Shown in pieces: positions 1 through 32,000 of a stretch of DNA of 32,000 nucleotides. Both the position numbers and the translations under genes were made by a program. The stretch comes from an uncultured Gammaproteobacteria bacterium. GTDB lineage: Bacteria; Pseudomonadota; Gammaproteobacteria; Chromatiales; Chromatiaceae. The DNA is taken from positions 1,538,463 through 1,570,462 of the forward strand of contig CAVZIJ010000003.1 in the NCBI GenBank assembly GCA_963775335.1. The letters run 5' to 3'. Below the pieces are notes generated by a model. That model worked only from the letters and a program-made list of their open reading frames with translations, had not been told where the DNA came from and did not search any database. Within the stretch, counting starts at the first letter, position 1. Each line of letters begins with the position of its first letter.

Positions 1-207
1 AACAATCCGCGTGGCCTGTCCTTCGCGGATTTCCAGACGCTGCTGCGTCAGTCGGGTTGGACGCTCGACCATCAGAGCGGCAGTCATCAAATCTGGTATT
101 CGCCCTCCGGGGGGCGACTCTCCATACAGGAACGCCGGGACGGCAAGGCCAAGGGGTATCAGGTCGAGCAGTTCTTAGCACAACGCGATGGAAGCGAGGA
201 GGTTTGA
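1..207 (+). CDS. hicA: HicA-family toxin (mRNA interferase), 5' end cut by window edge
   Basis: Frame 1 is open from base 1 to TGA at 205-207. It reads ..DFQTLLRQSGWTLDHQSGSHQIWYSPSGGRLSIQERRDGKAKGYQVEQF.. The GSHxxW core and small size are typical of HicA. A HicB-like gene starts 2 nt after the stop. Confidence 0.7.
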   Translation, partial: NNPRGLSFADFQTLLRQSGWTLDHQSGSHQIWYSPSGGRLSIQERRDGKAKGYQVEQFLAQRDGSEEV

Positions 208-208
208 T

Positions 209-565
209 ATGGCAGCCAACGACCGTTTTGATGGTTACACCGTGAATCTTTACCTTGATGAGGACGGCGAATGGCTGGCGCACTTTGTCGAGCTGCCCGG
301 CGCCTCGGCATTCGCCGAAACGCCCGAGGCCGCCTTGAACGAGCTGGCCGTGGCATGGGCGGGCATCAAGGAGAGTTACCGCAAGCGCGGCGAGAGCGTG
401 CCCCTCGCGCCGGCGAAGAAGAACTATAGCGGCCAGTTCAATGTACGCATCGACAAGCGCGTGCATCGCGCTTTGGCGATCGAGGCGGCGCAGGCGGGTG
501 TTTCGCTCAACGCCATTATCGCCCAAAAGTTGGCACAATCGGTCGGCCACGACCCTCAACCCTGA
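209..565 (+). CDS. hicB: HicB-family antitoxin with C-terminal RHH-like DNA-binding tail
   Basis: ATG at 209, in frame with track ORF 188..565. The N-terminal part FDGYTVNLYLDEDGEWLAHFVELPGASAFAETPEAALNEL matches the HicB fold pattern. The C-terminal FNVRIDKRVHRALAIEAAQAGVSLNAIIAQKL is RHH-like. It sits immediately downstream of hicA. Confidence 0.7.
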   Translation: MAANDRFDGYTVNLYLDEDGEWLAHFVELPGASAFAETPEAALNELAVAWAGIKESYRKRGESVPLAPAKKNYSGQFNVRIDKRVHRALAIEAAQAGVSLNAIIAQKLAQSVGHDPQP

Positions 566-807
566 TGGGCAGAGCCACCATGAGCGACATCGGCACGCAA
601 GAGCGCAACACCTGGTGGGATGAGATGAGCGCCTACGGCCAGGCCAGGGCGCGCGAGCTTGACCTCTCGCAGGCGGATGTGGAGCCGGCCGTACGCGCGG
701 TACGCCGAAAGCGGCGCAAGCGCCCCACCGCGAGCCCAGGCGCCGATCATCGTGACGCCGGCGTCATGCCCGACCCGGCGCGACGCGGCGAGGGAAACAA
801 CCCATGA
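565..807 (+). CDS. hypothetical 80-aa protein
   Basis: The ORF start overlaps the hicB stop (TGATG at 563-567). Its stop overlaps the integrase start (ATGA at 804-807). No recognisable motif, and high-GC background makes chance ORFs likely. Confidence 0.3.
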   Translation: MGRATMSDIGTQERNTWWDEMSAYGQARARELDLSQADVEPAVRAVRRKRRKRPTASPGADHRDAGVMPDPARRGEGNNP

Positions 808-1790
808 CGGGTGAGATGATCCCCTGCGCACAAGGACAGGCAACCGCGCGGCACACCGTGCCGGCACTCTTCGCGCCCGACCGGGAAGCGGCCCGGCGCT
901 TCGTCGAGTTCTTCACCGCCAACATCCGCAACCCCAACACCCGCAGGGCCTACGCCCGCGCGGCGGCCGAGCTCGCCGCCTGGTGCGAGCAGAACGGCCT
1001 GCGCGAGCTGCGCGACATCGAGCCGGTGCATGTCGCGGCCTATGTCGAGACCCTGCAGACGCGCCTCTCGGCCCCCTCGGTCAAGCTGCACCTGGCCGGC
1101 ATCCGCATGCTGTTTGACTGGCTGGTGGTGGGGCCAGGTGGTCGCCGTCAACCCGGCAAGCTCGGTGCGCGGACCCAAGCACTCGGTCAAGAAAGGCAAG
1201 ACGCCGGTGCTCACCGCCGAGGGGACGCGCGCGCTCCTGGACTCGATTGACCCCTGCTCGCCCGTCGCGCTGCGCGACCCGGCGCTGATCGCGCTCATGG
1301 TCTACACCTTCGCCCGGGTCGGCGCGGCGCGGCGCGGCGCTCAAGATGCGCATCGAGGATGTCTACGTCCAGGGCCGGCGCACCTGGGTGCGGCTGCACG
1401 AGAAAGCCGGCAAACGCCACGAAATGCCCTGCCATCACAACCTCGACGCCTACCTTCACGCCTATATCGACCGCGCGCAGCTTGCCGGCGACGACGGGGG
1501 TTTGGCTGTTTCGCACCGCGCTCGGGCGCACCGGAGGGCTCTCCGAGCGGCCGATGACCCAGGCCAACGCCTACCGCATGATCGCCCGCCGGGCCCGGGC
1601 CGCCGGCATCGCTACTCGGATCGGCGACCACTCCTTCCGCGCCACCGGCATCACCGAGTACCTCAAGAACGGCGACACCCTGGAGATCGCCCAGCAGATG
1701 GCCAATCACGAGAGCGCCCGCACCACCGTGCTCTACGACCGGCGCAACGACCAGGTGAGCCTCGATGAGGTCGAGCGGATCGTGATTTAG
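804..1790 (+). pseudogene. tyrosine recombinase / phage-integrase-family gene broken by three frameshifts
   Basis: The protein can be read continuously only by hopping frames. Segment 1 (frame of 804): FVEFFTANIRNPNTRRAYARA..MLFDWLVVG. Segment 2 (frame of 1030): QVVAVNPASSVRGPKH..LIALMVYTFARVGAA. Segment 3 (frame of 1346): MRIEDVYVQGRRTWVRLHEKAGKRHEMPCHHNL. Segment 4 (frame of 1359): WLFRTALG..IGDHSFRATGITEYL..HESARTTVLYDRR. The catalytic HxxR and Y are present. The shifts look like an extra C near 1133, a 7-nt gcgcggc duplication near 1325-1340, and an extra T near 1500. Confidence 0.8.
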
Positions 1791-2457
1791 GCCAGACCCT
1801 GCCCCACACTCACTCTCGGCTCGGCGGTGTCTCGCGCTCCGACGCTTGGGTGCGGCCCGTCTGGGGCGACGCAGAGTCCTGGTACGCTGCCACGGAACGG
1901 GGATAGTTCTAACGCACGAGCAATTTGTCCGAGATCGGCCAACTCCGGACATCCGGGCGACGACGCCTAGCGCGGCCATGTGGGATTCGTTACGGGTCCT
2001 GTCGCCAGGGTTGACGCCTGCCGCCGGGCGTTGTCATAGTGGCAAAATCGTGGAGGCTAGGAGCGCCAGCCATGGACCACACTAATCTACTCGGCGGAGA
2101 TCACCAGCCGGGCAATCGACATCCCCCTACGATTGACCGTGCTCGATCGCCTTTCGCCCTTGTCGGCAACCCGCCGTCGCGGAAGCTCGGTGACTGGGTG
2201 CCCCCCTGCTGCGGCCATGCCGAGAGAGGAAGGCGCTGGCGAAAAGTGGACATCGACGGCCTATCCTACGGTGCTGGGGGCACCCCTGGTGACCGGGCGG
2301 CGTTCCGGGCACCCTAACTTGGTGTTTCAACGTCGGATAGATTCCTGGGGCCGAAACCCAGGGATGGGGTCTTGCGCTCGAACCTCTGCGCGAGAGACGG
2401 AAAGGCTCCACTCCACTCCACTGAACTGTTAGAAGTCAAGCACAAGCAACATGCTCG

Positions 2458-3057
2458 ATGCAGAGGAAGCCATATCGTAGAGTTGAGTCGTTCAAAGGCG
2501 ATCTTGCGATACAGACTACCCTCCAGATAATCCGCAAGCACGTGATCTTTGGGGATTGTGCCGTGATGTCCCAGGCGCAGTACTTCGATCTCAGATCGGA
2601 GGTGGCAGAGAAGTACGAGGTGCACCCCAACGAAGTCCTGGTTGTAGGTTCGGCGAAGCTGGGCTTCAGCATCGCTCCCGGGAAACGCTATCGACAGTTC
2701 ACGGACACCTCTGACATAGATGTCGTTATCGTATCTGCACGCCTATTCGACCAGATATGGAAAGCGGTCCATCACTACTGGGAACAGGGGGGGTACTGGG
2801 AGCGCTCTGCGCAGTTCAAGGCATACCTGTTCAAAGGCTGGATTCGGCCGGATAAGCTTCCGCCTGCAAGGAGTTTTGAACTGGCCAACGACTGGTGGGA
2901 GTTCTTCAATTTCCTATCATCAAACGGCAAGTACTCCGTATACAAGATTGCCGGCGCGCTCTACCGAGAATGGTATTTTCTAGAAGCATATCAAGGGCGC
3001 GGGGTCTCGGCGTGCGCCGACGAACTGAAAGTGGAGAAGCCCGAACGTGAAAACTAG
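2458..3057 (+). CDS. Pol-beta-superfamily nucleotidyltransferase-like protein (199 aa; start uncertain, alternative ATG at 2566)
   Basis: VVGSAKLGFSIAPGKRYRQFTDTSDIDVVIV fits the hG[GS]..D[h]D[h] minimal NTase signature. The remainder is helical and Trp/Tyr-rich. Its 3' end overlaps the next gene by 11 nt. GC is visibly lower than in the flanks. Confidence 0.55.
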   Translation: MQRKPYRRVESFKGDLAIQTTLQIIRKHVIFGDCAVMSQAQYFDLRSEVAEKYEVHPNEVLVVGSAKLGFSIAPGKRYRQFTDTSDIDVVIVSARLFDQIWKAVHHYWEQGGYWERSAQFKAYLFKGWIRPDKLPPARSFELANDWWEFFNFLSSNGKYSVYKIAGALYREWYFLEAYQGRGVSACADELKVEKPEREN

Positions 3058-4054
3058 CGCAACCAACAGGCGTATCAGAGTTCTTCTGACAGCCATCAAG
3101 GCCTCGTCTCTGGTTCCGCGACCCGAATTCCAGAGGCGACTTGTCTGGACGAACAAGCACAAGCAGGAGTTTATTCGGACAGTCCTCATGGAATACCCCT
3201 TTCCCGAAATCTACGTTGCTGCCGGCGAAGTGAATCCGGACACTGGCGAGGGGAAAGAGATGTTAGTCGACGGGCAACAGCGCGTGACAACCCTCTACCA
3301 GTACTTTTCCGGATCGGATGATCTAAGGCTGGGAGATCTCCGACCGTATGCGGCACTTACTCCCGAAGAGAAGATTGCATTTCTTGAATACGAGGTCGTC
3401 GTTCGCGATCTGGGAAAGAAGACAATTGAGGAGATAAAGGAAGTCTTCACGCGCATCAATTCAACGAAGTACTCACTCAATGCTATGGAAATCCATAACG
3501 CTCGCTTCGACGGAGCGTTCAAGCACTTCGGAGAGGAACTCACACAGCATGCTTTCTTCGACGAGAATAGGGTCTTCAAGACGAACGACATTCGACGTAT
3601 GGGTGACCTTGTCTTCTGCCTCACAATGACGATCACAATGCTGACAACTTACTTCAACCGGGATGACGAACTTGAGGAATTCTTAGAGAAGTACAATGAT
3701 GAGTTTCCGGATGCAGAGCGCATCCGGGATGATATCGAGACTGTATTAGCATTCGTGAACGCTTGCACCTTCGATGCCACGTGCCGTGTATGGCGCAAAG
3801 CGGAGCTGCTAAATGCACTTGTGGAGGCCTACCGCGCGCTTGTGAAGGAGAAAATAGAGCTAGACCCGAAGGAGGTGGGCGCGGAACTCATCAAGTTCTA
3901 CACCAGAGTTGACAGGGCGGGAGGGGAACTTGAAGAAGCTGAACCGGTGACGCAATATTACAAGGCTGCGATCCAAGCAACAAACGATAGGTCCAGCAGA
4001 ATCAAGAGAGGCCAGGTCATCGGAGCCATCATGCGTAACGGAGTCACCTTCTAA
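3047..4054 (+). CDS. DUF262 (ParB/Srx-like NTPase-type) domain protein with no recognisable C-terminal nuclease domain
   Basis: GTG start at 3047 with GGAGAAG 8 nt upstream. N-terminus: EFQRRLVWTNKHKQEFIRTVLMEYPFPEIY...LVDGQQRVTTLYQYF, which is the DUF262 hallmark including DGQQR. The C-terminal ~200 aa are helical, and no DUF1524 / His-Me finger motif was seen. Confidence 0.8.
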   Translation: MKTSATNRRIRVLLTAIKASSLVPRPEFQRRLVWTNKHKQEFIRTVLMEYPFPEIYVAAGEVNPDTGEGKEMLVDGQQRVTTLYQYFSGSDDLRLGDLRPYAALTPEEKIAFLEYEVVVRDLGKKTIEEIKEVFTRINSTKYSLNAMEIHNARFDGAFKHFGEELTQHAFFDENRVFKTNDIRRMGDLVFCLTMTITMLTTYFNRDDELEEFLEKYNDEFPDAERIRDDIETVLAFVNACTFDATCRVWRKAELLNALVEAYRALVKEKIELDPKEVGAELIKFYTRVDRAGGELEEAEPVTQYYKAAIQATNDRSSRIKRGQVIGAIMRNGVTF

Positions 4055-4144
4055 CAAGCTCCTCCAAGTGGCGGTGCACGGCCGGGGGGCTCCTTCGTCA
4101 CCCCGCCCGGACGGCGCAGCTGAGGGCGTCGCTAGCTGCCGGCA

Positions 4145-4216
4145 ATGTCCCCTCGGGGTCGAAGGCAGTCTCTTAGGGGCGGCTTATATTAGAGAGGACT
4201 GAAAGTCTGCTGCCGG
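4145..4216 (+). repeat. copy A of a ~72-bp imperfect inverted repeat (partner at 25987-26059)
   Basis: Copy A: ATGTCCCCTCGGGGTCGAAGGCAGTCTCTTAGGGGCGGCTTATATTAGAGAGGACTGAAAGTCTGCTGCCGG. Reverse complement of 25987-26059: ATGTCCGCTCCGGGTCGATAGCGGTCTTTTAGGAGCGGCTTATATTAGAGAAGGTGGTATGTCTGCTGTCCGG. Roughly three quarters of positions are identical by hand alignment, with a perfect 17-nt core GCGGCTTATATTAGAGA. Confidence 0.8.
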
Positions 4217-4304
4217 CCAATTACCGACATACTCGGCCACTCGGAAATCGTCGTAAAACAGGCGTTATTCTGAAGACGGTGCATATCCCGGGCTCGTCGG
4301 CTAC

Positions 4305-4823
4305 CTACATCCGAACCTTCAGATCCGTTCCGAACCGGACACCGACGATCTGGCAGGCAACACGTAGAAGATCCAGCTTCTTATCGTTGCTCTCGTTGGT
4401 GCCAACATACCACCCAGGCGTGAAGACTTCGGTGAATTTCCACAGCTTCGGTTTCCCAGGATAGACAGCCTCGACAGTGCGAGCGACATAGGGACGTTTT
4501 CGGCCTAGGGCCTTGACGGTTCGACTGTACCGCTCCGGAAACTCCGGAACCAACTCAGCGAAATGCCGGAGGATCGAAACCAGCACCTCGTTGCCGTTTC
4601 GCGCCGAGAATCGCTGACCCCATAGCTCGTAGCCAGTCTCGACCTCCACCGGCAAACATAAGACGGTTGTGGTTCGCGGCGACGGTTGGCCTTCGAGCGC
4701 GCGCTCCATCTTGCCCAGTGTCCGGTTAAACTCGGCCACTTGGGCCCGCAGACTCCGGACCCTTTCTAACATGTCAGTGGCTTTCGGCCCTGGGTTAGTT
4801 TGCATGTGAATATCCTCAGTCAT
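4305..4823 (-). CDS. hypothetical 172-aa protein, third gene of the XRE/DUF4258 operon
   Basis: The start ATG overlaps the stop of the upstream gene (ATGA at 4823-4820). The sequence is protein-like (..YELWGQRFSARNGNEVLVSILRHFAELVPEFPERY..GWYVGTNESNDKKLDLLRVACQIVGVRFGTDLKV). I cannot name a family with confidence. Confidence 0.6.
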   Translation of the reverse strand: MTEDIHMQTNPGPKATDMLERVRSLRAQVAEFNRTLGKMERALEGQPSPRTTTVLCLPVEVETGYELWGQRFSARNGNEVLVSILRHFAELVPEFPERYSRTVKALGRKRPYVARTVEAVYPGKPKLWKFTEVFTPGWYVGTNESNDKKLDLLRVACQIVGVRFGTDLKVRM

Positions 4824-5152
4824 GGATCGAGGTTGTCGGGGAGGTCCCCGTCGGCTCTGATAGCTGGGTGGCGATGCAAGCCTCTTAGAAGACGCTTCTC
4901 AGTCCTGCGTGAAGGGCGGTAGACGGTGACTACGGTCTCGCCGGCAATTACAATGCGGCAGCCGCGCAGTCGCTCCAGTGCAGTGATCTCCCGCTTTCGG
5001 CGACGGATTTCGCGGTCAACATCCCGCGCCAGCAGGAACAAACTGTCATCATCGACTGGCGTTCCAGCAGCGACAATGATCGGAATATCGGATCTGCGGA
5101 TGCCGCGTTGCTGGGCTCTGGCCTCCGCATGTCCGCTCAAAGGGGGGTTCAT
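4820..5152 (-). CDS. DUF4258-like small toxin-type protein (110 aa)
   Basis: The N-terminal LSGHAEARAQQRGIRRSDI matches the H-A-x-x-R-x-x-x-R-G-I motif I associate with DUF4258. It has ATGA stop/start overlaps with both neighbours (5152-5149 and 4823-4820). Confidence 0.55.
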   Translation of the reverse strand: MNPPLSGHAEARAQQRGIRRSDIPIIVAAGTPVDDDSLFLLARDVDREIRRRKREITALERLRGCRIVIAGETVVTVYRPSRRTEKRLLRGLHRHPAIRADGDLPDNLDP

Positions 5153-6123
5153 GACTGATCCTCCTCATTGGCGTTGTCGCCGTCAGAGTTGGCGTCTGCA
5201 GGACTGTCCTGGTCGAAGATGAGGCGTGCAAGCTCAGAAAATCGTCGTTGGTGTTCCTCCTTGGTCGCCGCTTGTTGCTCTACCAGCCATTTCCGGTAGT
5301 CTTCCTCGGTGGCTCCTTCTTTCTTCTCCCAGGCCTGCGAGAGGGCGATGTCACCATCTCGAATCAATTCGAGAACCGGCCGATCCGCTTGATCGCCGGC
5401 GTCGAGTCCGACCGACTGAGCGATGATCTCGATGGGCATGGCGTAATCCGGAGCACACAGATAGTTGGGGACAAACTCCATTGGGTGCCCTTTAAACAGG
5501 CCAAGCGCCTTCAACTCCTTTTCGAGGAAAACGACGAAGGGCGACATCTCCTCTCCACCATAGTCACCGTAGTGCTCGTAGACCTCGCGTTTCTTGAGCG
5601 ACTGTTGCTCCGCGTTGATCCATTCGTCGTCGTCGCGGTAGCGAAAGTCGCCTGGCAGATAGGGCAAGCGCCGGCGGGCGTCGGCAGTAGCGTCCTGCAG
5701 CGCCTGCAAGGTCTCGTCCAGCGCCATCTGCCTGGCTTGTAGGCTGCGTTCAGCCAGGATCAAAAAGGCCAGTGGCGCCAAGTCGATAATGTCCTTTTCG
5801 CGCAAGCCAAAGTACCGTTGCACGAACGTCAGCGCCGTCCGGGCCGATCTTGAGATGCCCTCCTTCAAAGCGACGCGATCATGCAACTTGTGGAACTCTT
5901 TGGAATCGTGAGGGCGTGTGAGCCGCTCCCATTTGACATGGAGTGCGTCGCATAACCCCTTCCGGGTATTTTCACGAATGCGCGAAGTCTGCTGGCCGCG
6001 TTCGTACCGGCTGATCTGGGCTTTGCTGACCTTGCCCTTGCTCTCTTCGGCGAGCCTTTGTTGGGACCAGCCTTGCTTTTTGCGGTAGTGCTTCAGGGCC
6101 TCGGGGTTCAGAGTGGCGGTCAT
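5149..6123 (-). CDS. XRE-family helix-turn-helix protein with a ~250-aa uncharacterised, acidic-tailed C-terminal region
   Basis: Preferred start is the ATG at 6123, with caGGAGacgcgcc upstream. The track ORF begins 15 codons earlier. KHYRKKQGWSQQRLAEESKGKVSKAQISRYERGQ is a classical XRE HTH. The C-terminus has no motif I recognise and ends in a D/E-rich tail. Confidence 0.75.
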   Translation of the reverse strand: MTATLNPEALKHYRKKQGWSQQRLAEESKGKVSKAQISRYERGQQTSRIRENTRKGLCDALHVKWERLTRPHDSKEFHKLHDRVALKEGISRSARTALTFVQRYFGLREKDIIDLAPLAFLILAERSLQARQMALDETLQALQDATADARRRLPYLPGDFRYRDDDEWINAEQQSLKKREVYEHYGDYGGEEMSPFVVFLEKELKALGLFKGHPMEFVPNYLCAPDYAMPIEIIAQSVGLDAGDQADRPVLELIRDGDIALSQAWEKKEGATEEDYRKWLVEQQAATKEEHQRRFSELARLIFDQDSPADANSDGDNANEEDQS

Positions 6124-6154
6124 GGCGCGTCTCCTGCTTGGCGTCGTTATGGAA

Positions 6155-6183
6155 AGAATAGGCGCCAAGAAAGGCTATAGCAA
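6155..6183 (-). promoter_or_regulatory. candidate sigma70 promoter for the XRE operon
   Basis: The minus strand reads TTGCTA (6183-6178), a 17-nt spacer, then TATTCT (6160-6155), about 30 nt upstream of the ATG at 6123. This is a pattern match only. Confidence 0.25.
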
Positions 6184-7094
6184 TGAGCGTTTCATGATCT
6201 CTTGGCCGTTAAAGGTGTACAGCGAGCCTGTTTAACGCATCGTTTTCACGCCTGAAACGATGCTCTGCCGAACCGGCCCAACGCTGTCGCGGCGGCAAAA
6301 CCGAGTAAACGACGCGTAAACACGTCGTTTCGAGGTTGCGGACCACGCGGGACAGAACAACCGGACGGCTTCGCCACCCGTTCCTTAAGGTTGAAACGTG
6401 CGCTCTGACCCGATTGCAGGCGCTCCAGCTCGGGCGGCTGAGGTCCGTTCTGGGTCGAACTCGGTCATCCGGGGTGGAGATCGTGCGATGAGGCAGGGAT
6501 GAGGCGACGCCCCCCGAAGGGGCGACGCAGGGTCGGAGCTCCCAGCCGGGCACCGCAGCACCCTCCTGGCGCGAGACCCAAAGAGCACGGTACAGCGCAA
6601 CCGTGGGGTGGTATGTCGGATGGCGCTAAAGTCTGTGTAGGATTCGGCCCACACACGCCGCCGGCGACCCCTGTGACCGCCTACGACCCCCGTAGAGTTG
6701 CGATCCGTGGGCGAAGGCCCCAACAAAAAGGTCGTTCGACCGGCCTCGCCGTTCGCCACGAAGGCCCAGGCGCCGCTCGCCATGTCCCAGGCGGGACCTG
6801 ACGCCCGATGGGCTCATCTCCTGGGCCGCCAAGAAAACATGGGAACTGCAGGCTAGTGGCGGGCGGGTGTACGAGCCCAGGACCCAGACGGTGGAGGACT
6901 TCGCCGAGGAGTTGCCGCAGGCAATCCCGGGGGGCACAGACGCCGAGAAAAAGCGGTTATTCCCCGGCCGCAGCACGACGACAGGAAGGTCGTCGTGTAC
7001 TTGGAGGGGCATCCTCCGATGGAGCTTGCGGAGGCCACGAAACGGAGCTTGCTGTGATCGAGTGAGGCTGATGGACAAGGAGGTCCATCAACAG

Positions 7095-7775
7095 TCACGG
7101 CTTCCCGGAGGGGGCGGTCGTGGGCGTTTGGAGTCCCGGCCCGGTGGTGGGCTGCTGCTGGCTCTGCGGGGATGGCACACGGGCCACGATGTAGCTTCCG
7201 CCGATGCATGCCCCCCCGGCGAATGCGGCCAAACTGATAAGGCTGGCACCGAGTGCGAGGCGGCGAAAGCGAACCGCTAACCGCTCGAACGCTTTGGCCT
7301 TCGTCTCTGCGGCCGTGGCTTGTTCAGCCCGGGCTGTAACGTCTTCCTGCGTGTTGGCGAATATCCGCATGACGTGATGGGCGACATGCTCGCGCCGCCA
7401 AGTGGCAGCGACCGCGGCACGGTCAAGTGCGAAGAATGCGAAGAAGGCGGTCGACCAAGCGGAAACAAGGCCACCGATAAACAATGCTCCCGTCCACAGG
7501 AGCTGGCCGGCCGCCGCATTCGCCGGAATACCAAAGAGGCCGATGATTGCCGGAATCGCGATCAACGCTCCTCCGTTCAATGTCAAGCTGGCCTTAATCG
7601 CGACTTGTGCATAAGCGTTGGCCGCTTCTTGGTTCGTCGTGATGGGCGCCTGCCACGGGTGAACCGCCGTCCGCCACTCCTCGTTGAGCCACCCACGCTG
7701 CTCACGAACACGACGGATGGGTTCGGGGGAAATGTCGGGCGGAGGTGGTTCTGTCGGTCTGTCGTCCTGCGCCAT
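7095..7775 (-). CDS. hypothetical membrane protein (three predicted TM helices, Pro/Gln/Thr-rich C-terminal tail)
   Basis: Hydrophobic stretches: LNGGALIAIPAIIGLFGI, LLWTGALFIGGLVSAWSTAFFAFFAL and LALGASLISLAAFAGGACIGGSYIV. It starts 11 nt after the HNH gene stop, with a GAGG 10 nt upstream. Confidence 0.6.
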   Translation of the reverse strand: MAQDDRPTEPPPPDISPEPIRRVREQRGWLNEEWRTAVHPWQAPITTNQEAANAYAQVAIKASLTLNGGALIAIPAIIGLFGIPANAAAGQLLWTGALFIGGLVSAWSTAFFAFFALDRAAVAATWRREHVAHHVMRIFANTQEDVTARAEQATAAETKAKAFERLAVRFRRLALGASLISLAAFAGGACIGGSYIVARVPSPQSQQQPTTGPGLQTPTTAPSGKP

Positions 7776-7786
7776 CGATTTGTGCC

Positions 7787-8512
7787 TCAGGTTCCGGCCC
7801 AGCCGCGGAGCCGCGCCCGCAATGCTTCAAGCGACATCCACGGCTTTCCCCGGTGCAGCATACGGTGGCAGTTGGCGCACACGATGGCCAGGTCATCCAG
7901 CCAGGTCTTCTGACCGGGCTTCAGGTCCGCTAAGGGCTTGATGTGATGACACTCCGCGAATCCGCGGCCCAGATCCCCGTATGTGGCCTCGAAATCGAAC
8001 CCGCAGACCTCACACTGCAGCTTGCGTGTCTCCTGCAGAACCTTGGCCTTCTCCTTCCTGGCGAGGTTGGGCTGGCGCTCCCGGTACTTGTGCATCCTGA
8101 CCGGCACCTGGCCCTCCTGCGCCTCCTCGTCTTCGTCAACGCCTGGCAGATCCCCCGCCGGGGCTGGGGCCTTCAGGGTGTGCGAACGGATCGCTGTGGC
8201 GACCTGGTGAAGGCGCGGAAGGTCGTGGGTGAATTCGTTCCAGATCAGCTCCTCAAAATGCCCGCCCCGCTCAAGTCCCGCCCCTGGGTAATCGGGATCG
8301 AGCCGCAGGAAGTTGCTCAGCTTCCTGCCAACGCTGTTGGCGTTGCGGTACTTCCGGTCGTGGCGGTGGCCACCCTGGAGCGGCAGCGTGTTCAGGAGGT
8401 CACTGAGTTCGATGACGGCGGGGTGGGTCTTGGAGCCCCGAGCGGACAGCTCCCGGAAGTACAGGTCCAGGGCCAAGATCACTTCATCGCGTGTCCATGC
8501 GGGGTTCGACAT
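7787..8512 (-). CDS. HNH endonuclease (COG3183 / McrA-like putative restriction endonuclease)
   Basis: The C-terminal CEVCGFDF..ECHHIKPL..LAIVCANCHRMLH is an HNH / Zn-finger nuclease motif. The N-terminal WTRDEVILALDLYF..NANSVGRKLSNFLRLDP domain is the one commonly fused to this HNH class. Confidence 0.8.
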   Translation of the reverse strand: MSNPAWTRDEVILALDLYFRELSARGSKTHPAVIELSDLLNTLPLQGGHRHDRKYRNANSVGRKLSNFLRLDPDYPGAGLERGGHFEELIWNEFTHDLPRLHQVATAIRSHTLKAPAPAGDLPGVDEDEEAQEGQVPVRMHKYRERQPNLARKEKAKVLQETRKLQCEVCGFDFEATYGDLGRGFAECHHIKPLADLKPGQKTWLDDLAIVCANCHRMLHRGKPWMSLEALRARLRGWAGT

Positions 8513-8693
8513 GGCGGAAGTCTACCGCAGACGGTCCCACCTGGTGAGAGGCCCTCGATGCCCACTCTCACCTTGATTGTCGCGCCGCACCCAGGCATGC
8601 TCTTCCAGGAGTGCCATGAGGACATCTATGACCGCTTGGCGGCCCCCACGCCCCGGACTTCGCAAATGATTTGGACAAAACGATCCCCGTGAT

Positions 8694-9296
8694 ATGGGCG
8701 GTCCAGGCAGCGGTCGCTGGTCACGGTCGGGGAAGAAGTGGCCGCGTGACGACCGTCCTACGATCGACATGCGCGATCTGAAGAAGATGGGCTGGCTACA
8801 GTTCGGCTGCGGAGTAACCCGCACTCTCCAATGGATGTCGCTGCTCGGAACATCCGGGTTTGCGGTGCGCGTTTACGGGAGCTGCCTGGAACTCGAATAC
8901 GGTTTCCAGAGCTTTAATGGCCGAGTCGAACATGTGAAGGAGCGTGTCCGGCTCGTTGCGACCGCGTCTCACTTTGGCGGCGCGCGCAGGTGGATCGAAT
9001 GTCCCGAGTGTAAGCGCCGGGTGGTGGCGGTCTATGGCGTCGGAAGACACTTCCGCTGCCGGCACTGCCACGAGTTGACATACAACACGGCCCAAGAGGC
9101 CAAGTACTTCCGACCGCTCCGGAAGGCGCAGAAGATGCGCAAGCGGCTGGGTGGATCGAAGAGTTTGTTGGAGCCCTTTCCGACAAAGCCCCCCGGGATG
9201 CACTGGGCGACCTACGAGCGGCTCTTCTTCGGCTCCATCGCCAGCGAGCGGAGCTGTTTTGACGAGGAGGCGCGGCGACTCGGTCTGACTGACTAG
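8694..9296 (+). CDS. hypothetical Zn-ribbon protein (CxxC..CxxC)
   Basis: 200-aa ORF beginning MGGPGSGRW. It contains CPECKRRVVAVYGVGRHFRCRHCHELTY, a four-Cys zinc ribbon. It is divergent from the HNH gene and convergent with the PARG-like gene. Confidence 0.55.
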   Translation: MGGPGSGRWSRSGKKWPRDDRPTIDMRDLKKMGWLQFGCGVTRTLQWMSLLGTSGFAVRVYGSCLELEYGFQSFNGRVEHVKERVRLVATASHFGGARRWIECPECKRRVVAVYGVGRHFRCRHCHELTYNTAQEAKYFRPLRKAQKMRKRLGGSKSLLEPFPTKPPGMHWATYERLFFGSIASERSCFDEEARRLGLTD

Positions 9297-9393
9297 ACAG
9301 GCCTTTGTCTCCGCAGTCCCCTTCACTCTTGTTCGAGTCATTGTCAGGGACGTGCAGTCACCGCAGGGAGCGGACTGAAGTCTTCCTGGGCCG

Positions 9394-10221
9394 TCATGAG
9401 AAGACCTCTCGGAAGGGCCCCAGAAAGCGCCTCCCAGGTGACCAGTCCGTGATCGCAAACGCAACGTCCGAGAAAAACCCCGAGAACGGGCCTTCAAGGG
9501 CGTGGCGAAAGTCTTGCGCTGTTCGGATAGGATCGTTCTCGAAAGCACCGCAGCCCCACGCTCCGAGGACAATCGCGTCATGACGGAACGAGCGAGCGAC
9601 TTCCAGAACGCGGTGGATGCGCCTTTCTAGGAGATCGCCGGCCCTCGGCTGCCCTATCCTTGGCGCGTACGGAGCCGCGCAAGTTATGAAGCTGAGAAGC
9701 CAAGGCCGGTCCAGGGGGGTCCCATCGTCGAGTCGAAAGACCGGCACGTCCGGCGAATAGATAACCCAATCGGTTGAATCGGGAAGAGGGCGCCCCCTGT
9801 GCTGGTCATACATGGGATCTCCGACCAATGTTCTCCACAAGGCGCTCGATCGGCACAGCACCTCCTCCTGGGCCCTGGCTCCATTGAGGAAGCCTCCTCC
9901 GGGGTGAACCCCATTGGCAAAGTTCAGTGCCACGGGGCGCAGTCCTTTCTCCACCAGGCGCCGCCCGGCTTGGAGGGTTGTCTCGTTGGAAACCTGAACC
10001 CGAGTAATGGGCGTAACGACTTGCTTCCCGGGGCTCAAAGGGATGCCCGGCGGAACACTCTTCTTCGCCGCGTGGGCGTTGCTAACCTCGGCACTCCAGT
10101 CCACCCGCCTGGCAGCACTGTCTAGGTAATAGCCGATGTCGGTGGCCTCGACTGCCGATCTGCCCATTTCTGCGGCCCTGTACCGCTTAATGTCCAGTTC
10201 CTGGCGCCGAGAGGTCGCCAT
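9394..10221 (-). CDS. bacterial-type poly(ADP-ribose) glycohydrolase-like macrodomain protein (TIGR02452/DUF2263 type)
   Basis: LNFANGVHPGGGFLNGARAQEEVLCRSS carries the GGG-X8-QEE PARG signature, and AWGCGAFENDP lies near the C-terminus. The preferred start is the ATG at 10221 (276 aa). The track ORF extends to 10407, but that extension looks non-homologous. Confidence 0.8.
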   Translation of the reverse strand: MATSRRQELDIKRYRAAEMGRSAVEATDIGYYLDSAARRVDWSAEVSNAHAAKKSVPPGIPLSPGKQVVTPITRVQVSNETTLQAGRRLVEKGLRPVALNFANGVHPGGGFLNGARAQEEVLCRSSALWRTLVGDPMYDQHRGRPLPDSTDWVIYSPDVPVFRLDDGTPLDRPWLLSFITCAAPYAPRIGQPRAGDLLERRIHRVLEVARSFRHDAIVLGAWGCGAFENDPIRTAQDFRHALEGPFSGFFSDVAFAITDWSPGRRFLGPFREVFS

Positions 10222-10910
10222 GTCCTCGGAGTCCAGGCAGGCAAGCAGTGTTAGTCTCGTCCTTTGGTCTTGCACGGCGCCCTCCCGCCCCCAGTCTCGC
10301 ACCCAGGAGTAGCGCGTCTGGGAGACCGAGTCAACGTCCTCCCACTCCCACTCGGTTCGGTCGGGCCAGCCCCCCCGATGACCTGGTTTTGCGACCCCCC
10401 CTTCCAAGCTCTCATGAGTTCTCCGAGTGGCTTCCCAGAGTGGTGCGACGAGCGTGAACCCCTTCGCGCCAGCTCATCTGCCCCGTCGCGCAGCCTGAGA
10501 GGCGCGCAGAGGCGCGATCTGCCCGAGGCGGCATCTGGGGGCGGGGCGAATCTCCCTGGGTCTCGCCGCGGGGTTCGCCTGGCACTCCAAGCGGTACGCC
10601 CAGAGCCGCGAAGACCGGGCGCGGTACGCTGTTGCCGATGATGGGGCGCCGGCAAAGAAGCCCGCCCTGTGGAGCCACCCGGACCCCGTGCCGCCGTGGG
10701 ATAGGAGGCGTCGCCAGTCCCCGCGGGATGACGGAGATCGGCCAGAACCGGACATCCTGGCATGACCGAAACCGTGGTACGTTGTGCATTCCGCTGAACC
10801 CTGCCACCCATTCCACGTGAAAGCTGCCACCCAGACCACGTGAAGCCTGCCACCCATTCCGGGGCAAGGCGGCCACCTGTCGGAGCGAAGCGACGCGGGG
10901 TATGGCATTG

Positions 10911-11615
10911 TTAATCGGACGGGGTGGTCTGCGTCAACTTGGTTTGGCGTTTGCGCATGGATTCTCCCTTCAGATGGATCCCGTAGGCGCTATGGACCAG
11001 GCGGTCGAGGATGGCATCGGCGAGGGTCGGATCGCCGATCACCTCGTGCCAGTGCTCGAGCGGTAATTGACTGGTCACGATCGTGGAGCGGCTGCCGTGC
11101 CGATCGTCGATCAGCTCCAGCAGATCGCGGCGTTGCTCGGCGGTGAGCTTGGTCAGCCCCCAGTCGTCCAGGATGATGAGATCGGTCTTGGCGATGGCGC
11201 TCATGAGCTTGGTGAAGCGACGATCGCCATGGGCCAGGCCCAGTTCCTCGAACAGCCTGGGGGTGCGCAGGTACAGGGCCGTGTAGCCCTCGCGGCAGGC
11301 CTTGTGCGCCAGGGCGCAGGCGATCCAGGTCTTACCCACGCCGGTGGGGCCGTTGATGATGAGGTTCAGTCCCTCGCGGATCCATTGGCCGCTGCCCAGT
11401 TGCCTGATCAAGGCCTTATCCAAGCCACGCGGGGAGCGGTAATCGAGATCCTCGAGGCAGGCATTGTGCTTGAGCCTGGCCTTGCTTAGCCGGCCCTGCA
11501 GTCGGCGATCCTCGCGTGAGGTCATCTCCCGGTCGACGAGCAGCCCGAGCCGCTCCTCGAAGGACAGGGTCTGGATATCGGGGATCCGGTGCTGCTCCAG
11601 GAGTGCCTGGTGCAT
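10911..11615 (-). CDS. istB: IstB-like AAA+ ATPase (IS21 helper), native N-terminus and start codon lost
   Basis: LNLIINGPTGVGKTWIACALAHKACREGY (Walker A), DLIILDDWGL (Walker B) and GDPTLADAILDRLVHSAYGIHLKGESMRK are the IstB signature. The frame continues upstream as ..SSDKLQSLRLAGM without a start, ending at the deletion junction near 11650. Confidence 0.85.
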   Translation of the reverse strand: MHQALLEQHRIPDIQTLSFEERLGLLVDREMTSREDRRLQGRLSKARLKHNACLEDLDYRSPRGLDKALIRQLGSGQWIREGLNLIINGPTGVGKTWIACALAHKACREGYTALYLRTPRLFEELGLAHGDRRFTKLMSAIAKTDLIILDDWGLTKLTAEQRRDLLELIDDRHGSRSTIVTSQLPLEHWHEVIGDPTLADAILDRLVHSAYGIHLKGESMRKRQTKLTQTTPSD

Positions 11616-11650
11616 GCCGGCCAGGCGCAGGCTCTGGAGTTTGTCCGACG

Positions 11651-11701
11651 ACTCTGCCCGCCCTCGAACTTCAATCTCAGGACCTGTTTGATCTTACGCA
11701 T
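11651..11701 (-). pseudogene. istA: istA 5' remnant (MRKIKQVLRLKFEGGQS) with its own RBS
   Basis: ATG at 11701 is preceded by GAGAGG. The first 17 codons match the conserved IS21-family IstA N-terminal HTH start. The reading frame then runs into istB sequence out of frame. Confidence 0.6.
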
Positions 11702-12476
11702 GGATAACCTCTCTGCTGACATCTGCCCCGTCCTCAACCAGTGAAAACGGGGCAGCATACCGGTGTGGTTATCCCGCGCCGGGATCGCTCCCAACCCCCC
11801 TGTCCGGGGGGTGGCAGGCTTGCCGTGGAATGGGTGGCAGCTTTGCTATGGAATCAGTGGCAGGGTTCGACCGGAATACGCACGTTATATCGCTAATTAC
11901 GATAATATAGTCCAATAAATATCGTTATTTAAGATATTAATCTCTGTGTATAGTACGAGTCGTATTCGAAAAGCAACCATCCCCGGGCCGCCGCGAACTG
12001 GTCAGTGCCGTTGGCGCGGCCGACGGCAGGGACCCGCCGACGGGGCCGAAACCGCCGGCTCGCGGAGCCCCGGGGACCTGAGCATCGGCAATCCGGCCTG
12101 TCGCCGATGTTTATCGACCCTGGGTCGGGAACAGGAGAACGGGAGAACAGACGATGATTGCGGTACGGGTCGTCATGAACTGAAGTTTTGTACTTTCTCA
12201 GTGTCGCAATTATCGACCGTCGGGAATGCGCGTGAAACAGTCGCGGTGACGTAGCGCGTCGGGATTTCTTCATCTTCAGAACGTTAGTATATTATTGACT
12301 ACAGGATGGTCGCCATATTAGTGCATGCTTATAGATGATCAGCCGCCCGCAGAACGCGCTGACAGCCGCATAATTGCGAGAAAAAACAGTCGCTTAAACG
12401 TGAATAGGGGCTCGATTCGAGGTATAATCAAGGTTGCACAAGCCAATGATTTACCAACAAAAAGAGCCCCTACTCG

Positions 12477-13808
12477 ATGCCTATCTTACGCACTCTCGCC
12501 AACGATTTCCAAGCCCTGTTTCCGGCCAACGACAAGGGTCAGGAGCGCTTTCGCTGGCTCATCCTGACATTGCAAGCGATCGTCGTGCCGATCACCGCCT
12601 CGCGCACCTCCAACTTGTTGCGGGCCATCGAGACACTGTTCGGTGTGAGTATCGCCGAGTGGCGCTACTACACCTTCATGGCTTCAGTGAAGCTGCCCTG
12701 GGAGCGGCTGTGGAATCTGCTCTGGCGGCGTATCCCCAGCCCGTTGAGCGATGGGCGTCTGCTGCTGGCGCTTGATGATTCCATCAACCCGAAGACCGGC
12801 AAACACATCTTCGGCTGCCAGCGTACCTTCGATCATGCGGCCAAGACCAACCAGACGCGCTATCCGTGGGCGCAGACCATCCTCACCGTGGGGCTGCTCA
12901 AGAAAATCCACGGGCGCTGGGCCTGCTTGCCGCTGGCCTTCGCTTTTTATCTGCGCCGCAAGAGCTTGGAGGGCGCCGATCTGAAACTGCGCCGCCAGTC
13001 GCTGGTCTTTCGCAGCAAGTTCGAGCAGGCCGTGCGGCTGATCGCACAGCTTGGCAGTGTCTTCAAGAACGCGCCGATGCTGATCGCCACTGACAGCTGG
13101 TTCGGCAACAACGGACTGTTCAAGCCGTTGCGAGAGCAGCTCGGTACGCGCGCCCATCTGCTCTCGCGGTTGCGGGTCAACTCCGCTCTCTACGCACTCC
13201 CCGAACCAGCGAAGAAGGGTAGCGGCGGAAGACCCAGGAAATATGGCAATCGTCTCGGTAACGCGACACAGTTGGCCGATGCGATGCGCAAGCATGCCAG
13301 CACCTATACGCTGCATGTGTACGGGGACCTGCGCGAGGTCGTGGCCGCCCAGCGTATCGTGATGCTCAAGACCTTGCGCTGCCGTGTGCGTGTCGTCTGG
13401 GTCTACCGCAAGAGCCAATGGGTTGCGCTGCTGACCACGGACCTTGATCTCAGCGTCGAGCAGATCATCGAATACTACTCGGCGCGGTGGAAAATCGAAG
13501 CGGGGTTCCGCGAGATCAAACAAGAGATCGGCAGCACCGAGACTCAGACGCGCAAACCCGAGTCGGTTACCAATCACCTGCATTTCTGCATGGCAGCCAC
13601 CACCATCACCTGGATCTACGCCGAGCACTTGCCTCAAGCCCCGGCGCGGCGCTACGCTTCGCAAAAGACCACCGAGTTTGCCTTCGGGGACGCACGAAGG
13701 TCCCTCGCCAAACACCTGGCCAACGAGGGTTTTGGTATCAATTGCCAGAATTCGCGCAAACCGGATCGAAATCCTTTGATCTCAACTATCATGCGCCTCG
13801 TCGCGTGA
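12477..13808 (+). CDS. DDE transposase, IS4/IS701/IS1634-like (443 aa)
   Basis: Candidate DDE residues lie in LLLALDDSINPKTGK, LIATDSWFGNNG and YYSARWKIEAGFREIKQEIG (the Y-x2-R-x3-E-x6-K block). A TATAAT at 12423-12428 lies upstream. I could not define the IS ends. Confidence 0.8.
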   Translation: MPILRTLANDFQALFPANDKGQERFRWLILTLQAIVVPITASRTSNLLRAIETLFGVSIAEWRYYTFMASVKLPWERLWNLLWRRIPSPLSDGRLLLALDDSINPKTGKHIFGCQRTFDHAAKTNQTRYPWAQTILTVGLLKKIHGRWACLPLAFAFYLRRKSLEGADLKLRRQSLVFRSKFEQAVRLIAQLGSVFKNAPMLIATDSWFGNNGLFKPLREQLGTRAHLLSRLRVNSALYALPEPAKKGSGGRPRKYGNRLGNATQLADAMRKHASTYTLHVYGDLREVVAAQRIVMLKTLRCRVRVVWVYRKSQWVALLTTDLDLSVEQIIEYYSARWKIEAGFREIKQEIGSTETQTRKPESVTNHLHFCMAATTITWIYAEHLPQAPARRYASQKTTEFAFGDARRSLAKHLANEGFGINCQNSRKPDRNPLISTIMRLVA

Positions 13809-13831
13809 GGAAAAACAAGAAACTTCAGGTC

Positions 13832-14452
13832 ATGAAGTTTACCAACGAGCCATTGAAGCGCACGCCGGTGGTGCTGCGGATGGATGCGGACGGGCTCGAG
13901 ACGGCCGCTGTCCTGACGGATCGCTCCGGTGTCGCGCAATTCGAGCTTCCTCCGGGCAGCGGCAAGGTTCTGGTATCGGGCGTCGAACGCTATCACGGTC
14001 GTCTGGTCGACGAGATCCTGGTCGACCTCTGGTCCATTACGCAGTCCGAGAACAATTCCGCCGGGGCGCCCGGCGAATTTCCTGCGGGCAGCAATGCCTA
14101 TCCGGGCATGAGCACCCGATCTGTCTCAGTGGACGGCCGGATGATCCTGACCGACAGCGAAGGCTATTTGGTAGATCCGACCGACTGGTCCGAGGGGTTC
14201 TCCAGAGTCCAGGCGGCGAATGAAGGCGTGGAGCTCAATACCGAGCACTGGGAGGTCATCCGGTTTCTGCGTGAGCGCTATGCCAAGCAGGGCTACCAGG
14301 CCAGCGTGCGCGACATGATCCGCCATTTTCGCCAGGTGTGGGGTGCGACGAGAGGCTCCAATCGCTACCTGCATAGGCTGTTTCCCCGGGGTGGACCGCA
14401 GAAGCAGGGCAACCGTCTGGCCGGGTTGTTGCGAACCAAGGGCGAGCATTGA
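13832..14452 (+). CDS. DsrC/TusE-family protein without cysteines, with a ~100-aa N-terminal beta-rich extension
   Basis: The C-terminal half is ILTDSEGYLVDPTDWSEGFSRVQAANEGVELNTEHWEVIRFLRERY..GSNRYLHRLFPRGGPQKQGNRLAGL. It aligns by eye with E. coli TusE (..[53 protein letters not shown].KCI). The protein ends LLRTKGEH and contains no Cys. The stop lies 17 nt upstream of ptsP. Confidence 0.75.
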   Translation: MKFTNEPLKRTPVVLRMDADGLETAAVLTDRSGVAQFELPPGSGKVLVSGVERYHGRLVDEILVDLWSITQSENNSAGAPGEFPAGSNAYPGMSTRSVSVDGRMILTDSEGYLVDPTDWSEGFSRVQAANEGVELNTEHWEVIRFLRERYAKQGYQASVRDMIRHFRQVWGATRGSNRYLHRLFPRGGPQKQGNRLAGLLRTKGEH

Positions 14453-14468
14453 AGGAAGGCGTTGCGCA

Positions 14469-16820
14469 ATGCTCAGAGCAAATTCAAAACCCGGTCGGCG
14501 CCTTGCGGAGCTCACGCGGATCGTTCACGAGGTGGACTCCGCCCCCAACTTGGAGAATGCGCTGGCCGTGTTGGTGCGCCGGACCCGCGAGGTTATGGGC
14601 GCTGATGTCTGCACGGTGTACTTTACCGATGAGGACGATCGCCGGCATGTGATCGCTGCTACCGATGGCCTGTCGTCCCGGGTGGTGGGCAATGTCGACT
14701 GCGGGTTTGGCAAGGGCCTGATAGGGCGGGTTGCCGAGAGCCACCGAGCCCTTAATCTGGATGAGGTTCCGCCCGGGCTCGATCAAGACTTTCTGCGGCA
14801 GGCAGGGGTGGCCCCATACCGGGGTTTTCTCGGTGTGCCCGTTGTTCACAAGACGAAGGTTCTGGGCGTCCTGGTGGTGCGACAGCGCGAAGCGCGCCGC
14901 TTCGACGATGCCGACGAGGCATTCCTCGCCACCGTCGCCGCACAACTCGGCGGCGCGATCGCGTACGCGAAGGCGAGCGGGGAGTGGCGCAGGCTGTGCC
15001 GTCCACAGGAGTCGGTGCCGAGGCGGATCGAAGGACTGGCGGGTGCGCCGGGCCTGGCCTTGGGGCGCGGCGCGGTAGTGCTCGGTGCTCATCGGATCGG
15101 GCAAATCCCCGATCGTACCGTCGATGACACCCAAGCCGAGGAAGCCCGATTGCGCAGGGCAGTGCAAGAGGTCCAGGAGGAAGTGGCCGCGCTCGGCGGC
15201 GGCCTGGTAGGCGTTCTGTCGGAGGCGGATCGCGCCCTGTTTGACGCCTATGGTTTGTTGCTGGATAGCCCGGAGATCTTGGATGCCATGCTGGGCCTGG
15301 CGCGACAGCAGGGCGTTTGGGCGCCGGGCGCGGTATCTCGCGCCATTGAGGTGTACGCGTCCCGGTTCGATGCCATGCAGGACCCCTACCTGCGAGAGCG
15401 GGCTACGGATGTCCGGGCGCTCGGTGACCGAATCCTGGCGAAGCTGCTGGGTACCTCCGGCGCGGTGGCGATCGGGCAAGACGCCACGGTGCTGATCGGC
15501 CAGTCGCTGAGCGCCATCGATATCGGCCAGGCGCAGCGCGGAAATCTGGTCGGAATCATCTCCGGCGAAGGGTCGGCTCTCTCCCATGCCGCCATCCTCG
15601 CCCGCGCACTGGGCATTCCCGCGGTGGTCGGGGTGTCGGGTCTGCCCTTGGCGCATCTGGATGGCCAGGAGCTGGTGGTGGATGGGACCGCCGGTCAGGT
15701 GCATCTGCGCCCGGGCGCATCCATGCGTCGGGAATTCGAGCACACTATCGAAAGCCAGAGGCGCTCGGTGCAGGCCCTCGAGGCGGTGCGGGAACTTGAC
15801 GCGGTGACGCCAGATGGCGCCAGGGTGGATCTCTTCATCAATGCGGGGCTGAGCTTCGACCCGAAAGCGGCAGCATCGGCCGGTTCCGCGGGCATCGGGC
15901 TGTTTCGCTCCGAACTGCCCTTCATGCTGTTCGACCGCCTGCCCAGCGAGCACGAACAGCAGCAGATCTATCGGCAGGCGTTGCAGGCGATGAGCCCCTT
16001 GCCCGTCACACTGCGTACCCTCGACGTGGGTGGGGACAAGAACCTGCCTTACCTCGTCGCCGATGCCGGGGCCAACCCGGCCCTTGGCCGGCGGGGCATC
16101 CGCTTTACGCTGGATCATCCGGAGATATTCTTGACGCAGCTGCGAGCCGCCCTGCGAGCCAATGTCGGATTGGGCAATCTGCGTCTGCTGCTGCCCATGA
16201 TCGGTGGGGTCGATGAGCTGGAACAGGCGCTGGAAATGTTCGCGCAGGCGATGCAGCAACTGAGGGACGAAGGCTCGCCGGTCTCGCGTCCTCCCATCGG
16301 CGTCATGATCGAGGTGCCGGCGGCCGTCTATCAGGCCGAGGCGCTGGCCCGTCGGGCGGACTTCCTGTCGGTCGGGACCAACGACCTGGCGCAGTATCTG
16401 TTGGCGGCGGACCGCAACAATTCACGAATCTCCGCCCGCCTCGACCCCACGCATCCGGCGTTGCTTCTGGCGCTGAAACAGGTCGCGGATTCGGCACTTC
16501 ACGTGGGCAAGCCGGTGACCGTATGCGGGGAGATTGCCGGCGATCCGGCAATGGCGCTGCTGTTGCTGGGAATGGGATTTGACGGACTCAGCATGAGTCC
16601 CGCCGCACTGCCGGGGGTGAAGTGGGCCGTGCGCAATGTCGCCTCGGAGCGGATGCGCGCCTTGGCCGCGAAGGCGCTGCGGTGCGAGCACCCCGGATCC
16701 ATCCGCGAGCTTCTGGCCGTGGCGAACGACGAAATCGGAGTCGAGCGGTTGGCGTCACCAGCCGGCCGGAGCCACACTCGCGCGGATCGCAAGCAGGCAT
16801 TCGCCGCTGCCGGCACCTGA
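14469..16820 (+). CDS. ptsP: phosphoenolpyruvate-protein phosphotransferase PtsP (EI-Ntr, GAF + PEP-utilising domains)
   Basis: ATG at 14469 with GAAGGAAGG upstream. N-terminal GAF-like region. SHAAILARALGIPAVVG is the phospho-His loop. GIGLFRSELPFM and FLSVGTNDLAQYLLAADRNN are PEP-utilizer TIM-barrel motifs. Confidence 0.9.
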   Translation: MLRANSKPGRRLAELTRIVHEVDSAPNLENALAVLVRRTREVMGADVCTVYFTDEDDRRHVIAATDGLSSRVVGNVDCGFGKGLIGRVAESHRALNLDEVPPGLDQDFLRQAGVAPYRGFLGVPVVHKTKVLGVLVVRQREARRFDDADEAFLATVAAQLGGAIAYAKASGEWRRLCRPQESVPRRIEGLAGAPGLALGRGAVVLGAHRIGQIPDRTVDDTQAEEARLRRAVQEVQEEVAALGGGLVGVLSEADRALFDAYGLLLDSPEILDAMLGLARQQGVWAPGAVSRAIEVYASRFDAMQDPYLRERATDVRALGDRILAKLLGTSGAVAIGQDATVLIGQSLSAIDIGQAQRGNLVGIISGEGSALSHAAILARALGIPAVVGVSGLPLAHLDGQELVVDGTAGQVHLRPGASMRREFEHTIESQRRSVQALEAVRELDAVTPDGARVDLFINAGLSFDPKAAASAGSAGIGLFRSELPFMLFDRLPSEHEQQQIYRQALQAMSPLPVTLRTLDVGGDKNLPYLVADAGANPALGRRGIRFTLDHPEIFLTQLRAALRANVGLGNLRLLLPMIGGVDELEQALEMFAQAMQQLRDEGSPVSRPPIGVMIEVPAAVYQAEALARRADFLSVGTNDLAQYLLAADRNNSRISARLDPTHPALLLALKQVADSALHVGKPVTVCGEIAGDPAMALLLLGMGFDGLSMSPAALPGVKWAVRNVASERMRALAAKALRCEHPGSIRELLAVANDEIGVERLASPAGRSHTRADRKQAFAAAGT

Positions 16821-16826
16821 GAAGCC

Positions 16827-17060
16827 ATGCACCGGCACCCCGCGCTTCGCAACCTTTCCAGCGACCATCACAGCGGTCTGGTGCTCGCCTCGATCTTCGC
16901 GGGTACCCTCACCCGGGACGTTGTTCCGATATTCGATGGGTCGGACTGCCGGCTCTGGATGGCGGTCTCGCAGATCTCGTGGATGCTCGGCTTCGGCGCC
17001 TTCCCGGCGGCGTATATTCCGATCCGGATTCGACCACGGAGGATGGCCGGCGCCGGCTAA
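16827..17060 (+). CDS. hypothetical 77-aa ORF (possibly a gene remnant)
   Basis: High third-position GC in this frame. It begins MHRHPALRNLSSDHHSGLVLA. There is no firm family assignment. Confidence 0.2.
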   Translation: MHRHPALRNLSSDHHSGLVLASIFAGTLTRDVVPIFDGSDCRLWMAVSQISWMLGFGAFPAAYIPIRIRPRRMAGAG

Positions 17061-17073
17061 CCGGGCGCTCTCC

Positions 17074-17445
17074 ATGACTCCGAAGATCGAGATCAAACGG
17101 GTGTACGAGTCCCCGGTGCCGGAAGACGGTCGCCGTGTGCTGGTGGAGCGCCTGTGGCCGCGGGGCGTGCGCAAGGATGCCCTGAAACTGGACATGTGGG
17201 CCAGGGAGTTGGGGGCGAGCGACGTGCTGCGCCGTTGGTACGGCCATGACCCCGAGCGCTGGCCGGAGTTTCGACGGCGGTATCGGGCCGAGCTCCTGGG
17301 GCAGCCGGAGCATTGGCGCCCGCTTGTGGAGCTCGCCCGTGAAGACTCTCTGACGCTGCTGTTCAGCGCACGCGACCCGTTGCGCAACAATGCGTTTGCC
17401 CTACGTGAATTCTTGCTGGAGCGATTGACTGCTCCAGGGAATTGA
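17074..17445 (+). CDS. yeaO: DUF488 (YeaO-like) protein
   Basis: IEIKRVYESPVPEDGRRVLVERLWPRGVRKDALKLDMWARELGAS..LTLLFSARDPLRNNAFALREFL parallels E. coli YeaO ([47 protein letters not shown]). Only the last 123 codons of track ORF 16636..17445 are used. Confidence 0.8.
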   Translation: MTPKIEIKRVYESPVPEDGRRVLVERLWPRGVRKDALKLDMWARELGASDVLRRWYGHDPERWPEFRRRYRAELLGQPEHWRPLVELAREDSLTLLFSARDPLRNNAFALREFLLERLTAPGN

Positions 17446-17561
17446 CCGGGGAGCGGTGGACGCCGGCGCACTCAGGATGCCGGCATACACCACGTTGACG
17501 GTGCCGGTCGTCAGCCCGTTCTCCGGAAGATACCGGGCAAGCGGCTCAAACAGGCAGTCAC

Positions 17562-17780
17562 CTATCCCGTGCTCCGGGTGTCGCAGCGAGAGACCGTCGA
17601 TGAGACCGCCATGCGGCCAGCGAAGCGGTCAGCGACGGGCTCATCGGGCAGTAACCGATACCAGAGTGCCCCGTAGAGCGCCAATACCAGCGTCTCGCGC
17701 CGGGAAACATCGTCCACGCCGGCGGCCTTGAGCACCGCATCGAGCACGCGTCGGCGATGAGCCATCAGAGACAGAGTCAA
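17562..17780 (-). pseudogene. TetR-family regulator C-terminal fragment (no HTH region, probable frameshift near 17600)
   Basis: ..LVLALYGALWYRLLPDEPVADRFAGRMA.. resembles a TetR_C ligand-binding domain. A second frame continues with ..IDGLSLRHPEHG.. No N-terminal HTH can fit before the norZ stop at 17833. Confidence 0.35.
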
Positions 17781-17832
17781 TGGTCGACACCTTGGCCCGC
17801 ATGCCGGAATGCGCGGGTATCCTGGCGCAACC

Positions 17833-20112
17833 TTACGCCGGCCGACGGCCTACCCACAGTTTGCGCAGGAAATCATAGGCCATGACCAGCGCGCCCAGGG
17901 CGAAAACCACATCGCCCGGCATACGCATCCACTGCCAGAACACCATGGTGTCATAGAACTTCAGGCTGCGCGCATAGGCGTAACCGTGGGTGTACACCGC
18001 TTCCAGCTGCGGCCATCCGATCGGATAGAAATTCATCACGATCCACATGGCCAAGCCGATGTTGTAGAGCCAGAAAGCCCATACTCCCGCCCGATCACTC
18101 CAGGGGCGCTCACCGTTTAGGAAGCGTAGCACCATGTAAATGAGACCGATGGCCAACAGACCGAAGGCGCCGAATAGGGAAGTATGCGCGTGGTTGAGCG
18201 TCAGGAAGGTGCCATGCTCGTAGTAGTTGACCAGCGGCGCATTGAGCGTGCCTCCGCCGAACACGCCCGCGCCAACGAAGTTCCAGAACGCCGAGCCTAG
18301 AATGTACAGATAGGCCAACCGGTAGGGAAAATGGTTTTGCTCGGCGATGTGTCGACGCTGGTCGATCGCTTCCATGACCAGCAGGAACAACGGTAGTACC
18401 TCGAGGAACGAGAACATGCTGCCGACGCCAATCCACAGCCCCGGCTCGCCCGCCCAGTACATATGGTGCCCCGTCCCAAGGATGCCGCTCAACAGGATCA
18501 GGATCCACTCGAACAGCACCGCACGCTCGACCAGCTGGCGCGTTACCAATCCCAGTGCCATCAGGAAGTAGCCGGTGATGGCCGCCGTGAACAGCTCGAA
18601 CGCCCACTCGACCCACAGGTGCACCACCCACCAGCGCCAGAAGTCAGTGATGGCAAACGACGGGTTGGGCTCTGCCAGCGGGACCATGCCGAACACGTAG
18701 ATCACGGCTACGCCCAGGGTGCTGTACCACAGCAGATGTTCGATGCGGAACAGACTGTAGAGCGAGCCGCCCTCCTTGAACAGCGTCTGCAGCGTCGGCC
18801 AGAAGGCGCGCAGCAACACCAGACTCCAGACGAAAAGACCCACGAAGAACAGTATTTGCCAGAAGCGCCCCAGCTCGAGATAGGACAAACCCTGGTTCCC
18901 GAACCAGAACCAGTGCTTGCCGATCACGCCCATGATGCCCAGGTAGTTGCCTGTCAACGCGCCGGCGACGATCACCACAAGCACCCAGAAGATCAGGTTG
19001 ACCAGCAGCCGTTGGCCTGCCGGCTCGCGCTTGCCGATCAGCGGCGCGAGAAACAGGCCAGCGCCGATCCAGCTCACGCCAATCCAGACGATGGGTGCCT
19101 GCAAGTGCACGTCGCGCAGGAAAGCGAACGGCAGCCAGCGGTTGACATCGACACCGTAAAAACCAGACCGCTCAGCGTAGTAGTGAGCGAGGATACCGCC
19201 GGCACCGATTTGCACCAGCAGCACCGCCGCCACCACCAGAAAATACTTCCACAGCGCCTTCTGGCTTGGCGTGAGCGCGGCAAAGCCTTGCAGTGTGGGC
19301 GCATAGGTTTCGTTCGGGGCTTTTGGCTCGATGAACAGGCGGAACACGACCAGCACCGCGCCGATGCCAAAGAACACCAGGGTGAGAGAGGCCCACGTCC
19401 ACTGAAACGTCGAGGCGGTGGGAACGTTGCCGACCAGCGGTTCGGCCGGCCAGTTGGAGGTCCAGGAATAGTCTTTACCCGGACGGCGCGCCACGGTAGT
19501 CAGCGACGAGTACAGTAAGAAGTCTGCGGTCTGTGCAGCGCTGGTCGCATCCAGGCTGTAAGCACGCGTGTAACCCTTGACGTCGTTATCGCCCAGCAGC
19601 AACGGCGTGATGCGCCCGCGCAGAGTGATGATCGCATCGGCCACGGGCGGCGGCAGCACAACCGTCGGTTGACTCAAATCTATCCCCTGCAGCGCCGCCC
19701 GCATCGCTTGCGTGACCCCGGACTGCTGATCGGGCGTCAGCCGGGCAAAGGGCACGCGGAATCGTGTTTGCGCGACCTCGTCTTGAACCTCCCGGGCAAG
19801 CTGCACCAGATACTCGGCGGTGTAGTCCTCGCCAAAATACGACCCCATACCGTAAAGGCTGCCGTAATCCATCAGATCCGCCTGCTGGAACCCGGATTTG
19901 CCGGCAACCACGTCGTCGCGGGTCATCACGACCTGCCCGGAGGGACTTACGAACTGCTTCGGCAGTGGGGCCGCTTCGCGGTAGGTGGCATAGGTGGCCC
20001 AGAGCATCGCGCCCCAGCAGCACAGCGTCACGGCTAACAGGACCCAGATCAAGGCCTTGCTTGTCTTGTCCTGGGGTGTGTCTCCGGAGTTTGGGACTCG
20101 AGTGGAAATCAT
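17833..20112 (-). CDS. norZ: quinol-dependent nitric oxide reductase (qNOR, single-subunit NorB/NorZ type, 759 aa)
   Basis: About 760 aa, with an N-terminal fused domain (..SGFQQADLMDYGSLYGMGSYFGEDYTAEYL..) followed by about 12 TM helices of heme-copper oxidase subunit I type (GTGHHMYWAG, NHAHTSLFGAFG). The length and fused N-terminus distinguish qNOR from cNOR NorB. Confidence 0.9.
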   Translation of the reverse strand: MISTRVPNSGDTPQDKTSKALIWVLLAVTLCCWGAMLWATYATYREAAPLPKQFVSPSGQVVMTRDDVVAGKSGFQQADLMDYGSLYGMGSYFGEDYTAEYLVQLAREVQDEVAQTRFRVPFARLTPDQQSGVTQAMRAALQGIDLSQPTVVLPPPVADAIITLRGRITPLLLGDNDVKGYTRAYSLDATSAAQTADFLLYSSLTTVARRPGKDYSWTSNWPAEPLVGNVPTASTFQWTWASLTLVFFGIGAVLVVFRLFIEPKAPNETYAPTLQGFAALTPSQKALWKYFLVVAAVLLVQIGAGGILAHYYAERSGFYGVDVNRWLPFAFLRDVHLQAPIVWIGVSWIGAGLFLAPLIGKREPAGQRLLVNLIFWVLVVIVAGALTGNYLGIMGVIGKHWFWFGNQGLSYLELGRFWQILFFVGLFVWSLVLLRAFWPTLQTLFKEGGSLYSLFRIEHLLWYSTLGVAVIYVFGMVPLAEPNPSFAITDFWRWWVVHLWVEWAFELFTAAITGYFLMALGLVTRQLVERAVLFEWILILLSGILGTGHHMYWAGEPGLWIGVGSMFSFLEVLPLFLLVMEAIDQRRHIAEQNHFPYRLAYLYILGSAFWNFVGAGVFGGGTLNAPLVNYYEHGTFLTLNHAHTSLFGAFGLLAIGLIYMVLRFLNGERPWSDRAGVWAFWLYNIGLAMWIVMNFYPIGWPQLEAVYTHGYAYARSLKFYDTMVFWQWMRMPGDVVFALGALVMAYDFLRKLWVGRRPA

Positions 20113-20171
20113 GGCGGCTCTCTGCGATTGGGCTTGCGCGAGAATATAACCAAGGGCGGCAGTCGGGATAC

Positions 20172-20185
20172 TTGATGTTAGTCAA
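20172..20185. promoter_or_regulatory. FNR/DNR/NNR-type box TTGATGTTAGTCAA upstream of norZ
   Basis: 9 of 10 half-site matches to TTGAT-N4-ATCAA. The centre lies about 42 nt upstream of the position expected for a transcript started from the minus-strand TATATT at 20148-20143. This is class II geometry. The norZ ATG is at 20112. Confidence 0.6.
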
Positions 20186-20219
20186 GAGGCAACGCGTGTC
20201 AGCAGGAGCCGCAGCATGA

Positions 20220-20498
20220 TCAGGCGGCGCAGGCCCAGCCGGTGAGCGCCCTGGGCCACGCCCGGGGAGTCGAGATGCGCGGCGCGACGTTCTCGCCCTC
20301 GTCGACCAGGGCGGGATAGCCCTGCCCCTCGCGCTCCACGTCCGCCATGAACGCGCGAAGCTCTGCGGCGCTGATCCCGAGCACCCGCTTGCCGAGCGCG
20401 TGCAGCGCGCCCTCCGCGTCGATGACGTAGTCGCGCGACTCGCCCTGGCACCGGGTGAGGCCCTGCTCTTCCTCGTGGGGCTCGGGCGCGAGCGCCAA
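20220..20498 (-). CDS. hypothetical ORF / possible 3' gene fragment (TTG start in track)
   Basis: Very high third-position GC in this frame (..RDYVIDAEGALHALGKRVLGISAAELRAFMADVEREGQGYPALVDEGENV..). There is no ATG start. Its 5' end abuts the duplicated module at 20510, so it may be truncated. Confidence 0.3.
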   Translation of the reverse strand: MALAPEPHEEEQGLTRCQGESRDYVIDAEGALHALGKRVLGISAAELRAFMADVEREGQGYPALVDEGENVAPRISTPRAWPRALTGWACAA

Positions 20499-20509
20499 CC
20501 CCGGGCGCC

Positions 20510-20581
20510 ACGTGGGTTCTCACACACCCTCTGAAAACACCAAGGGCCCCACGCGGGGGCCCCTTGGTGTTTTTGGCGGAG
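20510..20581. repeat. copy 1 of the duplicated module (22-nt box + A-tract/hairpin/T-tract + GGCGGAG)
   Basis: Copy 1: ACGTGGGTTCTCACACACCCTC-TGAAAA-CACCAAGGGCCCCACGCGGGGGCCCCTTGGTG-TTTTT-GGCGGAG. It aligns with copy 2 at 20676-20744. Confidence 0.8.
20534..20574. terminator. bidirectional rho-independent terminator-like hairpin
   Basis: A-tract at 20534-37, a GC-rich stem of ~13 bp (CACCAAGGGCCCC / GGGGCCCCTTGGTG, slightly imperfect), then T5 at 20570-74. Confidence 0.6.
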
Positions 20582-20697
20582 AGGGTGGGATTGACTCGGG
20601 CCATCCGTGGCCCTCGCCCTTCGGGCGCTGCTGCGCAGCGTCCAAAACGGCATTCCTACCGTTTTGTCGAACCCAACGTGGGTTCTCACCCACCCTC
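20581..20697. other. 117-nt highly structured segment between the two module copies (possible small RNA or recombination arm)
   Basis: A 9-bp closing helix, GAGGGTGGG (20581-89) / CCCACCCTC (20689-97), encloses five consecutive hairpins. They are GGGCCA-TCCG-TGGCCC (20598-613), CGCCC-TTC-GGGCG (20615-27), CGCTGC-TGC-GCAGCG (20626-40), AAAACGG-N8-CCGTTTT (20644-65) and GAACCCA-ACG-TGGGTTC (20669-85). Confidence 0.3.
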
Positions 20698-20744
20698 AAA
20701 AATGCAGAAGGCCCCACACGGAGGCCTTCTGCATTTTGGCGGAG
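20676..20744. repeat. copy 2 of the duplicated module
   Basis: Copy 2: ACGTGGGTTCTCACCCACCCTC-AAAAA-TGCAGAAGGCCCCACACGGAGGCCTTCTGCA-TTTT-GGCGGAG. The outer stem differs from copy 1 by compensatory changes (CACCA..TGGTG vs TGCAG..CTGCA). Confidence 0.8.
20698..20737. terminator. bidirectional rho-independent terminator-like hairpin
   Basis: A5 at 20698-702, a perfect 11-bp stem TGCAGAAGGCC (20703-13) / GGCCTTCTGCA (20723-33), then T4 at 20734-37. Confidence 0.65.
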
Positions 20745-20914
20745 CGGATGTCCGCCGCTATGGTTTCCAGAAGCATCCAAGGACGGCACGCAACGTATTG
20801 CTTTTTACGACTTTTTTGTCCGACACGATCCCGTAAGATGTATTATAATCCATGTCATCGCGGGGGACCGATTGGGGGACCACCGCTTACCGCCGACACC
20901 CAACGGAGGACGAC

Positions 20915-22108
20915 ATGGGCAAGCTCACAGCACGCAAGGTCGAAACCGCCAAACCCGGCAAGTACGAGGACGGGGACGGGCTTCGGCTCGTCGTATCCGC
21001 CACGAAGGCCAAGAAGTGGGTCTACCGCTACACCTTCGAGGGTAACCGCCGCGAGATGGGCCTCGGAAGCTTCAAGGATGTCAGTCTGGCTGACGCACGC
21101 GACCTGGTCAGCAACTACCGGGGACTGATCCGCCAAGGCAAAGACCCCATCGAGACCCGCCACCTGGAGGACCAGACGCCCACGGTCCCCACCTTCACGT
21201 CCTGCGCGGCCCGCTTCATCCGCGCCCGTCGCCGCGAGTGGTCGAACCCCAAGCACGCCCGGCAGTGGTGCGCAACGCTCAAGACGTATGCCCGCCCGGT
21301 CATCGGCTCCAAGCCCGTCGAGACGATCCAGACCGAAGACGTGCTGAAGGTCCTTAAACCCATTTGGCAAAGCAAGACCGAGACGGCCAAACGAGTGCAA
21401 GGGCGGCTCGAAAACATCCTCGACTTTGCGGCCGCGCACAAGTGGCGCGATCCCGTCAACCCCGCCCGCTGGCGCGGCCATCTCGACAAGATCCTTCCCC
21501 GCCCGACCAAGGTGACGCGGGTCGAGCACCATCCCGCCATGCCGCATACCGAGGTCCCGGCCTTCATGGCCGAGCTGGCCGGGAACAACAGCATTTCATC
21601 CGTGGCGCTGCGGTTCCTGATCCTGACCGCCTGCCGCACCGGGGAAGTGCTCGGGGCGCAGTGGTCGGAGATAGACCTAGAGGCCGCCGTGTGGACCGTG
21701 CCCGCCGATCGCATGAAGGCCAAACGTGAACACCGGGTGCCACTCTCCGAGGCCGCCTTGGCCGCCCTGCGCGCCCTTCCACGCATCGAGGGCAACCCTT
21801 ACCTCTTCCCCGGCGCCCGCCATGGCCGGCCCCTGTCGAACATGGCCCTGTTGCAGATGATGCGCGGCTTGGGCTACGGGGTCGGCGGCGACCGCGGCGA
21901 CTACGTGGTCCACGGCTTCCGCTCCAGCTTCCGCGACTGGTCGGGCGAGGTCTCCACCTTCCCGCGAGACGTGGCCGAGATGGCTCTGGCCCACGTCATC
22001 GAGAACAAGGTGGAAGCCGCTTACCGTCGAGGGGACCTGTTCGACAAGCGCCGCGCCATGATGCAAGAGTGGTCAAACTGGTGTGCTGAAGAACGGAGTC
22101 AACTTTGA
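20915..22108 (+). CDS. int: P4-type (DUF4102 N-terminal) tyrosine integrase
   Basis: ATG at 20915 with ACGGAGGA upstream. MGKLTARKVETAKPGKYEDGDGLRLVV..KKWVYRYTFEGNRREMGLGSF is the typical DUF4102 arm-binding N-terminus. The catalytic region has RFLILTACRTGE, HGFRSSFRDW and AAYRRGD. Confidence 0.9.
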   Translation: MGKLTARKVETAKPGKYEDGDGLRLVVSATKAKKWVYRYTFEGNRREMGLGSFKDVSLADARDLVSNYRGLIRQGKDPIETRHLEDQTPTVPTFTSCAARFIRARRREWSNPKHARQWCATLKTYARPVIGSKPVETIQTEDVLKVLKPIWQSKTETAKRVQGRLENILDFAAAHKWRDPVNPARWRGHLDKILPRPTKVTRVEHHPAMPHTEVPAFMAELAGNNSISSVALRFLILTACRTGEVLGAQWSEIDLEAAVWTVPADRMKAKREHRVPLSEAALAALRALPRIEGNPYLFPGARHGRPLSNMALLQMMRGLGYGVGGDRGDYVVHGFRSSFRDWSGEVSTFPRDVAEMALAHVIENKVEAAYRRGDLFDKRRAMMQEWSNWCAEERSQL

Positions 22109-22342
22109 ACCGTCCTGCGAATAATGCACCATTACAGCAATATATTGTAAATACGAATCCCTAATCACTCATAACGAGGTAATTCATATATTTCGGTAAT
22201 TGAGATTACACCTAGACGAACTGATGCGTTAACAACATCGAGCCAAACAGCAATATAAAATCAATTATTTTTCAATGACTTGCAAATCCCCGGCGCATCG
22301 GATAACAATAAATGCGTCCACCAACATCCCCGGGGTATGAAC

Positions 22343-22588
22343 ATGCAATACGATTCCCTCCTTCGATTGCCCACTGTCCTCCAAAGAACCGGGGACAGCC
22401 GCAGCGCCCATTACAAGCGAATTACTGACGGCACAATGCCGCCTCCAGTCAAACTCAGCTTGCGTGCCATTGCCTGGCCGGCCAGCGAAGTCACGGCAAT
22501 TGTAGCGGCACGAATTGCAGGAAAGTCCGATTCTGAAATACGCCTATTAGTCGCTGATCTGGTCGCGCGACGCAAGGACGCCGCATGA
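22343..22588 (+). CDS. alpA: AlpA-family phage/island transcriptional regulator
   Basis: LLRLPTVLQRTGDSRSAHYKRITDGTMPPPVKLSLRAIAWPASEVTAIV matches the AlpA pattern (LRLxEV..TGxSRSxxYxxIxxGxFPxPVKLGxRxVxWxxxEV). It is preceded by an AT-rich 230-bp spacer. An alternative ATG lies at 22337. Confidence 0.8.
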   Translation: MQYDSLLRLPTVLQRTGDSRSAHYKRITDGTMPPPVKLSLRAIAWPASEVTAIVAARIAGKSDSEIRLLVADLVARRKDAA

Positions 22589-23322
22589 AAAACCCGAGTC
22601 GCAACCATTCCGACACCGCTCCGAATACACATTCCTTGCAAAGTGGAAGCATCTTGCTAGCAGTCGGCACTCATTCACCATTGAATTGCTTGAACCCTTT
22701 TGCTAGGGCAATCCTGGAAAACCAAATAGTAAGGCACGTCGAGCGGCATGGTGACGGTCGAAAAACCCACACCCGTCAATTGACGGCGTGCCATGAAGCG
22801 GGGCACTTAATCGCCTATCGGCTCTGCGGCTATAAGGTCAAGGAAGCGCGCATCTGGAAAGACCCGGAGCTTGGGCTTTGGTTTGGCCATTCTTTGACTT
22901 CGGGGCCTGCAATAGGCCAGGTAGACCCTTCAAAAAACCCCCAGCTAACAATTGCCCTCGCCTTTCAATGGATGGCTGGCGCCGCTGGAGAAAGAGTCTT
23001 CGGCAATGTCTCTGACCCCGGCTCGTCTGCGGACGAATTATGTACAGCGCAATTCGCTTTGCTGGGCGTTTCCCATGCGCTCGGCGTATCGCATCAAGTG
23101 CTTGTCGACTCGGTGGAGTTGTATCTGTTTCATTGTTTGGAAACCTGCCAAAACGTTGGCTCGCAATTGGCAAAGGCGCTGGAATTGAAACGGACACTCA
23201 AGCGCGACGAGTTGCGCCGGCTTCTCAAGCCCATACCGCCCCAGAATTGCGATGTCATCGGTAGCAACATCATGGAGCTGTCACGCAAAGCCCAGTCCCA
23301 ACTGGCCAAGGCGCTGGCGTAA
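22585..23322 (+). CDS. standalone Zn-metallopeptidase, FtsH/M41-like protease domain only (HEAGH)
   Basis: LTACHEAGHLIAYRL (HExxH) followed by ALAFQWMAGAAGERVFGNVSDPGSSADELCTAQ parallels FtsH (AYHEAGHA..; LLGGRAAEE..FG..TTGASNDL..AT). No AAA+ module or TM segment is present. ATGA overlap with alpA at 22585-88. Confidence 0.6.
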   Translation: MKNPSRNHSDTAPNTHSLQSGSILLAVGTHSPLNCLNPFARAILENQIVRHVERHGDGRKTHTRQLTACHEAGHLIAYRLCGYKVKEARIWKDPELGLWFGHSLTSGPAIGQVDPSKNPQLTIALAFQWMAGAAGERVFGNVSDPGSSADELCTAQFALLGVSHALGVSHQVLVDSVELYLFHCLETCQNVGSQLAKALELKRTLKRDELRRLLKPIPPQNCDVIGSNIMELSRKAQSQLAKALA

Positions 23323-23324
23323 CC

Positions 23325-23621
23325 TTGGCATCTCCAAGTATGGCAATCCCGAACCCCTTATGGCTCGCCGATGCAGAGCTAGCCCTCACGGAGCATATTG
23401 GCCACTTTTTCCGGGACGATGTCCTCGCCTATGGCCGCGCACGGGAAGAATGGAGCCAATCACTCACGGGCATTAGTGGCGCAAACGATGCCTTATTGCC
23501 CCGCCGCGTGCGCCTCGGCCCGAACAGCGTGGGCTGGCACGAGGAGGACCGGCGCGCTTGGATCGCAGGCCGCCCGCCCGTCAGCGGGCAGGACCCGGCC
23601 GGCGCGGTCGGCAACCTCTGA
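23325..23621 (+). CDS. hypothetical 98-aa protein with an AlpA/excisionase-like C-terminal motif
   Basis: LPRRVRLGPNSVGWHEEDRRAWIAGRP resembles the P-x-P-V-K-L-G-x-R-S-V-x-W..E-V..W-I tail of AlpA/Xis-type HTH proteins. Its stop overlaps the primase start (TGATG at 23619-23). Confidence 0.4.
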   Translation: MASPSMAIPNPLWLADAELALTEHIGHFFRDDVLAYGRAREEWSQSLTGISGANDALLPRRVRLGPNSVGWHEEDRRAWIAGRPPVSGQDPAGAVGNL

Positions 23622-25201
23622 TGGCGGCTCCGTTAGACGATTTCCCCCGCGCGACGCCGGCCTGGGAGGTGATCGAAGGGCAACAACTTCCGCAATCGGA
23701 CCTCGCCCAGGTCGGCGAAGGCGACACCCGGAGCGGCACCACCTTAGCCTCACCCGACACGCGCCGACCACCGACGAAAAAACCGAAAACCTCCGAGGCA
23801 TCGGCCATCACGTCTCTTCCCTTCACTGACGTAGGCAACGCCCAGCGCCTCGTCGCGCGCTTCGGCCGAAACCTCCGCTACTGCCCCATCCTGGGCAAGT
23901 GGCTGGTCTGGTATGGTGTGCGTTGGCAGTTCGACGACGGAACCGAGATCGCGCGGGCGGCCAAAGCCACTGCCCGAGGTTTACTAAACGCAGCGGCGCT
24001 AGAGCACGACGACAGCAAGCGCCAGACACTCGCTGCGCACGCGCGAAAGTCGGAGTCAAGACGGGCGGTCGAGGCCATGATCCGGCTCGCCGAGTCGGAG
24101 CCCGGTATCCCGATCGACATCAGCGACCTCGACCGGGACCGTATGCTTCTAGGGTTACCGAACGGCACCCTCGACCTTCGCGAAGGCAGCTTCAGGCCCT
24201 CTCGCCGCGACGATCTCCTGACGAAGCTGAGCACCGCGACCTACGACCCGGGGGCAAAGTGCCCCCAGTGGCTCCGTTTCCTCGACGAGATATTCGCAAG
24301 CGACCAAGAGCTGATCGCATACGTCCAGAAGGTCGTCGGCTACTGTCTGACCGGCGATACCCGGGAGCAGTGTCTGTTCGTCCTCTATGGGCGGGGCGCA
24401 AACGGGAAGTCCGTTTTCATTGCCGCCGTCCACGCCCTCCTGGGCGACTATGCCACGACGACCTCCCCGAGCACCCTGCTCGACGCGGGCCGGTCGTCCG
24501 GCGGCGGAGCCACCCCCGAGCTCGCGCACCTCAAAGGCGCCCGCGTCGTGACCTCATCGGAGTCAGACGAGGGAATGATCTTCCGCGAGGGGCGCGCCAA
24601 GCAGCTCACCGGCCAAGATCGCATCTCCTGCCGCCACCTGTACAAAGAGCCGTTCGAGTTCGAGCCGCAGTTCAAGATATTCCTGGCCACCAACCATCGC
24701 CCTGAGATCCGGGGCGACGACCACGGTATCTGGCGGCGCATCCGCCTCATCCCCTTCGAGATCACCATCCCCGCGGAGCGCCAGGATAAGCAGCTCGCCC
24801 GTAGGCTGATCGAGCAGGAGTTACCGGGGATTCTGAACTGGGCCCTGGAAGGACTTCGAGCTTGGCAGCGGGAGGGCCTGGAGCCGCCTGCCAAGGTCCA
24901 ACAAGCGACCGCCGAATATCAATCCGACATGGACATCGTGGAGCAGTGGATCGACGAGTGTTGCGACATTGGACCGGAGTTCGGCCCGACCCCTAACTCG
25001 GTCCTTTTTCCCTCCTACAACGCCTTCTGCAAGCAGGCCGGCATGACCCCCGCAGGCCGACGAGCCCTCGGGAGACGGCTCACCGCGAAGGGGTTCGCGC
25101 AGAAGAGGGACGGAAAGGCACGAGGGTATGCCGGCATCGCCGTGCGGCCCGCGCCCGGGGGCAGGTGTGACGTTAATGACGTTTCCGGGTCGGTTTCGTA
25201 A
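23621..25201 (+). CDS. phage/plasmid primase-helicase, P4 / D5 family C-terminal NTPase type (526 aa)
   Basis: LPFTDVGNAQRLVARFGRNLRYCPILGKWLVWYGVRWQ (D5_N-like), Walker A LYGRGANGKSVF, VVTSSESDEG, and the FKIFLATNHRPEIRGDDHGIWRRIRLIPF block typical of COG3378 / TIGR01613 proteins. The track ORF starts 21 codons earlier. Confidence 0.85.
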   Translation: MAAPLDDFPRATPAWEVIEGQQLPQSDLAQVGEGDTRSGTTLASPDTRRPPTKKPKTSEASAITSLPFTDVGNAQRLVARFGRNLRYCPILGKWLVWYGVRWQFDDGTEIARAAKATARGLLNAAALEHDDSKRQTLAAHARKSESRRAVEAMIRLAESEPGIPIDISDLDRDRMLLGLPNGTLDLREGSFRPSRRDDLLTKLSTATYDPGAKCPQWLRFLDEIFASDQELIAYVQKVVGYCLTGDTREQCLFVLYGRGANGKSVFIAAVHALLGDYATTTSPSTLLDAGRSSGGGATPELAHLKGARVVTSSESDEGMIFREGRAKQLTGQDRISCRHLYKEPFEFEPQFKIFLATNHRPEIRGDDHGIWRRIRLIPFEITIPAERQDKQLARRLIEQELPGILNWALEGLRAWQREGLEPPAKVQQATAEYQSDMDIVEQWIDECCDIGPEFGPTPNSVLFPSYNAFCKQAGMTPAGRRALGRRLTAKGFAQKRDGKARGYAGIAVRPAPGGRCDVNDVSGSVS

Positions 25202-25388
25202 AAGTCCCCTAGCGCTATTTCTAGGAACTTTTCCGCGGACGGCGCAGAAACGTCACAAACGTCATCGGCCGGGACGCCCGCCGCCCCCGGGCCGGACGAC
25301 ACACCCACCGTAACGCCGGACCCGGCCACCACGCCGCCGCACGCGCCCCAGACGGGCCGATCACCCGCCGACCCGGACGGACCCCCAC

Positions 25389-25679
25389 ATGACGGGCCCC
25401 AAACGCCGCCCACGCCGCCCACGCCGCCACGGACCGAATTGGATACCCGCGTTGGTCCGCCCCCGGCACCCCGACCCCCGCGACGCCTTGGAGGCCGCGG
25501 TCGGCGCCCCGGCCGCCTTCGACCTGATCCCCAAGCGGATCGTCGTCAATCACGGCAGCGACAGCCTGACGCCCGACGAAAAGCCAAGTGATCGAGCCCC
25601 CTGGCATGTGTCCGCCTTCGGCTACACTGCCACTGCCCGCGTCTTCCTGCGCACCAGCCGCCCCTCCCACGGGGCCTAG
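25389..25679 (+). CDS. hypothetical 96-aa ORF
   Basis: High third-position GC. The second half is protein-like (..FDLIPKRIVVNHGSDSLTPDEKPSDRAPWHVSAFGYTATARVFL..). The N-terminus is Arg/Pro-rich and may be spurious. Confidence 0.3.
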   Translation: MTGPKRRPRRPRRHGPNWIPALVRPRHPDPRDALEAAVGAPAAFDLIPKRIVVNHGSDSLTPDEKPSDRAPWHVSAFGYTATARVFLRTSRPSHGA

Positions 25680-25986
25680 CCTTGACCCGGGGGCTCTGAC
25701 TCGGTGGTTCCTGAGCCGCAAGCCCCGGTTCCGCCAAGGGGCTCGCTGCGCTCGCCCCCAAGGCCGGCTCCGGCCCTTTTGCACAGGCTACCACTCTCGT
25801 CTTCCCCGCGTACAAGGCACCGCTGCGCTTAGGCCCCTCCCGGCAACGGCCACGCGCCCGCGCCGCAGCCCCAGACAGCCCCACCGCGGCTCGATCGGCC
25901 ATCGACCGGAACCCCACGCCATGACCGACACAAAAACACGCCAACGCGTTCCACGATTCAACGCCCGCGACGCGGCGCTTGTCTTA

Positions 25987-26059
25987 CCGGACAGCAGACA
26001 TACCACCTTCTCTAATATAAGCCGCTCCTAAAAGACCGCTATCGACCCGGAGCGGACAT
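25987..26059 (-). repeat. copy B of the ~72-bp imperfect inverted repeat (partner at 4145-4216)
   Basis: See copy A. It coincides with the switch from very GC-rich DNA (left) to visibly lower-GC DNA (right). Confidence 0.8.
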
Positions 26060-26106
26060 CGTACAAAGGTAACGCTGCCCATGAGCCGCCGATGAACGCC
26101 GTGCGT

Positions 26107-26541
26107 TCAGTCGGTCGGCTCGATGGGTTTGTTAGATGCCCTGCCGGACCCTTGTATAGCAGCCGAGCGAAGTCTGAACCCCACGGTTGCCGCAACAAGC
26201 CGCTCTCGGAGTTGATCTACAGAGTCCCCTTTCGGCATCGGAACGTCCATGAGTTTGCCTAGCTGAACGAGCGCATCTCTATTAGGAAGTGCGTCTTCCA
26301 ATAGCCGTGTTGCCTCGTCCCGGGTTTCGGTCGAGTTGAGGCGCTCCGCGAGCGCGGCCATCTGCTCGGGCGTTACCTCTTTCGTGGCTCGACCTTTAGT
26401 CCGCTTCTTGCCTGAGCCCACGATTTCCAGTTTTGCTTTTCCAGCACGAAGATTCGCAAAATCTTCGTCCGATAGAGATTGGACCTGCTTCGCCAGTTCC
26501 CTCAGCAGCGCTACGAACTTATCTCGGGAGTTTTCGTTCAT
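26107..26541 (-). CDS. hypothetical 144-aa protein downstream of the ParA-like ATPase (possible partner/adaptor)
   Basis: Starts 21 nt after the ParA-like stop. It has a helical N-terminus, a basic patch GKKRTKGRATKE, and no motif I can name. Confidence 0.55.
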   Translation of the reverse strand: MNENSRDKFVALLRELAKQVQSLSDEDFANLRAGKAKLEIVGSGKKRTKGRATKEVTPEQMAALAERLNSTETRDEATRLLEDALPNRDALVQLGKLMDVPMPKGDSVDQLRERLVAATVGFRLRSAAIQGSGRASNKPIEPTD

Positions 26542-26562
26542 ATTTTGGTTACTCAGCTTGCG

Positions 26563-27480
26563 TCACGGAAGTCGCGACTGAAACTCTGTCACGAACTCTT
26601 CAAGCTCGCTAACTACGTTTGTATACGTCTCGCCGGAATACTGTTGAAGCACGACGGGAACGCCATACTCGGGTGCGTCGCCAAACTGCGTCTTGTTCTC
26701 ACGAATCCAAGCATCGAACACTGGGACTCCGAGTTTCTTTGTTTGGGCGATGTATGGCCTCTGGGTTGAGATCGGCCGGCCACGGTTAATCTGGATCATC
26801 GTGAACACCACACCCATGATGTTGGGTGCTATTGTTGAACCCTCACCGTCGTCACCAAGCATCGCGTATTCGTTAACATCGGCAATCAGCTCATTAAGAT
26901 TTCTCGTCAGATAGTCAATTCCAAGGGTCGAAAGGTAATCAGGTTTTGCCGGAATCAAGATGTGGTCACTTGCGACGATCGCGGTCTTTGTTACGATGTT
27001 GAAGTTCGGAGGGCAGTCGATTAGGACGACGTCGAAGCTATCCACGAGGTCTTGAAGCCCATCTAAGAGTCGTCGATGGACCTTTAGAAAATTCGCTTTG
27101 GACTGCTTCAGCGAAGCGCCGCCCAGCTCGGTGGCCAACTCCAGGTCGACGTTAATCAGTCCTAGGTGCGAAGGAATCAGATGAAGCTCTCCATTCCCCC
27201 GGAGGTGGGACTTAACTCGTGCTGGCTGAAAGATCAACGAGTCGAGGGTAAGTGGGGCGCCGGAGCCAAACGAGTCAAACCAGGCCTTGATGGTCCCGCT
27301 AGCTGCCAGTTCGTTCTCCCACTGTTCAGGCTGGACGAAGGAGAAAGTCAGGCTCGCCTGGGCGTCGAGATCGAGTAAGAGAACACGCTTCCCGCGCCAT
27401 GCGAGCTCTGCTGCCAAGTTGGCCGTTGTTGTTGTTTTTCCAACACCACCTTTGTAATTGATTACGGAGACAACAGGCAT
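26563..27480 (-). CDS. ParA/Soj/MinD-superfamily ATPase (305 aa)
   Basis: ATG at 27480 with AGGAGAG 7 nt upstream. MPVVSVINYKGGVGKTTTTANLAAELAWRGKRVLLLDLDAQASLT contains the deviant Walker A KGGxGKT. VVLIDCPPNF is the Walker B region. The track ORF starts 10 codons earlier. Confidence 0.85.
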   Translation of the reverse strand: MPVVSVINYKGGVGKTTTTANLAAELAWRGKRVLLLDLDAQASLTFSFVQPEQWENELAASGTIKAWFDSFGSGAPLTLDSLIFQPARVKSHLRGNGELHLIPSHLGLINVDLELATELGGASLKQSKANFLKVHRRLLDGLQDLVDSFDVVLIDCPPNFNIVTKTAIVASDHILIPAKPDYLSTLGIDYLTRNLNELIADVNEYAMLGDDGEGSTIAPNIMGVVFTMIQINRGRPISTQRPYIAQTKKLGVPVFDAWIRENKTQFGDAPEYGVPVVLQQYSGETYTNVVSELEEFVTEFQSRLP

Positions 27481-27517
27481 CTGAATCTCTCCTATTGTGT
27501 TAATCGGCATCTAACCG

Positions 27518-27578
27518 GTGATTATCAAGCTGCCTTTGATATTGGAATATCAAGCACGCGGTGATATTGGCATATCAA
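27518..27578. promoter_or_regulatory. three palindromic operator / centromere-like sites upstream of the ParA-like gene
   Basis: GTGAT-T-ATCAAG (27518-29), TTGATAT-TGGA-ATATCAA (27536-53) and GTGATAT-TGGC-ATATCAA (27561-78). All lie 40-100 nt upstream of the ParA-like start. Confidence 0.6.
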
Positions 27579-28000
27579 AGAAACGCTCCGGGTCGCTCCG
27601 CTATACCCGGCAGCCGCCGCATCCGGCGATAGCGGCGCTTAACCTGGCACCGCCGGACCGCCTCCGATCCGCCACTGGCACTCCGGTATACCGGTCTGCG
27701 ACGACTGCCCCCCGGCGCGCTCCGGGAGGCTCTGCGCGCAATCCAGCACTGGCGTTAGAATAGCCCGCGATGGAGACGTGGCCTATCGTGGCCGGGAGAC
27801 GGGTTCCTTGGCCTGCAACATAAGCGTCCGCCCTCCGTGTTGGTTATGTGATCTTGTAACAAGGGTGCCTCTTTCAGCATCCTTCGTCAACGAGTTCGGA
27901 CCGCCGCACGAATCACCGTCTCAGGGCTGGCTTCGCAATGGCACGAAGAGCGGCCACACGGTTCGAACCTTCATGCCCTACATGTTCCGAGTACGCCCTA

Positions 28001-28663
28001 TCAATAGCACGTCCAGTTGCCCGCTAACTCATAGCATCTGGTTCCGTCAGTTCCCGTTATGGTTCGTCCCGTGCGATTGTAGATTACGGGTTTCTTTCTT
28101 GTTTTTTTCTCCAACTTTTTGACGCGATCGTCGATCTCTTTGATCTTGCGTTCTGCCGAACGATCTATTGCTCCTTTAGGGTCAATCTGGTCCTCGTAGT
28201 CTCGCTGTAGCATGTCAAGCTCTTTCTCCAGCTGGCGCCGACGCGCTCTGTTCTTCATCAAAGAACCTAGAGTTTGGTTTGTGCCGAAATTTAAACCGCC
28301 GAGTTCTCTCACAATTAGGCTTTTCTTCTCCTCGTACTCTTCGCGAGCCATCTGCTTTTGCCTCGCCGCAAGCCGTTTTTCGAAAGCAGATGTTCCGTTC
28401 GTTTCGAAATCCGAGGGTGCGTTCTGCGGCTTAACCTCCACGGTCTCCCTCGACGGATTCGCATCACAGGCGGTGTCGGAGAAAACGACGGTACCATCTG
28501 CGTTGAGACACTTGTGAACCCCTGCACATAGGGGGGCTACATAAAGCCCAACGACGAGACCGAAAGCGAGCGTTCGATGGCCGAGCCCCTGGCCTTGATG
28601 GCGCGATGTCACTCTGTCCGCCGGAAGAAAGGTTGGTGTTCGAAGTGTAATGCGCGCTGGCAT
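28001..28663 (-). CDS. DUF4124-like secreted/periplasmic coiled-coil protein (start uncertain)
   Basis: A signal-peptide-like LAFGLVVGLYVAPLCAGV is followed by HKCLNADGTVVFSDTACD (DUF4124-type motif), then a Lys/Glu/Arg-rich coiled-coil region. The 104 upstream codons of the track ORF look non-coding. Confidence 0.55.
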   Translation of the reverse strand: MPARITLRTPTFLPADRVTSRHQGQGLGHRTLAFGLVVGLYVAPLCAGVHKCLNADGTVVFSDTACDANPSRETVEVKPQNAPSDFETNGTSAFEKRLAARQKQMAREEYEEKKSLIVRELGGLNFGTNQTLGSLMKNRARRRQLEKELDMLQRDYEDQIDPKGAIDRSAERKIKEIDDRVKKLEKKTRKKPVIYNRTGRTITGTDGTRCYELAGNWTCY

Positions 28664-29104
28664 ACGGGCCTGTTCCAAGATAACCGATGGGAGCGGCCCA
28701 GAAACTGTCTTCCTGCTGCGCGCGAAAAAGTCGAAGAATAGATATCTTTGAAAACATTTCCGTGCCATTTCGCGAGCGCTATCCACGTGCCGGTTTATTT
28801 GGGCGCGCGGAAGGGTCTCGGAAGGGCGAGCCGCATAGGTACCGGAAGATCGATACCGTCCCATCTCTAACCTCCCTGGGTGATTACGGCACAGCGGAAC
28901 TGCCGTCAAAGTGTAGTCCAAACCGTTCGCGAGCGTACTGGTAGCGGGAGGAGGAACAGGGCGGCCGCCGGCCAAGGAGCCTAACTCTACGAACTAGGGC
29001 TCGCTGCTTGCAAGTAGCTCGGCGGTTAACTTCGATTCAACAGTCACCTGTATTGGCGCCGTTCTACGGACACCCGACAAACGGATCGCTTGGCCTTCGC
29101 CCAC

Positions 29105-29557
29105 CTAGAGCCGGATCTCTTCGGCGTTTTCGAGGATGGCGGCCAAGCCGCGCCGAGTTTCATCCTCCGGGGGCGACAACAAAACCTTCGCCGGGACCTT
29201 ACCCCCTTTGATAACTCTCAGGTAGACCTCCACTGGCGACAAGTCCAAGTCTTCGGTTGACAGATCCACTGCGGCGGCAATCAGCTCGATCCGTTCCGGG
29301 GCCTTGCCCCAACCGCGTTCAATGACGTACTGCGCGGCCGCGAGCCGCACCCGGTCATTCTCGGACTCATCCATCAATTGCAGAATCGTCCGGAGCGCTT
29401 CCCTCGTCTTCGTCCGACATGCCTCGATGAGTTCGGCTTCCTCCGGAGTCCGCCTAGGACGCCCGCCTGGGTTGCCGGACTTGCCCTTGTCGAACGGCCG
29501 GCCTCGCGGCATGTTCTTGGATATTTTGTTGATCTGAGGGGTTAGCGATTTGATCAT
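29105..29557 (-). CDS. DUF5681-like protein (phage/plasmid associated)
   Basis: MPRGRPFDKGKSGNPGGRPRRTPEE matches the GRPFxKGxSGNPGGRP motif I associate with DUF5681. Confidence 0.55.
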   Translation of the reverse strand: MIKSLTPQINKISKNMPRGRPFDKGKSGNPGGRPRRTPEEAELIEACRTKTREALRTILQLMDESENDRVRLAAAQYVIERGWGKAPERIELIAAAVDLSTEDLDLSPVEVYLRVIKGGKVPAKVLLSPPEDETRRGLAAILENAEEIRL

Positions 29558-30226
29558 GGGTCATCCGCCGATTCGCCCCGCACCATACCTCCATTTTACA
29601 CCCCCCCGGCCGATCCCGCCCGGGCGTGCCCGGCACGCCGCGTATGCGGCCCGCCACGGCGTTTCGAACACCCCGCCCACCAATGCGCCACCCGGGACGA
29701 AGCGCGCCCGACACGGCGCCATACGCGCCCGCCCGCGCCGGCCACACAACACGGCGATGACACCGCGCGACCACCCCCCCTTCAACATACCCGTTCAAAC
29801 CGCACCGTGCTTCCCCTGCGGCTGAGCCGCCTCTATCGTGGCGGGTCACCCATCACCGAGGCGTAAACCCCGATGAGCAAGACCGAATGCCGCTATGTCC
29901 GCCACAGCCTTGAGCAATCGCTCCCCCTATTCCAGGAGCAGACGCGGAGCGGGCTGAGCCAACTCGACACCCGGCATAGCCCCTCCACGCTCACCTCCTA
30001 CACGTAGAGCGCGATCGAGCTGCTCTCCCACGGCACCCGAAGGCTCTATTCGCCGGCACTCCTTTGACCAGGTCTGGCCAGTTTCCGGACGTAGCGGTCC
30101 GCATTGAACGGTTCCGCCCATGCTACACTGAAGCCGACCTCGAAGACCCCGCTTCGCTCCGTCTTTAGGTCAGCCTAGCAAGGGATTACGTGATAGGCCA
30201 AGTACAACTGGGCCAGGAGAAACGCG

Positions 30227-30844
30227 ATGGCATTATTCGGCCGGAACTCCATAACAGCGTCAGACGCCGCAAAAAAGTTTATAGAAGACGTTTTACCCGG
30301 ATGCGTTCAAGCGTGGCCGGAGATATGTGACGCGCTTTCGGTTACGGATCGACATTTTCAGAAGCTGAAGCAGGACAAAGGAGCAGCTTTTGAATTCTCA
30401 CTAGCTGTAATCTCTTTCGAGATGCGCGCACTACGGAACCTCCTAGCGTCCGATCAAGCCGAGCGGATAGAACGGCATATATTTTCATATCTTAGTAGCC
30501 CGCCAAACGATATTGTAATATCACCTCTTCTCGAAGATGGGACTCCTAAAATGACAATCGATAAGTTCGGATTCTTCGCAAAGGAAGAAAGAAGACCAGA
30601 AGATGACACCAAGGATTACCCTGAACAATCAATACTGCTTTACCAAAGAGTTTTCGGTGACGCCATAAAAGAAGGAGACATGTTCACGGCCGGCCCGGCT
30701 GCACTCCTTGGTATGCGGCTCGGCCTAAATACGGATCATCAGTCACAGCATTTCATGACTATTCGACTCTTAAGTGGGTATTTGGCCGCAGCAGGCGCAG
30801 GGTGGTGGAAGGATTGCTTGAAGCAATATAGAGTCGGCACTTAA
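30227..30844 (+). CDS. hypothetical 205-aa protein
   Basis: Clean ORF in low-GC DNA with GGAGAAAC upstream of the ATG. No recognisable motif. Confidence 0.5.
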   Translation: MALFGRNSITASDAAKKFIEDVLPGCVQAWPEICDALSVTDRHFQKLKQDKGAAFEFSLAVISFEMRALRNLLASDQAERIERHIFSYLSSPPNDIVISPLLEDGTPKMTIDKFGFFAKEERRPEDDTKDYPEQSILLYQRVFGDAIKEGDMFTAGPAALLGMRLGLNTDHQSQHFMTIRLLSGYLAAAGAGWWKDCLKQYRVGT

Positions 30845-30965
30845 GGTAATAAGCCCGACACAGAGAAATATAAAGGCTCAATATCGAATAATCTCTCGAT
30901 GTTCATTTAGAACAGGCGTATGCGAATCGGCAAAAAGTTTTGTGTTGTCCCGTATATTTCGACCC

Positions 30966-32000
30966 TTAGAGTGAACGTGCCACGCGAAAGCCCACCTCCT
31001 TTTTCGAACTGCCGGAATCCACCTCAATATAACTCGAAGCTGTCAAGCCTTCTTCCAAACTCATGAAGCTGCCACCATACGCCACCCTTTTCCTAGAATC
31101 GATCGCGTCAGAAACCCACTCACTTACGTTCCCGTGCATTTGAAAGCAGCCCCACGGATTTGGTCTAAATTTCGCAACATTAACCGGTTTCTGCGCGTAA
31201 TCGCTCAAACGAAATCGTGCAGGCGCGTAGTCCGCCCCCACCTCTATGTCGGGCTCACCAACTTTCGCCCTAAGTCGCTTTAGTTCAACTAATGTGCAAT
31301 AGTGTCCCCCGAAGCACGCGTCGTCCAGCGCGACTCGGTCGCCAAACCAATATCGACATCGTGTGCCGGCGCGGCAGGCATACTCCCACTCGATTTTGCT
31401 CGGAAGCCGATACGCTTTTCCGGTCATCGAGGAAAGCCAGTCACAATACTGACTAGCGTCCCACCAACTGACAAATCGCACCGGCCAATCCGGATGCAGA
31501 AAGGATTTCTGCAGAACGTTCCGGTTGGTGAGACGGCAAAATGTCCAATATTCTGTGTTGGTTACCGCGTAGCGGCCAATTGCAAAAGGTTGTGTAATTT
31601 CCAGGTGGTCCATCAGTTTGCCTGGAGGGATTACAACCATTTCCGGGCATTCGACCCTCTTGGGACCAGAACCAAATCCCAGGAAGGCCCCGGCTGATTC
31701 GAGCAAAAACGGTGGATCTTGAAATATCGTAGTGATACCGATAATCGAGGCAACTTTTTGTTGGAGCTGTCGCACCTTAACAGTGATCCAGCCGTCTATA
31801 TTGCAGACTTGCATACCCCAGCGCGGCGCCTCTTCTTCTCGGCCTTGGGTTGTTGCTTTTGGTGACGGGTGTTCTTGCTCTTCTTCTTGAGCAATCCAGA
31901 GATCATGCTGCCGTCGAAGCTGCTCATCGGAAAGAACTTGATAAGCTTCGTTAAGGAGTTTCATCACCCTTTCACAGTTGTCATCCCCGGGATTTCGATC
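30966..32000 (-). CDS. J-domain (DnaJ-like) :: FGE-sulfatase (SUMF1/formylglycine-generating-enzyme-like) fusion protein, 5' end outside window
   Basis: The frame is open to base 32000 and reads DRNPGDDNCERVMKLLNEAYQVLSDEQLRRQHD, which is the J-domain after the HPD motif. The C-terminal RLPSKIEWEYACRAG, NPWGCFQMHGNVSEWV and AYGGSF are FGE-sulfatase motifs. Confidence 0.8.
   Translation of the reverse strand, partial: DRNPGDDNCERVMKLLNEAYQVLSDEQLRRQHDLWIAQEEEQEHPSPKATTQGREEEAPRWGMQVCNIDGWITVKVRQLQQKVASIIGITTIFQDPPFLLESAGAFLGFGSGPKRVECPEMVVIPPGKLMDHLEITQPFAIGRYAVTNTEYWTFCRLTNRNVLQKSFLHPDWPVRFVSWWDASQYCDWLSSMTGKAYRLPSKIEWEYACRAGTRCRYWFGDRVALDDACFGGHYCTLVELKRLRAKVGEPDIEVGADYAPARFRLSDYAQKPVNVAKFRPNPWGCFQMHGNVSEWVSDAIDSRKRVAYGGSFMSLEEGLTASSYIEVDSGSSKKEVGFRVARSL

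Follow-up and report, generated by a model that had tools for sequence, protein, structure and literature searches.

Three co-directional open reading frames, here called g1, g2 and g3, lie at 4305-6123 on the minus strand of the analyzed window (a 32,000-nucleotide stretch of DNA from an uncultured member of the Chromatiaceae), according to the ORF listing of the window (Table 1). All three genes of the first-pass annotation were present in the ORF check, together with the ATGA stop/start overlaps that it placed between g1 and g2 (5152-5149) and between g2 and g3 (4823-4820). The g1/g2 overlap of 4 nt is kept in relatives, and a Shine-Dalgarno sequence for g2 (GAGGAGGA) lies within the 3' end of g1, 7 nt upstream of the ATG; a small predicted toxin is in this way tightly coupled to an adjacent, co-directional DNA-binding partner. 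The g1 ATG is preceded by AGGAG at 7 nt, and relatives likewise start with MT(D/E)TLNP. The second ATGA join also exists, but the start of g3 is most likely the second ATG at 4805, which has GAGGA 7 nt upstream, is the start position in most relatives, and yields the 166 aa of the database gene call. The overlap at 4823-4820 is therefore probably not the start in use, and the gap between g2 and g3 becomes only 14 nt.

Table 1. Features of the g1-g2-g3 locus (positions in the window).
Feature	Position	Strand	Description
g1	5149-6123	-	324 aa from ATG; XRE HTH protein, helical C-terminal domain, acidic tail
g1 HTH domain, residues 10-63	5935..6096	-	Pfam HTH_3/HTH_31
g1 helical C-terminal domain, residues about 86-306	5206..5868	-	~220 aa; family and fold without match
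g2	4820-5152	-	110 aa; basic DUF4258/Ntox49-like protein, predicted BECR-fold RNase toxin
g3	4305-4823	-	ORF of 172 aa; likely start 4805, giving 166 aa
g3 N-terminal long helix, residues 13-44	4692..4787	-	Candidate dimerization/partner-binding element; AF2 secondary structure
g3 SeqA-C-like DNA-binding domain, residues 62-172	4308..4640	-	Predicted from fold search and profile matches
Promoter/RBS region	6124..6200	-	AACGACGCC box, AGGAG ahead of g1 ATG; conserved across XRE-type loci
Inverted repeat I5, perfect, 9 nt	6237..6263		GCATCGTTT-N9-AAACGATGC; candidate operator
Inverted repeat I4, palindrome	6307..6330		AAACGACGCGT-NN-ACACGTCGTTT; candidate operator, or terminator of decayed upstream gene

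The upstream regions of 18 related loci have in common the block ...GGCGTCTATTCTTT...AACGACGTTAGACAGGAGACGCGCCATG, of which the window carries its own copy. Of the two inverted repeats farther upstream, I4 also scores as terminator-like on the minus strand. The window contains 8 copies of the half-site AAACGAYG versus 2.3 expected, and 4 of the 8 fall inside 6238-6330. Counts of GATC demonstrate neither clear enrichment nor conservation in the operon, the promoter, or the related upstream regions.

The three proteins of the cassette

The XRE HTH assigned to g1 at first pass is borne out by a match to HTH_3 (PF01381; 35.3 bits versus a Pfam cut-off of 23, E 1.2e-8), by profile matches in the PDB (C.BclI, HipB, P22 C2, SinR), and by Foldseek comparison of the AF2 model (pLDDT 79), whose HTH superposes on XRE HTH domains (SinR, C.AhdI, C.BclI) with TM 0.6-0.9. 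The 35 relatives of g1 have identities of 45-59%. Outside the HTH, g1 has zero matches in Pfam, NCBIfam, PADLOC, and PHROGs, and a fold search with the whole model against the PDB and BFVD matched the HTH alone, leaving the C-terminal domain without a match. This domain contains a conserved block (DLAPLAFLILAERSL) and has a net charge of -11.7; the acidic tail described earlier was found at residues 290-324 (pI 4.1), with a pI of 5.0 for the C-terminal part of g1. Comparison of the XRE-type g1 family with the CI-type partner that takes its place at other loci did not find a shared C-terminal domain (hhalign).

In g2, the reported HAxxRxxxRGI motif is present as HAxxRxxQRGI, and H8, R12, Q15, R16, and G17 are invariant among the aligned relatives, H8 and R12 corresponding to the conserved 'H, [KR]' residues of Ntox49 (Zhang et al. 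2012, PMC3482391). The placement of g2 in DUF4258 holds at the family level, where 28/28 aligned relatives match PF14076 (best E 3.8e-7); the window copy itself scores 20.1 bits (gathering 25; E 7.8e-4) and aligns over residues 5-37 only, the N-terminal third of the protein. Relatives of g2 (pI 10.9) number 117, with identities of 46-89%; several have precomputed PF14076 matches, and some are named 'DUF4258 domain-containing protein' by NCBI. A sequence search of the PDB with the g2 family profile yielded no solved relative; the ribosomal L6 matches (E 0.3) were weak and were set aside as noise. On the strength of these comparisons, g2 is a divergent DUF4258/Ntox49 protein and a predicted RNase-type toxin. 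The DUF4258 family has been assigned to the BECR (Barnase-EndoU-ColicinE5/D-RelE) RNase superfamily (Gerdes 2025, PMC11980606; bioRxiv 10.64898/2026.08.28.747851), and experimental characterization of any member is absent (PMC11980606). The order of regulator before toxin, considered unusual in the first-pass annotation, is the antitoxin-toxin order given for DUF4258 in the same two sources.

No recognizable motif had been seen in g3, an assessment that proved wrong. Judging from its model and profile matches, g3 consists of an N-terminal helix and a SeqA-C-like domain predicted to bind DNA. The domain is modeled with pLDDT above 90, and each of its top 5 Foldseek matches in the PDB is the C-terminal domain of a SeqA protein (prob 0.96-1.00, target TM 0.48-0.64, rmsd 2.0-2.9 across 85-95 columns). 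SeqA of E. coli and Vibrio (PF03925; PDB 1LRR, 1IU3, 3FMT, 3SK7) is accordingly the closest known counterpart in fold. Window g3 scores 14.9 bits against PF03925 (E 0.029), below the gathering score of 25.5; the same profile is matched by 16/21 relatives (best E 1.2e-5), and the profile of the g3 domain matches V. cholerae SeqA with E 1.3e-3. Alignment of the g3 family with one SeqA by hhalign has a probability of 12%, with the correct motifs aligned: GR(K/T)R.Y and W.(V/I).TN are shared, GRKRPY and TNESN of g3 falling on GRTRVY and TNTNT of SeqA. Matches between the g3 domain profile and TAL effectors (E 1e-10) were rejected as an artefact, being the sum of many insignificant repeat matches.

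Both g3 and SeqA appear to follow a plan of N-terminal self-association element (a candidate in g3), linker, and C-terminal DNA-binding domain. However, identity is 12-16%, and the SeqA N-terminal oligomerization domain has no match in g3, where the single long helix takes its place and to whose N-terminal part the coiled-coil-type PDB profile matches are confined. While SeqA is a chromosomal housekeeping protein of the seqA-pgm locus, g3 belongs to a mobile cassette, and in the host genome SeqA was not found and a Dam-type match was weak only. The g3 protein is basic like g2 (pI 9.6-9.8) and has 25 close relatives, within a domain family of 1389 representative clusters at E <= 0.001 that elsewhere includes larger proteins in which the domain is joined to HSDR_N or Mrr_N. 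Iyer et al. (2016, PMC4738411) count SeqA as well as RAMA among the m6A-DNA readers found in restriction-modification contexts, and a SeqA-C-like DNA reader as the third component changes the functional reading of the module.

Co-inheritance, partner exchange, and mobility

As expected of the module proposed at first pass, the three genes co-occur widely. Among the fully observable loci in a tally of 52 unique g2 relatives, the XRE, g2, and SeqA-like trio is present in 19 unique relatives and is retained down to 43-51% g2 identity; hosts include Chromatiaceae, Rhodobacterales, and Burkholderiaceae, as well as two viral contigs (L089 and L090) and a phage-like contig (L085) in which the cassette sits amid phage tail genes. 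A SeqA-like protein or a member of a second family (A4) is encoded downstream of g2 in 39/49 observable relatives, plus one more (L060) at a relaxed threshold, and a g2-like gene is directly upstream in 5/5 testable distant g3 relatives. Comparison of the g3 and A4 families by hhalign gives a probability of 6% over 51 C-terminal columns, and A4 is not taken to be SeqA-like here.

The constant core of the cassette is g2. Close g2 relatives differ in their upstream partner, which comes from one of three unrelated families (XRE, CI-like, and RAMA, the last replacing g1 at some loci). A cultured isolate and 24 contigs carry an intact g2 beside a CI-type partner, without any remnant of g3; one such locus is L007 of Lamprocystis purpurea. 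The g2 copies lacking a downstream partner are on long branches. One locus (L056) has lost the upstream partner and kept A4, and its g2 is N-terminally truncated and no longer has the H/R motif. An apparent pair of TGA codons in another g2 (L073) was discarded, as the match had overrun the stop codon and the gene is intact. The cassette is present in 10/201 genomes and 7/61 genera of the order, and zero g2 relatives were found in cultured phage and plasmid collections. The setting in the window is a defense/mobile island containing an integrase pseudogene, IS elements, and DUF262, HNH, and PARG genes.

A tentative conflict-module reading and its alternatives

By sequence comparison, the cassette looks like a variant of a toxin-antitoxin (TA) or phage-defense module, and no description of it was found in the literature searched. 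Neither g2 nor g3 has a match in PADLOC-DB v2, NCBIfam, or PHROGs, where g1 is matched through its HTH only (RmrA and CapH in PADLOC). Type II TA modules of the DUF4258/Ntox49 family likewise contain a small basic protein with an N-terminal HAxxRxxxRG motif, following a translationally coupled DNA-binding partner, and have a mobile, sporadic distribution. However, their partner is an antitoxin of ~100 aa (MqsA, HicB, DUF2283) as opposed to the 324-aa g1 with its HTH and unassigned domain, and the conserved third gene is a feature of the cassette described here. The three-component systems paaR2-paaA2-parE2, omega-epsilon-zeta, and TAC (HigB-HigA with a SecB-like chaperone) resemble the proposed module in combining a toxin, a neutralizer, and a third protein in a mobile operon, but the families are unrelated and the third part is an HTH/RHH regulator or a chaperone instead of a SeqA-like DNA reader.

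The reading that we prefer, with a probability of roughly 0.45, is a horizontally mobile three-component TA-like conflict module; the tripartite TA or abortive infection module suggested at first pass is likewise putative. The small basic g2, with the BECR RNase fold predicted for its family in the literature, would be the toxic effector. Translated just before g2, g1 would be an autorepressor acting through its XRE HTH, probably at the palindromes with AAACGAYG half-sites as well as at the conserved RBS box, and the large acidic helical domain of g1 together with the tail would probably neutralize g2. The third component, g3, would bind DNA and may read DNA methylation, making the module depend on DNA methylation or replication state, whether by sensing that state and licensing the toxin or by acting as a co-regulator. 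This reading is favored by the overlapping gene layout with its internal Shine-Dalgarno sequence, by the family-level DUF4258 matches and the invariant H8 and R12 of g2, by the HTH of g1 with the upstream palindromes and promoter block, by the SeqA-C-like fold of g3 and its fusions elsewhere, by the RAMA protein in the place of g1 at some loci, and by the co-inheritance of the trio and its carriage on islands and viral contigs. It is also favored by the opposite charges of g2 and the g1 C-terminal part and tail, by the locus in which a partner in the g1 position accompanies g2 alone (L007), and by the damage to g2 where that partner was lost (L056). Against it are the GATC counts, a host genome in which SeqA was not found and the Dam-type match is weak, the score of window g2 below the Pfam cut-off and its short alignment to the model, and the lack of a PADLOC model for g2 and g3. 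The swapping of the upstream partner among three unrelated families is also awkward if that partner must bind g2 specifically.

A more specific mechanism, which we regard as unlikely, is epigenetic-state-sensing abortive infection, in which g3 would sense DNA methylation or replication state and, via its N-terminal helix, free the DUF4258 RNase or switch it on. Possible cues include the disappearance of a methylation mark and phage DNA that is un- or hemi-methylated during replication. Type IV restriction logic would then be combined with an RNA-cutting effector, and SeqA-like and RAMA domains would be interchangeable sensors.

Since the g2 copies lacking a downstream partner are on long branches, g3 could be the partner that matters. 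The true TA pair would then be g2-g3, in toxin-then-antitoxin order as in MqsR/MqsA, with the g3 helix binding g2, the SeqA-like domain replacing the usual HTH for DNA binding, and g1 serving as a separate, exchangeable transcription regulator comparable to PaaR2 or omega. The frequency with which a SeqA-like or A4 gene follows g2, the g2-like gene preceding every testable distant g3, and the interchange of XRE, CI-like, and RAMA partners among close g2 proteins all agree with this arrangement. So do the known DUF4258-MqsA fusions, in toxin-antitoxin order (PMC11980606), in which, as in MqsR/MqsA, a two-part protein comes after the toxin, its N-terminus binding the toxin and its C-terminus binding DNA. 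In contrast to MqsA, g3 is SeqA-like and not an HTH protein, is without a zinc-binding domain, and is accompanied by an additional upstream HTH protein. We consider such a pair improbable on the whole, as intact g2 occurs with a CI-type partner and without g3, the truncation of g2 in L056 took place despite retention of A4, g3 is basic like its supposed target, and the linkage of the XRE partner to g2 is as ancient as that of g3.

Rather doubtful is a modification-reading nuclease with g2 and g3 as its two subunits, in which g3 would recognize how invading DNA is methylated or modified and recruit g2 as the cutting subunit, with g1 controlling expression only. Type IV modification-dependent restriction enzymes (Mrr; SRA/RAMA/HARE-HTH fusions; PMC4738411) combine a reader with a nuclease in this way, and fusions of the g3 domain to Mrr_N and to PD-(D/E)xK-type nuclease N-termini (HSDR_N) recur, so that a separate nuclease partner would be a split version of the same design. 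RAMA, a predicted m6A reader tied to restriction enzymes, occurs in sister cassettes, and HNH, DUF262, and PARG genes adjoin the module. However, type IV enzymes use a PD-(D/E)xK or HNH nuclease, whereas the standalone reader g3 is beside a predicted RNase-type g2, and the BECR-fold toxins described to date are RNases, not DNases (PMC11980606; PMC3482391; bioRxiv 10.64898/2026.08.28.747851). Moreover, some loci carry g2 without g3, and g1 and g2 are tightly coupled and complementary in charge, which resembles neutralization more than mere regulation. Most improbable is a non-conflict module for the lifestyle or maintenance of a mobile element. In it, g1 would be a repressor and g2 and g3 small nucleic-acid binders, the three controlling replication, lysogeny, or segregation; g2 would be non-toxic, and g3 would sequester new copies of the element in the manner of SeqA at oriC. 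In favor of this are the XRE and CI-repressor-like upstream partners, the occurrence on viral contigs and among phage tail genes, and the known sequestration of newly replicated DNA by SeqA (PMC4738411). Against it, the toxin-family H/R signature of g2 is invariant with strong conservation (60-89% identity across hosts), the cassette moves among unrelated contexts as a small unit that lacks genes for replication or integration, and the tail-gene site of L085 fits a moron and not a lysogeny switch.

For DUF4258 as a large toxin family, the cassette offers a compact and well-conserved test case. In it, a predicted RNase toxin is combined with a member of a SeqA-like domain family that is large, unnamed, and in some proteins fused to restriction-nuclease domains, and g1 carries a ~220-aa domain with no known relative. 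If g3 is a sensor, the cassette would represent a new route by which a toxin responds to DNA methylation state; should g3 have another role, it would still extend the SeqA fold well beyond replication control.

Layout of the cassette and its upstream DNA

The description in the first-pass annotation of three co-directional minus-strand genes joined by ATGA overlaps holds, with open reading frames at 4305-6123 and both overlaps present: g1 (XRE HTH protein), g2 (DUF4258-like) and g3 (SeqA-C-like). The start of g1 is the ATG at 6123, with AGGAG ahead of it, and its relatives share the N-terminus MT(D/E)TLNP; GAGGAGGA lies within the 3' end of g1, 7 nt upstream of the g2 ATG. For g3, the second ATG (4805) appears likelier than the first, since GAGGA lies 7 nt ahead of it, most relatives start there and the gene annotated in the database encodes 166 aa; the spacing between g2 and g3 would then be just 14 nt. 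Two palindromes with the half-site AAACGAYG lie upstream of g1, and the window holds eight such half-sites versus 2.3 expected (four of the eight within the 93 bp spanned by the palindromes). A AACGACGCC box adjoins the g1 RBS. In XRE-type loci the ~60 nt preceding the g1 ATG are conserved; GATC shows no clear enrichment or conservation upstream of g1 in the window or these loci.

Coordinates of the cassette, its upstream sites and features of related loci (L numbers)
Feature	Position	Strand	Remark
g1, 324 aa	5149-6123	-	ORF reading of the window
g2, 110 aa	4820-5152	-	ORF reading of the window
g3, 172 aa	4305-4823	-	ORF reading of the window
AAACGAYG palindrome	6237-6263		upstream of g1
AAACGAYG palindrome	6307-6330		upstream of g1
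PARG gene, window	9394-10407	-	
PARG gene, L001	1885-2757		
PARG gene, L021	2190-3131		
PARG gene, L047	2026-2904		
RAMA-type partner, L032	279-692		
RAMA-type partner, L045	755-1195		
A4 sister cassette, L045	1595-2164 and 2213-2959		
Trio, L085	1223-3031		phage-like contig
SeqA-C-like fusion, L011	286-909	-	
SeqA-C-like fusion, L012	1450-2376	-	
DUF4258-like paralogue, L066	1477-1785	+	contig C3, 1073007-1073315
Public gene call, L077	32-304	-	90 aa
g2-like ORF, L077	44-358	+	E 1e-30
L064	C3 2529975-2533130		Dam-type match

The three proteins

An XRE HTH in g1, as annotated earlier, was recovered at residues 10-63 (Pfam HTH_3 at 35.3 bits, cut-off 23), with profile matches in the PDB to C.BclI, HipB, P22 C2 and SinR. 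The remaining ~250 residues had no match in Pfam, NCBIfam, PADLOC or PHROGs. An AlphaFold2 model (input of 21 relatives, pLDDT 79) places a largely helical domain at ~86-306, followed by a disordered acidic tail; Foldseek searches of this model against the PDB and BFVD matched the HTH alone, and no description of the C-terminal domain was found in the literature searched. The C-terminal part of g1 is acidic, with a net charge of -11.7 and a tail of pI 4.1; g2 is strongly basic (pI 10.9).

The assignment of g2 to DUF4258 stands at the level of the family, with all 28 aligned relatives matching (best 3.8e-7), while the window's copy scores 20.1 bits, under the cut-off of 25, over residues 5-37 only. 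The family comprises 117 relatives of 46-89% identity, and its invariant residues (H8, R12, Q15, R16, G17) fit the 'H, [KR]' signature of Ntox49 (PMC3482391). DUF4258 has been assigned to the BECR RNase-toxin superfamily, with the antitoxin gene preceding the toxin gene, and these sources and survey papers record no characterised member (PMC11980606; bioRxiv 10.64898/2026.08.28.747851); no solved relative was found in the g2 profile search. Besides g2, the window's genome encodes a distant DUF4258-like paralogue (L066; 102 aa, matching the g2 profile at E 5.9e-15), with an IS66-type transposase gene immediately upstream and a >478-aa protein with no Pfam match starting 33 nt downstream; solitary paralogues resembling it occur in L074-L076. 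In L077, a public gene call overlapping a g2-like ORF is probably a miscall masking a g2-g3 pair.

The third protein had been considered devoid of recognisable motifs, but Pfam, fold and profile searches all match it to the SeqA C-terminal domain. The Pfam match of g3 itself is weak (E 0.029, below the cut-off), and the same match is found in 16 of 21 relatives (best 1.2e-5). The AlphaFold2 model (pLDDT 84, >90 within the domain) has a long helix (13-44) joined by a disordered linker to a compact alpha/beta domain (62-172). When Foldseek compared it with the PDB, SeqA C-terminal domains took all of the first five places (1IU3, two chains of 3FMT, 1LRR, 3SK7; probability 0.96-1.00, target-normalised TM 0.48-0.64, rmsd 2.0-2.9 A), with the sixth-ranked match falling to a probability of 0.2. 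A domain-only profile including distant relatives matches V. cholerae SeqA over nearly the full domain (E 1.3e-3), with GR(K)R.Y and W.(V/I).TN as aligned motifs. These fold and profile matches suggest that g3 follows the SeqA plan of self-association element, linker and DNA-binding domain. Nevertheless, g3 is not a SeqA orthologue, because it lacks the N-terminal domain that SeqA has, falls below the Pfam cut-off and belongs to a mobile cassette, and because SeqA was not found in the host genome. That genome gives a single, weak Dam-type (PF02086) match (26 bits, covering model positions 13-64), which sits in a 697-aa open frame.

A full-library profile search with the g3 domain recovered 1389 representative clusters (717 at E <= 1e-10), mostly g3-sized proteins of 160-190 aa. 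Longer members (L011, L012, P0178, P0182, P0204, P0230, P0239, P0260) have HSDR_N, Mrr_N or restriction-endonuclease-like N-termini followed by one to five domain copies, and are apparently an unnamed family of reader-nuclease proteins. Their architecture fits a putative role of the domain as a DNA-reading module in restriction-type enzymes; SeqA and RAMA have been listed as m6A-DNA readers in restriction-modification architectures (Iyer et al., PMC4738411).

Partner exchange and genomic setting

Relatives of g2 were gathered from genomes, metagenomes, viral contigs and assemblies, and their neighbours scored with profiles (52 unique g2 sequences). Upstream, the 38 observable loci have an XRE protein (25), a CI-repressor-like HTH (5), RAMA/DUF4357 (2) or no partner (6: four from a distant paralogue group, one scoring artefact, and L056, whose g2 is truncated N-terminally). 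Downstream, the 49 observable loci have a SeqA-like gene (31), the second partner family A4 (8) or none (10, including L060, where a relaxed threshold revealed a divergent SeqA-like gene); copies lacking a downstream partner form long branches in the g2 tree. XRE + g2 + SeqA-like is the commonest arrangement (n=19 fully observed) and the deepest, being held at 43-51% g2 identity (Rhodobacterales, Burkholderiaceae, viral contigs), and in 5/5 testable contigs with a distant, stand-alone relative of g3, a g2-like gene lies immediately upstream of it. The window's copy clusters, with weak support, with XRE+A4, CI+A4, RAMA+A4 and CI+SeqA copies; thus both flanks have been swapped around a conserved g2.

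In the A4 sister cassettes (L014, L028, L030, L043, L045), the downstream partner (185-189 aa, N-terminal helix, C-terminal LVCTHSSTIDKKK motif) is invariably followed by a NUDIX gene (248-aa protein). The RAMA/DUF4357/DUF2924-like upstream partner (137-146 aa), a predicted m6A-DNA reader, is separated from g2 by ~50-60 nt with no overlap. L030 and L032 carry an extra 168-aa gene of unknown function 3' of g2.

Within the window's order, g2 relatives occur in 10/201 genomes and 7/61 genera. The trio is found on two IMG/VR contigs, and in L085 (332, 96 and 176 aa, overlapping genes; 18-kb contig) it occupies a moron position between tape-measure and tail-tube genes; cultured phage and plasmid collections yielded no g2 relative. 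The island that harbours the window's cassette also contains genes for HNH, PARG and an NTase+DUF262 pair, together with an integrase pseudogene and remnants of IS elements. Three further independent loci have a PARG gene (63% identity with that of the window) on the same strand as the cassette and 390-860 bp upstream of it, preceded in L001 and L047 by a 1028-aa ARPP-vWA-PARG protein; in the window, PARG is separated from g1 by the HNH gene, a membrane-protein gene and ~900 bp of decayed DNA. Predicted ADP-ribose conflict systems include ARPP among their components (PMC9503650), and the proximity of PARG may reflect an island layout that recurs, or a functional tie to such systems.

Candidate roles of the components

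The best-supported reading, held tentatively at a probability of about 0.45, is a three-component toxin-antitoxin-like conflict module, in which g2 would be an RNase-type effector, g1 an autorepressor and probable neutraliser of g2, and g3 a DNA reader that serves as sensor or co-regulator. Neutralisation by g1 is favoured by the gene order (antitoxin then toxin, coupled), by the complementary charges of g1 and g2, by loci such as L007 that keep g2 intact beside a g1-type partner and have no g3, and by the loss in L056 of the upstream partner together with the g2 H/R motif. Alternatively, g3 could be the neutraliser, given the very tight g2-g3 linkage, the swapping of upstream partners among unrelated families, and the long branches where g2 lacks g3. 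It is unlikely that the genes encode a split reader and nuclease enzyme, and still less likely that they form a mobile-element lifestyle module of no toxicity. In the literature searched, no account was found of a DUF4258 module whose third gene is SeqA-like; on the conflict-module reading, the cassette would be of the toxin-antitoxin or defence kind, with an unusual reader component.
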